Assembly: GCA_045539595.1 (NCBI GenBank)
Contig: JAZQFQ010000058.1
Location: 31,736-95,735, forward strand
From: Eubacteriales bacterium
GTDB taxonomy: Bacteria; Bacillota; Clostridia; Oscillospirales; CAG-272
Length of the DNA: 64,000 nucleotides
Direction of reading: 5' to 3'
In this document: positions 1 to 64,000 of the stretch, one piece after another
Position numbering within the stretch: the first letter of the stretch is position 1
Layout: each line of letters starts with the position of its first letter
Made by a program: the position numbers and the translations under genes
The notes under the pieces: generated by a model
The model's database searches: none
The model's input: only the letters and a program-made list of their open reading frames with translations
Told to the model about the DNA's origin: nothing

Positions 1-581
1 TGGGACAGCGTGGTGAGGGTGATCTCCTCGCCGAGATGATCCCGGATAAAGCGAAGAATCTCGTTTCCGTCGTGCACCGCATCCCCCTGATACGCCCCCT
101 CCGCGATGCGGAGAATGGATATCATATCCGAGCGGGCATGGCAGGACCACATTTTATCCGTGGGATGATTGTCAATATGCTGGCCTACCCGCAGAAAGTG
201 CCGGTTCGACAGTTCGTACTCCTCATCGTTGAGGGGCAATATTCCCACAAAGGATGCATCGCGCTGACGGAACAGATGAAAATCCGGGTAGCCGAAGCGG
301 GAGCGCATCTCCTCGTACATGGACAATCCGATGACGTTGTGATTCAGATTGACGTTGTAGAAATACGGCTGAAAATGAAGATTCAGCGCCTCGTACCGCC
401 CGCCCTCCACACGCAGCGTATCGTCCTGGGAAAGACACAGCATGTACTTCCCGTCCAGATAACAGCGGACGCCGTTCAATGTGACAGACAGGCGGGCTGC
501 CCGCAGGCAGATGATGGAATACATCGTGTCCGAGGACTCCAGCGTATTTGTCATGTGGATCAGTGAAAAATCGTAGTGCAT
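1..581 (-). CDS. AraC-family transcriptional regulator, N-terminal sensor portion (partial; continues past the left edge)
   Basis: Not in the ORF track because there is no stop in the window. My minus-strand translation from ATG 581..579 stays open to nt 3: MHYDFSLIHMTNTLESSDTMYSIICLRAARLSVTLNGVRCYLDGKYMLCLSQDD...GNEILRFIRDHLGEEITLTTLS. The last block looks like the entry into an AraC HTH. The listed + ORF 36..566 is its mirror image. Confidence 0.5.
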   Translation of the reverse strand, partial: MHYDFSLIHMTNTLESSDTMYSIICLRAARLSVTLNGVRCYLDGKYMLCLSQDDTLRVEGGRYEALNLHFQPYFYNVNLNHNVIGLSMYEEMRSRFGYPDFHLFRQRDASFVGILPLNDEEYELSNRHFLRVGQHIDNHPTDKMWSCHARSDMISILRIAEGAYQGDAVHDGNEILRFIRDHLGEEITLTTLS

Positions 582-894
582 ATATTTCTCCGCATTATCG
601 TTTCTTGTGAATTCATTATACTATACCCTTCTGTAATCCGCAATGCAAATCTGCACAAATAATAGCACAATTTACAATTTTCCGTTTTCCTTCACGTTTC
701 CCACATTATATGCCATTTCATCGCGCGGTCAAAAAAGCCGGGATAAATACGCCTTTTTTTGAAGATAAGGGGTATATTTCACGCAGAAGTAAACAGATGG
801 ATAAAAAACAATTTCAAAAATATGCCTGCACAGTTTTAAATAAGTCTGACATCCGGGTTTTCTCAGCTGTATATGCAATTGAGGGGAATTTTTA

Positions 895-926
895 TGCAAA
901 ATAGAATGCCCTGCGCGAGGCAGGGC
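895..926 (-). terminator. probable rho-independent terminator of the HTH-PolC-like gene
   Basis: GCCCTGC-gcgag-GCAGGGC (908..926) lies 6 nt after the stop, followed on the minus strand by ATTCTATTTTG. Confidence 0.5.
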
Positions 927-931
927 GAGGA

Positions 932-2350
932 TTACAACATAATTTCATTGAATTCTTTTGGATAATGGATCTTATGCCACATCAGCATGGCTGCCAATTG
1001 AATGTAGCTTACGCCATGGGCTTTATGCATCAAAATTTTGATCTTGCCGATGGAATCGATAAACCAATCGTCCATACCGATAGACTTCAGCTGCATTTTT
1101 ATATGATGGGGAATACCGTTTTTGGCATAGAGTCCCCGACGCGTGTTCTCCATAACCGTATAGGCAAATCCCGTGTCCGTCAATCCTTTGCTTATCATCC
1201 TCTCCTGCATATGGCGGAAGACATCATCGCCATATGCAATTACTTTCCCCACAGGGGTGCCTTGCGCAACAAGTTTCTCTGCGTTGTCGATCCACACACC
1301 CGTACCATGAGACAAGCCAAATATCTGTACCAGATCATGAAAAGAGTTTGCGGGAACCGCATGCAGCATATGTTTCATATATTTTATCTGGAACTCCGGA
1401 ATACCGTCCGTGCTGCCGCTTCGAAATTCCCGCAGAATCTCATCGGAGGCAAATGGAATCCTGTCGAAAGAAGTTGCGGTGGCCTGTGCCAGTGTCTGAA
1501 AACGTGTATATTCTTCTGCAGCGATAACCGCAATGGATCCTTCTGCGTTTTCAGAGGATACCTTAATGGTGATAAACCGGTCTGCTTCCCATTCTTTTCG
1601 CGTCAGTGTATACTCCTTGAAATAGTCCTCAATACATTCTACAGCCGGGCGAAAAAAATCCGGCGATACGGATACGAAAACATGTGAGCCGTGATTCACC
1701 TCATGACGACAGTTCTCAAACGGGATATCGTGTCCGTCCGTGATCATGGCTCTGCCGCATGTACATTCTTTCGGCGGAAGATCCCAACCATCCGCGGTGC
1801 TGTCATCAAAGACGACCCTATGACAAGCGGTACACCGATAATGCGGCTTCAGCGGATTGATTTTCGTTGCTCCCAAAAGGTACGCTACCAGCGATGCTCC
1901 CGTTCCTCCTTTTACCATAACATACTCACAACGCTTTTCAGCATCCGCCAAAAGTACGGACAGCATGTCAAAATACACGATACTATCCGTATTCTGCATT
2001 TCTGCCTGCTCTGTCAGAAAACGGTTTGCGATTGCAACAGGGACAGGATTCCCGTAACGTTCGCACATAGCATCAAAGGCTTTGTTCCATAGTTGTTTTT
2101 TCGTGGCAAACACTCCTTTTGTGTCCTTCTTTTCAAAGGAACGATATTTGCAGGACAAAAGCTCATCCACGCTGATTTCAAGCGCCTCGCTGAGTTTGTA
2201 TAGAATACTGCTTTGCGGCATGGAAGAACCGTTCTCCCATTTGGAAACCGCCTTGTCGGAAACGCCGATGAGCACGCCGAGCTGATACTGCGTAAGGCCC
2301 CTGCGTAATCGCAGTTCATGCAGAAAATTACCAAAACAATAATCTCTCAT
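932..2350 (-). CDS. XRE-type HTH protein fused to a truncated PolC-like (Pol III alpha Zn-finger/palm/fingers) domain; catalytic motifs apparently lost
   Basis: ORF 932..2395 begins with GTG inside the predicted promoter. ATG 2350 has GGAGGA 4 nt upstream. The N-terminus [36 protein letters not shown] is a Cro/XRE HTH. The rest aligns by eye in colinear blocks with the PolC in this window ([44 protein letters not shown]...[10 protein letters not shown]). Confidence 0.75.
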   Translation of the reverse strand: [472 protein letters not shown]

Positions 2351-2377
2351 AAAATCCTCCGTCTGTTTGCTGTCTAT

Positions 2378-2406
2378 ATTGTACCAAGATTTCACCTCTT
2401 AAACAA
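2378..2406 (-). promoter_or_regulatory. candidate sigma-A promoter of the HTH-PolC-like gene
   Basis: Minus strand TTGTTT-17 nt-TACAAT. The -10 lies 28 nt before ATG 2350. The GTG at 2395 lies inside it. Confidence 0.4.
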
Positions 2407-2471
2407 GATAGGAGTTATCTACCATAGGTAGAAATGACATTGGATAAAAAATCGACTTTTATGAACGAGAG

Positions 2472-2514
2472 CAGAATCTGTCCCAATGTATAGAAATCTG
2501 TCCAACAGATTCTG
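2472..2514. promoter_or_regulatory. inverted repeat / repeated motif; candidate operator in the divergent spacer
   Basis: CAGAATCTGT (2472..2481) and ACAGATTCTG (2505..2514) are perfect 10-nt inverted arms. The loop contains a further direct copy, AGAAATCTGTCC. A related GAAATCTGCC occurs at 2682..2691 in the pyrP promoter spacer. Confidence 0.4.
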
Positions 2515-2678
2515 TATTCGCGAAGGCAATGACGAAAAATGATCATGAAAAAATACATTTCCGATAAGACTTCCGCCGCGTGCAGCAGTCTCATTTTTGA
2601 CGTATTTTCCTTATTTTCACCAGTCCACCCAGCCGCAGAATAAAAAATTAAAAAATTCTTCTTAATTTGTCAATATAG

Positions 2679-2708
2679 TTTGAAATCTGCCGAAGAATGT
2701 GATATGAT
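2679..2708 (+). promoter_or_regulatory. candidate sigma-A promoter of pyrP-upp
   Basis: TTTGAA-18 nt-TATGAT with an upstream TG (TGATATGAT), 42 nt before the ATG. Confidence 0.4.
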
Positions 2709-2749
2709 TAATGTTGTGAAGCCCCACTAATTTTTTCGGAGGATCCATC

Positions 2750-4210
2750 ATGGACAAGAAATTGATCTACGACATTGGCGACAAACCAAAATTCGGGCAA
2801 ATGCTCATTTTTGCACTCCAGCAGCTTCTGGCGATCCTTGCGGCTACCATTGCGGTTCCCACGATTATCGGTTTGCCGACGCAGATTCCTGCTGCCATTC
2901 TCGGCGCGGGTATCGGTACCTTGGTATACCAACTGTTTACGAAATTCAAAAGCCCCGTATTTCTGGGAAGCTCCTTCGCGTTTTTGAGTTCCCTCGGCGT
3001 AGCCATCGCCTACGGTTACTGCGGTATCGTCCTCGGTTCCATTGTGGCGGGATTGGTCTACGTGATCATCGCGCTGATCATTCACTTCACCGGCACCGCA
3101 TGGGTGGATAAACTGATGCCCCCCGTGATCATCGGCCCCACCGTGGCGCTGATCGGTCTTTCCCTGTCCGGCGCGGCTATGGGCGATATCGTTCGGGCCA
3201 ACGCCACCACTCTGTACGGATCCTACAATTTGGTCGCTCTGCTGTGCGGCCTCATCGCTTTCCTTACCATCGTAATCTGTTCCACCCAGAAGCGGGTAAA
3301 GATGGCCCGTCTGATTCCGTTTATTATCGGTATTGCGGCCGGTTATGCGGCTGCTGCCATCTTTACTTTTATCGGCATGGCCACCCACTGTGAGTATCTG
3401 ATGATCATCAACTTCCAGCCGATCATTGACAATTTTGTGGCAGCGGACGGTTCCTTCCGCGGCATCTCCGCTTTCATCGACTATCCGCACATTGCCATTC
3501 TGGAAAGCATTAAGGAACTGGCCACCGGCAATCTTTCCCCGGAGATTCTCACTGCCAATCCGAATGCGACCCTTCTGAATCTGGGCGGCATTGCGGAAGT
3601 GGTTATCGCTTTCCTCCCCGTGGCTCTGGTTGTATTCGCCGAGCACATTGCGGATCACAAGAATCTTTCCTCCATCATCGATCGGGATCTGATCAAGGAG
3701 CCCGGTTTGACACGGACTCTGCTGGGCGACGGTGTGGGCTCCATGGCCGGCACCGTGTTCGGTATCTGCCCCAACACCACCTACGGTGAATCGGTAGGCT
3801 GTATCGCTATCACGAGAAACGCCTCCATCGCTACCATCACCACCACCGCGTTCATGTGCATCGTGCTTTCCTTCTTCAGCCCGCTGATGGTGATTCTGCA
3901 GACCATTCCCTCCTGCGTCATGGGCGGTGTTTGTCTGACGCTGTACGGCTTCATTGCCGTATCCGGATTGAAGATGTTTAAAAACCTGGATCTGGACAAT
4001 AATAAGAATCTGTTCGTGGTTTCTTCGATTCTCATCTCCGGCATCGGCGGTCTGGCGATCCATATTCCCTATGCTATCGCAGAAAACGGTGCCATCACCA
4101 ACACGATCCAGATCACCTCGATCGCGACGGCTCTGATCATCGGTATCATCACCAACCGCATCCTGACCCGCGTGGAAAACAGTAAGTTCGGCAAGGAAAA
4201 AGACAACTGA
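2750..4210 (+). CDS. pyrP: uracil permease (NCS2 / xanthine-uracil permease family)
   Basis: 486-aa polytopic membrane protein. The N-terminus MDKKLIYDIGDKPKFGQMLIFALQQLLAILAATIAVPTIIG is typical of uracil permeases. GGAGGA RBS present; immediately followed by upp. Confidence 0.8.
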   Translation: MDKKLIYDIGDKPKFGQMLIFALQQLLAILAATIAVPTIIGLPTQIPAAILGAGIGTLVYQLFTKFKSPVFLGSSFAFLSSLGVAIAYGYCGIVLGSIVAGLVYVIIALIIHFTGTAWVDKLMPPVIIGPTVALIGLSLSGAAMGDIVRANATTLYGSYNLVALLCGLIAFLTIVICSTQKRVKMARLIPFIIGIAAGYAAAAIFTFIGMATHCEYLMIINFQPIIDNFVAADGSFRGISAFIDYPHIAILESIKELATGNLSPEILTANPNATLLNLGGIAEVVIAFLPVALVVFAEHIADHKNLSSIIDRDLIKEPGLTRTLLGDGVGSMAGTVFGICPNTTYGESVGCIAITRNASIATITTTAFMCIVLSFFSPLMVILQTIPSCVMGGVCLTLYGFIAVSGLKMFKNLDLDNNKNLFVVSSILISGIGGLAIHIPYAIAENGAITNTIQITSIATALIIGIITNRILTRVENSKFGKEKDN

Positions 4211-4224
4211 AAGGGAGACACACC

Positions 4225-4866
4225 ATGAAGCAGTACGATAATGTAACGATTTTTGATCACCCGCTGATCAGTCATAAGGTTGCCATTCTGCGTGACGAAA
4301 AAACCAGCATGAAGGAATTCCGTGAGCTGGTGGAAGAAATCACCACGCTGATGACATTTGAAGCACTGCGGTGCGGTGTTCCCACAGAGGAGCGTCAGGT
4401 CAAGACGCCGCTTGAGGTCTGCACGCAGACGGTAGTCAAGGACAACGCCATCGTGATCGTTCCCATTCTGCGAGCCGGTCTGGGTATGGTGAACGGTATC
4501 CATACGCTGTTCCCCTCCGCCCGTGTGGGACATATCGGTATGTGCCGCAACGAAGAGACTCTGGAGCCGGAGGAATACTACTGCAAACTCCCTCCGCATA
4601 TCGAGGATAAGCTGGTTATGGTCATCGATCCCATGCTGGCCACCGGCGGCAGCGCCTGCGACGCTATCAAACGACTGAAAGAGCGCGGATGCCGTCACAT
4701 CAAGTTCATGGCCATCATCGGCGCGCCCGAGGGCGTAACGCGTGTGGCAGAGGCACATCCCGACGTTCACATTTATGTATCTACTCTGGACCGCCAGCTG
4801 AACGACAAGGGCTACATCCTGCCCGGTCTGGGCGATGCCGGCGACCGCCTCTTCGGAACGAAATAA
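4225..4866 (+). CDS. upp: uracil phosphoribosyltransferase
   Basis: 213 aa, with FDHPLISHKVAILRDEKT, ILRAGLGM and the PRPP-binding VIDPMLATGGS motif. Confidence 0.95.
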   Translation: MKQYDNVTIFDHPLISHKVAILRDEKTSMKEFRELVEEITTLMTFEALRCGVPTEERQVKTPLEVCTQTVVKDNAIVIVPILRAGLGMVNGIHTLFPSARVGHIGMCRNEETLEPEEYYCKLPPHIEDKLVMVIDPMLATGGSACDAIKRLKERGCRHIKFMAIIGAPEGVTRVAEAHPDVHIYVSTLDRQLNDKGYILPGLGDAGDRLFGTK

Positions 4867-4884
4867 ATACCGCGATATACAATA

Positions 4885-4914
4885 AAAAGACACCCGAGAG
4901 GGTGTCTTTTTTAT
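4885..4914. terminator. bidirectional terminator between upp and kdgK
   Basis: AAAAGACACCC-gaga-GGGTGTCTTTTTT. A/T runs on both sides. Sits between convergent genes. Confidence 0.85.
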
Positions 4915-4930
4915 TTGGCTGTATTTTCGT

Positions 4931-5953
4931 TTATCTCTGCACACGACCGGAGCCGTCGCCGCCGGCCAGTTTTTCTACTTCAGCCACGCTGACGCGGTTG
5001 TAGTCGCCTTCCACGCTGTGCTTCAGCGCGGATGCGGCCACAGCGAACTCAATGGCCTGCGCGGAGGTTTTGCCTGTCAGCAAAGCGTAAATCAATCCGC
5101 CGCCGAAGGAGTCACCGCCGCCTACGCGGTCCACGATGTGGAGGTGATAGCTCTTGGAGAAGCAGTAGTTCTCGCCGTCGTAGAGCATGCCCGCCCAATC
5201 GTTGTCGCTGGCAGAGATGGATGTACGGAGGGTGATGGCCACCTTCTCAAAGCCGAAGGTATCGGCCAGCTGCTTGGCCACGGATTTGTATCCCTCGTGA
5301 TTCAGCTTGCCGCCGTAGATATCCGTATTCTCCGCTTCGATGCCGAACACATCCTTGGCATCCTCTTCATTGGAGATGCACACGTCCACGTACTTGCAAA
5401 GCTCCGTCATGGTCTTTCTTGCCTGCTCCCGGGTCCAAAGTTTGCCGCGATAGTTCAGATCGCAGGAGATCTTCACGCCGCGGGCCTTGGCGGCCTTACA
5501 GGCCTCCAGGCAGATGGCGGCCACGTTCTCGCCCAGGGCGGGAGTGATTCCCGTAAAGTGGAACCAATCGGCACCGTCGAAGATGCTGTCCCAATCGAAC
5601 TCCTCCGCCTTGGCTTCAGCGATGGCAGAATGAGCGCGGTCATAGATGCAGACGGATCCCCGCTGAGAAGCGCCTTTCTCCAGGAAATAGATGCCCACGC
5701 GATCACCGCCGCGGACGATCTCGTCGGTATCCACGCCGAAATAGCGGAGAGAATCCACAGCCGCCTGACCAATGGCGTGCTTGGGCAACTTGGTAACGTA
5801 GGTGCTGTGCAGACCGTAGTTGGCCAGAGACACGGCCACGTTGGCCTCGCCGCCGCCGAAGGTAGCCTGCATCTGATCGTTCTGGAAGAAGCGATAGTAT
5901 CCGTTGGGTGCCAGGCGAAGCATCAATTCACCGAATGTAACTACTGTTTTCAT
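4931..5953 (-). CDS. kdgK: 2-dehydro-3-deoxygluconokinase (PfkB/ribokinase family)
   Basis: 340 aa, MKTVVTFGELMLRLAP...FGGGEANVAVSLA...DRVGGGDSFGGGLIY. Its ATG overlaps the eda stop (ATGA). Sits in the hexuronate operon. Confidence 0.85.
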   Translation of the reverse strand: MKTVVTFGELMLRLAPNGYYRFFQNDQMQATFGGGEANVAVSLANYGLHSTYVTKLPKHAIGQAAVDSLRYFGVDTDEIVRGGDRVGIYFLEKGASQRGSVCIYDRAHSAIAEAKAEEFDWDSIFDGADWFHFTGITPALGENVAAICLEACKAAKARGVKISCDLNYRGKLWTREQARKTMTELCKYVDVCISNEEDAKDVFGIEAENTDIYGGKLNHEGYKSVAKQLADTFGFEKVAITLRTSISASDNDWAGMLYDGENYCFSKSYHLHIVDRVGGGDSFGGGLIYALLTGKTSAQAIEFAVAASALKHSVEGDYNRVSVAEVEKLAGGDGSGRVQR

Positions 5954-6507
5954 GCGTTAGCCTCCATTTTATCCAGAGATTCTTTGACGAAGAAGCTGCC
6001 GCCGATGGCTGCGATCTTGTCAAAGGCCAGAAATTCATCGATGTTGGAGCGATCTACGCCGCCGGTAGGAATGAATTTCACCTGCGGGAACGGAGCGGAC
6101 AGGGCCTTCAGGGCTTTCAGGCCTCCATACACATTGGCCGGGAAGAATTTGACGGTGGTAATGCCCAACTCCAGGGCCTGCATGATCTCGGTGGGCGTAA
6201 CACATCCGGGATAATAGGGGATGTTCCGCTCACGGCAGATATTGGCTACGGCCACTGACAGGCCGGGGGATACGATAAACGTAGCACCGGCGGCCAGTGC
6301 GGCTTCGCACTGCTCCGCATTGATGACGGTGCCGGCACCGATTTCCATATCGGGATACTGCTTGACCGCATAGGCGATGGCCTCGGCGGCGCAGGCGGTG
6401 CGGAAGGTGATCTCCGCGCAATGGATGCCGTTGTTTTTGAGGGCAGTCAGAATCTTATCCGTTTCACCAAGTTCCTTGATGACAACAACAGGAATAAACT
6501 TTTCCAT
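5950..6507 (-). CDS. eda: KDPG / 4-hydroxy-2-oxoglutarate aldolase
   Basis: 185 aa, IPVVVIKELGETDKILTALKNNGIHCAEITFRT...GAGTV...FIVSPG...VKFFPA...FIPTGGV. GGGAGA RBS present. Confidence 0.85.
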   Translation of the reverse strand: MEKFIPVVVIKELGETDKILTALKNNGIHCAEITFRTACAAEAIAYAVKQYPDMEIGAGTVINAEQCEAALAAGATFIVSPGLSVAVANICRERNIPYYPGCVTPTEIMQALELGITTVKFFPANVYGGLKALKALSAPFPQVKFIPTGGVDRSNIDEFLAFDKIAAIGGSFFVKESLDKMEANA

Positions 6508-6524
6508 AGTATTTCTCCCTTTCG

Positions 6525-7370
6525 TTATACGCCGGAATAGGCGGCAAATCCGCAGTCAATGGGAAGCACCACACCGGTGATGGCGGATGCGGAACGGTCG
6601 TCGCAGAGGAACAAGGTAGCACCGAGCAGTTCACCCGCATCCACAAAGCGATCCATGGGAGTTCCCTTCAGGATCTTGGCACTGCGGGCGGTGGGGGTGC
6701 CGTCCTCGTTGAACAGAAGGGCTTTATTCTGAGCGGACACGAGGAATCCGGGAGCGATGGCGTTGCAGCGGATGCCCGTACCGGCAAAGTGGGTAGCCAG
6801 CCACTGGGTGAAATTGGAGATACCGGCTTTTGCCGCAGAATATGCGGGGATCTTGGTCAGAGGGGTGTAGGCGTTCATGGAAGAGATATTGAGAATGCAT
6901 CCCGCTTTCTTTGCCACCATATCCCGGGCGAAAATCTGGGTGGGGATCAGCGTACCCTGGAAATTCAGTTTGAACACGAAGTCCACGCCGGACGCGTCCA
7001 GATCAAAGAAGGATTTGCCGCCTTCCTTGGCCTCGTGCTGGTATTCGTTATCCGTAGTAGCCCGGGGATTGTTACCGCCGGCGCCGTTCACCAGGATATC
7101 ACAGGGGCCCAGATCGGAAAGCACAGCCTTATGTACCTCCTCCAGCACCTCGGGAGAAAGCACATCCGCTTTGTATCCCTCGCAGATGAAGCCTTCGGCG
7201 CGGAGTTCTGCCGCCAGTTTCTTAACGGCGTCTTCGTTCAGATCCAGCGCGGCCACTTTAGCACCGGACTGGGCAAAAGCACGGGCCATGGCGCCGCAGA
7301 TCAGACCGCCGGCACCGGTAACCACAACGACTTTATTTTTGTAATCAACATGCAATGGAAGCTGTATCAT
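6525..7370 (-). CDS. uxuB: SDR-family oxidoreductase, probable D-mannonate oxidoreductase
   Basis: 281 aa with TGAGGLICGAMA Rossmann motif and YSAAK catalytic motif. Lies between uxuA and eda. Substrate assignment comes from context. Confidence 0.65.
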   Translation of the reverse strand: MIQLPLHVDYKNKVVVVTGAGGLICGAMARAFAQSGAKVAALDLNEDAVKKLAAELRAEGFICEGYKADVLSPEVLEEVHKAVLSDLGPCDILVNGAGGNNPRATTDNEYQHEAKEGGKSFFDLDASGVDFVFKLNFQGTLIPTQIFARDMVAKKAGCILNISSMNAYTPLTKIPAYSAAKAGISNFTQWLATHFAGTGIRCNAIAPGFLVSAQNKALLFNEDGTPTARSAKILKGTPMDRFVDAGELLGATLFLCDDRSASAITGVVLPIDCGFAAYSGV

Positions 7371-7387
7371 AATTTTCCTCCGAAAAT

Positions 7388-8476
7388 TTATTTACCATTC
7401 AGTTTATCCAGCATATCCCACACGCCCAGCATATACATAATGCCCAGCGCGCGGTCGTACAGGCCGTATCCGGGACGCACGTTGCCGGGACCCTCATCCC
7501 AGAGATGGCGTCCGTGGTCGGGGCGGATATATCCTTCAAAGCCGCAGTCGTGATATGCCTTCAGAATCTCCAGAATGCCCGTATCGCCGTCGCAGTCCCG
7601 GTGGCTGGCCTCGGAGAAATCTCCGTTTTCAAAATGCTTCACGTTGCGGATATGGGCAAAGGCAATGCGGTCGCAGTGCTTGCGGACGATGTCGGCCACA
7701 TTGTTATTGGGATCGGCATTCAAGCTTCCCGAGCAAAGCGTCAGGCAGTTGTAGGGATCGTCCACCATTTTCAAAAAACGGTCAATGTTTTCTTCGTTGA
7801 TCAGCAGGCGGGGGAGTCCGAAAATATCCCACGGCGGATCGTCCATATGGATGGCCATTTTGATATCGCACTCATGGCAGGTGGGCATGATGGCCTCCAG
7901 GAAATACTTCAGATTGGCCCAGAGTTTTTCATGATCCACGCCCTCGTAGGCCTTGAACAGCTCGTCCAGCTTGGCCATGCGCTCCGGCTCCCAGCCGGGG
8001 AAGGACATATTGTATTTCTCGGTGAAATCCAGAATGTATTTCGCCATGGCGTTGTAGTCATCCTGGATCATATTCTTTTCGTAGAAGAGCGCGGTGGATC
8101 CGTCACCGACGGGATGGAACAGATTGCTGCGGGTCCAGTCGAAGATGGGCATGAAGTTGTAGCAGATCACCTTCACACCGAACTGGGCCAGATTGCGGAT
8201 GCACTGCTTGTAGTTTTCGATGTACTTGTCCCGGGTGGGCAAGCCGATCTTGATGTCATCGTGTACGTTCACGGACTCCACTACGTCCATGTTGAAGCCG
8301 TACTCGTCCAACTGACGCTTTACCTCGGCGATCTCGTCGATTTCCCAGATTTCGCCTGGCATCTTATGATGCAGTGCCCAGACGATCCCGTCCACGCCGG
8401 GAATCTGCTTGATATCGGAGAGTTTGATTCTATCGTTTCCCTCTCCGTACCAGCGGAAAGTCATTTTCATGGGCAT
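7388..8476 (-). CDS. uxuA: mannonate dehydratase
   Basis: ORF 7388..8833 is 5'-extended. The real start is ATG 8476 (MPMKMTFRWYGEGNDRIKLSDIKQIPG) with GGAGGA upstream. Confidence 0.9.
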   Translation of the reverse strand: MPMKMTFRWYGEGNDRIKLSDIKQIPGVDGIVWALHHKMPGEIWEIDEIAEVKRQLDEYGFNMDVVESVNVHDDIKIGLPTRDKYIENYKQCIRNLAQFGVKVICYNFMPIFDWTRSNLFHPVGDGSTALFYEKNMIQDDYNAMAKYILDFTEKYNMSFPGWEPERMAKLDELFKAYEGVDHEKLWANLKYFLEAIMPTCHECDIKMAIHMDDPPWDIFGLPRLLINEENIDRFLKMVDDPYNCLTLCSGSLNADPNNNVADIVRKHCDRIAFAHIRNVKHFENGDFSEASHRDCDGDTGILEILKAYHDCGFEGYIRPDHGRHLWDEGPGNVRPGYGLYDRALGIMYMLGVWDMLDKLNGK

Positions 8477-8539
8477 ACGATTTCCTCCTCTGCTCGGATG
8501 CATATTTACTATTCCACGCGTTAGCGCGATATCGTGACC

Positions 8540-8568
8540 ATTATAACACGGCGTTTTTTGATTTGCAA
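8540..8568 (-). promoter_or_regulatory. candidate promoter of the uxuA-uxuB-eda-kdgK operon
   Basis: Minus strand TTGCAA-17 nt-TATAAT, 64 nt before ATG 8476. Confidence 0.5.
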
Positions 8569-8625
8569 CGGTAGAGCAAACAAAAATAAAATTATTTTTT
8601 GGCCCGTATTTTTTGAGAAACCACC

Positions 8626-8657
8626 AAAAAAACCGACCGCCGATAAGGCAGTCGGTT
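8626..8657 (-). terminator. terminator of the secA / membrane-protein operon
   Basis: Minus strand AACCGACTGCC-ttat-CGGCGGTCGGTT followed by TTTTTTT, 5 nt after the stop at 8662. Confidence 0.8.
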
Positions 8658-8661
8658 GAGA

Positions 8662-10044
8662 TCAATAATTCTGTTCCAGACGCTGATATATATCCTCGTA
8701 TGCGCCGACCATAGCGCGAACAGCCATGACCACCCAGAGGACCGATACCACGAAACTGGCAATCCAGAACGCGGGATGATGGACGGACACGGTGTACGAT
8801 GCGATCTCCATAATGAGATATACCGCGCCGCACACAGCCGCACCGATCACACGGTACAGCACGCTGTTGTACAGTTCCTTGCGGCGTGCATCGGCGCTGT
8901 ACTGGGGCTTGTGTTCACTGCCCAGGATCCCTATGTAGGCGGTATGGGACCTCACCGCGCGGCAGAACACCACAAACACCCACGCAAAAGATGCAAGAAG
9001 CAGGCAAAACTCCAGCATACCGCAGACGCGGACAGGGCCATACAGTTTGGCCGCCTCCGTGAAGTAATAGGAATCCTGTGCAGTGTACTCGCTGAAATAG
9101 GGGATCTGCACAAACAGATTTCCAATAGAGAAGCCGCCCGTGATCACGGAAAGGATCAAACCGGGAAGCGCCCCTTTATCATAGGGCATCAAAATGAGGA
9201 AGGACAAAAACAGAAACACCGACGGAATGATATTGGGCAGCACATTCAGCCCATCCAAAGTAATCGTAATGGAGGACAGCGCGGCAAAGCCGATCAGGAA
9301 CAGCACTTTTTTCATGCGGATAGCCGCCATCAGCCCCGGCTGCGAGGCCACATTCTCCGCAAAATACCGCACAGTTCCCTCCCGCAGCGCGGAGTCCCGG
9401 CGCAGGCGGTTCACATAACCCACGGCCTTTGTCAGCCACACAATACCCACGACCAGCACAAGGAGGCCCAAAAGCACATACATCCACGGCCGATAGGCAG
9501 CCAGCGGAAGCTTCCAACGAGAGTCCCCGGAAAGATCATCCGCCAACTGAAGGGCAGTCAATTCGGGAAGAACGGCGGCCACTGTTTTGAGGAGGAAGAA
9601 CACAACCGTGAAGATCTTCAGCCGCTCCGCACGCTCGATCTGTACAGACACCGTACCGCGCGGGGTGCGCTTTTCCTTATGAACCACATCGTAAATGGAC
9701 TCACAATCCAATCGGGTGCCGACGGCGTATGCGCCCTCGAAAATCGCCGCAATGGCCGGCAGAGCATACATGGTTTCCAGCACCGCGAAGATAAACACAA
9801 GCAGCAAAGTGAATGTATCCGATGTGTACGGAAGGAACACTACCGACACAGCACGGACCGCGGTAATCAATGCCAGTTTCCAGATCAGATCCCGGGCCTG
9901 GCGCAGCTGATCCGAAAGAAACGAAGTATGGAACAACCCGTGAAAGATGAGAAGATATCCGATGAAATCGGGGAACACATCGATCACGTTGATATTCGGA
10001 TTAAACAGAAACAAGAGTCCTGCCAATATGTAAGTTAAACCCAT
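8662..10044 (-). CDS. uncharacterised polytopic membrane protein (paralogous N-terminus to 10056..10769)
   Basis: 460 aa with many hydrophobic segments. N-terminus MGLTYILAGLLFLFNPNINVIDVFPDFIGYLLIFHGL. No motif I recognise. The same-length + ORF 8656..10038 is H/R/Q-rich mirror noise. Confidence 0.7.
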   Translation of the reverse strand: MGLTYILAGLLFLFNPNINVIDVFPDFIGYLLIFHGLFHTSFLSDQLRQARDLIWKLALITAVRAVSVVFLPYTSDTFTLLLVFIFAVLETMYALPAIAAIFEGAYAVGTRLDCESIYDVVHKEKRTPRGTVSVQIERAERLKIFTVVFFLLKTVAAVLPELTALQLADDLSGDSRWKLPLAAYRPWMYVLLGLLVLVVGIVWLTKAVGYVNRLRRDSALREGTVRYFAENVASQPGLMAAIRMKKVLFLIGFAALSSITITLDGLNVLPNIIPSVFLFLSFLILMPYDKGALPGLILSVITGGFSIGNLFVQIPYFSEYTAQDSYYFTEAAKLYGPVRVCGMLEFCLLLASFAWVFVVFCRAVRSHTAYIGILGSEHKPQYSADARRKELYNSVLYRVIGAAVCGAVYLIMEIASYTVSVHHPAFWIASFVVSVLWVVMAVRAMVGAYEDIYQRLEQNY

Positions 10045-10055
10045 ATGTATCCCCT

Positions 10056-10769
10056 TTACTTGCGTTTGTGATTCTTTTTTCGCTTGACGCGAAGATAACC
10101 GGGCTCTTCTTCCCTGTCGCTCTCAGGCGTTTTCTTCCGCAGAAATGCGTTATCCATGACAGCATCCGTCTTTTCGTTGAGGCGATTGATCCACTCATGT
10201 TTGGAGGGGGTGCGCTCGCCGTGCTCCTGCCCCTTCAGGCAGATGCGGCAATAACAGGAATGGAGCAGGAAAATGCTGTACAGCATAGCCGCCAGACCAT
10301 ACAGGACCACGCACAAGGCGGCGATATTGCCCACGGTATTGCCCAAGGCAGGGCCGATCAGAAGCACCGCCATATGGAACAGGTAGTAGGTAACCACCCA
10401 AAAGATGCTTCGCTTGGCGCGGGCCGCTTCCTTTTCCAGTTCCACCTCCATGGCCAGATAGTGAATTCCGGCAAAGATAAAGAACTGCAGAACCAGACCG
10501 ACAGCGGCAATTCCTACCGCCAGAGCAGTTGCGAGGAAGCCCTCCCCCGTGATCACGCGGAGCATCATCAGAAGCGCCCGCGTGAAACAGAGGAGTAAAA
10601 ATACGATATCCACCTGCATGGCACGGAGAAAATTCTTACCGTGTCCGGCCAGTTTGGACAGGCCGATCATCATAAGGACAGAGCCGATGATATCCGCGAA
10701 GAAATAGACATTGGACAAGGAAAACAAGAATGTTATGATATATCCGATGAGCAGATAGCCGAATCCCAC
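10056..10769 (-). CDS. uncharacterised membrane protein with basic C-terminal tail
   Basis: 237 aa, MGFGYLLIGYIITFLFSLSNVYFFADIIGSVLMMIGLSKL..., ending ...GYLRVKRKKNHKRK. Only 42 nt downstream of the secA stop, with no hairpin between them. Confidence 0.7.
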   Translation of the reverse strand: MGFGYLLIGYIITFLFSLSNVYFFADIIGSVLMMIGLSKLAGHGKNFLRAMQVDIVFLLLCFTRALLMMLRVITGEGFLATALAVGIAAVGLVLQFFIFAGIHYLAMEVELEKEAARAKRSIFWVVTYYLFHMAVLLIGPALGNTVGNIAALCVVLYGLAAMLYSIFLLHSCYCRICLKGQEHGERTPSKHEWINRLNEKTDAVMDNAFLRKKTPESDREEEPGYLRVKRKKNHKRK

Positions 10770-10811
10770 GGAATATCCTCACCGCCCTTCTTATGAAATG
10801 AATTTGCGGAA

Positions 10812-13616
<2,805 letters not shown>

Positions 13617-13787
13617 GATTGCCGATGGCATCCTCCGGGGATGCCGTCCTCTCATAAAGATTTTTTGTGATATAGATTCTCGTTGGCCATATACAATTTA
13701 GTATACATCATTTCCCGCCGAATTGCGTAGATGAATTGTAAATTTATTATAAAAATCGGGAAAATCCTTTTGAATCATGGGATTTCT

Positions 13788-13816
13788 TGCAATTTTTGTC
13801 CGTGTATAGTATAATG
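13788..13816 (+). promoter_or_regulatory. candidate trmL promoter
   Basis: TTGCAA-17 nt-TATAAT, 30 nt before the ATG. Confidence 0.5.
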
Positions 13817-13845
13817 GTGACATCGATTTTCACGGGAGACGCATT

Positions 13846-14313
13846 ATGGGACAAATAAACATTGTATTGGTAGAGCCGCTGATTCCCCAGAACACGGGCA
13901 ACATTGCCCGCACCTGCGCCGCCACCGGCGCGTCGCTGCACTTGATCCGCCCTTTGGGATTTGAGATCGACAGCGCCAAATTGAAGCGGGCGGGACTGGA
14001 TTACTGGGACAGTCTGGACATCACCTATTATGACGGGCTGACCGACTTTTTTACCAAGCATCCCGACGCGGATTTCTACTGCTTCACCTCCAAAGCGAAG
14101 CGCGCGTACACGGATGTACGGTATCCCGCACCCGTGTATTTATTCTTCGGCAAAGAAACCACGGGCCTGCCGACGGAATTCACCGAGGCGCATCCCGATC
14201 GCTGTGTGCGTCTGCCCATGCGTCCGGGACAGCGTTGTCTGAATCTGTCCAACGCCGCCGCGGTGGGCGTGTACGAGGTACTGCGCCAGCACGGATTCCC
14301 CGATCAGGTTTAA
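13846..14313 (+). CDS. trmL: tRNA (cytidine/uridine-2'-O)-methyltransferase TrmL (SPOUT)
   Basis: 155 aa, INIVLVEPLIPQNTGNIARTCAATGASLHLIRPLGF...LNLSNAAAV. Confidence 0.9.
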   Translation: MGQINIVLVEPLIPQNTGNIARTCAATGASLHLIRPLGFEIDSAKLKRAGLDYWDSLDITYYDGLTDFFTKHPDADFYCFTSKAKRAYTDVRYPAPVYLFFGKETTGLPTEFTEAHPDRCVRLPMRPGQRCLNLSNAAAVGVYEVLRQHGFPDQV

Positions 14314-15851
14314 ATCATCGGGGCGATCAGCGCCATGACCGCGCGGAACAACTCCCGCGCCAGGCTCTTTTTGCAATCCTCCAGCCGGACTTCCCGACAC
14401 TTGGCGAAGGTTTCCTCGAAATCCTGTTTGATGGGCTCGATGACCGAGGAGCGGTACATCCACACGCCGCACTCAAAATGGAGATACAGGCTGCGGAAGT
14501 CCAGATTGACCGTACCCACGGTGGCATATTGGTCGTCGCAGAGGAAGGTTTTGGCGTGGAGAAATCCGGGGGAATACTCATAGATTTTCACGCCGTGGCG
14601 GATCAGATTCTCATAGTAGGATTTGGATGTTTCGTACACGATGAACTTATCACCGACTCCGGGGGTGATGATCCGCACATCCACGCCGCAGCGCGCCGCG
14701 TTGCACAGGGCGGATTCCAGCTGGCCGTCGATGATCAGGTAAGGTGTCATGATATACACATACCGCTCTGCCCGGTTGATCATATTCAGATAGATGGTCT
14801 GGCCCACCGGCTCGTTATCCAGCGGATTATCCGTATAGGGCTGTACCCAGCCCCGGGCGGAGGGCACGGGCTGTCCGTATTCCGCCGGGCGGTAATGCTC
14901 ATAAGACTGGGCCGCCGCACCGGCCTGATCCAGGTAATCCCACATGGTGAGGAACATGACCGTCATACTCCAGGCGGCATCGCCGCGAAGCACAACCGCA
15001 TTGTCCTTCCAATGGCCGAAGCGGTTTTTTTCGTTGATGTATTCATCCGCCAGGTTGATGCCGCCGGTGAAGGCCACCTTGCCGTCGATGATACCGATTT
15101 TGCGGTGGTCCCGGTTGTTCAGGCGGGCAGACAGCACGGGAATAAACCGATTGAAGGCGTGACAGCGGATGCCCCACTTACGCAGCTGCTCGTCGTACTT
15201 CCGGGGCAGGAGCATAATGCATCCCATATCGTCGTAGATCAGCCGCACATCCACGCCTGCGGCGGCTTTTCGCTTCAGGATCTCCAGAATGGAGTTCCAC
15301 ATCCTCCCCTCATCAATGATGAAGTACTCCAGGAAGATATACTTCTCTGCCCGCTCCAGCTCTGCCAGAAGCGCGGGAAACATATCGTCACCCAGTGAGA
15401 AATATTCCACCCCGGTATTTTGGAACAGAGGACACTTGGCGGTTGTATGGATATAGCGGCTTTGAAAGCCCGCCGAGGGAGACTCGGCAGTCAGAGAATC
15501 CGCTAAGTGTTCATCCCGGGGGAAGGTCTGCTCCATGGCCTCGTTGATGCGGGCCATTTTTCTTTTTTTATGCTCGGACAGTCGGTTGCCGCTGAAAATC
15601 AGGTACAAAAGTCCGCCGAACACGGGAATGAGAAGCACCGTAACCAGCCAGGCAATCTTATACTCTGCCCCGTCTTTGCGGTTGACGATCGTCAGAGTAA
15701 GCGTCACGGCGAAAAGCATGGACACCAGATAGTAAAATACGAAGTATTCGGTGAAACGGATCGCGGCAAAAAACAAAAGGGCCAACTGGAACAGAATCAG
15801 AACAGAAACGATCATGATCCGGCTGAAAAGCAGTTTTAACAGTTTTTTCAT
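14310..15851 (-). CDS. cls: cardiolipin synthase
   Basis: Two HKD motifs (HRKIGIIDGKVAFTGGINL; HAKTFLCDDQYATVGTVNL) and N-terminal TM helices. The listed start 15863 is GTG inside the RBS. ATG 15851 follows GGAGGG. Confidence 0.9.
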   Translation of the reverse strand: MKKLLKLLFSRIMIVSVLILFQLALLFFAAIRFTEYFVFYYLVSMLFAVTLTLTIVNRKDGAEYKIAWLVTVLLIPVFGGLLYLIFSGNRLSEHKKRKMARINEAMEQTFPRDEHLADSLTAESPSAGFQSRYIHTTAKCPLFQNTGVEYFSLGDDMFPALLAELERAEKYIFLEYFIIDEGRMWNSILEILKRKAAAGVDVRLIYDDMGCIMLLPRKYDEQLRKWGIRCHAFNRFIPVLSARLNNRDHRKIGIIDGKVAFTGGINLADEYINEKNRFGHWKDNAVVLRGDAAWSMTVMFLTMWDYLDQAGAAAQSYEHYRPAEYGQPVPSARGWVQPYTDNPLDNEPVGQTIYLNMINRAERYVYIMTPYLIIDGQLESALCNAARCGVDVRIITPGVGDKFIVYETSKSYYENLIRHGVKIYEYSPGFLHAKTFLCDDQYATVGTVNLDFRSLYLHFECGVWMYRSSVIEPIKQDFEETFAKCREVRLEDCKKSLARELFRAVMALIAPMI

Positions 15852-15976
15852 GTTGCCCTCCACATATCAAGTGGCATCTGATTTTGCGAAAGCAATAGAT
15901 CGATGCATAAACTATATTCATAGTAACATAGATTGCTCCTCTCAGTCTACCGTGAAATTGTGAACAAACCCCCATG

Positions 15977-16015
15977 AAAAAGAATTGCCGCGTCATAGAC
16001 GCGGCAATTCTTTTT
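15977..16015. terminator. bidirectional-looking terminator after the amidohydrolase gene
   Basis: AAAAA-GAATTGCCGCG-tcataga-CGCGGCAATTC-TTTTT. Confidence 0.85.
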
Positions 16016-16038
16016 CATAAGCTCGGATGCGCCGTCCA

Positions 16039-17067
16039 TCAAGCGCGGACTGCATCGATCAATCGCTGGGCATTGTTGTTCATAATGTCCTCGATCTGCG
16101 TATCCGTCAGTTTCATATCGACGGCACAGCGCTTCAATGCCCGGATCTGCTCATAGATCATCAGCGTGACATCCTTCTCGTCCGTTTCCCGCATATGAGG
16201 AACGTTTGTAATATCACCGTACTCACCCCGGCGGACGATATTGATGTACTCTCCGTTTTCCACGATGCGGTACATACGCATCAGGGCGTACGGAAGGTCG
16301 GTACCGTAGATCAGCTTCTTCGTGCCTACGGCCTCGATGCAGGCCTTGATGGCATCGTCGCACAGATTGGCGGTGAAGTCGAAGTAGGTATTCTCCCCTT
16401 TTCCGATCAGATCGAAGGCGTTGCCGATATCCTCCTTGGCGTATGCCCGGCCGATATGAGCAATGATCAGTTTGATGTTGGGATACTTCTGCTCAATCTC
16501 CATCAGTTGTGCCAGATTCACGGGATCCTTGAGACGGCCGTTGCGGGGGATATGGAGCATGAGAATCCAGCCGTGCTTATCCAGCACCCGCAGCTGCTCG
16601 TGGGTGACGAAGTCAAAGATTCTCGTCTCGGCGGCGGGAATGTAAGCGGGGCGGTTGGTCAGGTAGGGCTTGATCCCCAGATAGCCGCCTTTCAGGATCT
16701 CCTCCTCCATCTCCTCCCCGCTGGTCAGGTAATCGGTGCGGTACAAAGTAGGATAGTTGAACTCCCTGCCCACTTTATAGATGTAATCGTTGGTCTGCTG
16801 CAGATTGCGGCCGGTACAGCCGAAGATCAGGGGCGTGACGTGATTTTCGGGGAACAACTGGGCCAGGGTATCGTTGAGCTGTTCTACCGTCATCTCGCTG
16901 GCAATCATGCTGACCCAGGAGACCTTGTTTTTGGACACCACGCCGTAGCGCTCATAATCGGAGCGGAACGCGTGAACGTGGAAGTCGATGAAATTGGTGG
17001 GCAAAAAGTTCTTCAGTTCGTTTTCATAGACGTACCGGTCGTACGCCTCTACGTTCAAATAACTCAT
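16039..17067 (-). CDS. amidohydrolase-family (TIM-barrel metal-dependent hydrolase) protein
   Basis: 342 aa. FIDFHVHAF early in the sequence and ...LMLHIPRNG... are typical of the Amidohydro_2-like fold. Substrate unknown. Confidence 0.6.
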   Translation of the reverse strand: MSYLNVEAYDRYVYENELKNFLPTNFIDFHVHAFRSDYERYGVVSKNKVSWVSMIASEMTVEQLNDTLAQLFPENHVTPLIFGCTGRNLQQTNDYIYKVGREFNYPTLYRTDYLTSGEEMEEEILKGGYLGIKPYLTNRPAYIPAAETRIFDFVTHEQLRVLDKHGWILMLHIPRNGRLKDPVNLAQLMEIEQKYPNIKLIIAHIGRAYAKEDIGNAFDLIGKGENTYFDFTANLCDDAIKACIEAVGTKKLIYGTDLPYALMRMYRIVENGEYINIVRRGEYGDITNVPHMRETDEKDVTLMIYEQIRALKRCAVDMKLTDTQIEDIMNNNAQRLIDAVRA

Positions 17068-17077
17068 GAGATCCTCC

Positions 17078-18409
17078 TTATTTCAGAAGCACGGTGGCCT
17101 TGCCGGATTCGCTGTATTCAATACGATCGCCGGATGCGTTCAGACTGTCGACAAACGCCAGGTATTCCTCTTTGGTAAAGCGGGGCACAAACGAATCGAT
17201 AATCTCTTTGGCCCGTTTGGCTTCGTCGGACAACAGAAGCCGCAGCATAGCCATCTGCATCTTTGCACTGCCCACACAGGCGGCTACAGGGTCCTTCACC
17301 TGGTAATCGTTGCCGTGGGATTTCCCCTTAGCACCGGCGGCATAGGGATGGATGGCCGGCATCACGCAGCTGAGGTCGCCCATATCCGTACTGCCGGATG
17401 AGAAAATCTCCATGACTTCGAAATTATACTCCGGAACAACCAGATCTGCCGCTTCTTTGGTCAGGCGGATCATGTTCCGATCGTTGATCAGGGGGGCGTA
17501 ACCGGGCACGTCTACGATCTCCACGTTGGTATCGAGGGACAAGGCGGCTCCGCACAGTGCCTGATTCACCTTACGATTGGCCTCACGGATAGCATGGAAG
17601 TTTTCACCGCGGATATAGCTCTCCAAAACGGTGACTTCCGGGATGGCATTAACCATGGCACCGCCATTGGTGATAATGGGATGGACACGGATGATATCGC
17701 TTTCCTTGAAGGTTTCGCGGATGGCATTGATGGCATTGAGACCGCAGGTAGCGGCGTACAGTGCGTTTCTTCCGTTCCAGGGAGATCCGCCCGCATGAGC
17801 CGCCAAGCCTTTGTAGATCACACGCTTGGCCAGGAATCCCACGCTTCCCTGCTTCACGCAGAACGCGGGGCCCGTGTGTACCATAAAGGCCAAATCCACA
17901 TCATCAAAATATCCGCGGGACAAAAACTCGCTCTTGCCGCCGAAATACTTGATCTTTCCCTCGGCCTTCAGCTGCGAGCGGTAATCCATCTCCAAAAGTT
18001 CTTCCGCGGGAACGGCGCAGAGCTTGATTCTGCCGCACAGGCCATCCAGCATGCCCGGCTCCTTCAGTGCCGCGGCCACGCCGAGCAAAGCGGCGCACTG
18101 GGCGTTATGGCCGCAGGAATGGACCGCGCCCGTTTCGGGATTGGCTTCGGGATGCTCCGGGCAGAGGATGGAATCCAGCTCTGCCATCACAAGCACGGTG
18201 GGGCCGGGTCTGCCCGTATCCAACACGGTATAGAAACCGGTAATGTTTTCCGCCATGACCAGATCATAGCCCAGCTTGCGGAAATTTTCTTCCATATAGG
18301 CGGAGGTTTCCACCTCTTTGTAGCCGGTTTCGGGATGGTTCCAGATATATCTCTCCGCATCCAGAATCATCCGGGAATGTTTTTCGACGGCCGCAATAAT
18401 ATCTTTCAT
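17078..18409 (-). CDS. M20-family amidohydrolase / peptidase
   Basis: 443 aa, MKDIIAAVEKHSRMILDAERYIWNHPETGYKEVETS...VHSCGHNAQ... resembles M20D aminoacylase-type enzymes. Confidence 0.7.
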   Translation of the reverse strand: MKDIIAAVEKHSRMILDAERYIWNHPETGYKEVETSAYMEENFRKLGYDLVMAENITGFYTVLDTGRPGPTVLVMAELDSILCPEHPEANPETGAVHSCGHNAQCAALLGVAAALKEPGMLDGLCGRIKLCAVPAEELLEMDYRSQLKAEGKIKYFGGKSEFLSRGYFDDVDLAFMVHTGPAFCVKQGSVGFLAKRVIYKGLAAHAGGSPWNGRNALYAATCGLNAINAIRETFKESDIIRVHPIITNGGAMVNAIPEVTVLESYIRGENFHAIREANRKVNQALCGAALSLDTNVEIVDVPGYAPLINDRNMIRLTKEAADLVVPEYNFEVMEIFSSGSTDMGDLSCVMPAIHPYAAGAKGKSHGNDYQVKDPVAACVGSAKMQMAMLRLLLSDEAKRAKEIIDSFVPRFTKEEYLAFVDSLNASGDRIEYSESGKATVLLK

Positions 18410-18459
18410 AAGAAACTCCCAATCAAATTTTCCTGTATACTGCCCATCGGGGCATCCGC

Positions 18460-19308
18460 TTACACGCCGCGGAAACCGCGCCCGATGATTTCACTGCTGG
18501 TGGTAATGATGATAAACGAATTGGGATCAATCTGACGCACGCGGTTGCGGAGCTTGATGGCCTCCATTCGCTTGCACACGGTGTGGATCATGGTTTTTTC
18601 TTCCTTGGTGAATTCACCGACCACGGAATTGACGGTAACGCCGTGGTGCAGATTTTCCATGATGTACGACGAGATCTCCTCTCGCTTGGAGGTAATCACG
18701 ATAAAGTATTTGCAAGTATTGAAACTCTCGATAACGCCGTCCACGATAAACGCCTTGGCGAACAAGCCCATCAGAGAATACAAACCGGTTTCGATATCGA
18801 ACACCACAAATGCACTGGCGGCCACGATGAAGTCCACTATCAACAGCGCCTTACCCACGTCCATTTTCATGAACTTCTTCAGAATCAGAGCCGCGATATC
18901 CGTACCGCCCGAGGACGCATCGCAATTGAATATGATGGCGGCACCGATAGACGTGAGAAGCATGGCGTAAGCCAACTCCAGAAAGGGCTGATCGGTCAGC
19001 GGCTCGGTGACGGGCACGACCTTCTCCCACGCGTAGGTAAGGGCGGAGTACAGCATACTGCAGTACACGGTTTTGATACCGGTTTGCCGTCCGAGGAACA
19101 GAAATCCCAGAACCAGCAGTCCGATATTCAAAATCCAGATCCACGCGGCGGGGGAAATGGGCGTAATCTTACCGAGAATTGTACCCATACCGCTGACACC
19201 GCCGGTGGTAAAACCGTTGGGAATCTTGAAAAAGTATACGCCTGCAGCCAGCAGAACGCACCCCAGGTTCATCATCAGAAAACTTACGATTCTATTTGGT
19301 TTTTTCAT
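18460..19308 (-). CDS. YitT-family membrane protein (DUF2179-containing)
   Basis: 282 aa, NLGCVLLAAGVYFFKIPNGFTTGGVSGMGTILGKI..., with a C-terminal soluble domain ...MIHTVCKRMEAIKLRNRVRQIDPNSFIIITTSSEIIGRGF. Confidence 0.8.
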   Translation of the reverse strand: MKKPNRIVSFLMMNLGCVLLAAGVYFFKIPNGFTTGGVSGMGTILGKITPISPAAWIWILNIGLLVLGFLFLGRQTGIKTVYCSMLYSALTYAWEKVVPVTEPLTDQPFLELAYAMLLTSIGAAIIFNCDASSGGTDIAALILKKFMKMDVGKALLIVDFIVAASAFVVFDIETGLYSLMGLFAKAFIVDGVIESFNTCKYFIVITSKREEISSYIMENLHHGVTVNSVVGEFTKEEKTMIHTVCKRMEAIKLRNRVRQIDPNSFIIITTSSEIIGRGFRGV

Positions 19309-19418
19309 GCAGTATCACTCCTGATGCACCGGTTTGCCGGTGCGGTCATTGCATCAAACACAATGAAATTATTTTTCGAAAATGGCTCCAATCCCGCCCG
19401 CGGGCAAGGGCCGACTGT

Positions 19419-19447
19419 ATTGTATCATTCCCTGGACCGCCTGTCAA
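19419..19447 (-). promoter_or_regulatory. candidate promoter of the YitT-M20-amidohydrolase operon
   Basis: Minus strand TTGACA-17 nt-TACAAT. It leaves a leader of about 105-110 nt. Confidence 0.5.
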
Positions 19448-19465
19448 TTCCGCACGCCCAACTCA

Positions 19466-19507
19466 GGGAAAAAACAAAGGGATTTGTAGAAAACCCCTTG
19501 TTTTATT
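19466..19507 (-). terminator. probable terminator after the OCD-family gene
   Basis: Imperfect stem CAAGGGG...CCCTTTG followed by TTTTTT on the minus strand, 8 nt after the stop at 19513. Confidence 0.5.
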
Positions 19508-19512
19508 GCGTA

Positions 19513-20538
19513 TTATTCCTCCCAGAAAGGCAGGCAGATGCCCTTGCCCGATGCTTTGGCATTCTTATAGCAGCGGGCGGTAACGGCGATGTCCATGATG
19601 CCGGCGCCAACAGCGTTGAAGTAAATAATCTCCTCGTCGTTCTCACGGCCGGGCTTGCTTCCGTTTACGATCTGGCCCAGCTCTGCATGGAGTTCCTCAT
19701 CCTTGAACAGACCGTCTTTCCACATGAGGGCAACGGTGCTGATCATACGGTGCTTAACATTTTCCCAGTAGTCAACGACTACCTTGCTGGAGCGCTTTAC
19801 GCACTCGTTGTCCACTTCGTAGTCCGCCATGTTCATAACCAAAGCGCCGGGCTTCAGCCACTCGCCCTTGATAAAGGGCTCGCTGGCCAGCGTTACGCAG
19901 TCGATGATATCGCTTTCGCGAACGGCGGCTTCCACATCGGAGGTGGGGATAGCCTTCACGCCGGGATACTGTGCCGTGATATACTCGGCAAAACGCTGTG
20001 CGTTTTCCATACGGATGTCGTAGATATACAGGGTGTTGAGGGCGGGACGGGCTATGTATGCCGCCTCAAACTGGGTGGGTGCCTGTGCGCCTGCACCGCA
20101 GATGGTCATAACGGAGGCATCCTTCTTGGAGAGGTGCTTGATAGCGACACCGCCGGATGCGCCGGTGCGCATGGTGCTGACCTTGGTACCGTCTGCCACG
20201 CACAGGGGAATCTTGGTATCGGGATCGTTCAGGATGATGGTTACACTGGCGCGGGGCAGGCCTTTCTTGTAGTTCATGGGACCGCTGCCGATCCACTTGA
20301 TACCGGCCATGTCATACTCGCCGCCTATGTAACCGGGCATGGCGTTGATACGTCCAAGCACGTTCTCGTCCTCTACGGTCTTGCCCCAGCGCATAACGCA
20401 CTTACCGGGGGCAATCACATCGCCTGCCTGGGTCAGGACGTACACACGCTCCACGTCGTGGATAACCTCTTCCATGGAAGCGGCACCCAGCTCATCCATA
20501 GCTTTATTGTTCAGAAACAGAATATCTGCCTTGCTCAT
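19513..20538 (-). CDS. ornithine cyclodeaminase / mu-crystallin family protein
   Basis: Start moved to ATG 20538 (MSKADILFLN), with AAGGAG 9 nt upstream. Contains ...STMRTGASGGVAIKHLSKKDASVMTICGAGAQA... Rossmann region. Substrate unknown. Confidence 0.7.
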   Translation of the reverse strand: MSKADILFLNNKAMDELGAASMEEVIHDVERVYVLTQAGDVIAPGKCVMRWGKTVEDENVLGRINAMPGYIGGEYDMAGIKWIGSGPMNYKKGLPRASVTIILNDPDTKIPLCVADGTKVSTMRTGASGGVAIKHLSKKDASVMTICGAGAQAPTQFEAAYIARPALNTLYIYDIRMENAQRFAEYITAQYPGVKAIPTSDVEAAVRESDIIDCVTLASEPFIKGEWLKPGALVMNMADYEVDNECVKRSSKVVVDYWENVKHRMISTVALMWKDGLFKDEELHAELGQIVNGSKPGRENDEEIIYFNAVGAGIMDIAVTARCYKNAKASGKGICLPFWEE

Positions 20539-20588
20539 ACGAAAAAACTCCTTACATCGAATGAATTTCATCCCATATTATACTCGCC

Positions 20589-20606
20589 CTTTACTGAACT
20601 GTAAAG
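20589..20606. promoter_or_regulatory. candidate LysR-type binding site
   Basis: CTTTAC-tgaact-GTAAAG dyad in the 118-bp divergent spacer between the OCD-family gene and the LysR gene. T-N11-A-like architecture. Confidence 0.4.
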
Positions 20607-20623
20607 AATTTTCTGCGATGTGG

Positions 20624-20652
20624 TTGCTATATCTTGAAAAATGTAGTAAAAT
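20624..20652 (+). promoter_or_regulatory. candidate promoter of the LysR gene
   Basis: TTGCTA-17 nt-TAAAAT, 38 nt before the ATG. Confidence 0.45.
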
Positions 20653-20689
20653 GTAAATACATACGATCCTTTCACACAGCGAGGTACAT

Positions 20690-21547
20690 ATGGAACTACT
20701 GCAGCTCCGCTATTTTTACGAAAGCGCACGAAACGAAAATTTCACAAAAACCGCCGAAAAGTATATGGTTCCCATTTCCTCCGTTTCCGCGTCGGTCCGA
20801 CGATTGGAAAAGGAATTGGGGTGCAAACTGTTTGACCGATCCTGCAACCGGATCACGCTGAATCCAAACGGAAAGCGGCTGCAGCAATCCCTTTCCTCCA
20901 TTTTCAACGAGCTGGACAGCGTGGTGGATGCTTTGAGCGCACCGGCGATGGATAATCGGGAAATCAAAATGCTGGTACGCGCCATGCGAAACCACATCAC
21001 CGATTACATCATTGAATTCAACCGGAAGTATCCCCACACCGCGTTCAAAACGGTCTTTGATTTCGGGGAGACGGCACCGGAGGACTACGATATCATCATC
21101 GATGAAAAAACGGATGCCTATCCGGGATACGAGGGATTTGAGTTGTTCAACATGCGTCTGCGGCTGCGAGTGGCGGAGAGCAGTCCCCTACTGGGGCGGA
21201 AATTGAGCCTGAAGCAGCTGTATAACCAGCCGTTTGTATCCTTGAGCGAAAACAGCAACATGCACAAAATTCTGATGGCGTCCTGCAAGCAGGCGGGATT
21301 TGTGCCCAACGTGGTGGCGCAGATCAACGATATCGAATGTTACGAGAAGCTGATTGAATCCGGCATCGGTATCGGCATTGGCCGCGAAACCATGAGTTCC
21401 CGCACCTCCCCCCGCATCCGTCCTCTGGATGTGGCGGATTTTGAGGAGCGGTACGTGGTGTATGTGTACTACAAGCATCACGAGAACTACGGAAATGTGA
21501 AACACTTTCTCAATTTTCTGGAGAAGCACGCCTACACCCATCTGTAA
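20690..21547 (+). CDS. LysR-family transcriptional regulator
   Basis: 285 aa, MELLQLRYFYESARNENFTKTAEKYMVPISSVSASVRRLEKELGCKLFDR. Divergent from the OCD-family gene. Confidence 0.9.
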   Translation: MELLQLRYFYESARNENFTKTAEKYMVPISSVSASVRRLEKELGCKLFDRSCNRITLNPNGKRLQQSLSSIFNELDSVVDALSAPAMDNREIKMLVRAMRNHITDYIIEFNRKYPHTAFKTVFDFGETAPEDYDIIIDEKTDAYPGYEGFELFNMRLRLRVAESSPLLGRKLSLKQLYNQPFVSLSENSNMHKILMASCKQAGFVPNVVAQINDIECYEKLIESGIGIGIGRETMSSRTSPRIRPLDVADFEERYVVYVYYKHHENYGNVKHFLNFLEKHAYTHL

Positions 21548-21550
21548 AGA

Positions 21551-21590
21551 AACAGGGCTGCCGCTTGGATGCGACAGCCCTTGTTTTTTT
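21551..21590 (+). terminator. terminator after the LysR gene (in the convergent gap with the isomerase-like gene)
   Basis: ACAGGGCTG-ccgcttggatgcga-CAGCCCTTGT followed by TTTTTTT. Confidence 0.75.
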
Positions 21591-21591
21591 A

Positions 21592-22959
21592 TCAGAGCAT
21601 ATATGTTTTCAGGCCCAGGGAGGCAGCGAAGAACTCGATCTCCTCGGGTCTGGCATCGTACACCATGATGCTGTGGTGCGTAGCGCCGCAGCGGCTGATC
21701 TTCTCCAGCACCTCGGAGATGGGACGGGAGAAATCCAGCCATCCGCGGATGGATTTGCGGAAGTGGGCCGTCTTTTCCTGCACCACTTTCACGGGAGCGA
21801 TGAAGGCGTTGAAGCCATTTTCGTCCTCGTACACATTGAGGAACACCCCATTGCCCGGCTTATAAGCGGCGGAGGCCGCGATGGGATCGGGACGGTCGCT
21901 GAAGGTGAACTTCTTCGTATAGGCCGTAGGCTTCTTATCCGCCACGGCGTAGTTCATCTCGCAGAAGTGGCTGATGAACAGCGTATTGTGTTCCCAGTCG
22001 GGACAGAAAATCTCGATGAAGGATGTATCGGCATAACTCTGCAGAAGAGCGCCGGTGAACAAAGCGGTAAGGGTATCGCCCTCGCCGGCGTAGCCCACGC
22101 CCTCGGACATGGAACGGCAGATACCGTTGAACGGCATGGTGGGCAGCTCTTCAATGTCACGGAAGTTGATGGTGAACGCCTGCAGGCCCTTATTCTGAAT
22201 CCACTTTTTCAAAGTGAGATCGGCCGTAACGGAATTGGTATACACAGCCTCATCCACTTCCTCAAGGAAGGTCAACTCGGCTTCGTTTCTCGCCTTTTCC
22301 GCTGCGATCTCCTCCTCCGTCACAGAGGCCGCCAGAGCGGTAAACTCGCCCTTCTCGGGATGGACAACGGTAACATCGAACGTCTTCAGCATATTCTCTT
22401 CGCTGACGCGGAAGTCGCCCATGCCGGGGAAGAATCCGCCCACGGCACCCACACGGGATCCTCTCAGGGAATTGGCGGCTACGGCGGCTTTCACAAAGCC
22501 AACCACCCGGTCGATCACATCGCTCTTCTCGAAATGGCCGGCAGCAATAGCGTAGGGCTTGCCGTTCTTCTTCAGAAGATTGCACATATCCATGACCCCA
22601 TGGATACCGTGGCAATACATCACTTCGCTGGAAAGCTGTTCGTCCGAGAAGTCGAATGTCTCGGTAGTATCGCAAACGATGATGGGCAATTTGGTATTCT
22701 TCAGTGCCTGCTCGGAGTACAGTCCGGGGGAATAGGCAAGATGCAAAGTAACGATAGCATCGCAGCCGCTCTCCTCATAGGTCGCCACTTCTTTCTCGAA
22801 CTGCTCTTCCTCGGTACAAATGGGACTGCGGACCACCTTAACACCGCGCTCTTCCAGCATAACGGCGATCTTCTCATAGAAAACGCCCATTCGCTCACGC
22901 AGGTGGGGACTGGTCTTATCATACTGCGAAATGTACAGAGGCAATAATCCAACTTTCAT
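21592..22959 (-). CDS. L-arabinose/L-fucose isomerase-like sugar isomerase family protein
   Basis: ORF 21592..23037 is 5'-extended; likely start is ATG 22959 (MKVGLLPLYISQYD...). Layout ...CDAIVTLHLAYSPG...LPIIVCDTT... resembles the AraA/FucI-type N-terminal fold. Specificity unknown. Confidence 0.6.
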   Translation of the reverse strand: MKVGLLPLYISQYDKTSPHLRERMGVFYEKIAVMLEERGVKVVRSPICTEEEQFEKEVATYEESGCDAIVTLHLAYSPGLYSEQALKNTKLPIIVCDTTETFDFSDEQLSSEVMYCHGIHGVMDMCNLLKKNGKPYAIAAGHFEKSDVIDRVVGFVKAAVAANSLRGSRVGAVGGFFPGMGDFRVSEENMLKTFDVTVVHPEKGEFTALAASVTEEEIAAEKARNEAELTFLEEVDEAVYTNSVTADLTLKKWIQNKGLQAFTINFRDIEELPTMPFNGICRSMSEGVGYAGEGDTLTALFTGALLQSYADTSFIEIFCPDWEHNTLFISHFCEMNYAVADKKPTAYTKKFTFSDRPDPIAASAAYKPGNGVFLNVYEDENGFNAFIAPVKVVQEKTAHFRKSIRGWLDFSRPISEVLEKISRCGATHHSIMVYDARPEEIEFFAASLGLKTYML

Positions 22960-23054
22960 ACTACCGGAATCCTTTCTTATGCCACACATCATTTTTAGTC
23001 CTCTTTCATAGAGCGGTTCAATGACTGAACCGCTCACGAAAGATATTATCCATT

Positions 23055-24365
23055 TCAGAAGCCCAAAGATTCGAAGGCTTCTTTTTCGCCCGCATAGGCA
23101 CCGACGCCCACACCCGCCATGATAGCGGAGCCGATGGCACCGGCGTGCTCGCCGTTGATTACGCGGACTTCCTTGCCGGTGATCTGGCCAACGACCTCAC
23201 ACCAGGGCTTGGAGTTGGTGATACCGCCCACCAGCTTAATCACATCTGCCTTGATTTCCAGCTCTTCCAGGAAGGCTTTCAGTCTTCTGGCGATGTTCTC
23301 CATGATGGCGCGGGCGATGTCGGGACGGCTATAGCCGCTGACATCCGTATTCTCATCCTCAATTACCAGGCCGTTGCAGCCCAGGGTAGCCTCAGCAGCC
23401 AGGCGGTCGAATTCCTTCACGGAAATATCGCCCAGGAAGAGGGTGGTATACTTATCAATGGTTTCTGCTACAGAAGTCATGGACTTCATGCCGCACCAAT
23501 TTCCTTTGGGAGCCATGAAGGGATCCACAAGGATGCCCTTGGAATGGGGAATGTCGCGGGTAGCATAGGGGATGAATACAACCCAGGATGTACCGCAGGA
23601 AACCATGACATTGCTTTCATCAAACACACCGGCACCTCTGGCGGCGCTGGGATGGTCGAAGGTACCGGGGATAACGGGGGTGCCCACGTCAAGGCCGGTC
23701 TTCTCTGCCGCTTCCGCGGTCACCGTACCCAGAATGGAGCAAGCGTCCACGATGGGCGGGAGTTTGTCCTCGGTGAGGCCGAGAACATCCAGATGCTCTT
23801 TGCTGTATTTGCCGGCGGCCTGATCGATCAGGTAGAAGGTGGTACCCTGGGAGCGGGTAATGCCCCACGCACCGGTCAGCTTGTAATTCAGATACTCGAT
23901 GTGCATGCAGACCATATCCGCATTCTCCAGTGCCTGCGGATTCGTTGCTTTCAGATAGCCCAGGGCAGACAGGGGGAAGGAGTCCAGCTTGGGCCAGCCA
24001 ACGGTATTGTATACGGCCTCCTTACTCAGGGGAGCAAGCACCTTTTCGGTGATGGCGGGATCATAGGAAGTCTGCCAGCCGTACACGGGAGAGCTGCTCT
24101 TGCCGTCCTTGACGAGCATCAGATTTCCGCCCGCGCCGGATACACATACACCGGCGATCTTGTCCTCACCCTGCAGGGAGTCGGAGAGTTCTTTGATAAC
24201 GGAAAAACAATTGTCACAGAAATCTTCCGCATTCAGAAGTTTCAGATCGTTTTCCCAGTAATAGGCATGTTTCTTGGTTTTTACGTTTTCTACTTTTCCG
24301 TCGCGGGACATCAGAACGCCCTTCACCGAAGAAGTTCCGATATCAAGACCAACAAAATATTCCAT
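23055..24365 (-). CDS. FGGY-family carbohydrate kinase
   Basis: The listed ORF starts at GTG 24485. The real start is ATG 24365 (MEYFVGLDIGTSSVKGVLMSRDG), with GGAGG 10 nt upstream. C-terminal ...GGITNSKPWCEVVGQITG... Confidence 0.85.
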   Translation of the reverse strand: MEYFVGLDIGTSSVKGVLMSRDGKVENVKTKKHAYYWENDLKLLNAEDFCDNCFSVIKELSDSLQGEDKIAGVCVSGAGGNLMLVKDGKSSSPVYGWQTSYDPAITEKVLAPLSKEAVYNTVGWPKLDSFPLSALGYLKATNPQALENADMVCMHIEYLNYKLTGAWGITRSQGTTFYLIDQAAGKYSKEHLDVLGLTEDKLPPIVDACSILGTVTAEAAEKTGLDVGTPVIPGTFDHPSAARGAGVFDESNVMVSCGTSWVVFIPYATRDIPHSKGILVDPFMAPKGNWCGMKSMTSVAETIDKYTTLFLGDISVKEFDRLAAEATLGCNGLVIEDENTDVSGYSRPDIARAIMENIARRLKAFLEELEIKADVIKLVGGITNSKPWCEVVGQITGKEVRVINGEHAGAIGSAIMAGVGVGAYAGEKEAFESLGF

Positions 24366-24524
24366 AATATTGCGCCTCCAAAGTTTATGTAATAGGAGCC
24401 ATTCTATAACTTGGCTAAAGTTAATTATAAAATATATAACCAAATATGTCAAGTAAATAACGGCACAAATCCCATAATTCACCACGGCACCCTGCCCTTT
24501 TTCCGGGCGGAACCGGTGTACACA

Positions 24525-25907
24525 TCACTTTTCGGCGGGAAGCGGATCGGCCTTTTTCGCGGCGAAATGTTCCTTTGTCAATTTCGTCACCACACCACAT
24601 AGTCCCACCACACCGATCAGGTTGGGAATCGCCATCAGGCCGTTCATGGTTTCGGCGATGCTCCAGATCAGATCCAGACTGCCCACAGCACCCACAAAGG
24701 AAACGGCCACATACACGATGCGATAAATGAGGACGGCCCACTTGGAATTTTTGAACAGATAGGACACGCTCACTTCCCCATAGTACGCCCAGCCCAAAAG
24801 AGTGGATAGAGCAAAGAATATGGTGGACAGCGTAACAATGACGCGTCCGATCCCGGGGAGTATGGAATCAAAGGAAGCAATGCTGAGGGCCGCCCCATCC
24901 AGCGCGCCTGTCTCCCAAAGGCCGCTCGTCAGGATAATAAGCGCGGACAGAGTACAGATAACGATAGTGGTGAAGAACACCTCAAACATACCCCAAAGGC
25001 CTTGCCGTACGGGATCCTTGGCACTGGATGCGGCATGGGCCATGGGGGCGCTGCCCAAACCGGCTTCGTTGGAGAACACGCCCCGGGCAAATCCGTAGTG
25101 CATGGCGACCAGGATACCGTAACCGGCCGCACCGCCGGCTGCCGCCCGGAAATGGAATGCTTCGCGGAAAATGAGGGCGAATGCCGCGGGCACCTTCCCG
25201 ATATTCAGAATCAGAGCCGCAACGGAGCAGCCCACGAAGAACACCGCCATAAAGGGCACCAGTTTCTCATTGACGGAGGCAATGCGGCGCATGCCGCCCA
25301 GAATCACGGCGGCGGCAATCACCACCAGGACTATACCGGTAATCCAGGGGGCTACGTGGAATGTGCTCTCGATCGCCACAGCAATGGAATTGGACTGGGT
25401 GGCGTTGCCGGTACCCAGACAGGCAATCATGGCAAAGACAGCGAACAGAGCCGCCAGCCACTTCAGACCCAAGCCGTTTTTGATGTAGTACATGGGGCCG
25501 CCCACCCACTCGCCCTTGTCATTCTTCTCCCGATATTTCAGGGAAAGAACGATCTCGGCGTATTTGGTGATCATACCCAAAAGCGCGCTGATCCACATCC
25601 AGAAGACCGCACCGGGGCCGCCGGCTACGATCGCCGTGGATAATCCGGCGATACTGCCGGTTCCGATGGTTCCCGCCATGGCGGTTGCCACCGCCTGAAA
25701 CGGGCTGACACCGGCGGCGTCTTTTTGATGCTGGTTTTTGGAAAAGACACCGCAGATGGTGTTTTTCAGCATATAGCCAAAACGCCGGAACTGCAGAAAA
25801 CCGGTTTTTACGGACAAAAACAATCCGGTTCCAATCAGAAGCGTGAGCATGACCGGTCCCCAGACAATGTCGTTGATAGCTGTGTTGATCGCGCGTAGTA
25901 ATTCCAT
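24525..25907 (-). CDS. alanine/glycine:cation symporter (AGCS family)
   Basis: About 460-aa polytopic protein, ...FLQFRRFGYMLKNT...SPFQAVATAMAGTIGTGSIAG...FSNEAGLGSAPMAHA... The listed start is GTG 25922; ATG 25907 preferred. Start uncertain. Confidence 0.85.
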   Translation of the reverse strand: MELLRAINTAINDIVWGPVMLTLLIGTGLFLSVKTGFLQFRRFGYMLKNTICGVFSKNQHQKDAAGVSPFQAVATAMAGTIGTGSIAGLSTAIVAGGPGAVFWMWISALLGMITKYAEIVLSLKYREKNDKGEWVGGPMYYIKNGLGLKWLAALFAVFAMIACLGTGNATQSNSIAVAIESTFHVAPWITGIVLVVIAAAVILGGMRRIASVNEKLVPFMAVFFVGCSVAALILNIGKVPAAFALIFREAFHFRAAAGGAAGYGILVAMHYGFARGVFSNEAGLGSAPMAHAASSAKDPVRQGLWGMFEVFFTTIVICTLSALIILTSGLWETGALDGAALSIASFDSILPGIGRVIVTLSTIFFALSTLLGWAYYGEVSVSYLFKNSKWAVLIYRIVYVAVSFVGAVGSLDLIWSIAETMNGLMAIPNLIGVVGLCGVVTKLTKEHFAAKKADPLPAEK

Positions 25908-25948
25908 AATCAGTACCTGCACACCTTACACGGCGGTGTGATGAAAAA

Positions 25949-26413
25949 TCAAGATATATCTTTTTCCTTATCGGGAAGCAGACACACATCCCGCTTGTTG
26001 GTGGACAGCACCACGGACGTTCGCGTCAGCGACACACCGCTGATGGATTTGACGCCGTTCAGAATACCCTCCAGCGTTTTTCCGCTGCCGGTGACTACTT
26101 TCAGAATAAAATCAAAGTCGCCGGCTATGTAGTAGCATTCCGCCACCGAGGTGTTTTCGTTGATCCGCCGGACAAAATTCTCATAGTGTTTGGGATGCTC
26201 CAGGCGGACGCTGATAAATGCGGTCAGATCTCTGCCCAGCGCGTTCTGGTTGATCAGGGTAGTATACTGCTGTATCACTCCGGAGTTCTCCAGTTTTTTG
26301 ATTCGCTCAATAACGGCAGAGGTAGACAGATTGATCTTCGTTCCGATATTGGTGGCATTTTCCCGTGAGTTTTCTTTCAGACAGCATAAAATTTGATAAT
26401 CGATTTCATCCAT
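25949..26413 (-). CDS. Lrp/AsnC-family transcriptional regulator
   Basis: Start moved to ATG 26413: MDEIDYQILCCLKENSRENATNIGTKINLSTSAVIERIKKLENSGVIQQY. 26 nt upstream of the symporter gene. Confidence 0.9.
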   Translation of the reverse strand: MDEIDYQILCCLKENSRENATNIGTKINLSTSAVIERIKKLENSGVIQQYTTLINQNALGRDLTAFISVRLEHPKHYENFVRRINENTSVAECYYIAGDFDFILKVVTGSGKTLEGILNGVKSISGVSLTRTSVVLSTNKRDVCLLPDKEKDIS

Positions 26414-26435
26414 ATGTAACACCCCCATGCGTATA

Positions 26436-26464
26436 ATTATACAACCCCATTCAATAAAAGTAAA
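26436..26464 (-). promoter_or_regulatory. candidate promoter of the AsnC-regulator / alanine symporter operon
   Basis: Minus strand TTTACT-17 nt-TATAAT, 23 nt before ATG 26413. Confidence 0.4.
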
Positions 26465-26632
26465 TACTTCCAAAAATGTCCCCAAATATTTCGTTAAAAT
26501 GCCGCATTGAAAGAAATATTTTTTTCGGCACCGTTGTTTTTGGCAGTTTTGCAGTAATTTTTATTGCGATTCGTTTGGATACACGGCGTTTTTATGGGGA
26601 TTTTCACGAAACCGCGAATTATTTAACGGACG

Positions 26633-26666
26633 CAAAAAAGCGGCACATCCTGCGATGTGCCGCTTT
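26633..26666 (-). terminator. spoIVA terminator
   Basis: Minus strand AAGCGGCACATC-gcag-GATGTGCCGCTT followed by TTTTG. Confidence 0.85.
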
Positions 26667-26676
26667 GATTTGTGTT

Positions 26677-28191
26677 TCAGAGAATGATACAGATCAGTCC
26701 GCCGCTTCCCTCGTTGATGACTCTGGATAAAGTTTCACCCAGCTTCTGTCTGGCGTCGTCCGGCATATGCGCCAGCTTGGCGTGAAGTCCGTCGTTAACC
26801 AACTCGTACAGCGAACGGCCGAACAGATTGGATTCCCAGATCTGTTTGGGATCCTCCTCAAAATCCCGCAAAAGATTGCGCACCAGCTCCTCGGACTGCT
26901 GTTCCGTCCCCACAATGGGATTGATCTCCGTCTCAATGGACGCCCGGATCATATGGACCGACGGTGCAGACGCCCGCAGACGAACCCCGTATCCGCCCGC
27001 CTGCTTGACGATCTCCGGCTCCTCCAATCGGAGGGAATCCACATCCGGCATGACGATGCCGTATCCGTTGGCATCCAATTCTCTTATGGCCTCGGCATAT
27101 TTATCGTATTCCCGCTTTGCGTCGGTAAGAGAACGGAGCACGCAGAGCAATTCCCTCTCCCCGTGGATATCCAGCCCCGTCAACTCGCCGATGATGGAAT
27201 AGTACAGGGAATCCGGCAGTGCCAGCCGCACCTGCGCCTTGCCGCTGCCCAGATCGATCTGTTCTGCCTCGGCGGACACGGTGTATTCCGTCCCGCCGCT
27301 TCCCTTCACTGACTCTGTGAGAGCCTCCGCCAGTGCGTCGGTATACATCCCGGGCACCTGCCCCACTTTGGTCACGGTGCGAGCGGTTTTCAGCGCCGCA
27401 TCCTCGATGGCAGCACATAGCCAATGATCCGCCCCCAAGGCGGAAGTCCACCCGGGCATACGCAAGGCAATCTCCCGGATGGGGAACTCCATCAGGAGCA
27501 TGTGCAAAATGTGCGAGATATCCTCCCCGTTCAATTCCAGACAGTTCACGAGAGCCACGGGCGCACCGTATTTTTTCTCCAGATCCATGGCCAATGCCTC
27601 CGCCCGGGCGGAGTCCGGCTCGGCGGAATTGAGGATCACGGCGAAGGGCTTGCCGATGGATTGCATTTCCCGGGCCACCCGCTCCTCCGCCTCCAGATAA
27701 CTGTCTCTGGGAATATCTCCGAAGGTGCCGTCGGTCGTCACCAGCATCCCGATGGTGGAGTGTTCCAGGATCACCTTGCGGGTGCCCGTTTCCGCCGCCT
27801 CATCAAAGGGCACGGCCTCCTCGGACCAGGGCGTATGGACCATGCGCGGGGTGCCGTTTTCCGTATTTCCGATGGCATCGGGCACCAGATACCCCACGCA
27901 ATCGATCATGCGCACGTTTACCCGTCCGCACTCCCCCACACTGATCTGCACCGCCTCGTCGGGGATGAATTTTGGCTCGGTGGTCATCACGGTCCGCCCG
28001 CCCGCGCTTTGGGGCAATTCGTCCCGGGCACGCTTTTTATCGTGCTCACCGGCAATATTGGGAATGACCACCGTTTCCATGAATTTTTTGATGAATGTGG
28101 ATTTGCCGGTACGCACGGGGCCCACCACGCCGATATAAATATCGCCGCCTGTGCGCGTTGCTATGTCCCGGTAGATTTCTGAACCTGTCAT
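26677..28191 (-). CDS. spoIVA: stage IV sporulation protein A (spore coat morphogenetic ATPase)
   Basis: 504 aa, IYRDIATRTGGDIYIGVVGPVRTGKSTFIKKFME (Walker A), full-length SpoIVA-like. Confidence 0.95.
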   Translation of the reverse strand: MTGSEIYRDIATRTGGDIYIGVVGPVRTGKSTFIKKFMETVVIPNIAGEHDKKRARDELPQSAGGRTVMTTEPKFIPDEAVQISVGECGRVNVRMIDCVGYLVPDAIGNTENGTPRMVHTPWSEEAVPFDEAAETGTRKVILEHSTIGMLVTTDGTFGDIPRDSYLEAEERVAREMQSIGKPFAVILNSAEPDSARAEALAMDLEKKYGAPVALVNCLELNGEDISHILHMLLMEFPIREIALRMPGWTSALGADHWLCAAIEDAALKTARTVTKVGQVPGMYTDALAEALTESVKGSGGTEYTVSAEAEQIDLGSGKAQVRLALPDSLYYSIIGELTGLDIHGERELLCVLRSLTDAKREYDKYAEAIRELDANGYGIVMPDVDSLRLEEPEIVKQAGGYGVRLRASAPSVHMIRASIETEINPIVGTEQQSEELVRNLLRDFEEDPKQIWESNLFGRSLYELVNDGLHAKLAHMPDDARQKLGETLSRVINEGSGGLICIIL

Positions 28192-28227
28192 ACTGTTTCC
28201 TCCGCATCTGTTTCTTAGGTTTGTACA

Positions 28228-28257
28228 TCTTTATGCGAATGGAATCGGAAATATGAC
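28228..28257 (-). promoter_or_regulatory. candidate sigma-E-type promoter of spoIVA
   Basis: Minus strand GTCATATT-14 nt-CATAAAGA, 37 nt before the ATG. It resembles the B. subtilis sigma-E consensus as I recall it (-35 xHATAxx, 14 nt, -10 CATACAxT). Confidence 0.45.
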
Positions 28258-28290
28258 AAGCCGTATTTTTAAGATTTGTTTAAAAACACC

Positions 28291-28319
28291 TTGACAAAGC
28301 CGAAGCAATCCTGTACAAT
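28291..28319 (+). promoter_or_regulatory. candidate promoter of the nucleoside hydrolase gene
   Basis: TTGACA-17 nt-TACAAT, 28 nt before the ATG. Confidence 0.55.
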
Positions 28320-28346
28320 GACAGCAGATACGGAGGTGTACGGATT

Positions 28347-29264
28347 ATGACGGAAGCACAACGACTGAAAAACATGGAAGTTCCCGCAGGCAAGGTGGAC
28401 TTGGTTCTGGACACCGATGCGTTCAATGAAATCGATGATCAATTTGCCATCGCTTATACACTGCGTTCCTCGGACAAATGCCATCTGCGTGAGATCTACG
28501 CCGCGCCCTTTTTAAACAAGAAGGTGGTGTCGGCTGAGGAAGGCATGGAAGCCAGCTACAATGAGATTCTGAAGATTCTGGATCTGGCAGGATGCGGTGA
28601 GATGAAGGATCGAACCTATCGCGGCTCTACCCGCTTTATGGCGAGCGAGGATGAGCCTGTGGACTCCCCCGCCGCCCGTGCGCTGATCCAGTTGTCCGCG
28701 GAGTACTCGGCGGAGAATCCCCTGTACGTAGTGGCACTGGGTGCCATCACCAACGTGGCATCCGCTCTGCTGCTGGATCCCACGCTGAAGGAACGGATCG
28801 CTGTAGTGTGGTTGGGCGGCCAATCCATCCACTGCGCTAACAATCGGGAATTCAATCTGCGGCAGGATGTGGCCGGTGCCCGGGTGCTCTTCGGATGCGG
28901 CGTGCCGCTGGTGATCCTTCCCTGCGCGGAGGTGGTACAGGCCTTCACCGTCAGCGGACCGGAGTTGGAATACTGGCTGGCCGGTAAGAATCCGCTTGCG
29001 GATTATCTGGCGAAGAATACCATCCGCGAGGCGGAATCCTACGCCAAAGGAACCGCATGGACCCGTCCCATCTGGGACGTAACCGCGGTGGCGTGGCTGC
29101 TCAACGAAGGAGATCGGTTTATGACATCCTACATGATACCGGCGCCGATCCCGGAATACGATCACCATTACGCATTTGATCACACGCGGCATCTGATCCG
29201 CTATGTGAACTGGATCCGACGGGACGCTTTGATGACGGATCTGCTGACCAAACTGGCACGATAA
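28347..29264 (+). CDS. nucleoside hydrolase (IU-NH family)
   Basis: 305 aa with the N-terminal aspartate cluster VLDTDAFNEIDDQFAIAY. GGAGGTG RBS present. Confidence 0.85.
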   Translation: MTEAQRLKNMEVPAGKVDLVLDTDAFNEIDDQFAIAYTLRSSDKCHLREIYAAPFLNKKVVSAEEGMEASYNEILKILDLAGCGEMKDRTYRGSTRFMASEDEPVDSPAARALIQLSAEYSAENPLYVVALGAITNVASALLLDPTLKERIAVVWLGGQSIHCANNREFNLRQDVAGARVLFGCGVPLVILPCAEVVQAFTVSGPELEYWLAGKNPLADYLAKNTIREAESYAKGTAWTRPIWDVTAVAWLLNEGDRFMTSYMIPAPIPEYDHHYAFDHTRHLIRYVNWIRRDALMTDLLTKLAR

Positions 29265-29271
29265 CGCAAAA

Positions 29272-29303
29272 ACGCTTGGAGAAACCTCCAAGCGTTTTCT
29301 TTT
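29272..29303 (+). terminator. terminator of the nucleoside hydrolase gene
   Basis: ACGCTTGGAG-aaac-CTCCAAGCGT followed by TTTTCTTTT. Confidence 0.85.
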
Positions 29304-29318
29304 AGAATGTCCCAATTC

Positions 29319-29490
29319 GTGTTCCCGGTAGAGACCACAGTACACAAAAGGCTCCCCTGTGCAAGGGGAGCTGTCAGCTAAAAGGCTGACTGAGGGGTTG
29401 TATATACTCGATTTTGACAATCCCTCCGCCCCTTCGGGGCACCTCCCTTTACACAAGGGAAGCTTTGCTTTTGTTCCCGGCAGTGGGAAC
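29319..29490. repeat. hairpin-dense intergenic element (possible member of a dispersed REP/MITE-like family)
   Basis: Five short stem-loops in about 140 nt: CTCCCC/GGGGAG 29352..29370; GTCAGC/GCTGAC 29373..29390; GCCCC-ttc-GGGGC 29428..29440; TCCCTT/AAGGGA 29444..29460; GTTCCC/GGGAAC 29473..29490. Edges carry TGTTCCCGGTAG (29320) and TGTTCCCGGCAG (29472). Confidence 0.5.
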
Positions 29491-29509
29491 ACCAAAGGCA
29501 ATGGGAAGT

Positions 29510-32500
29510 TCAGAACAAGGTTAGCTGATTGGTGGCGGTCAAGCCTTTCAGCACGCCGTTGCGTTCCAGGATCTCCACAACGGTCTTGGATATACCCGCC
29601 TCCCGTTTCAAGGCCTCAATGGAATAGATCTCCTTCTCATCGCGGCAGCGCATGATGTTATCCGCCGCGGTCTCGCCCAAGCCCGGCAGGGAGCCGAAGG
29701 GCAAGCGGATCTTTCCGTTTTCCGGCACAAATTTGCGGGCGTGGGATTTCTGCAGATCCACGGGAAGGAAGGAGAATCCCCGCTGATAATACTCGTTGAC
29801 CAGCATCAGGGCGTTGTAGATTTCCACATCCTTCTGGAGCAGTTCGTTCTTTCGCTTTTTCAGATCCATCATGGTATCGTACACGTATTTCTTGCCGCGC
29901 ATGACGATCTCGGAATCGAATCCGCCGGGTGCGGCAGAGAAATAGCCGGCGTAGAACTCCACGGGATAGTAGACCTTATACCACATGAGGCGCAAGGCAT
30001 CGATGGCATAGGCCGCCGCGTGGGCCTTGGGGAACATGTAGCGGATCTTCTGCAGCGAATCGATATACCACTGGGGCACGCCCTGCTCTACCATGGTGGA
30101 CATCATATCCTCGGGGATCTTGGATCCCTTTTTGTTTTTGCGAACGAACTCCATGATTTTGAAGGCTTTGCCCTTCTCGACGCCGTATTTCTGGATCAGC
30201 GTCAGCATGATGTCGTCACGGCACCCGATTACCTGGGAGACGGTACAAACGCCGTCCCGGATCAGATCCTGGGCATTGCCCACCCACATTCCCGTTCCGT
30301 GGGTCAACCCCTCGATCTGCAACAGATCCGCAAAGTTTTTTGGCTGTGCTTCCATGAGAATATCCCGGCTCAGTTTTGTTCCCATCTCGGGCAAGCCGAG
30401 GGTGGATGTCTTGGAATCGATCTGCTCCGGGGACACGCCGATAGGCTCAGTGGAAGTGAATCCCTGATAGGTGATGGGATCCGTCAGGGGCACATCCAGG
30501 ATATTGATGCCGGAGAACTCCTCCATCCGCTTGTACTTGGTGGGAATATCGTGTCCGAGGATATCCAGCTTGAGGATGGTATCGTGGAGATAGGTAAAGG
30601 CGAAATGGGTGGTGATGATATCGGAATCTGCCTTGTCCGCAGGATGCTGGATGGGAGTGAAGTCGTAGATATCGTACTCCTGGGGCACAACGATGATCCC
30701 GCCGGGGTGCTGACCCGTGGTACGCTTGGTGCCGAGGCATCCGCCGATCAAGCGCTCCATCTCCGCCCGGTTGACGGAGATGCCCTTATCCTCCAGAAAA
30801 TGAGCCGTATAGCCGAAGGCGGTCTTATCCGCCAACGTACCAATGGTGCCGGCCTTGAAGGCCTTTCCCGCACCGAACAGCACTTCCGTGAACTTATGGG
30901 CATCCGCCTGCACGTCGCCGGAGAAGTTCAGATCGATATCCGGCGTTTTATCGCCGTAGAAGCCAAGGAACGTTTCAAAGGGAATATCGTGGCCGTCCCG
31001 GACCATATCCGTGCCGCACGCGGGGCAATCCTTCGGCGGCAGATCGAAGCCGGAGCCTACGGAGCCGTCCTCCACAAATTCCGTATGGCGGCAATGGGGA
31101 CAGCGGTAGTGGGGCGGCAGGGGATTGACTCGGGTGATTCCCGCCATGGTGGCGGCGAAGGAAGATCCCACAGAGCCGCGTGAGCCCACCTGATAGCCCT
31201 TGGATTCGCTGTTTTCCACCAGCTTGCGGGCGATGATATACATAATGGCGAATCCGTTTTTGATGATGGAATCCAATTCACGGGACAGCCGGGCGGACAC
31301 CTGCTCCGGCAGGGGATCGCCGTACAGTGTCTTGGCCAACTCCCAGCATTTATTCGTCAACTCTTCCTCCGCGCCGTCGATGTGGGGCGGATAGTTCCCC
31401 TCGGGAATGGGTCGGACCTTCTCGATCATATCGGAAATCATTTTGGGATTCTCAATAACGATCTCCCGGGCGGTTTCGGGATCCAGATAGTCAAATTCAG
31501 AGAGCATTTCCTCCGTGGTGCGGAAGTACAGCTCCGTGATCTTATCCGCGTCGGAGAACTTCATACCGGAGAGGATGATGCGTCGGAAGATCTCGTCCTC
31601 CGGATCCAGATAGTGGGCGTCGCAGGTGGCCACCACCGGCTTGCCCAACTTCTTACCCAACTCGATGATCTTGCGGTTCAGATCCTGCAGCGCGGCGTCG
31701 TCCGCCACCTTTCCCTGCTCCACCAGGAAGCGGTTGTTGGAAATAGGCTGTACCTCCAGGTAATCGTAGAAGGAGGCGATCTCCTCCAACTCATTCTGGG
31801 GTTTGCCCTCCAGGACCGCAGTGAACAGCTCTCCCGCCTCGCAGGCGGAGCCGATGATGAGTCCCTCTCTCAGCTCCATCAGGCGAGTTTTGGGGATTCG
31901 CGGGTTCCGTCGGTAGTATTTGAGGAAGGAATCGGACACCAGCCGGTAGAGATTCTTCAGTCCGACGGAATTTTTCACCAGAATGATCTGGTGGTAGGTT
32001 TTCAGTTTCAAAGGATCGGAGCGGCTGCTCATGGCCGTATTCAGCGCATCCATGGTGCGGATGCCCTCGTCCGCCAGCTTGTCGACCATTTTCTGATAGA
32101 TCATAGCCAGCATCTCCGCGTCATCAGAGGCACGGTGATGATTGAACTCGCCCAGTTTGAAATAGGTAGCCAGGGTGTCCAGTTTGTGCTTATTCAGTTC
32201 GGGATTCACATAACGGGACATGGCCACCGTGTCCAGATAGCCGTTGGTAAAGGGGATCCCCTGATCCTCGGCGGCTTTGCGGATGAAGCTGATGTCAAAT
32301 CCCGCGTTGTGGGCCACCAGCATCCGATCGCCCACGAAGGCCAGAAATTCCGGCAGAACTTCCTCGATGGGACGTTCGTTTCTGACCATCTCATCGGTGA
32401 TGCCGGTCAGACGGACGATCTCCTCGGGAATTTCCACGCCGGGGTTGACCAGCGAATTGTACACTTCCAGCACCTGTCCGTCCTTGGCGCGGACAGCACC

Positions 32501-33937
32501 GATTTCGGTAATTTTGCAGGTCTGGGGAGACAGGCCGGTGGTCTCGATATCGAACACCACCACTTCCTCCTGCAGATCGGACACGCCCTTGCCGTACACG
32601 GCCCGGGCGGTATCGTCCACAAAATACGCCTCCACGCCGTAGATGACCTTCATGCCCAGCTTTTCCGCTTTGAGCATGGCGGTGGGGAATGCCTGCAGAT
32701 TGCCGTGATCCGTGATCGCTACGGCTTCGTGTCCCCAGCGGTGAGCGGTTTCCACCACTTCCTCCGGCTTGGCCGTGGCATCCATGGCGGACTGGCAGGT
32801 ATGCAGATGCAATTCGATTCGCTTCTCGGGGGCGCTGTCCTCCCGCTTGATCTGCTTCACTTTTTGCACATCGGCATACTGCAGATAGATCTCACCGTCG
32901 AACTTGTCCACCTTCACGTCCCCGCGGACAGCGATGGCGGATCCGGTTTTGAAAATACCGAACAGTTCGTCCTGTGCGTCCTCGGTGATTTGCGTTTTGA
33001 TAAAAATCGACGAATCCCGATCGGTCAGACCGATGTTGACAGCCAATTTACTGCTGTTCCGGATCTCCTTGGTGGTGGAACCGAACACGGTACCGAGGAC
33101 GGTGACACATTTATCGGTAGATTGGAGGGAACGGATCGGCACGGGATTTTCCACCACGAAGCCGTCGCCCACCAGCACCTCAGGCGCGGACACATCAAAC
33201 TTCATGCGGCCACTTTGTACGATGCCCTCGCCGATGACAGCGGATTCGGCACTTCCCTCAAAGAGGGAGTTCACACGGGTGAGATTGGGCTTGTCCGCCG
33301 ATGCATTTCCATCGGTGGGAGCGGCGGCTTCCGCCGCACGGGCCGCGGCTGCGGCGGCCTGGCGGGCGGGAATCTGGGCGGCTTCTTCCCGAAGCCACGC
33401 TTCCCTGGCCGCTTCGTAATCCTTATAATGATCAGCATAATCGGCGGCCTGCACAATCTTTACCGTGCGCTCCACGCCGAACTCACTGCGGATAATGCCT
33501 GTCAGGATCTCGCCGGTTTTGGCCAGATCCAGCAAATTGATCCCGCCCTGCAAAAAGGGGATGCGGATCTCAATGATATCGCCGTTTTCCACGATTTCAT
33601 ACCGATCAAAAAAGCCGTTGACCACACTGCCGATGCGCTTGGCCTCACACAGCACCTCATCCATATACGATGTGGTAAACAACTCAGAGGGATAATGGGG
33701 GAATAGGCGAATGGAATTCTGGCCGTAGAACTCCGTCAGCGCCGCCTCCGTTTCATACAGAACGGCTTTGCGGAACAGTTTGGGGAGGGTGAAGTTGACC
33801 TCCACCATCTTGAGTTCCTGGGCGGCGCGGATGCGCACATTTTCCGCCAAGGCAAACAACTCACGCTGTGCCCGGGACACGGGCATATAGCGTGAGAAGT
33901 ATTCACCAAGTGTTCTTTTTTTCTTTTCCACAGCCAT
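29510..33937 (-). CDS. polC: DNA polymerase III alpha subunit, PolC type
   Basis: ORF 29510..34117 is 5'-extended. Start is ATG 33937 (MAVEKKKRTLGEYF) after GGAGAA. Contains PHP ELHLHTCQSAMDA, DEDD exonuclease VVVFDIETTGLS, Zn finger HYRCPHCRH..CPACG, catalytic PDIDLNFSGD and KLDILGHD, and C-terminal HhH. The ATG shares one nt with the ispG TAA (TAATG). Confidence 0.97.
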   Translation of the reverse strand: MAVEKKKRTLGEYFSRYMPVSRAQRELFALAENVRIRAAQELKMVEVNFTLPKLFRKAVLYETEAALTEFYGQNSIRLFPHYPSELFTTSYMDEVLCEAKRIGSVVNGFFDRYEIVENGDIIEIRIPFLQGGINLLDLAKTGEILTGIIRSEFGVERTVKIVQAADYADHYKDYEAAREAWLREEAAQIPARQAAAAAARAAEAAAPTDGNASADKPNLTRVNSLFEGSAESAVIGEGIVQSGRMKFDVSAPEVLVGDGFVVENPVPIRSLQSTDKCVTVLGTVFGSTTKEIRNSSKLAVNIGLTDRDSSIFIKTQITEDAQDELFGIFKTGSAIAVRGDVKVDKFDGEIYLQYADVQKVKQIKREDSAPEKRIELHLHTCQSAMDATAKPEEVVETAHRWGHEAVAITDHGNLQAFPTAMLKAEKLGMKVIYGVEAYFVDDTARAVYGKGVSDLQEEVVVFDIETTGLSPQTCKITEIGAVRAKDGQVLEVYNSLVNPGVEIPEEIVRLTGITDEMVRNERPIEEVLPEFLAFVGDRMLVAHNAGFDISFIRKAAEDQGIPFTNGYLDTVAMSRYVNPELNKHKLDTLATYFKLGEFNHHRASDDAEMLAMIYQKMVDKLADEGIRTMDALNTAMSSRSDPLKLKTYHQIILVKNSVGLKNLYRLVSDSFLKYYRRNPRIPKTRLMELREGLIIGSACEAGELFTAVLEGKPQNELEEIASFYDYLEVQPISNNRFLVEQGKVADDAALQDLNRKIIELGKKLGKPVVATCDAHYLDPEDEIFRRIILSGMKFSDADKITELYFRTTEEMLSEFDYLDPETAREIVIENPKMISDMIEKVRPIPEGNYPPHIDGAEEELTNKCWELAKTLYGDPLPEQVSARLSRELDSIIKNGFAIMYIIARKLVENSESKGYQVGSRGSVGSSFAATMAGITRVNPLPPHYRCPHCRHTEFVEDGSVGSGFDLPPKDCPACGTDMVRDGHDIPFETFLGFYGDKTPDIDLNFSGDVQADAHKFTEVLFGAGKAFKAGTIGTLADKTAFGYTAHFLEDKGISVNRAEMERLIGGCLGTKRTTGQHPGGIIVVPQEYDIYDFTPIQHPADKADSDIITTHFAFTYLHDTILKLDILGHDIPTKYKRMEEFSGINILDVPLTDPITYQGFTSTEPIGVSPEQIDSKTSTLGLPEMGTKLSRDILMEAQPKNFADLLQIEGLTHGTGMWVGNAQDLIRDGVCTVSQVIGCRDDIMLTLIQKYGVEKGKAFKIMEFVRKNKKGSKIPEDMMSTMVEQGVPQWYIDSLQKIRYMFPKAHAAAYAIDALRLMWYKVYYPVEFYAGYFSAAPGGFDSEIVMRGKKYVYDTMMDLKKRKNELLQKDVEIYNALMLVNEYYQRGFSFLPVDLQKSHARKFVPENGKIRLPFGSLPGLGETAADNIMRCRDEKEIYSIEALKREAGISKTVVEILERNGVLKGLTATNQLTLF

Positions 33938-35028
33938 TATGTATTCTCCGATGCGGCAGCAAGAAATTGATGGGTTTCCTGGAGAAGGCGTTCCACAATC
34001 TGATCTTCCTCTACGCGGCACACCGTCTCGCCGTGGCGGAACAGAACGGCAAATCCGTCCCCGCCGGCGATGCCGAAATCCGCATCCCGCGCTTCGCCCG
34101 GGCCGTTGACCACGCATCCCATGACGGCAACTTTGACGGTCTTTCCTTTGGTATCGATGGTCTGTGCCGCTTCCTTGAAACGGGCGGCCAGGCCGATCAG
34201 ATCGATTTTAGTCCGGCCGCAGGTGGGACAGGAGATGACCTCCACCCCGCCCCGGGTATCCAAACCGAAGATGCGAAGCAGTTCCCGTCCGGCACGGACT
34301 TCCTCTACCACGTCGGCGGTGAGGGATACGCGCAAGGTATCCCCGATACCATCCGCCAGCAGAGCGCCGATACCGGCGGCATTTTTGATGAGGCCGGTGT
34401 AGGAATCCCCTGCCTCCGTCACGCCCAGATGCAAGGGATAGGAGCATCCCTGTGCCGCCAGGCGGTACACTTCCACGGAATCCTGCACGGAGGAGGTCTT
34501 CAGGGACAAAACGATATCGGAAAAGCCAAACTTCTCCAGCATTTCCGCCTGGGAAAAGGCGGACTCCACCAGCGCCTGCGGCGTGGGACGTCCGTAGGCT
34601 TTCCGCAGATCGGCGGCGAGAGATCCGCCGTTGACGCCGATGCGGATGGGGATGCCGGCCGCACGGCAGGCCTCTGCCACCTCGCGGACCTTCCACTCCG
34701 CCCCGATATTGCCGGGGTTGATGCGGATTTTGGACGCGCCGGCTTTCACGGAAGCCAGTGCCAATGTATAATCAAAATGGATATCGGCCACCAGGGGAAT
34801 CGTGACCCCCCGCTCCCGCAGATAGCGGAAAGCCTCCGCCGATTCGGTATCCGGCACAGCCAGACGGACAATATCGCATCCCGCCTGCACCAGCCGCTCG
34901 GTAAGAGCATAAGCCGCCGGGAAATCGTGGGCGGGCGTATTCAGCATGGACTGCACCGGGATCGGCGCACCTCCGCCGATCGGCACATCGCCTGCGCGTA
35001 TGGCGCGGCTGACTCTTCTTTCTTTCAT
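33937..35028 (-). CDS. ispG: 4-hydroxy-3-methylbut-2-en-1-yl diphosphate synthase
   Basis: The listed ORF is 5'-extended. Start is ATG 35028 (MKERRVSRAIRAGDVPIGGGAPIPVQSMLNT). C-terminal Fe-S cysteines ...ISCPTCGR...GCVVNGPGE. Confidence 0.93.
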   Translation of the reverse strand: MKERRVSRAIRAGDVPIGGGAPIPVQSMLNTPAHDFPAAYALTERLVQAGCDIVRLAVPDTESAEAFRYLRERGVTIPLVADIHFDYTLALASVKAGASKIRINPGNIGAEWKVREVAEACRAAGIPIRIGVNGGSLAADLRKAYGRPTPQALVESAFSQAEMLEKFGFSDIVLSLKTSSVQDSVEVYRLAAQGCSYPLHLGVTEAGDSYTGLIKNAAGIGALLADGIGDTLRVSLTADVVEEVRAGRELLRIFGLDTRGGVEVISCPTCGRTKIDLIGLAARFKEAAQTIDTKGKTVKVAVMGCVVNGPGEARDADFGIAGGDGFAVLFRHGETVCRVEEDQIVERLLQETHQFLAAASENT

Positions 35029-35039
35029 AATTACCTCGT

Positions 35040-36068
35040 TTATCGTAGCAGCCCGATAATATCCTTGAATGTGATCAGCACCATGGCCAGCATAAGGACA
35101 GCCAGACCGGCGAAGTGGATATATCCCTCGATCCGCGCGGGAACCGGCTTGCGGCGGATGCCCTCGATCAAAAGAAACACGAGCCGTCCGCCGTCCAGCG
35201 CAGGCAGGGGCAGCAGATTCATAATGCCCAGATTCATACTGATGACCACCGCCAGATAGACCAGGCTGGACAGGCTGGTGGAGGCGGCTTCCGTCATGGC
35301 CTGGGTAACGCCCACGGGGCCGGACACGGCTTCCATGCCGTACCGTCCGCTGACCAGATCGTACAGGGATTCCCAAATCATTTTGATGGTGGAAACGGAG
35401 CGAACGCAGGCGTGCTTCAGGACAGCCAAAGGCGTTTTTGCCTCCGCATAAGGAATGAAATCCACGTTGCCGAAGACAACGCCGCTATCGGTGATGGTGG
35501 GGAAAACCACATCGGAGACGGTGATCTCACTGCCGTCTCGCACAACGGTGATATCGATGGGCTCCACGCCCTTGCGCATGATTTCGTAGAGCAGATCATT
35601 GAAGGTATACACGCGGGTGCCGTCCACCGCGGTGATCTGATCCTTCGCCTGCAGATACTGCACGCTGGTGCTGTTTTCATCAAAGGAATGGATGGTGGTG
35701 GACGGAAGTGCCTTCGCTGTGGCCACCAGGATGCCCATCACCAGAATACCCGCCACCAGATTGACGGTGGCACCGGCGGCGGTGATGATAAACCGCTGCC
35801 ACACGGGCTTTTTATTGAAAGCGTTGGGATCATCGGACTCCTCATCCTCCCCGGCCATGCTGACAAAGCCGCCGAAGGGGAGCAAGCGGAGCGAATAGGC
35901 GATGCCCGTCTTTTTCGATGTATGAGAAAGGATTTTCGGTCCCATGCCGATGGCAAATTCGTACACGGTCACATGGAACAAGCGGGCAAAGAGGTAGTGT
36001 CCCGCTTCGTGAATCAGAATGAGAATTCCGAAAATAAAAATCGCGAGAAGAATGTATAAAAAGGTCAT
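35040..36068 (-). CDS. rseP: RIP zinc metalloprotease RseP/RasP (M50 site-2 protease)
   Basis: HEAGHYLFA motif, a central PDZ-like region and C-terminal NLLPLPALDGG. Start is ATG 36068 or 36080. Confidence 0.9.
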   Translation of the reverse strand: MTFLYILLAIFIFGILILIHEAGHYLFARLFHVTVYEFAIGMGPKILSHTSKKTGIAYSLRLLPFGGFVSMAGEDEESDDPNAFNKKPVWQRFIITAAGATVNLVAGILVMGILVATAKALPSTTIHSFDENSTSVQYLQAKDQITAVDGTRVYTFNDLLYEIMRKGVEPIDITVVRDGSEITVSDVVFPTITDSGVVFGNVDFIPYAEAKTPLAVLKHACVRSVSTIKMIWESLYDLVSGRYGMEAVSGPVGVTQAMTEAASTSLSSLVYLAVVISMNLGIMNLLPLPALDGGRLVFLLIEGIRRKPVPARIEGYIHFAGLAVLMLAMVLITFKDIIGLLR

Positions 36069-36100
36069 GGGTATATCCACCTTTCTATTTTGCGCTGATC

Positions 36101-37330
36101 TCAGCGCGTGTATTTTTTCAGAATTTGCCGGGCCGTATCCCGGGCGGTCTGCTCTGCTGTGTAGATATCCTCCACGCAGGCGGGCTCATAGTCTCCGGTG
36201 CGCTCCAGCGTTTCCATCACCACGTCGGCCATGGTATTCAGCGAGATTTTATCCTGCAAAAAGGCCTCCACGGCCTCCTCATCGGCGGCTACCAGGGCCG
36301 CAGGCACGATACCGCCGCGGCGGATGGCATCCCGCGCCGTATCCAGCAGAGGAAATGTCTTTGTATCGGGTGCGTGGAAGGTGAGGGATTGCAGCGCAGC
36401 GAAATCCAGCCCCGGCGCATCCACCCACGCACGGGTGGGATAGGAGGCGGCATAGCGGATGCAGGAACGCATATCCGGTGCGCCCAGCTGGGCGATAACC
36501 GTATTATCAATATACTCCACCATAGAGTGAATTATACTCTGGCGGTGGACAAGCACGTCAATCTGATCCACGGACACGCCGAACAGGCGCACCGCTTCGA
36601 TGACTTCAAATCCCTTATTCATGAGGGTGGCGCAGTCGATGGTGATTTTCGGTCCCATCTTCCAGGTGGGATGGGCCAGGGCCTGGGCGGGCGTGACTTT
36701 CTCAAGTCCGTCCCGATCCATGCCGAAAAAGGGGCCGCCCGAGGCGGTCAGCAAAATCCGGCGGACGATGGGCGAGCCGCTGCATCCGTTTGCCTGTACG
36801 GCACCGGAGGCGGCCAGGCACTGAAAAATGGCGCTGTGCTCGCTGTCCACGGGGATCAGCTGTCCCCCGCTCTGCTTCAGGGCGTCGTAAATCTTATCAC
36901 CGGCGACAATAATGGCCTCTTTATTGGCCATGCCGATTCGGGCACCGCTTTCGGCAGCCGCCATAGCGGACGGCAGTCCCGCCAGACCGGCGATGGAATG
37001 GATGATCAGATTCGCGCCGCATTCGGCGATGCCGCGGCATACCGCGTCCTTACCGCCGTAAACACGGATATTCTCCCCAGCCAAGGCGAGACGGAGGTCA
37101 TTGGCGGCCGCTTCGCTGTCCATGGTGCAGATATCTGGTTTATGAAGCCGTGCCTGCTCGGCCACGGTTTTGGCATCCCGGCCGGCGGCCAGCATTACGA
37201 TACGGCATCCCATGGTGCTCAAGGCATCGATGGCCTGGGCACCCACGCTGCCGGTACTGCCAAGGATAGCCACCCGCAAGGGATTCTCCTTCGGGGAAAC
37301 GAAGGGCTGTAATCCGGTATTCTCTATCAT
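36101..37330 (-). CDS. dxr: 1-deoxy-D-xylulose-5-phosphate reductoisomerase
   Basis: VAILGSTGSVGAQAIDAL, ...LIPVDSEHSAIFQCL... ATGA overlap with the cdsA stop. Confidence 0.93.
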   Translation of the reverse strand: MIENTGLQPFVSPKENPLRVAILGSTGSVGAQAIDALSTMGCRIVMLAAGRDAKTVAEQARLHKPDICTMDSEAAANDLRLALAGENIRVYGGKDAVCRGIAECGANLIIHSIAGLAGLPSAMAAAESGARIGMANKEAIIVAGDKIYDALKQSGGQLIPVDSEHSAIFQCLAASGAVQANGCSGSPIVRRILLTASGGPFFGMDRDGLEKVTPAQALAHPTWKMGPKITIDCATLMNKGFEVIEAVRLFGVSVDQIDVLVHRQSIIHSMVEYIDNTVIAQLGAPDMRSCIRYAASYPTRAWVDAPGLDFAALQSLTFHAPDTKTFPLLDTARDAIRRGGIVPAALVAADEEAVEAFLQDKISLNTMADVVMETLERTGDYEPACVEDIYTAEQTARDTARQILKKYTR

Positions 37331-38166
37331 TGAAACAACTGAATTCCTTTTACAAGTTCACTTAAAATCACGACAAGCGGCACGACACCGAGCACGCTGT
37401 CAAAACGGTCCAGGATTCCGCCGTGTCCCGGCAGGATGAATCCGTAGTCCTTGATGCCGTACTTGCGCTTGATGTGGGACATAATCAGATCGCCAATCTG
37501 GGAAACCACGGCGATCACCGCACCGATCAAAGCAAGGGCGCCGTAACTGACGGCGGTGATCTCACCGATGAAGGTTTTCAGAATAAATCCGTACAGCATG
37601 GCCGCCAGGGCGCAGAACACCACGCCGCCGATGGCACCCTCCACGGTTTTATTGGGGCTCACATCGGGGATCAGTTTATGCCGGCCGAAAAGCCGTCCGC
37701 AGAAATAAGCAAACACATCGGATATCCACGGGCCGTACAGGGTGAGTATGAGGAAATACAATCCGAAATCCCGATCCCGCAAAAGCACCAGCGCGCCAAA
37801 GGACGCAATTATGTAGAAAACGGTGGTATAGGAGGAGAATACTTCTTCCAACCCCAATTTTCCGTGAGAAAATACGCTGACGGCAAACAGGTAGATGAGA
37901 TAGCAGAACATGGCGATCATAAAGATCAGAAGCATGTCGTGGGGAGTGCTGTGATACCGCAAGGCAAACGGAAATGCGGCCGCCATCAACAATGCCGGAG
38001 CCGCGATGGCCATCTTGCCCCTCGTGCCCACACAGCCAAGCATTTCAAACACGGCCATGAAGCTCATAGCGGCAACGAACGCAGGCCAGGCAACGGTATG
38101 GGAAAGAAGGCACAGCGGTGCTGTCACCAATATAATAAATATTGCTGTTATTACTCTTGTACGCAT
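37327..38166 (-). CDS. cdsA: phosphatidate cytidylyltransferase
   Basis: 279-aa membrane protein, ...KRKYGIKDYGFILPGHGGILDRFDS signature. Confidence 0.9.
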   Translation of the reverse strand: MRTRVITAIFIILVTAPLCLLSHTVAWPAFVAAMSFMAVFEMLGCVGTRGKMAIAAPALLMAAAFPFALRYHSTPHDMLLIFMIAMFCYLIYLFAVSVFSHGKLGLEEVFSSYTTVFYIIASFGALVLLRDRDFGLYFLILTLYGPWISDVFAYFCGRLFGRHKLIPDVSPNKTVEGAIGGVVFCALAAMLYGFILKTFIGEITAVSYGALALIGAVIAVVSQIGDLIMSHIKRKYGIKDYGFILPGHGGILDRFDSVLGVVPLVVILSELVKGIQLFQ

Positions 38167-38199
38167 GGAATCACCTTCCGCTAATTATTGATCGTATCA

Positions 38200-38922
38200 T
38201 CACACGCCGCCGTAACGACGTTTCCGATGGGAAAATTCCTCGACGGCCGCGCGAAGATTTTCCTCGTGGAAATCGGGCCACAGCACATCGGTGAAGTACA
38301 ACTCCGCATAGGCGGCCTGCCACAACAGGAAATTGGACAGGCGGTATTCCCCGGCAGTACGGACGATCAGATCCGGGTCGGCGCAATGGCCGGTATACAG
38401 GGCCGCGGACAAGTCCGCCTCCGTGATCTCGCCGCCCCGCTCCGCCAGTTGGCGGCAGGCATGAACCAACTCGGCCCGTCCGCCGTAATTCAAGGCGATA
38501 TTGAGAAGGGAGCGATTGTCTTTGGTCAACTGCTCCAGTTCAGTACATTTGGCGGCCAGGGCCGGTTTCAAACCGGACTTATCCCCCAAAAAGACATAGC
38601 GGATGCCGTTTTCGTCATTGGATTCCTTTGCCTCGGCGATAAACCGATCCAGCAGCTGCATGATCGCGTTGACCTCCAAGGCGGGACGCTTCCAGTTTTC
38701 GGTGGAAAACGCGTACACGGTGACGGCGTGAATGCCGATATCGCCGCACAGGCGGACGATCGATTTCAGATTGTCCGCGCCGGCCCGGTGGCCTGCCTCC
38801 CGGGGCAGATTCTGCCGGGTGGCCCAGCGGCCGTTGCCGTCCATAATGAAGGCGATGTGCCGCAGGGAGGTTTTCTCCACGGTTTCACGCAAAGCGATTA
38901 TCTCATGTTGTTCCATCATCAT
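38200..38922 (-). CDS. uppS: undecaprenyl diphosphate synthase (isoprenyl transferase)
   Basis: HIAFIMDGNGRWA, ...TVYAFSTENWKRP..., ...RLSNFLLWQAAYAELYF. Confidence 0.95.
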   Translation of the reverse strand: MMMEQHEIIALRETVEKTSLRHIAFIMDGNGRWATRQNLPREAGHRAGADNLKSIVRLCGDIGIHAVTVYAFSTENWKRPALEVNAIMQLLDRFIAEAKESNDENGIRYVFLGDKSGLKPALAAKCTELEQLTKDNRSLLNIALNYGGRAELVHACRQLAERGGEITEADLSAALYTGHCADPDLIVRTAGEYRLSNFLLWQAAYAELYFTDVLWPDFHEENLRAAVEEFSHRKRRYGGV

Positions 38923-39016
38923 TCAAAAAGATCCTCCTATAGCAACAAACGCCCCGGCCGCCGCAAAAGCGTACAGTGCCAAGGCGATTGCGCAGATGGA
39001 TACGGAACCGTATCCA

Positions 39017-39571
39017 TCAGATCTCCATAATTTCCTTGTCTTTTTTCGCAGTGATCTCGTCCACCATCTTGATGTACTTATCCGTCAGATCCTGTACGGA
39101 CTTCTCAGACTGCTTCTGCTCATCCTCGTTCATCTCGGACGCCTTCTTCATTTCCTTGCACTTGTCGTTGGCCTCACGGCGGATGTTACGCAGCGCTACC
39201 TTAGTGTCCTCGCCCATCTTAGAGATCTGCTTCTTCAATTCCTTACGGCGCTCCTCCGTCAACTGGGGGAACAGCAGGCGAATCACCTTACCGTCGTTGG
39301 AAGGAGTGATGCCCACATCGGATGCCAGAATGGCCTTCTCGATGGGCTTGTTCAAAGAGGCATCCCACGGGGTGATGGTCAGAGTTCTTGCGTCGGAAAC
39401 GTTTACGTTTGCCACACTGCTGATGGGAGTGGGGGTTCCGTAGTAATCCACGTTCACGCGGGATAACACGGCGGCGTTGGCGCGGCCTACGCGGACGCTG
39501 CCCAGATTATCTTCGTAAACCTCGATTGTTTTCTTCATTTTGCTCTCATACACTTTGGTGTCCAGTTTCAT
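39017..39571 (-). CDS. frr: ribosome recycling factor
   Basis: 184 aa, ...LGSVRVGRANAAVLSRVNVDYYGTPTPI... ATGA overlap with pyrH. Confidence 0.95.
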   Translation of the reverse strand: MKLDTKVYESKMKKTIEVYEDNLGSVRVGRANAAVLSRVNVDYYGTPTPISSVANVNVSDARTLTITPWDASLNKPIEKAILASDVGITPSNDGKVIRLLFPQLTEERRKELKKQISKMGEDTKVALRNIRREANDKCKEMKKASEMNEDEQKQSEKSVQDLTDKYIKMVDEITAKKDKEIMEI

Positions 39572-40290
39572 TTCTGTACTCCTCCTTTGACTATTGTTCC
39601 GAGCGTTTCGCCCATAATTACCTTGGAAATATTCTCCGGATCGTCCAGACCGAAGATGTGGATCGGCATCTTATTTTCCATCGCAAAAGCGGTGGCGGTG
39701 ATATCGATGGCGGTCAGATGGTTATCCAGAATATACATATACTCCACTTCGCGGAGCGGGGTAGCCGTGGGATCCACACGGGGATCGGCGGTATAGATGG
39801 CGTCGATGTTCTTGGCCATCAGGGTAACGTCCGCGCCGATTTCCGCCGCACGAAGTACCGCGGCGGTATCCGTGGAAAAGAACGGGGCACCGGAGCCGCC
39901 GGCCAGGATGACAACGCTTCCCTTTTCCAAATACTCCACGGCTTTATCGCAGAGGTAAGGCTCGGTGAACGTTTCCATCATGACGGGAGTCATAACATGG
40001 GCATCCAGCCCTGCACGAACCAAAGCGTCTTTCATACCGATGGAGTTGATGACGGTAGCAAGCATTCCCATATGGTCCGCGCGGGTACGATTCACATCGG
40101 TTCCCTTGGCCCCGCGCCAGATGTTGCCCGCGCCGATGACGATAGCCACCTGCACGCCGGACTCCACACAGCGTTTGATCTGATCGACCACGGTATCCAT
40201 ATAAGCAAAATCCAGAATGGATGCAGCGTCATTCTTCAAAGCTTCCCCAGACAATTTCAAAAGCACACGACGATAAACGGGTGTCGGCAT
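39568..40290 (-). CDS. pyrH: UMP kinase
   Basis: 240 aa, YRRVLLKLSGEAL...VIGAGNIWRG... Confidence 0.95.
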   Translation of the reverse strand: MPTPVYRRVLLKLSGEALKNDAASILDFAYMDTVVDQIKRCVESGVQVAIVIGAGNIWRGAKGTDVNRTRADHMGMLATVINSIGMKDALVRAGLDAHVMTPVMMETFTEPYLCDKAVEYLEKGSVVILAGGSGAPFFSTDTAAVLRAAEIGADVTLMAKNIDAIYTADPRVDPTATPLREVEYMYILDNHLTAIDITATAFAMENKMPIHIFGLDDPENISKVIMGETLGTIVKGGVQK

Positions 40291-40322
40291 GACAACGCCT
40301 CCTTAGATAATATAACACATAT

Positions 40323-40351
40323 ATTTTACTCCGAAATAACGGATTTGTAAA
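40323..40351 (-). promoter_or_regulatory. candidate promoter upstream of pyrH
   Basis: Minus strand TTTACA-17 nt-TAAAAT, 33 nt before the ATG. Confidence 0.45.
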
Positions 40352-40370
40352 TACACTTCGTAAAATTCGC

Positions 40371-40403
40371 AAAAAAACCCGTCGGCATAGGATTGCCGAC
40401 GGG
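40371..40403 (-). terminator. terminator after tsf
   Basis: Minus strand CCCGTCGGCA-atccta-TGCCGACGGG followed by TTTTTTT. Confidence 0.85.
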
Positions 40404-40414
40404 CTGTAAGGCAA

Positions 40415-41347
40415 TTATTTCTTCATCATGCTGGCAATTTCTTCAGCGAAATTGTCTTCCTTCTTCTCCAGGCCTTCGCCTCTCTCGTAGATGGAGAAGC
40501 CCTTGATGGCGATGTTGCCGCCGAACTCCTTAGCGCATGCAGCCACATACTGGGAAACGGACATATTGTCGTCCTTGATGTAGGACTGCTCGGTCAGGCA
40601 GTTCTTCTCGTAGAACTTGTTCATCTTACCCATGATCATCTTCTCGAGGATGTTCTCGGGCTTATTTGCGTTCTTGGGATCGTTCTTCATCAGGGTGAGC
40701 TGGATCTGCTTCTCAGCTTCCAGATCAGCTGCGGGAACGGACTCCTTGTTCAGGTACAGAACGGGCATTGCAGCAACCTGCAGAGCGATGTTCTTAGCGA
40801 ACTCAGCGAAGCCGGGGTTTGCTACGCAAACGTCGTCTGCCTCGAAGTTGATGATAACACCGGTGGTGCCCTTACCGTGGATATAGGTGCTCAGAACACC
40901 GTCAACGATCAGGAAGCGGCGGATGTTCATGTTCTCACCGATGGTGAAGATCATGTCCTTCAGCTTGCCTTCTACGGTGAAATCGGAATCGGGATAAGGC
41001 AGTGTGTTCAGAGCGGCTACGTCAGCCGGTCTGTGTGCGATGATGGTCTTCAGAAGGCCGCGAACGAACTCCTGGAACTTCTCATTCTTAGCAACGAAGT
41101 CGGTCTCAGCGTTAACTTCGATCATAGCGGCGGTCTTGCCATCCTCAGAGAGCATGATATCTACAACGCCCTCGGAAGCGATACGGGTTGCCTTCTTAGC
41201 GGCAACAGCCAGACCCTTCTCGCGGAGAACCTTTACTGCCTCGTCAAAATCACCATTGGAAGCGGTGAGTGCCTTCTTGCACTCCATCATGCCGCAGCCG
41301 GTCTGCGCGCGGAGATCGGCTACCATTTTAGCGGTAATAGCTGCCAT
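40415..41347 (-). CDS. tsf: translation elongation factor Ts
   Basis: 310 aa, ITAKMVADLRAQTGCGMMECKKALTASNGDFDEAVKVLREKG. Confidence 0.95.
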   Translation of the reverse strand: MAAITAKMVADLRAQTGCGMMECKKALTASNGDFDEAVKVLREKGLAVAAKKATRIASEGVVDIMLSEDGKTAAMIEVNAETDFVAKNEKFQEFVRGLLKTIIAHRPADVAALNTLPYPDSDFTVEGKLKDMIFTIGENMNIRRFLIVDGVLSTYIHGKGTTGVIINFEADDVCVANPGFAEFAKNIALQVAAMPVLYLNKESVPAADLEAEKQIQLTLMKNDPKNANKPENILEKMIMGKMNKFYEKNCLTEQSYIKDDNMSVSQYVAACAKEFGGNIAIKGFSIYERGEGLEKKEDNFAEEIASMMKK

Positions 41348-41373
41348 TGTTATATCCTCCGTATATTTAACGA

Positions 41374-42120
41374 TTAGTTGTTAGCGTCTTCAGCTGCTTC
41401 AGCCTCGGTGGCTTCTGCCTCAGCCTCGGTGAGCTGCTCACCCTGCTTGCCCTCGATAACAGCGTCAGCGAGAACAGAGGAGATCAGGCGGATAGCGCGG
41501 ATTGCGTCATCGTTACCGGGGATGATGTAGTCGGCGTCATCGGGATCGCAGTTGGTGTCCACGATAGCGATAACCGGAATACCCAGTTTCTTCGCTTCCA
41601 TAACAGCGTTGTGCTCCTTGCGGGGGTCAACGATGAAGATAGCGGAAGGCAGGCCCTGCATGGTCTTGATACCGCCCAGATTCTTCTCCAGGTTGTACAT
41701 TTCCTTCTGGAGCTGTGCCACTTCCTTCTTGGGAAGCATATCGAAAGTGCCGTCCTCCTGCATCTTTTCCAGAGCGTTCAGACGGTTGATGCTCTGACGG
41801 ATGGTCTTGTAGTTGGTCAGCATACCGCCGAGCCAACGAACGTTTACGAAATACATACCGCAGCGCTCAGCCTCTTCGCGAATCGCATCAGCTGCCTGCT
41901 TCTTGGTGCCAACGAACAGTACGGTGCCGCCCTGAGCAGCAACGTCGCGGACGTACATGTACGCCTCTTCAAACTTCTTGATGGTCTTCTGCAGGTCGAT
42001 GATGTAGATGCCGTTACGCTCGGTGAAGATGTACTCAGCCATCTTGGGGTTCCAGCGTCTGGTGTGGTGACCGAAATGTACACCGGCTTCCAGAAGCTGC
42101 TTAATGCTTACAATTGCCAT
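41374..42120 (-). CDS. rpsB: 30S ribosomal protein S2
   Basis: The listed ORF is 5'-extended. Start is ATG 42120 ([27 protein letters not shown]) after AAGGAG. Confidence 0.95.
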
Positions 42121-42270
42121 GATTTTATTCTCCTTACGGTTATTTTCCGCCACGCGAAAGCGTCTGAACTGCAAGCCGTAGGCCCGGTAAACTTTCTCTT
42201 TACCGCGCAGCACCGTCAGGCGCCGTCACAAGCGTGTGTGTGCTATGCACATATTTGCGCATGCTCCAGT

Positions 42271-42299
42271 ATTTTACCACATTATAGGATATAATGCAA
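42271..42299 (-). promoter_or_regulatory. candidate rpsB promoter with a long leader
   Basis: Minus strand TTGCAT-17 nt-TAAAAT with TG at -15/-14. Leaves a 5' UTR of about 145 nt containing several short hairpins. Confidence 0.5.
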
Positions 42300-42340
42300 C
42301 GCATTTTTTACTATTCACAAAATATTTACAATTATAGATA

Positions 42341-42370
42341 AAAAAAGGAACCCGCCTTACGCGGGTTCCT
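42341..42370 (-). terminator. terminator after the solute-binding lipoprotein gene
   Basis: Minus strand AGGAACCCGC-gtaa-GGCGGGTTCCT followed by TTTTTTT. Confidence 0.85.
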
Positions 42371-42379
42371 GTAAAAACC

Positions 42380-44080
42380 TTATTCGTCGATCTGACCGCC
42401 GTTGCCCAGATAGAACTCTCTGTAGTAAGAAGAGAGACTTTCGGGCTCGTCTTTGTTGATCAGTTTCGCAACGGTTTCGTTGGTAGCGATCTCTTTTCTC
42501 AAATCCGTCAGGGCTGCCGCGAACTCGTCAGCGGTCATAGCCTCAATGCGATCATATACGTCTTTGGAAAGGCGGGCCAACTCCTCATAATCGGCTTTAT
42601 TGGCTTCTGTAAGGAAGGTGGATGCATCAAATCCGAGGAAAGGATCCACCTGAGCAGCCAGATTCTGCACCTTACCATACTCCCAATACTCACGAGAAAC
42701 GCCGGGAGCGGGATAGGTCATATACACGTTACCGGTTTCCACCAGGTTCATCTTATAATCGTCGCTGATTACATCGATTACTTCCGTATTCTCCGGATTG
42801 ACGCGCCAATGAATATCCTCCACACCGTACTGCAGGATCGTACGCAGTTCGGGATCGGTATTCAAAGCGGTGATGATTTCCATGGAACGGCTCACATCTT
42901 TCGTATAGGTGCTGACAGCGAACATGGAATTGTACACTTCTTCAACGGTAAACAGGGGAGCCTGATATACCTTTACATAATAATCTTCCTCATACTCGGC
43001 AAGAACGGACGCGTCGCCGGAGATAACACCGACACCGAACTCTTCCACCTTTGTGGGATCAGCTGCAAAGCAGTCCGCCTCTTTCAGAGCCTTCATCATA
43101 TGAATGGTATCGGAATAGCCCTTGATACCCAGGGTGCTTCTGGGCATACAGAAGGTAAGCAGAGTGGAAGATGTGGGGATCTGAGAAGAAATCAGGGAGA
43201 ACGCGTTATCCTGCTCCATCGACCAGTACTTCATACCGGAGGCCTCCACGGGTGCCAGCATGGGAACTACGTCGGTACGTGCCTTTACGTCCAGGATGAA
43301 ATCCTTGCACTTAACCAGAGTGTTCAGATCATCGGGATTCCAGTACAGTTCATCCACCAGGCGCTTATTGACCAGCAGATACTTATATTCGCCCACCACA
43401 TGGTTGTTGGGGATGGCAAAGGTAGTGCCGTCAAACTTGACGCTGCTGAGGAATGTGGGATAGATATACTGATTCAGAATCTTGGAATTACCGGTCAACT
43501 CGGAATCCAGCTCGGACAGAGCTTCTCTGTCGATATAGGAAACGTAATTGTCATATCCGCGAACCAGGAAAATATCCATCTGATATTCGCCCACCTTGGG
43601 ATACTTGAGAATCTGCATACCGATATCGTTGACGTATGTATCCTCACCTTCGGGAGCGGTGGTCTCGGGAGCGGTAGTTTCAGGAGCGGTAGTGATACCC
43701 TGCGCAGCGAGAGAAGCGGCTTCTTTTCTCTTACGGGCAGCCTCTTCCTCCTCGAAAGCGATATGCTCTTCGATCTCGGTAATGCGAGCCTCGATGGCAG
43801 CGTCGTACTTATCGCGGGGAATCGCGTGCAGTTCGATGGCCGTCTCAAACTTCGCCTTGGTGATTTTATTGATTGCCTCCTCTACGGCAAGGATTGCTTC
43901 TTCGGTGGTATCCTCATCGGTGGGCACCCACAGGGTCAGGGTAACCGTGGACAAAGATGAGCCGTCCGTTTCGGTGCTTTCTACCGTCTTGTCGCCGGAT
44001 TGATCCGAGCAGCCGGCAAAAGCGAAACAGGAAAACACTGTCACAAACGCCAGCAGGAGACATGCAAGTTTTCTTTTCAT
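42380..44080 (-). CDS. large extracellular solute-binding lipoprotein (ABC-type SBP family 1-like); no partner permease/ATPase genes adjacent
   Basis: 566 aa. Signal peptide plus lipobox MKRKLACLLLAFVTVFSCFAFAGCS. Has a TTAPE x3 linker. General SBP-like sequence; assignment is by resemblance only. Confidence 0.6.
   Translation of the reverse strand: MKRKLACLLLAFVTVFSCFAFAGCSDQSGDKTVESTETDGSSLSTVTLTLWVPTDEDTTEEAILAVEEAINKITKAKFETAIELHAIPRDKYDAAIEARITEIEEHIAFEEEEAARKRKEAASLAAQGITTAPETTAPETTAPEGEDTYVNDIGMQILKYPKVGEYQMDIFLVRGYDNYVSYIDREALSELDSELTGNSKILNQYIYPTFLSSVKFDGTTFAIPNNHVVGEYKYLLVNKRLVDELYWNPDDLNTLVKCKDFILDVKARTDVVPMLAPVEASGMKYWSMEQDNAFSLISSQIPTSSTLLTFCMPRSTLGIKGYSDTIHMMKALKEADCFAADPTKVEEFGVGVISGDASVLAEYEEDYYVKVYQAPLFTVEEVYNSMFAVSTYTKDVSRSMEIITALNTDPELRTILQYGVEDIHWRVNPENTEVIDVISDDYKMNLVETGNVYMTYPAPGVSREYWEYGKVQNLAAQVDPFLGFDASTFLTEANKADYEELARLSKDVYDRIEAMTADEFAAALTDLRKEIATNETVAKLINKDEPESLSSYYREFYLGNGGQIDE
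43649..43693 (-). repeat. 15-nt tandem repeat x3 inside the SBP gene (encodes TTAPE x3)
   Basis: + strand TTCGGGAGCGGTGGT / CTCGGGAGCGGTAGT / TTCAGGAGCGGTAGT. In-frame low-complexity linker. Confidence 0.8.
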
Positions 44081-44138
44081 TTAGGGATCCTCCTCAATAT
44101 CATTGCGCAGACAAAAAACTGCCACTCAATCTTAAAAT

Positions 44139-44167
44139 ATTTTACACGATTTTGCCTCATATGTCAA
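44139..44167 (-). promoter_or_regulatory. candidate promoter of the solute-binding lipoprotein gene
   Basis: Minus strand TTGACA-17 nt-TAAAAT, 59 nt before the ATG. Confidence 0.55.
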
Positions 44168-44340
44168 GCAATATTTCGCTCCCGACGGGGCAAAACCACA
44201 CTCTTTCGCACGAAGCCATTCACACATCGTGCACATTTTTTGTAGCAAATCAACGAAAACGCAAGGGGCTTTTTGGGCAATACCCCCTTCGTTTTGGTCA
44301 CTTACCACAACAGAAAATCGCACAAACCGTGCACATTTAC

Positions 44341-44361
44341 CAAAAGAATCCGAATGGATTA
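44341..44361 (-). terminator. weak terminator-like hairpin after rpoD
   Basis: Minus strand AATCC-attc-GGATT followed by CTTTTGG. The stem is short. Confidence 0.35.
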
Positions 44362-44365
44362 TCGA

Positions 44366-45460
<1,095 letters not shown>

Positions 45461-45476
45461 GTTTCTTCCCCTTTGG

Positions 45477-47282
45477 TTATGTATTGTTTTCAGAGTGATT
45501 TATTGCATCGGGCGAAAGATCGCCTCGTTTTTTTCGGATAAAGTACAGAAAATCCCCGTCGTCCTTATTGCGGTTTTTCTCGTTTTCCTCCCGCAGTGCC
45601 CGCAGGGTTTCGTCAAACACCTCCGGTCCGTTGTCCGAGAGTTTCATACGGTCCACCCGCATTTTTTCTGCCCGGGACACCTCATCCTGGGAAAAGGTTT
45701 CGTTCAGCGACTCAAACCCGAAACCGCCAGCATCCTCGCCGGCAAGAATGGCGGCCAGCAGCCTCTGTCCCAGTCCGGTGGGCATATCCTCTCCGCTGAC
45801 GGGTTTCCCGTCCACCGCCCGGCGGATGTATTCCCGGCGGAGCATGATCAGCCCGAGGATGGTTTCCTCAAAACGGGATGCCTTCGGCATTTTGGAAAAG
45901 TCCGGATTGACCCGGTCAGAGATGCCCATCCCCGCCCGATATAATTTTCCGGGGCGTGCCGCTTTGGCGGATTTCTGTCTCTTCTTTATGATGCGATCCA
46001 CATCACGTTTTATACTATTCGGATCCAGAGAAAAGGCCTTGGCGGCACGGAAAATATAGACATCCCGCTCCACGCTGGAGTACACCGACGCGATTTTGCC
46101 GCACAGCACCTCCGCCGCCTTGATTTTTTCTTCCGGATCATCCAGATTGTACTGTTTGCACACGTTTTCCAGATCGTATTCAAACCGGGAGCGGCTTTCG
46201 CCCAAAAGCGATGCGAACTTCTTCGCCCCGAATTTCTTGATATATTCGTCCGGATCCTTGGCCCCGTCCATGCGGATGACTTTGGCATCCACCCCCGCAT
46301 CGCTGAGAATACGAAGGGCTTTGCCGGTGGCGTTTTGTCCGGCGGAATCGCTGTCGTAAGCCAGCACCACATTGGAGGCGTATTTTTTGATGATCCGCGC
46401 GTGCTCCGGGGTGATGGCCGTGCCCAGGGTGGCCACGGCGTTTTCGAATCCAGCCGCGTGAAGCTGGATCACATCCATATACCCCTCGCACAGAATCAGC
46501 CGCTCCTCACACTTGGCTTTGGCAAAGTTCAGCGCGAACAGATTGCGCATTTTTTTGAACGCCGGTGTGTCCGACGAGTTCAGATATTTGGGGGGCTTTC
46601 GGCCGTCGGGGCTTTCCTTCCCTTCCCCGATGAGACGGCCGCCGAATGCCACGATGTTCCCCGTCACGTCGATGATGGGGATAATCAGCCGGCCGCGGAA
46701 GATATCGTACAGTCGGCCGTTTTTTCCCGTTCCGCACAAGAAGCCCGTGGTCATTTCCTCATCCGTATAACCGTTTTTCCGGAGATGATCGCACAGATCG
46801 TGGAAGGAATCCGGGGCATATCCCAGGCCGAACCGCCGCACGATGGCGGGGGGCAGCTGACGCTGTTCGATATAGGCACGGGCCACGGCGCCGGTGCGTT
46901 CGTCGTACAGCCTGTCCCGGAAGAAGCGGGCGGCGCACACGTTCATCTCCAGAATCCGTTTGCGGCTGACGCCGCCTTCCTCGCGGATCTCGTCGTCGGG
47001 CAAGGTGATGCCGGCCCGTTTGGCCAGCAGTTCCAGCGCGGCCCGGTAATCCAGATTTTCCGTGCGCATGATGAAACTGATCACATCGCCGCCGGCACCG
47101 CATCCGAAGCAGTAAAAGGACTGGGTGGCGGGAAAGACCGTGAAGGACGGAGTCCGTTCGCTGTGGAACGGGCACAGGCCGTTCATATTGTTCCCGGCCC
47201 GCTTCAAAGTAACATAGGAGGAAATCACGTCCACGATATCCGAGCGGTATTTCAAATCTTCAATAATGCTGTGCGGGATCAC
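45477..47282 (-). CDS. dnaG: DNA primase
   Basis: GTG start after AGGAGG. Zn finger [43 protein letters not shown] ... YDSDSAG. Confidence 0.95.
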
Positions 47283-47307
47283 GTTCTTTCCTCCTTGCTA
47301 TAATTAT

Positions 47308-48321
47308 TTAGTTGGGTGTGCGCCAGACGTTGGGCACAAACAGATCTTTATACAGATCGATGGCGTAGCGGTCCGTCATGCTGGATATATAGTCGCAGAC
47401 ACACCGCTCCACGGGATCCGTTTCCAGATTCCGGTAGTAGACCTGCGGCATCTTCTGAGGATACCGGATAAAGTATTCGTACAGGCGGGCCAGCAGTTCC
47501 ATGGCCTTCACTTCCTCGGCCTTGGCAATGGGACTGTAGTATACGTTATCAAACAGGAATTTGCGCAGTTTGTTCGTAGCCTCACCCACCTCGGGCGTCA
47601 TGCGGATCACCGGAGAATCCGTACTGCCCTCGATCACGGAGGACACCATGCGGTTGATGCGGACGCCGTGCTTTTCGCCCAGCACCTCGCGAATTTCCAC
47701 AGGGATATCCTCAATGGACATGATGCCGGCACGGCAGGCGTCGTCGATATCGTGATTGATATAGGCGATCCGATCGGCGAATTTGACGATCACGCCCTCC
47801 AGGGTGGATGCCAGGTGATCCCCCGTGTGGTTGACAATGCCGTCCCGAACTTCCCAGGTAAGATTCAAGCCAGCACCGTCGTTTTCCAGTTTCTCGACCA
47901 CGCGCAGACTTTGCTTGTAATGGGTGAACTCCGGTGAATAGCATTGCTGCATCACTGTTTCCCCGGCGTGGCCGAAGGGGGTGTGACCCAGATCGTGGCC
48001 CAGGGCCGCTGCCTCACACAGATCCTCGTTCAGCATCAGTGCGCGGGCAATAATGCGGGCGATCTGGGTCACCTCCAGAGTGTGTGTCATACGGGTGCGG
48101 TAATGCTCGTCCACCGGAAAAAGGAACACCTGCGTTTTATGGACAAGGCGTCGAAACGCCTTGGAATGAATGATTCGATCCCGGTCCCGCTGGAAATCCG
48201 TACGGTTGGGACATGGGGTGCAGGGATGGTCTCTGCCGCGGGTATTTTCCGTAAGAAACGCATAGGGCGACAATGTTTCGCGCTCGCGCTCGCAAAAAAT
48301 GCTGCTTACTGTTTTTTCCAT
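47308..48321 (-). CDS. dgt: dGTP triphosphohydrolase-like HD-domain protein
   Basis: Start moved to ATG 48321. Contains ...DRDRIIHSKAFRRL..KTQVF...HYRTRMTHTLEV...HDLGHTPFGHAGE. Confidence 0.8.
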   Translation of the reverse strand: MEKTVSSIFCERERETLSPYAFLTENTRGRDHPCTPCPNRTDFQRDRDRIIHSKAFRRLVHKTQVFLFPVDEHYRTRMTHTLEVTQIARIIARALMLNEDLCEAAALGHDLGHTPFGHAGETVMQQCYSPEFTHYKQSLRVVEKLENDGAGLNLTWEVRDGIVNHTGDHLASTLEGVIVKFADRIAYINHDIDDACRAGIMSIEDIPVEIREVLGEKHGVRINRMVSSVIEGSTDSPVIRMTPEVGEATNKLRKFLFDNVYYSPIAKAEEVKAMELLARLYEYFIRYPQKMPQVYYRNLETDPVERCVCDYISSMTDRYAIDLYKDLFVPNVWRTPN

Positions 48322-48409
48322 AGACACTCCGTCATACACATTGATGGATTACAGGTATTGTACATATAATATACGCAAAAAATCTCTTTTTTACTTTTTT
48401 CGACCCTAC

Positions 48410-49057
48410 CTATACAATGCCGGCAGGTCGGGGGCGTTCTTCGTGTCCAACGATTTCTGCTGTCACGCGGCCGTTCGTCATCTCGGATAAAGCCCGCATA
48501 AGCTCCTCCGCCCGCGTGCTTTCCACACCGACAGTCAGCGTCACTGCATCATCGTATTCCGTATTGTCCTCTGTCACGCCCAGTTTCGGTAATGCGGCCG
48601 TGATTTTCTGATATTCGGAATAACTGCACCGCACACGAAGAATAGCAAAGTCCGTCATAGTAACGATGCCTGCCGTCTCGATGGCCAGCTTGGCCGATGC
48701 GGCATAAGCACGCACCAATCCTCCGGCACCCAACAGGATGCCGCCGAAATAGCGGGTGACCACCACACACAAATCGCTGACGCCGGACATTTTCAGTATG
48801 TTGAGCACAGGAATTCCTGCCGTACCCTGAGGCTCGCCGTCATCGGAATAGCGAGCAATGGCTCCGCCGGACAACTGATAGGCATACACATTATGGGTGG
48901 CATCGTGATATTTGTGCCGCATTTCCTCAATCAACTCCCGTGCCTCCGCCTCGGAGGCCACGGGAGCGGCGGTGCCGATAAATACGGATTTCCGCTCGAT
49001 CATTTCCGCCGATGCACGCTTTGCCAGCGCCAATCGGGCCACGGATGCTTCCGCCAT
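48410..49057 (-). CDS. YigZ / IMPACT-family protein
   Basis: ERKSVFIGTAAPVASEAEARELIEEMRHKYHDATHNVYAY...GEPQGTAG. ATG 49057 shares one nt with the hflX TGA. Confidence 0.85.
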   Translation of the reverse strand: MAEASVARLALAKRASAEMIERKSVFIGTAAPVASEAEARELIEEMRHKYHDATHNVYAYQLSGGAIARYSDDGEPQGTAGIPVLNILKMSGVSDLCVVVTRYFGGILLGAGGLVRAYAASAKLAIETAGIVTMTDFAILRVRCSYSEYQKITAALPKLGVTEDNTEYDDAVTLTVGVESTRAEELMRALSEMTNGRVTAEIVGHEERPRPAGIV

Positions 49058-50394
49058 CACCAATCCTCCTCGTCGTCCTCTTTGCAGGCTGTGTTTTCCG
49101 GCACGATCAGATATTCTTTCAGTTTGCCACGGGTCTTGGCATCCACGGTGGCCGTCACGCGGATGCCCTCATCCACGTACTCCATCTGCACGTCATGGGC
49201 CAATGCGTGGAGCAGATTCACCGCGCCGCCATCGGAATACGGAATCAGAAACTCCGCCCGGGAGCGGCCCTCCGAGGCGATTCTCTCCAGCTTTTCAGTG
49301 AACTCCTCCATGCCCTCCCCGGTTTTCGCGGAGATGAACACGGACTCGCATCCGCCCTGATCGGCGATCCGCTTCAGAAGCATCTTCTGCTCCCCATCGG
49401 CGATGAGATCGCATTTATTGAACACCAAAAGCACCGGCTTGCCCGATGCGCCCAATTCCGTGAGCAGATCGTCGGTGATCTTGAGTTCATCGGCAAATTC
49501 CGCCCCGGAGGCGTCGCACACATGGAGAATCACATCGGCCAGCGCCGCTTCCTCCAAAGTGGAGCGGAACGCTTTGATCAGATGATGGGGCAGATTGCGG
49601 ATGAATCCGACCGTATCCGTCAGCAGGAGCTTCATCCCCGACGGAAGCACATACTGTCTGGTGGTGGGATCCAGCGTGGCGAACAGTTTGTCCTCCGCCA
49701 GAATCCCCGCCCCGGTCAGGGCGTTCAGCAAAGTGGATTTTCCCGCGTTGGTATAGCCCACGATGGCGCAGCGAACCAACCCGGAGCGATCCCGGGCAGC
49801 ACGCATGGTGGCGCGGGAAGATTCCACCTTCTCCAACTCCTCCTCCAGCATACGGATGCGGGATTTGATCCGGCGGCGATCGATTTCCAGTTTCGTCTCA
49901 CCGGGGCCGCGGGTGCCGATACCGCCGCCGAGACGGGACATCTCCGTACCCTTACCCGCCAGACGGGGGGCCGTATAGCGAAGCTGTGCCAGTTCCACCT
50001 GCAGACGTCCTTCGGAGGTCACGGCATGACGGGCGAAAATATCCAGGATCAGCATACTGCGGTCCAGCACTTCCACCTCTGCCTCGATCCGCTCCTCAAT
50101 GGTGCGGATCTGGGAGGGGGACAACTCGCAGTCAAAGACCACGATGGACACATCCTCTGCCAGGCAGAGATCGGACAACTCCTTCAGTTTCCCGCTGCCG
50201 ATACAGGTTATGCCGTCCGGCTTATCCCGCATCTGGGTAACGGTGGCCACCATCTCTGCACCGGCCGTGTCCAGAAGCCGGCCTACTTCAGCGAGGGACA
50301 CAAGGCATTCGCGCTCTCCCCCCTGGGGATAGATGGCGCACGCAATGGCACGGGGCAATGCCTCCGGCGTGTCCGAAAACAGATTTTTGTTCAT
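49057..50394 (-). CDS. hflX: GTPase HflX
   Basis: The listed start is TTG 50406. ATG 50394 follows GGGAGG. G motifs VGYTNAGKSTLLNAL, DTVGF, NKCD. Confidence 0.93.
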   Translation of the reverse strand: MNKNLFSDTPEALPRAIACAIYPQGGERECLVSLAEVGRLLDTAGAEMVATVTQMRDKPDGITCIGSGKLKELSDLCLAEDVSIVVFDCELSPSQIRTIEERIEAEVEVLDRSMLILDIFARHAVTSEGRLQVELAQLRYTAPRLAGKGTEMSRLGGGIGTRGPGETKLEIDRRRIKSRIRMLEEELEKVESSRATMRAARDRSGLVRCAIVGYTNAGKSTLLNALTGAGILAEDKLFATLDPTTRQYVLPSGMKLLLTDTVGFIRNLPHHLIKAFRSTLEEAALADVILHVCDASGAEFADELKITDDLLTELGASGKPVLLVFNKCDLIADGEQKMLLKRIADQGGCESVFISAKTGEGMEEFTEKLERIASEGRSRAEFLIPYSDGGAVNLLHALAHDVQMEYVDEGIRVTATVDAKTRGKLKEYLIVPENTACKEDDEEDW

Positions 50395-50405
50395 AGTACC
50401 TCCCA

Positions 50406-50453
50406 AAAGAAAAAACGGATAAGAAGCCGAGGGATCCCCGCACTTCTTATCCG
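50406..50453 (-). terminator. rpmE terminator, immediately upstream of hflX
   Basis: Minus strand CGGATAAGAAG-(16 nt)-CTTCTTATCCG followed by TTTTTTCTTTT. Confidence 0.8.
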
Positions 50454-50473
50454 ATTTCGAACGAAACAGTCAA

Positions 50474-50692
50474 TTATTTGCCGGACATAGCCAGACGCTT
50501 CTTGAACTTGTCTACGCGTCCGCCCACATCCACAAATTTCTGCTTGCCGGTGAAAAACGGATGGCATTTGGAGCAAATGTCCACACGCAGCTCGCCGTTC
50601 GCATCGCCTTTTGTCGAGCGGGTTACAACAGTCTCACCGCAAGCGCAGCGAACTGTTACTTCTTTATATTCCGGATGAATTCCACTTTTCAT
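50474..50692 (-). CDS. rpmE: 50S ribosomal protein L31
   Basis: 72 aa, [20 protein letters not shown]...[13 protein letters not shown]. Confidence 0.95.
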
Positions 50693-50729
50693 TGTTACAC
50701 CTCTCTCTACAGATATTCATATGTCATGG

Positions 50730-50758
50730 ATTATATCACATCTTCCCGGACAAATCAA
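50730..50758 (-). promoter_or_regulatory. candidate rpmE promoter
   Basis: Minus strand TTGATT-17 nt-TATAAT, 38 nt before the ATG. Confidence 0.5.
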
Positions 50759-50776
50759 GACCTTTTTTGATTTTTT

Positions 50777-51514
50777 TCAAATTTTTGTTTCGATTTTTTC
50801 TTTCAGACGGCGGATGATCTTCTTTTCCAGCCGGGAAATGTAAGATTGGGAGATGCCCAGCATATCCGCCACGTCCTTTTGGGTGCGCTCCGGGCCCCCG
50901 CCGAAGCCGTACCGCATTTCGATAATCATCCGCTCCCGCGGCTCCAGCTCCGCGATGGCGCACCGGATAGTCTTCTCGTCCTCACTGCGCTCGATGTCCC
51001 GGCTGACGGAGTCCTCGTCCGTTCCGATCACGTCGGAGAGCAGCAGTTCGTTTCCGTCCCAATCCGTATTCAGCGGCTCATCGATGGACACCTCCCCCCG
51101 CAATACCGACGTTTTCCGGATGAACATCAATATCTCGTTCTCGATACAGCGGGAGGCGTAGGTGGCCAGTTTGATATTCTTCTCCGCCCGATAGGTGCGG
51201 ATGGCCTTGATCAGGCCAATCGTGCCGATGGAGATCAGATCCTCCAGGCCGATCCCCGTGTTCTCAAATTTACGGGCGATATACACCACCAGGCGGAGAT
51301 TGTGCTCAATCAGCACGGATACCGCCGCCTCATCCGTGCTCAGGCGGGCAATAGCCGCCGCTTCTTCCTCGGCGGATAAGGGCGGCGGCAGCACGTCCGC
51401 CCCGTTGATATAGAAATTCCCGTTCTGCCCGGCGGCGTAGTACGCCATCATCATGCGCCCGATCCATGCACGCACGATATTCCGCAAGTCAAGCAATTTT
51501 CCCGAAATGATCAT
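50777..51514 (-). CDS. sigE: sporulation sigma factor SigE (pro-sigma-E)
   Basis: This is the C-terminal part of the fused ORF 50777..52363. Preferred start is ATG 51514 (MIISGKLL), with GGAGGA 7 nt upstream; alternative is ATG 51538. Has the pro-sequence then [18 protein letters not shown], regions 2-4 of a sigma-70 family protein, and lies directly after spoIIGA. Confidence 0.9.
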
Positions 51515-51540
51515 TCCCTGCTCCTCCGATTCGCTCATAA

Positions 51541-52359
51541 TTATAATAAGGATGCGGGCAAAAGAACCCCGCATCCGCCATAGCCGTCCCCCGCCTCCCG
51601 ATCCACGCAGATGACCGCACTGCGGCACACCGATGTTTTGCCTCGCCGTATATGTACTTCCCGGCATAAGAATCCGTACAGAATCCGTGTGCCGTCCGCC
51701 CCGCGCATGGGCACGGCGCGCACGCCGGGCGACAGCCCGATGCCATCGGTCACTTTTCCCGCGAACTTTCCATCCACCTCGCCGGCGGCAAAGGTACGGG
51801 CGTCGGACGCGCGGATCAGTATCACGGGCAAGGCACTGATGGGATCCCTGAGCAGATTGCCGCTGTCGATCAGCGCCCGCCCCGTATACTCGTTCTCCCC
51901 ATAGGAGAACGATATCTCCGCATATCCCCGCCCGCCGCGGCGGGAAAGAAGACGGACAAACAGCACCGCGGCGGCAATGGCCATGGGGAAATCCGCTCCG
52001 GCGGTATCGGGTGCCGCCCCGTGGAACAGTCCGCTGAACACCGTCATAAATCCGCCGAGGAGGGCGCCGATCCCCCACACGGAGAACACAGTGCGGATAA
52101 ATCCACCCATGCCGCCGCACCGGCCAAAGGCGATCCACCCCATGGCGCAGGACACAAGAAAGGCAATACCGGCACCGAGGATGCCCTGCCATGTCAGGGC
52201 CGTGGCCAGCACGCCGTAGACGCCGCCCAAAACCGCGCCGGCCAGCATCCGCTTCGTCTTCGCCGGCATAGCCAACAGGCGGGCGGCGGCGAAGAGGGAC
52301 AGATAATCCATACTGAAATTGATCAGGAACAACACATCCGCATACAGTACCGTCTCCAT
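51541..52359 (-). CDS. spoIIGA: sigma-E processing peptidase SpoIIGA
   Basis: 272 aa. Has a membrane N-terminal half [23 protein letters not shown] and an aspartic-protease-like [16 protein letters not shown]. Confidence 0.9.
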
Positions 52360-52447
52360 ACATCCCCTCCTCGCTTATGTGTCATTATATCGCTTCGGCG
52401 GTGAAAAACCTGTCGCATCCGTGGGGGAGATTTTGTTGATTTGCCGC

Positions 52448-52479
52448 AAAAAAAGATGCCGCACAGGGTGCGGCATCTT
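52448..52479 (-). terminator. trmB terminator
   Basis: Minus strand AAGATGCCGCA-ccct-GTGCGGCATCTT followed by TTTTT. Confidence 0.85.
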
Positions 52480-52496
52480 TCATCGTATATGTATAT

Positions 52497-53234
52497 TTAT
52501 TTCCGGATAACGGCTTCGAGACAGTTGATCTTCACGCCTTTGGCGGTGAAGTTCCGCTCGTATTCCGTCATGATGTTGGTCTCTGCACGCTCTGACGCGT
52601 GGAGATCCCGGGTGAGAAACGTAATCTCAAACGGAGACGCGCTCACGGTTTCCACCGAGTACTCAAACAGCCCCACGTTGTCCGTTTTGAAGCAGAACCG
52701 GCCGCCATCCCGGAGAAGTTTCTCATAGATGGCAAGAAAGGCCGGCGCGGTCAGGCGGCGATCCTCGTAACCGCTTTTGGGCCACGGGTCGCTGAAATTG
52801 GCATAGATCACATCGAAGGTATTCTCGCCGAACATCTCGGGCAGCATTTTGGCATCTCCGGACAGAAACCGGACATTGCCCCGCTGAGCCAGGGGGATAT
52901 CCCAGCTTTCCCCGTCGGCGTACAGCATCCCGTCGGGGGTCAGCCATCCGCCGTGGGGGCCGAGACCGCCCAACTCCCGGCTGGCGGCATACTTCTCCAC
53001 CGCCACCACCAGCACGTCATCCACTTTCTCCATGGCGAAGTAGTTGTAATCCGGGGCAGCCACGGACAACTGCTTGACAAAGTCGCCTTTTCCGCAGCCG
53101 ATCTCCAGGCAAAGGGGAGCGTCTTTCTCAAAAACAGAGCGGGGATTTTCCCGAAGAATGGCGGGATTTGTACAAATCAGGGCAGAGAGGGCGGCAAGTC
53201 TTTCACTGCCGTGCTTTTTTTTTCGCATTCTCAT
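52497..53234 (-). CDS. trmB: tRNA (guanine-N7)-methyltransferase
   Basis: MRMRKKKHG..., SAM motif LEIGCGKGDF, FSDPWPK, ...FKTDNVGLFEYS..., NIMTEYERNF. Carries an apparent internal insertion of about 30 aa. Confidence 0.9.
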   Translation of the reverse strand: MRMRKKKHGSERLAALSALICTNPAILRENPRSVFEKDAPLCLEIGCGKGDFVKQLSVAAPDYNYFAMEKVDDVLVVAVEKYAASRELGGLGPHGGWLTPDGMLYADGESWDIPLAQRGNVRFLSGDAKMLPEMFGENTFDVIYANFSDPWPKSGYEDRRLTAPAFLAIYEKLLRDGGRFCFKTDNVGLFEYSVETVSASPFEITFLTRDLHASERAETNIMTEYERNFTAKGVKINCLEAVIRK

Positions 53235-53410
53235 ATTGATATTTTCATCCTTATTTGGTAAAATAATATATCATACTGTGTCCATGTGCCGGAACAAATA
53301 CCGGATCGGTACGTCCAAAGGACAGGCATTCGCCCTATCGGCACATAGAATTGTATCATATAATTTGAGAAAAATCCATACCTTCTTGATGAAATGAGGT
53401 GATTCGCAGC

Positions 53411-54274
53411 GTGAAAAAGGATGATTTTCTTCAATTATTGCATGATGAACTGATCCGTCACGGGGCCACGGCGGAAGTGGCCGACCACCATGTGCGCGTG
53501 ATTGCGCAGACATTCACCCCGGAGGACATGGCACGGATTGAACGTATAGAGAACCCGGACGAGGTATCCCGCCTGGCCCAGGCCATCGTTATGATAAAAG
53601 CCAAGCCGGCGGAAAAATCCGCCCCCGCCGGAGAGCCCCGCGAAACCGTATCCGCCGAGGCTGTGCCCTCACCGGAATCTCCAGAGGTGCAATCGGACAT
53701 TCCGCAGGATGACGACAGCGATATGAAGGTGTACACCGGGGAGCCGGTAGTGGCACCCTCTCCCCGACGGACATCCGCTGTGGCGGACGAGGATGCATTT
53801 TACGAAGATATGATCCGCGACGATGAGGAGGACGGCTTTGTCCATGCCGTCACACCGCGCGGCAAGCAGACCTTCTGGATCATTTTTGCCTGTTCTCTTC
53901 CTTTGATACTGGTTTTCCTTGTGCTGTACTTCAGTTTGTTCGCCGCTATGTTCACGGCTTTGTGTTCGCTGATTATCCTGCTGGTGGCAGGGCTGATCGG
54001 TGGGGTGGCCATTGGTGCCGCCATTTCCTTCATCTGCATCGCCTACGGCATCACTCAGCTGATCACCGTGGCATCCGCCGCTCCCGGTCTGTATGAGATC
54101 GGTCTGGGCATCTCCGTGGCGGGGATTGTTATGCTGGGCGGCATCCTTGTATACAATATGGCGATCCGACTGGTTCCGCTGCTTATGCGGCTGCTGGGCT
54201 CTCTCTTCCATTTCTGCACCGGAAAGCTGAAGAATCTGTTCCGTCGGGCAAAGGAGGCGTGCTACACACTGTGA
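53411..54274 (+). CDS. membrane protein with DUF1700-like N-terminal helical domain
   Basis: The listed start is GTG 53399. GTG 53411 is 8 nt after GAGGTGA. Sequence runs KKDDFLQLLHDELIRHGATAEVADHHVRVIAQTF, then an acidic/Pro-rich linker, then about 4 C-terminal TM helices. Confidence 0.55.
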   Translation: MKKDDFLQLLHDELIRHGATAEVADHHVRVIAQTFTPEDMARIERIENPDEVSRLAQAIVMIKAKPAEKSAPAGEPRETVSAEAVPSPESPEVQSDIPQDDDSDMKVYTGEPVVAPSPRRTSAVADEDAFYEDMIRDDEEDGFVHAVTPRGKQTFWIIFACSLPLILVFLVLYFSLFAAMFTALCSLIILLVAGLIGGVAIGAAISFICIAYGITQLITVASAAPGLYEIGLGISVAGIVMLGGILVYNMAIRLVPLLMRLLGSLFHFCTGKLKNLFRRAKEACYTL

Positions 54275-55173
54275 AACCTACATCTATTATTTTTCTCGTC
54301 GTCTCCGTTTTGCTGATCATCGGCGGCGTCATCGCCTGTACCGTAGCCAAGGATATTGCGGTTACGGACGGCTATACTCTGTTCCACGATGCGGAAGGCG
54401 GCGGCACCTATGTCCGCCATGATTTCAAGTCATCGGACGTGAACAAGATTGAATTGGTGGTTACCGACGCCGAGATCCACATCTACGGCGGTGCGGAGGA
54501 ATCCTATATCGAATTTTTCAATTTCCGGGACGGTCTGTACACGCTGGCCACATCCGGCAACACCATTTCCCTGGATGAAATCCCGAATCTGAAATCCCTT
54601 CTTTCGTTCAAGGGCGGATTCAGTTTTTCGGGCATGCGCTATTTCCTCCGTTTCGGCAACACGCAGCTTGGGCCCAAAAAGGTCAACATATATATCGGCG
54701 CCGACTCGGCGCTGAAGGTGATCTCCCTGTCTGCTGACAACGGCACGGTCTACGCGGAGAAGGTGGGCGTTCAGCTGGATCTGCAGATCACGGCAGATCG
54801 CTCCGTCACCCTGGTGGGCAATGACATCCGCACAGCCAGCGCGCTGACGATCGATGCCCCTTCCATTTCTCTCGACATGGAAGACTGCAGTCTGAACGAA
54901 CTCTCCCTCAAGGGAACTCGCTGTGATGCCGACCTGGACCGCTTCTATTTCACGAATCTGAACACGGAGATCGCCACCGGCACACTGGACATCCAGGTTC
55001 CCTTCTCGGTGGAAAATTACAGCATGGATATCCGCGGCTCCGGCGGAAGCTGCACACTGAACGGAGAAAAACTGGCCCTTCCCTATGCGGCGGAATCCAC
55101 CGTCGGTGCCCATCCGGGCAAGATTACCATTTCCGCGGGAAACGCCAATGTCTCACTGACTATCACGGAATAA
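54271..55173 (+). CDS. membrane-anchored DUF4097-like (putative beta-helical 'adhesin' domain) protein
   Basis: N-terminal TM IIFLVVSVLLIIGGVIACTV, then repetitive beta-rich ...INKIELVVTDAEIHIYGG... Start is ambiguous: GTG 54259 lies 1 nt after GGAGG, while GTG 54271 overlaps the upstream TGA. Confidence 0.55.
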   Translation: MKPTSIIFLVVSVLLIIGGVIACTVAKDIAVTDGYTLFHDAEGGGTYVRHDFKSSDVNKIELVVTDAEIHIYGGAEESYIEFFNFRDGLYTLATSGNTISLDEIPNLKSLLSFKGGFSFSGMRYFLRFGNTQLGPKKVNIYIGADSALKVISLSADNGTVYAEKVGVQLDLQITADRSVTLVGNDIRTASALTIDAPSISLDMEDCSLNELSLKGTRCDADLDRFYFTNLNTEIATGTLDIQVPFSVENYSMDIRGSGGSCTLNGEKLALPYAAESTVGAHPGKITISAGNANVSLTITE

Positions 55174-55196
55174 ACGATCCACGAAAGGAATAAAAA

Positions 55197-55457
55197 ATGA
55201 ATCATACCTACAAAACAAAAGGAACCTGCTCCTCTCAGATCAATTTGGATCTGGAGAACGGAATCGTAAAAAATGTACAGTTCACCGGCGGATGCAATGG
55301 AAATCTGAAAGCCATTGCCAAGCTGGTGGAGGGCATGGACGCACAGCGCGTGATTGATCTGCTGTCGGGCAACACCTGCGGCTTCAAATCCACGTCCTGC
55401 GGCGATCAGCTGGCCTGCGCTTTGAAGGAAGCACTGGCGGCGGAGTCCGCTTCCTGA
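55197..55457 (+). CDS. TSCPD-domain small protein (TIGR03905-like four-Cys family)
   Basis: 86 aa, YKTKGTCSSQINLDLENGIVKNVQFTGGCNGNLKAIAKLVEGM...GNTCGFKSTSCGDQLA. Confidence 0.75.
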   Translation: MNHTYKTKGTCSSQINLDLENGIVKNVQFTGGCNGNLKAIAKLVEGMDAQRVIDLLSGNTCGFKSTSCGDQLACALKEALAAESAS

Positions 55458-55477
55458 ATTGGAATACACTTTGACAA

Positions 55478-55510
55478 AATCACCTGTGCCGGGCACAGGT
55501 GATTTTTGTT
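55478..55510 (+). terminator. terminator after the TSCPD gene (end of the 53411..55457 operon)
   Basis: AAATCACCTGTGCC-GGGCACAGGTGATTT followed by TTGTTGTT. Confidence 0.85.
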
Positions 55511-55667
55511 GTTGGTCCCTACACAGGAATATTTATACAATATCGTAAACAATTCCGGCCTATCTTTTTAAAATTATTCATACACAGTTCATGCTTCCCC
55601 CGGGGAAATCCTGTATAATAGGATTATGACATTTTTCCGCAAAATCTGCGGTTTGCCGGAGGCCAAC

Positions 55668-57248
55668 ATGGTTCTCAAACGATTTATCAGTACAGCGATT
55701 GCCACTGCACTCCTGATCTCATCGGCGGCCTATCCCGTGTCCGCCGATACGCCATCCTCTCCCCCCGACAAAATTACCCCCGTTTCTTTTACCGACACGG
55801 CCGGACACTGGGCCAAGGATGCCATCGACCGATGGGCGTCTCTGGGCGTGGTTGTGGGGGAAAACGGGCTGTTCCGTCCCGACGATCCGCTGACCCGGGC
55901 AGAAATAGCGGTGATCCTTCAACGCATCATGCGCTACAAGACCGCCTCCCCGGATTATTTTATGGATCTGCGGGAGGATTGGTACATCGATGCCATCCAG
56001 AAACTGCGGGCGGCGGGTGTAATGCGTGGCGATGAGAACAACTGCGCCGCTCCCAATGCCACGATCACCCGGGAAGAGGCGATCACGCTGATCGCTCGGG
56101 CCTTTGATATTTCCGCCGCCAACGGCGAATTGTCCTTCACCGATGCGGAAGATATCGCCCCCTGGGCCAAGGGATATGTGACCGCCATGACCGAGGCGGG
56201 CTATGTGCGCGGCAGTGACAACAACTGCTTCTTACCCCGCGTTCCGCTGACCCGGGCGGAAGCGGTCACCATCTTCAACAACATGATCACTGCCTGCTTT
56301 TACGAAAGCGGCGAATACGACTACCGTCCCTTTGAAGGGCTGGCCGATTTTGTCATCATCGCCGCCGACAATGTGACGGTGCTCAACTTCGACATTGGCG
56401 GCAACATCATCCTGACAGAAGGGGTCAATCCCGAGACGATCCGGTTGAAAACCGTACAGCATTACGGGGAGATCCGGCAGTACACCCCCATAGGATTCAC
56501 CCGCCATCTGAAGGTGGCGTCCTATGTAGTCCCCGTGAACGAGCATCTGCCCGTCTGCTCCTGGGATCCGTCCCTGTTCGTGAAGAATGACAAAGGCATC
56601 ATGACCTACGCGGATGATTCGGTCACCACCTATTTCGGGGTGGACGTGTCCTCCTGGCAGGGGAACATCGACTGGCACAAGCTGAAGGCACAGGGCGTAT
56701 ACTTTGCATTCATCCGCGTGGGTTACCGCGGTTACGAAAGCGGTGTGATCAATCTGGACACCAAATTTGAAGAATACATCCGCGGCGCGCTGGATGCGGG
56801 CATCAAGGTGGGTGTGTACTTCTTCTCCCAGGCGCTGGATGCAGACGAGGCCCATGAGGAAGCCCGTTTTGTTCTGGACAAGATCCGGGGATATGACATC
56901 ACCTTCCCCGTGGTCTTTGACTGGGAAACCATCGGCAGCGAAACAGCCCGCACCAACAACATCAAAACCGAAAAACTGTGCGAGGCGGCCAACGTATTCT
57001 GCAACACCGTAGCCGAGGCGGGATACATCCCCATGGTATACTGCAACCAGAATGTATCCCTGCTCTACTATGAGCTGAGCCGGATCCAGGCCTTTGATTT
57101 CTGGTACGCGGAGTACAAGGATCAGCCCACCTTCTACTACGATTTCGACATCTGGCAGTACGGAAGCACCGCCAAGCTTGACGGCGTGCCCGACGCGTTT
57201 ATCGATGTGAATATCAGCTTCGTGGATTATTCCCAAAGAAAGCCGTAA
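55668..57248 (+). CDS. cell-wall-anchored muramidase: signal peptide + 3 SLH repeats + GH25 lysozyme domain
   Basis: ATG 55668 is 7 nt after GGAGG (MVLKRFISTAIATALLISSAAYPVSA). SLH repeats FTDTAGHWAKDAIDRW.., FMDLREDWYIDAIQKL.., FTDAEDIAPWAKGYV.. C-terminal GVDVSSWQGNIDW...FAFIRVGY... Confidence 0.85.
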   Translation: MVLKRFISTAIATALLISSAAYPVSADTPSSPPDKITPVSFTDTAGHWAKDAIDRWASLGVVVGENGLFRPDDPLTRAEIAVILQRIMRYKTASPDYFMDLREDWYIDAIQKLRAAGVMRGDENNCAAPNATITREEAITLIARAFDISAANGELSFTDAEDIAPWAKGYVTAMTEAGYVRGSDNNCFLPRVPLTRAEAVTIFNNMITACFYESGEYDYRPFEGLADFVIIAADNVTVLNFDIGGNIILTEGVNPETIRLKTVQHYGEIRQYTPIGFTRHLKVASYVVPVNEHLPVCSWDPSLFVKNDKGIMTYADDSVTTYFGVDVSSWQGNIDWHKLKAQGVYFAFIRVGYRGYESGVINLDTKFEEYIRGALDAGIKVGVYFFSQALDADEAHEEARFVLDKIRGYDITFPVVFDWETIGSETARTNNIKTEKLCEAANVFCNTVAEAGYIPMVYCNQNVSLLYYELSRIQAFDFWYAEYKDQPTFYYDFDIWQYGSTAKLDGVPDAFIDVNISFVDYSQRKP

Positions 57249-57254
57249 TAAGCA

Positions 57255-57303
57255 AAACCACCCGACAGCGAAAAAAAGCTGCAGCGGGTGGTTTCTATTT
57301 TTG
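57255..57303. terminator. shared hairpin between the convergent GH25 and CE4 genes
   Basis: AAACCACCCG-(20 nt including CAGC-gaaaaaaa-GCTG)-CGGGTGGTTT followed by CTATTTTTG. On the minus strand it is followed by TTGCTTATT. Confidence 0.7.
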
Positions 57304-57313
57304 CTTGGCAGGA

Positions 57314-58117
57314 TTACTGCAGCCGGAACACATCCCCCGGCTTTACACTGACGGTATCGCCGTTGATAGTGAACCAAACCTCCAAAGCGGAGGGATTGTA
57401 CACACGGGTACAGTCCGCATCCACCCGCAGCGAGCGCATGGCCTGCACATAATCCACGATCTGGATATTGGTGGCATACCACGTGTCGGGGCGGTGGGCA
57501 GCTTTCTTTGCAAACTCCTCGATCCGGTCCCAATTGGAGTCGTTGTTGAACTCGAAGCTGTGTCCCCAGATGTAAAACAGCCGCATGATGCTGTACTTAT
57601 CCGGCGCGTAAAACGCGTCCAGCTTATCCAGGATATCCCCTTTATGATGGCAAGTGGGATGCCACTGCATGAAATCCTGGGGCAAGGTGAATCGGTGGGT
57701 GGCCACCGTTGTACGGGCATATTCCATGCCTGCGGCACGGCACAGGCGGATCACCCGGTCATCGTAATTCCCGAAAGGATAGGACATCCCCCGCACGATC
57801 GTGCCTGCCGCCCGCTCCAGAACGCGGCGATCCTCCGCGATTTCCGCAAGCACGGACACATCCGGCAGTTCCGTGGGGAACGGATGGGTGACCATATGAC
57901 AGGAAACCTCATGTCCCGCGTAGATTTGGGGAATATCGGCCGCGGCCACTCTGCCCGGCTGATCCAGCTTGCCGGAATTCAAGTGAAACGTTCCCGCAAT
58001 GCCGTTATCCCGAAAAATCTGCGCCAAGCGCACATCGGCCAGATTTCCGTCATCATAACTCATGGTGATGCAGTGGTGGCATCCGCCGGGAAACAGATTA
58101 CAACGAATGGTATTCAT
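57314..58117 (-). CDS. polysaccharide deacetylase (CE4) family protein
   Basis: 267 aa, ...ITMSYDDGNLADVRLAQIFRDNGIAGTFHLN...HEVSCHMVTHP... Confidence 0.8.
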   Translation of the reverse strand: MNTIRCNLFPGGCHHCITMSYDDGNLADVRLAQIFRDNGIAGTFHLNSGKLDQPGRVAAADIPQIYAGHEVSCHMVTHPFPTELPDVSVLAEIAEDRRVLERAAGTIVRGMSYPFGNYDDRVIRLCRAAGMEYARTTVATHRFTLPQDFMQWHPTCHHKGDILDKLDAFYAPDKYSIMRLFYIWGHSFEFNNDSNWDRIEEFAKKAAHRPDTWYATNIQIVDYVQAMRSLRVDADCTRVYNPSALEVWFTINGDTVSVKPGDVFRLQ

Positions 58118-58189
58118 GGTCCGCCTCGATTCTTTAGTGTTTGTTTCAGTGTATCACGCATTTCCTCCCTTTGCAATACCCGGTGCACA

Positions 58190-58218
58190 ATTTGACATAC
58201 GCAAAAAAATGCGGTATA
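58190..58218 (+). promoter_or_regulatory. candidate promoter of the RumA/RlmD-family gene
   Basis: TTGACA-17 nt-TATAAT, 32 nt before the ATG. Confidence 0.55.
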
Positions 58219-58249
58219 ATCGTATCATCAAGCACAGGGAGGACTTCCA

Positions 58250-59554
58250 ATGAACATCGGCGACAGAATAACAGCGGCATTTACGGACACATCCATTCTG
58301 GGGGCAGGCGTTGCCCGGGTAGAGGATATGGCCGTATTCTGCCCCGGCGCGGTGGCCGGCGACACGGCGGAAATTGGGATCACTGCGGTAAAAAAACGGT
58401 ACGCCGAGGCAAGCCTGATTCGGCTCATCACCCCGTCAGCCGATCGCGTACTGTCCGACTGCCCGGTTTCCGATGGATGCGGCGGATGCACATTCCGCCA
58501 CATCACCTACGAAGCGGAAGCGAAATTGAAGGAGAAATCCGTCCGCGGCGCATTGCGCCGATGGGGCGATATTCACTGGGATCCCATCTTCACCGGCGCG
58601 GCGGATCACTACCGCAACAAGACCGTGTTCCATCTGGATGATTCCTACCACGCGGGCTATTACGCCGCCGCCACCAACTGCATCTGCTATCCGCCACAGG
58701 GCGGATGCCGGCTTCTGCCGCCATTGTTTGATTCGGTGGCAGGGGCCACCACGGCGATTCTGCGCCAGCAATCGTCGGAACTTCCCTTCCGGGCGCTGGC
58801 CATCCGCCGGGGGGCAGAGGACACCTTCACCGCCGTTCTGCACGCGGAGTGCGACAGTGATGACATCCGCCGTGCCGCCGCAATATGGGCAGAGACGGTC
58901 CAACGGGATTTTCCCCGGGCGGCCGGGCTATTCCTCGGCATCGGCATGCCGGAGGAGCGGGACGTACGGTATGAGCTGCTGTATGGAGAAAAGTATTTGA
59001 CCGACCGTTTTCTCGGTCTGGAATTGCAGATCTCCCCGGCGGCCTTTTATCAGGTAAATCACGCCGTGGCGGAAGAATTATGCCGCACCGTGGCCCGCTA
59101 TGCGGATCTGCAGCCGGGGGATGTAGCCGCCGATCTGTACTGCGGCACGGGCACCATCGGCCTGACACTGGCGTCCCTGTCGCCCCAGGCGACGGTGATG
59201 GGCATTGAGATCGTGGAAAGCGCGGTTCGGGACGCCGTTGCCAACGGGTCGCGGAATCATCTGTCCAACATCCGTTTCCGATGCGGCGACAGCGCCACAG
59301 CGGAGGCGGAGGGAATGCATTTTGACTGCGTCGTCATCGACCCGCCCCGGAAAGGATGCTCCCCCGAAATGATCGGGGCGCTGCTTCGCTTGAATCCCCA
59401 GCGGATCGTGTACGTATCCTGCAATCCCGCCACGCTGGCCCGGGATGCGGCATCGCTGGCTGAAGCGGGATGGAGTATCACCCGGGCACAGCCCTTTGAC
59501 ATGTTCCCCCGCACGGGCCATTGCGAGTGCGTGGTAAAAATGGAGAAAGAATGA
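58250..59554 (+). CDS. 23S rRNA (uracil-C5)-methyltransferase, RumA/RlmD family (TRAM + Fe-S + SAM-MTase)
   Basis: 434 aa. Cys cluster CPVSDGCGGCTFRH, ...DLYCGTGTIGL..., ...VIDPPRKGC..., ...YVSCNPATLARD. Confidence 0.88.
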   Translation: MNIGDRITAAFTDTSILGAGVARVEDMAVFCPGAVAGDTAEIGITAVKKRYAEASLIRLITPSADRVLSDCPVSDGCGGCTFRHITYEAEAKLKEKSVRGALRRWGDIHWDPIFTGAADHYRNKTVFHLDDSYHAGYYAAATNCICYPPQGGCRLLPPLFDSVAGATTAILRQQSSELPFRALAIRRGAEDTFTAVLHAECDSDDIRRAAAIWAETVQRDFPRAAGLFLGIGMPEERDVRYELLYGEKYLTDRFLGLELQISPAAFYQVNHAVAEELCRTVARYADLQPGDVAADLYCGTGTIGLTLASLSPQATVMGIEIVESAVRDAVANGSRNHLSNIRFRCGDSATAEAEGMHFDCVVIDPPRKGCSPEMIGALLRLNPQRIVYVSCNPATLARDAASLAEAGWSITRAQPFDMFPRTGHCECVVKMEKE

Positions 59555-59568
59555 TGAAAGGACAGCAT

Positions 59569-60039
59569 ATGAAAATCATCAAAAACATCTTAAGGTGGCT
59601 GCTCACCGTGCTGATCCTCTTGCCGATCCTGCTCTATACGGGCATCGTGATCGCCAACAACTGCATCGCTGACAGCATAGAAAAGGATCTGCGCGCCATC
59701 GAATTGCCGGAAAATACCCGCCTGGTGGAATCGGTTTCCATAGCCGGTAAAATATTCGGCAACGGAAACGGGATGCAGTACATCGGGGTAATTCTGGTGG
59801 AAAGCGATATGTCCCCCGAGGAGTTGGAAGAGTACTACATGACCCACGGAAAGTCTGTCGGTGAATACATCTCCGTCCGCAAGCAGGACAACCCGGACTG
59901 GCTTGGCGTCCATACGTTTCAGCATTTTGACGGCGCGGGAAACTACTACGCCATCGACTGCATGAAAACCAACATGAGCCACTACACAGACAGCGGATTT
60001 CTATGGGAGTTGCTGGATCTGGATTTGCGCGGCCACTGA
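59569..60039 (+). CDS. hypothetical N-terminally membrane-anchored protein
   Basis: ATG 59569 is 7 nt after AAAGGA. MKIIKNILRWLLTVLILLPILLYTGIVIANN..., followed by a soluble domain of about 120 aa with no motif I recognise. Confidence 0.5.
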   Translation: MKIIKNILRWLLTVLILLPILLYTGIVIANNCIADSIEKDLRAIELPENTRLVESVSIAGKIFGNGNGMQYIGVILVESDMSPEELEEYYMTHGKSVGEYISVRKQDNPDWLGVHTFQHFDGAGNYYAIDCMKTNMSHYTDSGFLWELLDLDLRGH

Positions 60040-60045
60040 ATAGTC

Positions 60046-60078
60046 AAAAAGCGGAGGGACATCCCTCCGCTTTTGTTA
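60046..60078. terminator. bidirectional terminator between 59569..60039 (+) and 60095..60520 (-)
   Basis: AAAAA-GCGGAGGG-acat-CCCTCCGC-TTTTGTTATT. Confidence 0.85.
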
Positions 60079-60094
60079 TTGTAAGGTTAATTTG

Positions 60095-60520
60095 TTACAT
60101 AAAATCTATTTCATAGCGCGTGCCGTTTGAGAACAAAACGCCATGGCTCAGCCGAATGCAGAGGATGCAGGTGTTGGGATCCTCGAAATCGTTGTGTCCG
60201 TTATCGATCCACCCGGAAAACACCTGCCGCATTTTACCGGCGATGTGTGCATTTTCCTCTTTGCCAAAGTAGCCTAAATTCACACCGGTTCCCTGGGCCG
60301 TAAACCAATCTCCGGCCATCGCCACGGTGGGATTTCGCTTAATCTGCTTCATTTTCCCGGACAACCCGTGGGTCAGAACATAAAAAGCGCCGTCCTCGTA
60401 AAAGGCATCCACCTCTCGGACATAAGGGATGTTGTCAACGGATGTTGCCAGGGCGATAATGCTGTCGCGGCCAAAACGCTCCGACAGAATGGCTTCTGTT
60501 TCTTTTGTTAATTTCTGCAT
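60095..60520 (-). CDS. pyridoxamine 5'-phosphate oxidase-like (FMN-binding split-barrel) family protein
   Basis: The listed ORF is 5'-extended. ATG 60520 is 10 nt after GGAGGA. MQKLTKETEAILSERFGRDSIIALATSVDNIPYVREVDAFYEDGAFYVLTH... Family call by resemblance only. Confidence 0.5.
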   Translation of the reverse strand: MQKLTKETEAILSERFGRDSIIALATSVDNIPYVREVDAFYEDGAFYVLTHGLSGKMKQIKRNPTVAMAGDWFTAQGTGVNLGYFGKEENAHIAGKMRQVFSGWIDNGHNDFEDPNTCILCIRLSHGVLFSNGTRYEIDFM

Positions 60521-60567
60521 TTGAACACCGTCCTCCATCATATGTTTTACAATCGTTCCGCATCCGA

Positions 60568-60909
60568 TCAGCTCCACGCCAGGATCTGCCGGAACTGATC
60601 GGCGATCCAAAGCGACACAAGGAGCATGCCCGCCACATACAGAACCCGGCCCCACTTTTTCGGTATCCTCCCGGATAAAAAGGCGGATGCTGCCGTTGTG
60701 CACAGGGAAACAAACAGCCAGAACAGCGCCGTAAAGTCGTTGGCATTGAAATTGTTTTCGACTATGTTGCCAAAATCATCAATCACCGGACAGCCGCAGC
60801 CAAGCCATTTCACAATATACGCCTGATTCAGCCAGGCGTAAGGGAGGAACAAAACGATAAATAGCAACAGTGGCGAAGCAAGGATCGCCATCTTCTTAAC
60901 AATCTTCAT
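60568..60909 (-). CDS. small hypothetical membrane protein
   Basis: 113 aa from ATG 60909, 6 nt after GGAGG. MKIVKKMAILASPLLLFIVLFLPYAWL..., 3-4 predicted TM segments. Confidence 0.5.
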   Translation of the reverse strand: MKIVKKMAILASPLLLFIVLFLPYAWLNQAYIVKWLGCGCPVIDDFGNIVENNFNANDFTALFWLFVSLCTTAASAFLSGRIPKKWGRVLYVAGMLLVSLWIADQFRQILAWS

Positions 60910-60928
60910 ACACATCCTCCGAATTCCA

Positions 60929-60947
60929 TTTTCACTGAATTGGACGG
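60929..60947. repeat. 19-nt direct repeat, copy A (upstream of the small membrane protein gene)
   Basis: + strand TTTTCACTGAATTGGACGG. On the coding strand it reads CCGTCCAATTCAGTGAAAA-8 nt-GGAGG-6 nt-ATG. Confidence 0.8.
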
Positions 60948-60952
60948 ATCAT

Positions 60953-62287
60953 TTACTCTTTCACGAATATAAGCGGCATTCCTTCGTCAATGATTGCTTC
61001 TCCTGCCTCCGTGCAAACAAAAGCAACCAGTCCATTGCTTTCATAGAGTTTTCCGCGAACTTCACCTATGTATTCTTCGTTTGTGCCGTTATCATTAAAA
61101 TAATGGTATGTTAGGTACAGAATGATTTCACCGGTTTCATTGTCATATTCAAACGTGCCGGTATACCGGCCCCCCATATCTGTACCATCTGCATACGCGG
61201 AAAGACTAATTTCATTACCTTCCATCTGCACTGTATACACCATCATATATGCATTGGATCGATCGGTGGTATATCGTGCTTTCGTCATGATTTTGACATT
61301 CTCTTTGGAATAATCGCCACCTTTATATATATCTGCTGACCCACTCAAAAAACCAGTAATGTTATTTTCTGATTCTTCACAAGAAACGATACTTCCGTTT
61401 GTTATCGTAACCTTAAAAGTAACATACTGTTCTATAGAATTATCGTATTTCCCCCTGGTGCTGCCGAACACGAAATATACGATTCCATCTTCATAGGCCT
61501 GAATTTTTCCACTCCAACCGCTGCCCGTGTTTCCGTTTTCTCCATATATTGCAACACAAGTCCACGCACCGCCGTTTGTCAGCGGTTCCAGTTCGGGAGT
61601 TATTTCAGTCACACGATACTGTCGAAAGAAGGATTCTGCCATCAAGTCAAATCTGATAAATATGATTTCACCGTTTTCGCCGATTTCATATCCACAGTAT
61701 GTCTGACAAGGAAGTTGTTGTCCGTTTGAATCCATCGTTGCATATATATTGGCATAGTTTCGTCCCTTGTTATCGGTTTGAAGGTCAAAGGTGTAATTAT
61801 ACGGTGCATCGTATTCGTAGGGTGCAGTATATCCGCTAAACCGATAAATTTTACCGTCTTGCTCAATGTAAAGCGGATAATCTGTTTTCACCCAAGTGTT
61901 CATCAATCCACTTGTAACATTTCGATTAAAATACAAAAGACAAAGTGCCCGCAACTCATCCAAATTAGCAAACTCATCCATCTTTACTTCTTGATATCGC
62001 TCGTTGTTATACAGAATTTCATTTTCGGCGTATGTTAATTTCCCATACCTTGTAAATAGTGAATATATCCATTCTGCCTTGTGATAGATATCTTCAAAAG
62101 ACTGCGTGGCAATTTCTTGGTCCGCGACTGTTTCCTGTGGGGGTGTTTCCTCCATATCTGTATCCGTATTTGGTGGATTTACATCCGTATTGGGAGGGAT
62201 AGTGTCGGAGCTCGGCTTGATACTCATACATCCTACAAGTAATAAAACGAGCGACAAAATGAAAATCGGTACAATAATTTTTTTCAT
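60953..62287 (-). CDS. hypothetical lipoprotein, AT-rich gene
   Basis: 444 aa. Lipobox MKKIIVPIFILSLVLLLVGCMS, a Pro/Thr/Asp-rich linker, then Y/N/G-rich beta-type sequence. AGGAGG RBS present. G+C is far below the neighbours. Confidence 0.7.
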   Translation of the reverse strand: MKKIIVPIFILSLVLLLVGCMSIKPSSDTIPPNTDVNPPNTDTDMEETPPQETVADQEIATQSFEDIYHKAEWIYSLFTRYGKLTYAENEILYNNERYQEVKMDEFANLDELRALCLLYFNRNVTSGLMNTWVKTDYPLYIEQDGKIYRFSGYTAPYEYDAPYNYTFDLQTDNKGRNYANIYATMDSNGQQLPCQTYCGYEIGENGEIIFIRFDLMAESFFRQYRVTEITPELEPLTNGGAWTCVAIYGENGNTGSGWSGKIQAYEDGIVYFVFGSTRGKYDNSIEQYVTFKVTITNGSIVSCEESENNITGFLSGSADIYKGGDYSKENVKIMTKARYTTDRSNAYMMVYTVQMEGNEISLSAYADGTDMGGRYTGTFEYDNETGEIILYLTYHYFNDNGTNEEYIGEVRGKLYESNGLVAFVCTEAGEAIIDEGMPLIFVKE

Positions 62288-62309
62288 ACAACTTTACCTC
62301 CTTTGTATG

Positions 62310-62328
62310 TTTTCACCGAATTGGACGG
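62310..62328. repeat. 19-nt direct repeat, copy B (upstream of the AT-rich lipoprotein gene)
   Basis: + strand TTTTCACCGAATTGGACGG, 18/19 identical to copy A. On the coding strand it reads CCGTCCAATTCGGTGAAAA-8 nt-GGAGG-9 nt-ATG. Confidence 0.8.
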
Positions 62329-62380
62329 GCGGACAATGGAAAAGTTCCACGTGCTCATGATTCTTTTATGGGGATTCCCC

Positions 62381-63220
62381 TCACCGCAGCCCGATCCCCG
62401 CCAGCACCTGGGTAGTGGTGATGCCGGTGTATGTATAGGTCAAATCCTCCGCCGCAAACGGCAGATCCACCTCGCCCGATAGGACGATGAGGGCGTAATT
62501 GCGGCGGATGCGGTCCGTGCTGTTCATAACGGAGGCACGGACGGAAGGCTTGGCAATCTCCTCCGTATGGGCGATCAGATCCTCCACATCGCCAAACTGA
62601 TTCATCAGAGCGGCGGCGGTTTTCGGGCCGATCTTATCCACCCCGCGTATATTGTCCGAGGTATCCCCGGTCAGGGATTTATAGGATGCGTAGCGACTGG
62701 GATTGATGCCTAACTTCTGACGGATGTACGCGGGATCGCACAAGATGGAATGATCTCCCCGATACCGGAGCACGTGGACGCGGTCGGTGATGAGCTGGAA
62801 GAAATCGCTGTCCTGCGAGGCGATCACCACATCTGCGTCGCCGCCATAGCGGCGGGCGTAGCCGGCGATCCAATCATCGGCTTCGCACATTTGTGTTTCG
62901 CGGCAGCGGATGCCCAGGTAATCCAGCGCGCGAAAAATATCAGGCAACTGGGAAAAGGGCGTGTCCTCCTCGGGCACGTCGTGATAATCCGGGCGGTTGG
63001 CCTTGTATGCTTCATCGATTTCGGTGCGGGCGTTTTCGCACTCCCCGTCAAAAGCCACGAACACATGGGTGGGGGACACGGCACGGATCATCTTGAGCAG
63101 TGCGCCCACAAATCCCAGGGTTCCCTGGATGGCCTTGCCCCGGGAATTGGTAATCCGGGCCGGCATTCCGTAGAACATCTGAAAGAGCAGATTGCTTCCG
63201 TCCACGATGAGCAGCTTCAC
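62381..63220 (-). CDS. 5'-3' exonuclease (Pol I-type FEN/PIN domain, stand-alone)
   Basis: GTG start 9 nt after AGGAGG. MKLLIVDGSNLLFQMFYGMP...FDG...YKANR...EADDWIAGY...SQDSDFFQL... and an H3TH region ...SDNIRGVDKIGPKTAAAL. Confidence 0.88.
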   Translation of the reverse strand: MKLLIVDGSNLLFQMFYGMPARITNSRGKAIQGTLGFVGALLKMIRAVSPTHVFVAFDGECENARTEIDEAYKANRPDYHDVPEEDTPFSQLPDIFRALDYLGIRCRETQMCEADDWIAGYARRYGGDADVVIASQDSDFFQLITDRVHVLRYRGDHSILCDPAYIRQKLGINPSRYASYKSLTGDTSDNIRGVDKIGPKTAAALMNQFGDVEDLIAHTEEIAKPSVRASVMNSTDRIRRNYALIVLSGEVDLPFAAEDLTYTYTGITTTQVLAGIGLR

Positions 63221-63401
63221 CCTTTGTACCTCCTATGTGTATTTTTTACGATTATTTTCAAAAACCGTTTGCTTTTTTGGACAATTTCGTGTATACTATA
63301 GTGTTCAGGATGGAGAGAGAACCATCCCCTTCTCTATTTATTATACCCTGCAATGATACGAAATGCAAGCGCCGAATCAGCCATACATAAGGAGATACGC
63401 C

Positions 63402-64000
63402 ATGTTTGAAGCCATACTCCGCGAGATACAAAGTTACGACACGATCATCCTGCACCGCCACAGCCGCCCGGACGGAGACGCTCTGGGCAGCCAGTTCGGA
63501 CTGAAATATATTCTGCAGGCCAGTTATCCCCACAAGGCCATATACGCCGTGGGGGATGATCCGGGTAACTACCGTTTCATCGGCGGGGGTGTCATGGACG
63601 AGATTCCCGACAGCACCTACGCAGGCGCGCTGGCCATCCTTCTGGACACGGGCTCCCCTGTCCTGATCAGCGATGATCGGTACCGCCTTGCCGCACGGAC
63701 CGTGCGGATCGATCACCATATTTTCTCCGGCAAAATTGCCGACGTGGAAGTGGTGGACAGCACGTTTGAGAGCTGTTGTGGACTGGTTACCGAGATGGCC
63801 ATAGAGAGCGGTCTGGTGCTGAACGCAGCCGCCGCCAAGGCGCTGTACACCGGCATGGTCACGGATTCCGGACGATTCCGCTACGACGGCACATCCGCCC
63901 GCACCCATCGGCTGGCATCCCGTTTGCGGGAGGAAGATTTTGATCCCAGCGAGATCTATCGGGATCTGTACGCCGACGATTATGAAAACAAAAAACGGAA
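63402..64000 (+). CDS. nrnA: DHH-family phosphoesterase (NrnA-like oligoribonuclease/pAp phosphatase), partial at right edge
   Basis: Not in the ORF track (no stop in window). ATG 63402 follows AAGGAG. MFEAILREIQSYDTIILHRHSRPDGDALGSQFGL...RIDHHIF...TGMVTDSGRFRY. The listed minus ORF 63258..63908 is its mirror. Confidence 0.85.
   Translation, partial: MFEAILREIQSYDTIILHRHSRPDGDALGSQFGLKYILQASYPHKAIYAVGDDPGNYRFIGGGVMDEIPDSTYAGALAILLDTGSPVLISDDRYRLAARTVRIDHHIFSGKIADVEVVDSTFESCCGLVTEMAIESGLVLNAAAAKALYTGMVTDSGRFRYDGTSARTHRLASRLREEDFDPSEIYRDLYADDYENKKR

Follow-up and report, generated by a model that had tools for sequence, protein, structure and literature searches.

The window, that is, the whole stretch of 64,000 nucleotides that was analyzed, carries on its minus strand a gene for a 472-residue protein in which an XRE/Cro-type HTH domain precedes a segment related to the core of the replicative DNA polymerase PolC (Table 1). 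The open reading frame, which had been put forward in an original prediction made from the letters of the sequence, is real; its ATG start is preceded by GGAGGA at 2355–2360, and the longest version of the frame (932..2395) begins with GTG and has no ribosome-binding site. The G+C content of the gene, 46.7%, is below that of the window as a whole (54.0%) and that of polC (56.3%), and the gene lies between AT-rich spacers of 350 bp (582–931, 38% GC) and 399 bp (2351–2749, 36% GC), so that the low G+C content and the spacers of about 350 bp noted in the original prediction were both found. A xanthine/uracil permease gene (pyrP) and upp are its neighbors, and the neighboring genes in the window are housekeeping genes. 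Flanking repeats that would mark an insertion were not found around the low-GC segment of the window; an Rfam search of positions 500–3000 gave no match.

Table 1. Features of the HTH–PolC-core locus (positions in the 64,000-nucleotide window).
Feature	Position	Strand	Basis and remarks
Intrinsic terminator, hairpin and T-run	908..926	minus	Immediately follows the stop codon; found by terminator scan (stem of 7 bp, 6 of them GC) and by reading the sequence
CDS, HTH and dead PolC-core protein	932..2350	minus	472 aa, stop codon 932–934; ORF list, Pfam, NCBIfam
Fingers domain, aa 293–472	935..1474	minus	DNA_pol3_finger E = 3e-11; BLASTP to PolC 1178–1328; ends where PolC fingers end
Remnant palm beta-sheet without thumb and catalytic carboxylates, aa 214–292	1475..1711	minus	hhalign; AF2 strands 223–228 and 248–277; conservation 0.26
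Four-Cys zinc module with flanks NPLKPHY...DGHDIPFE, aa 163–213	1712..1864	minus	Invariant Cys; conservation within the core is highest here
N-terminal palm helices and G-x-x-G-x-S loop, aa 84–162	1865..2101	minus	Equivalent to PolC 857–935; BLASTP, hhalign; DNA_pol3_alpha Pfam match aa 87–168
Flexible interdomain linker, aa 67–83	2102..2152	minus	pLDDT 54–71; conservation 0.26
XRE/Cro-type HTH DNA-binding domain, aa 1–66	2153..2350	minus	HTH_3, Foldseek, invariant recognition helix
Conserved leader with RBS (AGCAAACAGACGGAGGA)	2355..2371	minus	GGAGGA 2355–2360; kept in almost all loci
Inferred sigma-70-type promoter	2378..2406	minus	-35 TTGTTT (2401–2406), 17-nt spacer, -10 TACAAT (2378–2383)
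Putative operator, perfect palindrome TCTACC-TAT-GGTAGA (TCTACCTATGGTAGA)	2418..2432		Centered at about -54 from the inferred transcription start

The N-terminal domain had been described as a canonical XRE/Cro HTH, and this assignment is confirmed by the HTH_3 profile (PF01381), which matches residues 10–64 over its whole length (E = 3.5e-15, 56.2 bits versus a gathering score of 23). In the AF2 model the domain adopts the five-helix repressor-type fold (helices 6–16, 21–28, 32–39, 47–57 and 61–65), and superposition on the P22 c2 repressor by Foldseek gives a TMt of 0.87 with an r.m.s.d. of 0.6 Å. The recognition helix, A34-V-S-K-W-E39, is invariant in 48 diverse representatives of the family.

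The remainder of the protein was compared with the PolC encoded in the same window (29510..33937, minus strand, 1475 residues). Two collinear blocks were obtained by BLASTP, residues 82–213 matching PolC 855–989 (38% identity, E = 3e-26) and residues 313–467 matching PolC 1178–1328 (37% identity, E = 8e-24), which amounts to 37–38% identity over 290 residues, and hhalign of the family profile against PolC gave a single alignment over 857–1329 (E = 3.7e-56). The collinear match of about 390 residues to the polymerase core, previously recognized by eye, is therefore borne out, and both of the expected profile matches, HTH_3 and a partial DNA_pol3_alpha, were obtained. The AF2 model is confident and compact (pLDDT 90.1, pTM 0.80), and its best Foldseek matches are the PolC structures 9qrl, 9qpc and 3f2b (E from 5e-24 to 9e-22, TMq 0.72), a similarity to Pol III that goes beyond chance. 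Weak fold matches to nucleotidyltransferases (TUTase, OAS and CCA-adding enzyme) were also returned. The PolC equivalog profiles of NCBIfam (NF001688 / TIGR01405) score the protein below cutoff (221 bits versus 873, and 211 versus 1043). The core is mildly acidic, with a median net charge of -6, and charge and pI are uninformative.

The N-terminal palm helices, the G-S loop, the four-Cys zinc module and the fingers follow one another in the same order as in genuine PolC, with the motifs R404-R405-G406-x-Y408 and K443-A-H445 in the fingers. However, genuine PolC also has an N-terminal domain, OB, PHP, a DEDD exonuclease, a thumb, a clamp-binding motif and an HhH tail, all of which are missing here, whereas the N-terminal XRE HTH is a feature of the HTH–PolC-core protein. 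Neither PHP nor the exonuclease gave a Pfam match in the 472-residue protein, and the alignment begins at PolC residue 855; the OB, clamp-binding and HhH parts are absent, and the last residues of the protein correspond to PolC position 1329, short of the full 1475. The absence of the OB, PHP, DEDD exonuclease and HhH parts had been read correctly from the sequence, as had the shortening of the stretch between the zinc module and the fingers, which measures 99 residues versus 188 in PolC. The large deletions in the hhalign alignment fall over PolC residues 1030–1130, and the shortening corresponds, as judged from this alignment, to the loss of the thumb.

In E. faecium PolC the catalytic D-x-D motif is formed by D972 and D974 (PMC12592400). 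The segment T-P-D-I-D-L-N of PolC lies opposite G-S-H-V-F-V-S in the hhalign alignment, with H223 and F225 replacing both Asp residues, and the strand that bears the third Asp in PolC is hydrophobic. The missing catalytic Asp residues of the original prediction are thus also missing in a proper alignment. At the first position of the motif, Asp or Glu occurs in none of 40 close members, and among 48 diverse members the commonest residues are Gly (8), His (6), Ser (6), Arg (4), Asn (4) and Tyr (3), an acidic residue never being in the majority. At the second position Asp or Glu is found in 23 of the 40 close members and in 24 of the 48 diverse ones, and close orthologs vary between D, Y, F, H, L and A. 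In many members an acidic D-E-E patch comes after the last palm strand; it is variable and reads A-E-E in the window protein. Judged from these alignments, the family has lost the three catalytic carboxylates or places no constraint on their positions.

The conservation of the 48 diverse relatives peaks at the HTH and at the zinc module. The four zinc-finger Cys residues that had been reported as kept (C173, C176, C196 and C198) are invariant (1.0), as is G206; the zinc module scores 0.63 and its flanks 0.84 against a core background of 0.41, and the ex-catalytic sheet, at 0.26, is the least conserved region and stands at the level of the linker. The residues of the nucleotide pocket score 0.66 versus the same background (p = 0.0003), and the catalytic positions are not above background. 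The family motif Y-x-F-P-K-A-H-x-x-x-Y matches residues Y1274, F1276 and Y1284, which belong to the incoming-nucleotide pocket of E. faecium PolC (PMC12592400). The pocket is eroded in divergent members (H445 0.48, R405 0.33), and the window copy has I439, M441 and H442 where Tyr, Phe and Pro are usual.

Besides a 100% identical protein (P0001), homologs of the protein form more than 120 full-length clusters of about 472 residues. Clustering at 50% identity leaves at least about 50 full-length groups, each of them from gut and rumen Clostridia, and 1,020 proteins matched with an E-value of 1e-30 or better. A scan of genome contigs seeded on HTH peptides returned 80 loci, most of them HTH-only and about 11 full-length; an 858-residue match in L016 was rejected as a fragment of a PolC-type gene. 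No frameshift was found in ten orthologs, all of which are intact (458–473 aa), and dN/dS is 0.10–0.19 overall (0.19 against an 89% identical ortholog) and 0.06–0.25 by domain, so that the decayed fragment considered in the original prediction is not what the relatives present. The fold, the loss of the carboxylates and the purifying selection support the view that the C-terminal domain is a PolC-derived pseudoenzyme, as had been proposed.

Longer, non-canonical PolC-like proteins were also found, with the architectures HTH–PHP–core (P0177, P0227, P0209 and P0238), PHP–core (P0216, P0230 and P0244) and DnaB_C–PHP–core (P0183). In a tree of the core they group with the short cores, outside genuine PolC, and the short-core clade has a bootstrap support of 100/100. 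The HTH of the long HTH forms (P0177 etc.) is homologous to that of the window protein, the non-canonical proteins share with the short family an insert of three residues, including an aromatic one, that follows the R-K/R-G motif of the fingers, and they end right after the fingers, as does the window protein; they keep PHP and the thumb, whereas the window protein does not. On these sequence grounds, the window protein is the short end of this clade and not a derivative of the resident PolC. The D-x-D motif and the third Asp are kept in P0177, P0227, P0183, P0182, P0223, P0233 and P0243, and the non-canonical proteins with such a triad may be active polymerases. Those that are tethered to an HTH and have no exonuclease could, by their sequences, be sequence-targeted DNA polymerases; to our knowledge, such activity has not been described for C-family enzymes. 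A characterization of the non-canonical proteins was not found in the literature. The short core has in addition been fused independently to an FtsK-gamma winged helix (P0176). An apparent fusion to a sigma factor (P0040) was rejected as an artefact of ORF calling, the whole operator–promoter–RBS module lying inside the called frame.

Every family gene examined is preceded at an equal distance by the palindrome TCTACC-N3-GGTAGA, which in one locus (L012) is changed in both half-sites, and orthologous loci show TTGAAG-17-TGnTATAAT at the promoter position. At more than 18 loci whose flanks are unrelated, palindrome, promoter and RBS have been kept together in front of the gene. The same HTH type and the same palindrome are also joined to other C-terminal domains (L037, L039, L049 and L062), so that the binding of the window protein to this site is inferred through its invariant recognition helix; these fusions fit the pattern expected for a portable DNA-binding module with interchangeable input domains. 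The C-terminal domain of L037 and L039 shows glycosidase-like motifs by eye and has no Pfam match. In the window the palindrome is matched once, even with two mismatches allowed, so that no regulon can be defined from the window. A search of metagenome contigs with TTCTACCTNNGGTAGA was discarded, 119 of the 120 matches listed being chance matches from unrelated environments, with no regulon signal.

No conserved operon partner and no consistent functional theme were found in about 17 gene contexts. A NUDIX gene is adjacent in two unrelated cases (L084 and L086/L087) and a pyrophosphatase fragment lies nearby in L088. Other HTH_3 genes recur near family genes, inconsistently. The question of whether the pyrP–upp neighborhood is conserved was answered in the negative, the pair being absent and the flanks different in the 89% ortholog. 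A scan of the window showed no candidate operator near the pyrP promoter; a functional link to pyrP–upp was rejected on these two grounds, and the adjacency is incidental. The low G+C content and the lack of conserved synteny even at 89% identity agree with the accessory gene of the original prediction.

Taken together, the HTH–PolC-core protein is probably a functional, self-contained and autoregulated one-component regulator of the XRE family with a non-catalytic PolC core as its input module. That it is a DNA-binding regulator is very probable from the invariant recognition helix and the conserved candidate operator. The HTH would most likely bind the palindrome as a dimer, just upstream of its own -35 element, and the protein may thereby regulate its own gene; the operator, at about -54, is clear of both the -35 and the -10 elements, so that repression does not readily suggest itself and the control could have either sign. 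The C-terminal 390 residues, a palm–zinc–fingers core, would act as the input module, in which a small nucleotide-like ligand might occupy the retained pocket or a protein partner might bind through the strongly conserved zinc module; the core might also, or instead, provide a dimer interface. Binding of the ligand or partner would then alter operator occupancy. With the PHP, exonuclease, thumb, clamp- and duplex-binding tail and catalytic carboxylates lost, the core is predicted to be unable to polymerize DNA, and the loss of the thumb argues against primer–template binding. Of the regulator with a sensor that had originally been proposed, the pseudoenzyme and the DNA-binding regulator stand; a sensor of dNTPs or DNA ends is not established, the pocket being conserved above background and yet eroding, and the zinc module being the most constrained part.

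The most viable of the more specific proposals, although one that is held only tentatively, is a sensor of the nucleotide pool, in which the dead palm–fingers pocket would bind dNTP or NTP without turnover and its occupancy would set DNA binding, by analogy with NrdR and PurR; transcription would in this way be coupled to the supply of nucleotides. The G-x-x-G-x-S loop, R404-R405-G406 and Y-L-F-P-K-A-H are conserved above background and the catalytic positions are not, and the nucleotide-related neighbors (pyrP–upp, NUDIX and the pyrophosphatase fragment) point the same way. However, the loss of the Asp residues leaves no metal ligands for a triphosphate, the residues of the pocket are lost from divergent members and, in part, from the window protein itself, and their conservation could be a structural constraint alone. 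Furthermore, pyrP–upp is missing next to the 89% ortholog, most contexts are not nucleotide-related and the promoter region of pyrP contains no copy of the candidate operator.

A slightly more speculative proposal is that the active-site shell of a replicative polymerase has been turned into a signalling domain. Its thumb-less, metal-free pocket and its zinc module would take up a nucleotide, a toxin that mimics a nucleotide and attacks PolC, or a protein that binds PolC. Such a target mimic would read the replication or nucleotide status for the cell or for a mobile cassette and adjust transcription from TCTACC-N3-GGTAGA. It is more doubtful that the zinc module and the adjacent palm surface have kept a protein contact of PolC, or of a PolC inhibitor, and that the protein reports on or titrates that partner. 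Within the core, only the zinc module with its flanks has been conserved all the way from genuine PolC to every short form, and with its invariant Cys residues it is the most constrained region. On the other hand, a partner of the PolC zinc module was not found in the accessible literature, the reviews that were checked being silent on the role of the module; the clamp-binding and C-terminal regions are absent, and no conserved neighboring gene could encode a partner.

A repressor of a prophage or other mobile element, encoded within an integrated element and controlling its genes, is unlikely. The low G+C content, the context that varies even at 89% identity and the resemblance of the HTH to the phage repressors P22 c2 and RstR would suit it, as would the integrase, serine recombinase, restriction-modification system or PemK near some loci and the McrC-like genes next to the long form P0177. 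However, 50,697 phage and 72,556 plasmid records held no close member, the matches being full-core PolC-type proteins below 40% identity; a viral structural counterpart was not found in BFVD, only a generic HTH family was matched in PHROG, and PADLOC-DB 2.0 matched only RmrA, HTH_VI and CapH at residues 6–97, with no match to the non-HTH part. In the window, the housekeeping neighbors and the absence of flanking repeats also speak against an element. Residual, non-canonical nucleotidyl transfer by the Pol-beta-like palm through other residues is very improbable: the weak matches to TUTase, OAS and CCA-adding enzyme and the D-E-E patch would allow for it, but none of the three carboxylate-equivalent positions is conserved, no region is less conserved than the sheet, and the patch varies. 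That the gene is a functionless relic in decay, left by the duplication or acquisition of a PolC-like gene, for which the massive loss of domains and catalytic residues could be cited, is effectively refuted by the low dN/dS in all domains, the ten orthologs free of frameshifts, the constant length over more than 120 clusters, the confident compact fold and the conserved promoter, RBS and terminator.

The protein stands for a large family of gut and rumen Clostridia, under purifying selection, in which the PolC core has persisted solely as the non-catalytic part of a DNA-binding protein. A graded series leads from the possibly active HTH–PHP–PolC-like proteins to the minimal HTH–core form, and the sharply defined candidate operator found with each member examined makes the system immediately testable. 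If the zinc module is the functional center, a stripped-down system would be available in which to learn the role of an essential and poorly understood element of PolC. If nucleotides or compounds directed at PolC can still bind in the pocket, the protein would be a new kind of sensor with relevance to antibiotics that target PolC, which are in clinical development and are being studied for their spectrum among Oscillospiraceae and Lachnospiraceae (PMC11963600).

In keeping with the original statement that no characterized regulator has this architecture, a published description of an HTH joined to a dead PolC core, or of the family, was not found. C-family polymerases are viewed as dedicated replication and repair enzymes. 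Two comprehensive surveys (PMC3919608; PMC12926913) leave copies that are truncated or have diverged strongly out of consideration, and neither HTH fusions nor catalytically dead cores of the C family are described in them. Catalytically dead polymerase paralogues are represented by ImuB, other inactive Y-family proteins and PolX with a disrupted polymerase site (PMC12926913). As here, a polymerase fold has remained under selection in a non-catalytic role after loss of the active site; however, these proteins come from other polymerase families, have a scaffolding role in complexes for repair or in mutasomes, and have no sequence-specific HTH. The repressors of the P22 c2, 434 and lambda type share the HTH fold (r.m.s.d. 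0.6–0.7 Å, 35% identity) and a short palindromic target, as with the present candidate operator. Unlike the phage cI/c2-type repressors, the HTH–PolC-core protein has no S24 peptidase or cI-type dimerization domain, and its candidate operator lies upstream of the -35 element, whereas the operators of those repressors overlap the promoter. The closest parallels in logic are one-component regulators with enzyme-derived, non-catalytic sensors, such as NrtR (Nudix-like with a winged HTH), B. subtilis PurR (phosphoribosyltransferase-like), the ROK repressors and MocR/GabR, in which a DNA-binding domain is combined with a former enzyme domain that has lost catalysis and may have kept its substrate-binding residues. 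The HTH–PolC-core protein likewise joins a DNA-binding domain to an enzyme-derived domain devoid of catalytic residues. It has no kinship in sequence or fold to these regulators, the recruited enzyme here being the core of a replicative polymerase, apparently put to a second use as a regulatory domain without catalysis.

The window protein joins a helix-turn-helix (HTH) domain to a shortened core of PolC. Pfam matched HTH_3 at residues 10-64 (E=3.5e-15), DNA_pol3_alpha at 87-168 and DNA_pol3_finger at 291-365, so that the expected HTH_3 and partial Pol III alpha were both recovered, whereas the NCBIfam PolC equivalogs scored 211-221 bits, far under their cutoffs of 873 and 1043. In BLASTP against the window's own PolC, residues 82-213 matched PolC 855-989 (38%, E=3e-26) and residues 313-467 matched, collinearly, 1178-1328 (37%, E=8e-24); the family profile gave one hhalign match to PolC 857-1329 (E=3.7e-56), with deletions corresponding to the thumb of PolC. 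An AlphaFold2 model built from 40 homologs was confident (pLDDT 90.1, pTM 0.80). Its top structural matches were the PolC structures 9QRL, 9QPC, 9QRN and 3F2B (E 5e-24 to 9e-22, TMq 0.72), with DnaE-type Pol III alpha ranking after them, and the N-terminal 66 residues matched P22 c2 repressor at 0.6 Å r.m.s.d. The gene has a G+C content of 46.7%, compared with 54.0% for the whole window and 56.3% for polC; its flanking spacers (350 and 399 bp, 36-38% G+C) gave no Rfam match, and the adjoining genes are a xanthine/uracil-family permease gene and upp. The factual statements of the original prediction were all correct, including the block-by-block likeness to PolC, the lower G+C and the AT-rich spacers of about 350 bp. 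A further minus-strand gene, with its start at 581 and its own promoter-like sequence (TTGACC-16-TATAAT), extends past the left window end; the 193 aa of its N-terminal part that are visible have no Pfam match.

A word-indexed search returned 825 matches; nearly all of the best 120 are 469-500 aa long and share the window protein's domain content. An exhaustive profile search of 1.84 billion cluster representatives returned 1,020 proteins at E<=1e-30, and the best 150 of these include at least about 50 full-length HTH and short-core clusters at 50% identity. Named source genomes are from Oscillospiraceae, Acutalibacteraceae, Candidatus Flemingiibacterium, Acetatifactor and unclassified Eubacteriales in human, sheep, goat and other gut samples, and the only name in any source is 'helix-turn-helix domain-containing protein [Clostridia bacterium]'. 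The reading of the gene as a decayed fragment is refuted by Nei-Gojobori dN/dS values of 0.10-0.19 between close orthologs (0.06-0.25 in each domain) and by intact ORFs in 10/10 orthologs examined.

The main new result is a shared module upstream of family genes in unrelated contexts: the palindrome TCTACC-N3-GGTAGA stands first, followed after about 11 nt by a -35 element (TTGAAG, or TTGTTT in the window) and then, across a 17-nt spacer, by TGnTATAAT (window: TACAAT), the leader AGCAAGCAGACGGAGGA and ATG. In the window, the candidate operator TCTACCTATGGTAGA has no second match in the 64 kb at up to two mismatches. One match is about what chance alone would give (0.94 expected); its weight derives from its conserved position across loci and not from the single match itself. 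Among the fetched loci of relatives (L-numbers), perfect copies always lie 67-82 nt 5' of the family ATG. The palindrome is centred about 54 bp 5' of the inferred transcription start. The 15-mer is identical in the 89% ortholog, both half-sites are altered together in L012 (TCCAC...GTGGA), and the right half-site is altered in a few divergent members (L001, L009 and L015). The recognition helix, A-V-S-K-W-E, is invariant in 48 diverse representatives. The same HTH type and palindrome also occur at genes with unrelated C-terminal parts, namely a membrane domain in L049 and L062 and a domain of about 490 aa in L037 and L039, which indicates that HTH and operator behave as a portable unit combined with various input domains. 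The latter domain has no Pfam match, carries DDGWD and YWKIDW motifs by eye, and is a candidate for another enzyme-derived input domain.

A second inverted repeat, CCAGACGC-AA-GCGTCTGG, was seen about 20-40 nt upstream of the palindrome only in the closely related subgroup L004, L005, L007 and L089, with compensatory changes between loci (e.g. CCGGACG...CGTCCG in L089). In several ortholog pairs, synonymous divergence drops two- to four-fold from the body of the gene (dS ~0.6-1.9) to its HTH-coding 5' end (0.2-0.5), in keeping with the unusually conserved upstream DNA; constraint at the nucleotide level or recombination of the 5' module could account for this. The 663-aa 'Sigma70_r2 + HTH + PolC-like' relative P0040 is a gene-calling artefact, because the frame of an ECF-type sigma ORF stays open across a complete operator-promoter-RBS module and into the family gene.

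The loss of the catalytic Asp motif was borne out by hhalign, in which H223 and F225 align to the two Asp of PolC P-D-I-D-L-N. At the first position, D/E is absent in 40 relatives of >=45% identity (S24, H8, G5, N, A, F), and G8, H6, S6, R4, N4 and Y3 lead among the 48 diverse representatives (25-54% identity). The second holds D/E in 23/40 and 24/48, respectively, and reads D, D, Y, F, H, L, D, A across close orthologs; every member has a hydrophobic strand where PolC carries the third Asp. The ex-catalytic β-sheet is as conserved as the interdomain linker (0.26 each, 48 representatives). Judged from these alignments, the polymerase active site is gone and no longer under selection.

Mean conservation in the same 48 representatives is 0.69 for the HTH, 0.63 for the Zn module, 0.44 for the N-terminal palm helices and 0.42 for the fingers. 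In a permutation test against the core background (0.41), the three catalytic positions (0.29) are indistinct from it, whereas the Zn-module flanks reach 0.84 (p<5e-5), the four retained Cys being invariant. Eleven positions that line the nucleotide pocket in C-family polymerases (the G-x-x-G-x-S loop, finger R-R-G and Y-x-F-P-K-A-H...Y) reach 0.66 (p=0.0003). The last motif contains the counterparts of E. faecium PolC Y1274, F1276 and Y1284, residues lining the pocket for the incoming nucleotide and for inhibitors (PMC12592400). Persistence of binding residues after loss of the catalytic ones is the classic pseudoenzyme pattern. The original prediction of a pseudoenzyme fused to a regulator is upheld by fold, Asp loss and HTH; its dNTP-sensor part is unproven.

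The best-supported mechanism is that the window protein would act as an autoregulated one-component regulator, its pseudo-polymerase domain supplying ligand or partner binding and probably also dimerization. The leading specific candidate is a nucleotide-like ligand, favoured by the pocket conservation; it is nevertheless a doubtful one, as pocket residues erode in divergent members and the window copy itself has I-L-M-H-K-A-H in place of Y-L-F-P-K-A-H. A protein partner contacted via the Zn module ranks second. Thumb loss and a mildly acidic core argue against primer-template binding.

Several related forms were recovered (individual proteins, P-numbers). Short dead cores of 400-440 aa also occur without an HTH, such as P0178, whose gene follows closely on that of a 700-aa WYL/LRR protein, and P0176 carries an FtsK-gamma winged helix in place of the XRE HTH. 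P0216, P0230 and P0244 (PHP and core, 700-800 aa) end directly after the fingers. P0177, P0209, P0227 and P0238 (900-960 aa) have an XRE HTH, PHP, palm, thumb and fingers, with neither exonuclease nor C-terminal tail, and the N-terminus of these long HTH forms is clearly homologous to that of the 472-aa family (MKDFVFGNLL...). In a joint alignment, D-x-D and the third Asp are kept in P0177, P0227, P0182, P0183, P0223, P0233 and P0243, one or more are lost in P0209, P0238, P0216, P0230 and P0244, and catalytic Asp are lost in all short forms. P0177 and P0227 may be HTH-tethered active C-family polymerases, and P0183 (980 aa; DnaB_C helicase fragment, PHP and PolC-like core with intact triad) resembles a compact mobile-element or phage replicase. 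Downstream of the P0177 gene come two small ORFs that overlap, then a pair of genes for products of 615 aa and of 921 aa (the latter DUF2357/PDDEXK_7, McrC-like).

In a neighbour-joining tree of 276 shared core columns, the short cores form one clade (100/100 bootstraps) nested among PHP-containing non-canonical forms, with genuine PolCs apart (87/100). This nesting indicates that the window protein did not arise recently from the resident polC, which is also in line with the 37-38% identity and the G+C difference. The protein forms the reduced end of a non-canonical PolC-like lineage, some members of which are already HTH-fused and possibly still active.

No conserved gene neighbourhood was found across about 17 distinct contexts; neighbours include other HTH_3 genes, ECF sigma/anti-sigma pairs, an integrase, a serine recombinase, a restriction-modification system with PemK, permeases and unrelated metabolic genes. 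Conservation of the pyrP-upp neighbourhood did not hold, the 89% ortholog not lying beside these genes. In two unrelated cases a NUDIX gene lies directly upstream of members (the two genes share 32% identity; one is divergent, the other co-directional); together with a pyrophosphatase-like fragment, they may reflect a nucleotide theme or chance. HTH_3 proteins with unassigned C-terminal regions frequently adjoin members, in L009 as a tandem array of three genes. The gene is lower in G+C and carries a candidate operator, promoter, RBS and terminator of its own, which make it a self-contained unit of accessory type. No carriage by phages or plasmids was detected: a tblastn search with the core on 50,697 phage and 72,556 plasmid records hit nothing but PolC-type genes with a full core and <40% identity, BFVD held no similar architecture, PADLOC and PHROGs matches were limited to HTH or generic polymerase models, and no flanking repeats marking insertion were found around the window gene.

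Coordinates of features in the window and in loci of relatives
Feature	Position	Strand	Remark
Window protein CDS	932..2350	minus	472 aa; GGAGGA at 2355-2360 ahead of ATG
HTH-coding 5' end	2153-2350		low dS
Intrinsic terminator	908-926	minus	after stop codon
Candidate operator palindrome	2418-2432		conserved position across loci
Genuine PolC gene	29510..33937	minus	BLASTP reference
Gene at left window end	1-581	minus	
Promoter-like sequence	732-705		own to gene starting at 581
Genes joining a ~490-aa domain to the same HTH type	L037:3341-5191, L039:2012-3850		palindrome upstream
P0040	L003:8001-9992		artefact
P0176	L096:1927-3459		winged helix and short core
P0178	L095:7001-8257		stand-alone short core
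P0177	L091:817-3591		HTH+PHP+core
P0227	L093:241-3096		HTH+PHP+core
NUDIX hydrolase genes	L084:7359-7844, L086:7463-7870, L087:7463-7870		adjoin family members
Short pyrophosphatase-like ORF (fragment)	L088:5667-5993		abuts another family member
Adjoining HTH_3 genes	L001:9544-10683; L005:628-1683, 1825-2718; L009:2670-6375		300-380 aa products

Two systematic surveys of C-family polymerases make no mention of HTH fusions or of dead, shortened cores; each had excluded truncated or diverged sequences (PMC3919608; PMC12926913). Full-text literature searches found no relevant account of PolC with an HTH or as a pseudoenzyme, and the family is, as far as found, large and undescribed. The window protein is an XRE HTH protein by profile and fold; of six defining features of PolC it lacks five (equivalog score, triad, PHP and exonuclease, thumb, and C-terminal region), sharing only the four-Cys zinc module with fingers. 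NrtR, PurR, ROK and MocR are regulators with enzyme-derived sensor domains and work in a similar way, although they are not homologous to it. ImuB and inactive PolY or PolX are likewise dead polymerases, kept as scaffolds (PMC12926913), but homology is again absent. A one-component regulator with a pseudoenzyme input domain is an already known type; the family brings to it a precise, testable candidate operator and, uniquely, a replicative-polymerase core as the input.

Follow-up and report, generated by a model that had tools for sequence, protein, structure and literature searches.

The locus analysed here raises the question of how a single AT-rich lipoprotein gene came to stand between two nearly identical 19-nt sequences, and of what these sequences are. 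It belongs to a 64,000-nt stretch of the genome of an Eubacteriales bacterium, which was analysed as a whole and is called the window below. The original prediction had offered two readings: an att-like duplication left by the site-specific insertion of a one-gene cassette, or a control element shared by the two downstream genes. The analyses revealed a genuine insertion of a gene that varies between strains, although one of a fairly ordinary kind. A model that combines a captured ECF-sigma-type promoter, insertion of the lipoprotein gene, homologous import of the locus, an origin by short-homology recombination and an IseA-like protein is considered likely as a whole.

The repeat pair and the genes at the locus

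The two 19-mers were located at 60929..60947 (copy A; TTTTCACTGAATTGGACGG, reading CCGTCCAATTCAGTGAAAA on the coding strand), in the spacer between the lipoprotein gene and a small membrane protein gene, and at 62310..62328 (copy B; TTTTCACCGAATTGGACGG, coding strand CCGTCCAATTCGGTGAAAA), both on the (-) strand, as are the other stranded features described below. The copies are 18/19 identical and in direct orientation, as had been predicted, and no other sequence of the window matches the 19-mer with three or fewer mismatches. The pair stands above chance: shuffled sequences gave an expectation of 0.03 matches and reached two matches in 0/100 cases, and local alignment of the 400 nt upstream with the 200 nt downstream of the lipoprotein gene scored 16.5, whereas the highest score among 300 shuffles was 13.5. 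The predicted identical placement was also recovered at both sites, each copy being followed on the coding strand by exactly 8 nt and then by GGAGG (62297-62301 after copy B; 60916-60920 after copy A). Coincidence or a chimeric assembly can hardly be the source of the pair. The window probably derives from a metagenome-assembled genome, and the contigs of two relatives (loci L001 and L003 of the related loci compared here) end right after the exonuclease gene, but the observed match was reached in none of the shuffles (0/100 and 0/300), and both junctions were found again in independent assemblies, the left one in L002 and L151 and the right one in L002, L144 and L146/147.

A scan with the exact 19-mer (CCGTCCAATTCRGTGRAAA) returned 42 metagenome and 11 viral matches, every one single-copy and none near a homologue of the window genes. 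The 19-mer thus does not form a dispersed repeat family in these collections; most of the matches represent one conserved sequence common to many aquatic and viral contigs. The proposed search for the 19-mer at further cassette-like junctions revealed none, either in 1.19 Mb of related loci or in the metagenome and viral collections.

On its left, the insertion site has a conserved neighbour, a 5'-3' exonuclease gene (62381..63220; Pfam 5_3_exonuc_N, E 3e-37, and 5_3_exonuc, E 4e-23), which directly adjoins the small membrane protein gene in L141/L142 and L145. In the window it is followed by copy B, the lipoprotein leader (62288..62309; CATACAAAGGAGGTAAAGTTGT, including the first GGAGG) and the lipoprotein gene (60953..62287), whose product of 444 amino acids has a lipobox LVGC, a Pro/Thr/Asp linker, an N-domain and a beta-rich C-domain. 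Five nucleotides, ATGAT (60948..60952), separate its stop codon from copy A and are kept as TAAATGAT in most contexts. Behind copy A lie the native leader of the small membrane protein gene (60910..60928; TGGAATTCGGAGGATGTGT, with the second GGAGG), which is the same in L145 and L144/L146 except for 1-2 nt, and this gene itself (60568..60909; 113 amino acids), the native gene of the promoter described below. The membrane protein has no Pfam or NCBIfam match; it has 262 homologues at E <= 0.001, with 60-97% identity among the 120 matches listed. The start at ATG 60909 that had been proposed is sensible, given that the alternative ATG 60915 abuts the Shine-Dalgarno site and that homologues measure 113-115 amino acids. 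Further downstream is a PNPOx-like gene (60095..60520; Pfam PNPOx_N, E 4.7e-5, under the curated cut-off), probably in one operon with the membrane protein gene; the same order occurs in L141/L142, where the PNPOx-like gene overlaps the membrane protein stop codon. A hairpin terminator lies between the convergent operons at 60047..60074; the alternative 3' flank that the lipoprotein gene has in L151 ends on its right side at this hairpin.

The lipoprotein ORF has a GC content of 0.401 and a GC3 of 0.382, compared to a GC3 of 0.60-0.74 in its neighbours, and is the lowest-GC 1,335-nt stretch in the whole window. The foreign composition that had been predicted for this gene therefore stood, but not the claim that the low-GC block is bounded exactly by the repeats: since the small membrane protein and PNPOx-like genes are themselves intermediate (GC about 0.50), the sharp drop corresponds to the lipoprotein ORF itself. 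No similarity to phage DNA was found for the window, and exact look-ups of the window proteins returned nothing on record.

Empty site, extent of the insertion and putative promoter core

Comparison with relatives revealed the single-copy empty site whose existence the original prediction had put forward. In L145 the order is exonuclease gene, GGAACTTTTCCATTGTCTAT, CCGTCCAATTCGGTGAAAA, TGGAATTCGGAGG and ATG, with one 19-mer. Its left flank is the window's upstream flank of copy B and its right flank, TGGAATTCGGAGG, is the downstream flank of copy A, the match of the empty site being precise to the single base. L141/L142 show a diverged version with the same gene order, a promoter of the form GGAAC-N17-CGTCTCATTCTGTGAAAC and no trace of the lipoprotein gene. 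Three-way comparison of the window with L145 and L141 delimited an inserted segment of 1,381 bp (60929..62309, or equivalently 60948-62328), which is present here and absent from the empty-site alleles, and which comprises the 22-nt leader, the lipoprotein ORF, ATGAT and the second 19-mer. The empty site holds a single copy, of which one flank recurs exactly at copy B and the other at copy A; the second copy of the window therefore arose by duplication.

The same data could be read in the opposite direction, with the lipoprotein gene old at the site and the single-copy relatives being precise deletions between the 19-mers. Direct-repeat recombination would leave exactly the L145 sequence, and L144 (occupied) and L145 (empty), which come from the same population, have 100% identical membrane protein genes, so that L145 could in principle be such a deletion. 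Nevertheless, L144 cannot give L145 by repeat recombination, because it has only one 19-mer, and the single diverged promoter of L141/L142 argues against deletion as a general explanation. The direction of insertion is also indicated by family size, with 262 members in the membrane protein family compared to 23 in the lipoprotein family. The latter is narrow and scattered over unrelated loci (at least six unrelated neighbourhoods for 23 close homologues), its GC is 0.39-0.44 throughout in hosts of 0.44-0.61, and the GC3 of the window gene is 0.38 against about 0.7 in the neighbours. An ancient lipoprotein gene lost by deletion is thus very improbable.

Further analysis of copy B revealed a -10-like element, CGTC, at 62324-62327 and, outside the repeat and separated from it by a 16-nt spacer, a -35-like element of ECF-sigma type, GGAAC, at 62344..62348. 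On the basis of consensus and conservation only, the 19-mer is assigned as the predicted -10 to about +5 (start-site) core of an ECF-sigma-type promoter, copy B spanning about -14 to +5, and not as a free-standing repeat element. Documented ECF elements are -35 GGAACTT and -10 CGTC (PMC3397946). Examples from ECF (group 4) promoters are the GGAACTT of E. coli sigma-E and the CGTC -10 of RpoE-like, SigW, SigX and SigM promoters; the locus has GGAAC(TTTT) and CGTC, 16-17 nt apart. The pattern G[GA]AACTT plus CGTC[CT] at this distance was found upstream of lipoprotein or small membrane protein genes in five versions with unrelated spacers, and 14 of the 22 pattern matches in 1.18 Mb of loci were at one of these two gene types. 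Taken alone, GGAAC-N15-18-CGTC has a chance expectation of about 2.5 occurrences per 64 kb. As in ECF promoters, both blocks are conserved while the spacers drift, and the downstream genes encode envelope proteins (lipoprotein, small membrane protein). The locus differs from them in that about 10 nt after CGTC (CAATTCRGTG), outside the usual consensus, are also conserved, and in that a cognate sigma/anti-sigma pair had no match in the window. The latter is a weak negative, obtained by a crude screen of the 64 kb with SigW and RpoE sequences, which found no ECF sigma gene and gave one weak match, in a 377-aa ORF.

Since copy B keeps its -35 and now heads the lipoprotein gene, this gene would be transcribed from the captured promoter. 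Upstream of copy A there is no GGAAC-like element at 16-17 nt (GAAAG is found at 11 nt and GGAAT at 31 nt), and copy A was for this reason rejected as an independent ECF promoter. The second of the original readings, a control element shared by both genes, is thus retained insofar as the 19-mer is a putative ECF-type promoter core, but the copies stem from duplication and only copy B has a -35.

A different form of that reading holds that both copies are kept as cis-regulatory elements, either an operator or an RNA element, and that their similarity reflects selection instead of a duplication scar. In its RNA version, base pairing between CCGUCCAAUUC and GGAAUUCGGAGG would block access to the membrane protein gene's ribosome-binding site. 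Both copies indeed stand 8 nt from GGAGG, and a predicted hairpin of copy A with the native leader buries the Shine-Dalgarno site, with -14.1 kcal/mol (z -2.15) in the window and -13.4 kcal/mol (z -2.57) in L145. In addition, the spacer with copy A is more conserved than the flanking genes (41/43 nt between the window and L144, compared to 84.5% and 77.5% for the genes), and copy A could have a function of its own. However, copy B with the lipoprotein leader forms no comparable structure (z -0.08 and -0.36), and the hairpin of the diverged L141 promoter is no better than shuffles (z 0.40). Rfam gave no match here, its only hit being a sub-threshold traJ_5 match at a different place, and the motif decays where the membrane protein gene is absent (L148, L081 and L087). 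Together with the one-copy empty site and its exactly split flanks, these results make regulatory maintenance of both copies quite improbable, and the copies are treated below as products of duplication.

Arrival of the block and origin of the duplication

Sliding identity and alignment placed the right-hand recombination breakpoint of an imported block at 60845..60855. Above position ~60850, copy A, the leader and the start of the membrane protein gene (~55 nt) are of L144/L146 type. The identity of the window to L141 is 61-77% over the promoter, leader and gene start and rises to 97-98% from about 60850 onward. As judged from this mosaic, the comparisons show that the islet reached this genome by homologous replacement of the locus, as a block. 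Between the exonuclease and tRNA/rRNA uracil methyltransferase-like genes the relatives carry alternative alleles. One is empty, one has the lipoprotein gene, one adds a gene for a 91-aa protein to it, one has the lipoprotein gene but lacks that of the membrane protein, and one holds a NUDIX gene. Three types of occupied allele were distinguished, represented by the window, L144 and L151. A flexible genomic islet exchanged by homologous recombination via flanking core genes is the best-fitting frame for this locus, both the alternative alleles and the mosaic breakpoint agreeing with it and no essential difference being found. The exonuclease/uracil methyltransferase-like locus of these uncultured gut Oscillospiraceae thereby presents at least five alternative gene contents.

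The ancestral state would have been a spacer behind the exonuclease gene with an ECF-type promoter (GGAACTTTT, 16 nt between GGAAC and CGTC, CGTCCAATTC), presumably driving the small membrane protein gene and the PNPOx-like gene. In the window, a 1.38-kb AT-rich segment with a ribosome-binding site and the lipoprotein gene follows directly after the core, and the core appears again at its far end. The captured lipoprotein gene would become the first cistron, and the resident membrane protein gene would be pushed to second, being read through from behind copy A, which has no -35, across a 43-nt spacer without a terminator. If so, the locus offers a cleanly resolved example of promoter capture, in which a mobile surface-protein gene lands a few bases past the start site of a stress-type promoter.

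For the duplication itself, short-homology recombination between similar ECF promoter cores is favoured, although it is the least certain step. Other alleles of the lipoprotein gene have their own promoter (GAAAC, 17 nt, CGTCTAAT) and a core-like motif 5 nt past the stop codon. The leader of the window gene is homologous to AAAAACACACAAAGGAGGTAAAGTGT, which lies downstream of the gene's own promoter in L144/L146/L148; the similarity to these loci ends at an AAAA run, the right edge of the 19-mer, and the left junction maps to a 4-nt AAAA microhomology. The four junction combinations nevertheless fit attB/attL/attR logic exactly, and short-homology recombination predicts the pattern no better than a site-specific enzyme.

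A recombinase encoded elsewhere could accordingly be imagined to insert and excise a circular one-gene cassette at an attachment core formed by the 19-mer or by its first 13 nt (CCGTCCAATTCRG), the islet then resembling an integrase-less att-flanked element mobilised in trans; we regard this as unlikely. All expected junction types were seen, namely an attB type (UP-core-alpha) in L145, UP-core-lipoprotein leader in the window, L002 and L151, and lipoprotein 3' end-core-alpha in the window, L002, L144 and L146. The empty target has a single core, exact to the base, and the occupied one has a core at both ends (L145 and the window, respectively). The core also accompanies the lipoprotein 3' end when the gene stands in other contexts. 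In L149/L150, a truncated member of the family lies between two copies of another 19-nt direct repeat (17/19 identical). On the other hand, a crude screen of the window for XerD-like and resolvase-like ORFs revealed no tyrosine or serine recombinase, in agreement with the original statement that the window has no integrase, and none was seen beside the locus in L002, L141 and L151; the screen is a weak negative only. The insert holds one ORF, and its neighbours are exonuclease, DHH, SurE, PNPOx-like and methyltransferase genes. The core occurs nowhere else in the 1.19 Mb of related loci, and its exact matches in the metagenome and viral collections are all unrelated. In the other contexts the targets are unrelated and flanking repeats are absent or not significant (L081, L082, L144, L148), the test in L087 being marginal (p 0.12). 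Moreover, the A/G difference at position 12 of the core tracks the flank and varies between L144 and the window, suggesting crossovers at variable points, and the window's own copy came by homologous replacement. An attP-type circular or tandem junction (...GAGTAAATGAT-CCGTCCAATTCRGTGAAAA-CAYACAAAGGAGG...) was found neither in the 1.19 Mb of related loci nor in the metagenome and viral collections. The first original reading is therefore kept as a one-gene insertion with duplication and an empty site in relatives, but its terms "site-specific" and "att" are unsupported, no recombinase having been found in the window or beside the locus in relatives.

The junction logic and the repeat in L149/L150 also point to a bolder reading, in which CCGTCCAATTCRG is the crossover site of a gene-capture system. 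ECF-sigma promoters would gain and lose single envelope genes through it, the agent being either an enzyme whose gene lies elsewhere or some process that leaves a 19-bp target duplication. Quite unlikely as it is, such a system would wire each captured gene directly into an envelope-stress regulon, and a core that were a real recombination site would represent a new way to add genes to a sigma-factor regulon.

Comparison with known mobile elements gave partial likeness. Like CIME-type integrase-less att-flanked elements and small islets, the locus has a single accessory gene within an 18/19 direct repeat and a one-copy empty site in relatives; unlike them, its repeat is a putative promoter core and does not belong to the end of a tRNA gene or another of the customary target genes, and it spread here by flanking homology. 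To our knowledge, no integrative element or integrase matches the window islet. Integron gene cassettes carry a 3' attC, an imperfect palindrome of about 55-140 nt with a GTTRRRY core. The window allele resembles them in that its gene is promoterless, directly behind a resident promoter, with a short core at both borders, but it has no IntI and no cassette array. The cassette model was rejected, as the 43-nt stop-to-start spacer contains no attC (only the small Shine-Dalgarno hairpin) and GTTRRRY is found at neither border. A transposon or insertion sequence was likewise rejected: the two ends of the insert (CATACAAAGG... and ...GAGTAAATGAT) show no relation to each other when one of them is inverted and were not among the detected inverted repeats, and the lipoprotein gene is the only ORF of the insert. 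An inverted core copy upstream of a 109-aa gene in L081 (CTGAATTTGACGG) was also set aside, being more likely a shared leader GAATT..CGGAGG that also occurs in L143 and L144.

The lipoprotein

The predicted lipobox and PPNTD repeats of the lipoprotein are both present. Bacterial lipoboxes have the form [LVI][ASTVI][GAS]C and end the signal peptide; here the N-terminus (MKKIIVPIFILSLVLLLVGC) is a signal peptide with the lipobox L-V-G-C, whose C20 is invariant in 14 homologues. The mature part divides into two domains, an IseA-like one at the N-terminal end (N-domain; about 55-232) and a beta-rich one behind it (C-domain; about 240-443). Searches of Pfam, NCBIfam and the PDB with the protein sequence gave nothing useful, no Pfam threshold being reached.

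Structure prediction, which had been proposed as a check, revealed the IseA-like domain. A first model built with 14 close homologues was set aside (pLDDT 34); the AF2 model used here has a pLDDT of 80.9. The top Foldseek matches in the PDB were all Bacillus subtilis IseA (8i2e_A, 2rsx and 8wt4_A), with probability 1.0 and TM scores of 0.64-0.65 normalised to the target over ~163 aligned columns, and the secondary structure of the model suggests that the match lies in the N-domain. PF16800, the family of IseA/YoeB, matched 4 of 46 aligned relatives (best E 1.3e-4) and not the window protein. The activity expected of a family member would be inhibition of NlpC/P60 DL-endopeptidases. One domain of the model thus superposes on IseA and both are exported envelope proteins, whereas the sequence identity is ~10% and the window protein is a lipoprotein with an extra beta-rich C-domain.

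IseA is an inhibitor of DL-endopeptidases induced by cell-wall stress (PMC8359209). By structural analogy, the lipoprotein probably acts at the cell surface by binding or inhibiting peptidoglycan hydrolases, which would be in keeping with regulation by an envelope-stress sigma factor. The IseA-like domain, together with domains common to BlaR1-type sensors, would provide the first functional handle on this unannotated lipoprotein family: both of its domains recur as extracellular parts of Peptidase_M56 (BlaR1-like) proteins of 1,000-2,300 amino acids.

The 19-nt repeat and its probable promoter context

In minus-strand order, the locus comprises a 5'-3' exonuclease gene (62381-63220), the lipoprotein gene (60953-62287; 444 aa), a gene for a 113-aa membrane protein (60568-60909), a PNPOx-like gene and a hairpin terminator (60047-60074). 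Past the terminator are two convergent genes, a 157-aa ORF without assigned function and a TRAM/uracil-5-methyltransferase-like gene. The 19-nt direct repeat and the low GC content reported in the original prediction are real. The plus-strand copies TTTTCACTGAATTGGACGG (60929-60947, copy A, before the membrane protein gene) and TTTTCACCGAATTGGACGG (62310-62328, copy B, before the lipoprotein gene) were the only matches in the 64-kb window with up to three mismatches permitted, while shuffles gave 0.03 expected matches and two matches in 0 of 100. A local alignment of 400 nt 5' with 200 nt 3' of the lipoprotein gene, which is independent of the 19-mer motif, scored 16.5, compared with a maximum of 13.5 over 300 shuffles. 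On the coding strand both copies are followed by 8 nt and then GGAGG, as had been described. The ORF (GC 0.40, GC3 0.38, versus GC3 of 0.60-0.74 in neighbouring genes) is the lowest-GC segment of its length within the window.

Analysis of copy B revealed GGAAC 16 nt 5' of its CGTC, a pattern that is not rare by itself (about 2.5 chance matches per 64 kb). GGAACTT is the -35 element of E. coli sigma-E, and a CGTC located at -13 to -10 is described as a shared feature of many ECF promoters (PMC3397946). The pattern G[GA]AACTT, with CGTC[CT] 16-17 nt from AAC, was found directly 5' of the lipoprotein or membrane protein gene in five versions with unrelated spacers (window, L002, L145 and L151; L141 and L142; L082-86; L087; L144 and L148, where L-numbers denote loci of relatives), and these sites represented 14 of the 22 matches in 1.18 Mb of related loci. 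By the numbering of PMC3397946, the 19-mer would cover about -14 to +5, with the insertion point at about +5/+6. Copy A has no -35 element, the closest candidates being GAAAG at 11 nt and GGAAT at 31 nt, and a weak screen of the window found no ECF sigma gene. Judged from sequence, the repeat appears to be a duplicated promoter core, and the segment is best classed as an islet of one gene that varies among strains and has entered a promoter; it illustrates this arrangement neatly and is not a new type of system.

A third GGAAC-N16-CGTCCAA match is intergenic (53291-53318, plus strand), about 90 nt 5' of a 288-aa ORF (53399/53411-54274) starting VKKDDFLQLLHDELIRHG, with a sigma-70-like TATAAT in between; this could be a further promoter of that kind or a chance match. 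The exact 19-mer CCGTCCAATTCGGTGGAAA also occurs in metagenome and viral contigs (L088-L140), within one highly conserved sequence found across numerous aquatic and viral contigs that differ widely in GC content; these occurrences are unrelated to the lipoprotein locus.

Empty and differently occupied sites in relatives

The relatives belong to uncultured Oscillospiraceae/Clostridia of animal guts. The small membrane protein had 262 homologues at E <= 0.001, and the lipoprotein only 23, all at least 71% identical. In L141/L142, whose membrane protein is 91% identical to that of the window, the order is exonuclease, membrane protein, PNPOx-like, ORF and methyltransferase, and the lipoprotein gene is absent. 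The empty site that the original prediction had proposed to look for, with a single 19-mer between the exonuclease and membrane protein genes, was found in L145, which reads ...AAAAGAATAATGAGCACGCGGAACTTTTCCATTGTCTAT CCGTCCAATTCGGTGAAAA TGGAATTCGGAGGGTGTGTATG... beyond the exonuclease stop codon. Left of its lone 19-mer, L145 aligns with the exonuclease-lipoprotein spacer of the window, and right of it with the lipoprotein-membrane protein spacer (alignment A3). Since these flanks match the outer flanks of the two window copies, the window holds 1,381 extra bases, consisting of a 22-nt leader with GGAGG, the ORF, ATGAT and the second 19-mer.

L144 and L145 show 100% identity in the membrane protein gene and thus belong to one population. 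L144 is occupied differently: in place of the spacer 5' of the 19-mer it has a gene for a 91-aa membrane protein behind a sigma-70-type promoter, then a lipoprotein gene with its own promoter, and the right junction (TAAATGAT|CCGTCC...) is identical to that of the window. Other arrangements were lipoprotein, 19-mer, membrane protein and methyltransferase (L146/147); 91-aa protein, lipoprotein, decayed flank and terminator (L148); and exonuclease, promoter with 19-mer, lipoprotein, CCGTCCAATTCAG, a different 50-nt flank and terminator, with the membrane protein gene absent (L151). In L004, whose exonuclease is 83% identical, a low-GC gene and terminator (1262-1871) substitute for all four genes between the exonuclease and methyltransferase-like genes; by eye, the product of this gene resembles a NUDIX hydrolase. 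At a different locus, in L082-86, the gene directly 5' of the lipoprotein gene has a Pfam NUDIX domain on record.

The L001 and L003 contigs end 19 and 64 nt past the exonuclease gene, respectively, consistent with assemblies breaking where strains differ. In L003 the tail matches the sigma-70-type promoter that precedes the gene for the 91/109-aa membrane protein of L144 and L081. Very similar promoter-leaders of this type (TTGAAAA..TATGATATACT..GAATTTGACRRAGGAG) in L143 (4940-5000), L144 (840-925) and L081 (5560-5625) precede unrelated small membrane protein genes of 115, 91 and 109 aa, respectively, which hints that promoter-leader modules of a second family can be exchanged at these loci.

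Origin of the duplication and arrival of the islet

Among all loci compared, the core CCGTCCAATTCRG was present only at junctions of the islet locus, in four combinations: spacer-core-membrane protein leader (L145), spacer-core-lipoprotein leader (window, L002, L151), lipoprotein 3' end-core-membrane protein leader (window, L002, L144, L146) and lipoprotein 3' end-core-alternative flank (L151). Of these, the initial three formally equal attB, attL and attR, and the empty site with its single 19-mer agrees with the att-like duplication originally proposed; as an unusual and less likely alternative, recombination could take place at the promoter core itself. Against a dedicated enzyme, no recombinase was found in the window, in agreement with the absence of an integrase noted before, nor beside the locus in relatives, and the core was not reused at other junctions in related loci or in metagenome and viral scans. 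Moreover, the left junction falls within a 4-nt AAAA run common to the 19-mer and the leader that the lipoprotein gene has downstream of its own promoter (CGTCTAATAAATAAATATAAAAACACACAAAGGAGG in L144/L148), and an A/G difference at position 12 of the 19-mer tracks the flank, L144 excepted, which suggests variable crossover points. A core-like motif lies 5 nt past the lipoprotein stop codon even where no membrane protein gene is next (L081, TTCGTCTAATTCGG; L087, AAGTCCAATTCAA; L148, TATTCCGATTCGA), and therefore short homology to the resident promoter is available at both ends. We favour, and hold loosely, an origin in which short-homology or illegitimate recombination between similar promoter cores made the duplication and the islet later spread through flanking homology.

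With the insert taken out, identity between the window and L141 was 79-89% in the exonuclease gene, 61-77% from the promoter through the 19-mer and leader to about nt 55 of the membrane protein gene, and 97-98% from about 60850 onward. The low-identity stretch is of the L144/L146 type (alignment A4), and therefore the islet block was imported by homologous recombination, with the right crossover within the membrane protein gene; the duplication itself was not made in the source genome of the window. The membrane protein gene of L146 (1435-1776) is 97% identical to that of L144 overall, while its first ~25 nt and leader resemble the window (60568-60909) and L002, a second mosaic junction within the same short region.

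The lipoprotein and its expression

The lipoprotein matched no family model in Pfam or NCBIfam. An exhaustive profile-free search recovered 80 relatives and revealed two modules (residues about 55-232 and about 240-443), both recurring within proteins of 1,000-2,300 aa, five of six scanned having a Peptidase_M56 (BlaR1) domain near the N-terminus. Proteins P0144, P0148, P0149, P0152 and P0167 are very large BlaR1-like Peptidase_M56 membrane proteins with both domains extracellular, in some cases repeated more than once per protein. The AlphaFold model (pLDDT 80.9, 46 aligned sequences) had as its sole confident PDB matches B. subtilis IseA, both by itself and in complex with LytE or CwlO (probability 1.0, TM 0.64-0.65 normalised to IseA length), and four aligned relatives matched PF16800, the Pfam family of IseA-type endopeptidase inhibitors. 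IseA/YoeB, which is induced by cell-wall stress, inhibits DL-endopeptidases at the post-translational level (PMC8359209). It would be coherent to view the lipoprotein as anchored at the cell surface, binding or inhibiting wall hydrolases, and made from an envelope-stress promoter.

The lipoprotein gene would be the first cistron after the ECF-type promoter and the membrane protein gene, 43 nt on with no terminator between, the second in a bicistronic RNA. In the predicted fold, CCGUCCAAUUC, which forms the 5' half of copy A, can base-pair with GGAAUUCGGAGG, masking the Shine-Dalgarno site of the membrane protein gene (60914-60947, minus strand; -14.1 kcal/mol, z -2.15). The same hairpin was predicted in L145 (118-160; both at -13 to -14 kcal/mol, z about -2.2 to -2.6), and the diverged L141 version folded no better than shuffles. 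In an uninterrupted promoter this 5' half would lie 5' of the start site, and the hairpin would form only in transcripts begun 5' of the promoter core. As an idea rather than a result, membrane protein translation may hinge on whether ribosomes complete the lipoprotein gene, 5 nt upstream.

A truncated family member with the C-domain only and a different N-terminal part occurs in a high-GC host (L149, 959-2017; L150, 339-1397). The gene preceding it has a C-terminal sequence that, by eye, we take to be SLH-like. The truncated gene is flanked by a different 19-nt direct repeat (AATTATAACGAGGGTTGAG / AATTATAACAAGGGATGAG; 17/19 identical; significant, 0/300 shuffles) at -189..-171 and +13..+31 relative to the gene, the 5' copy consisting of the final codons, with the stop, of the gene before it; the recurrence of the 19-nt length may be coincidental.
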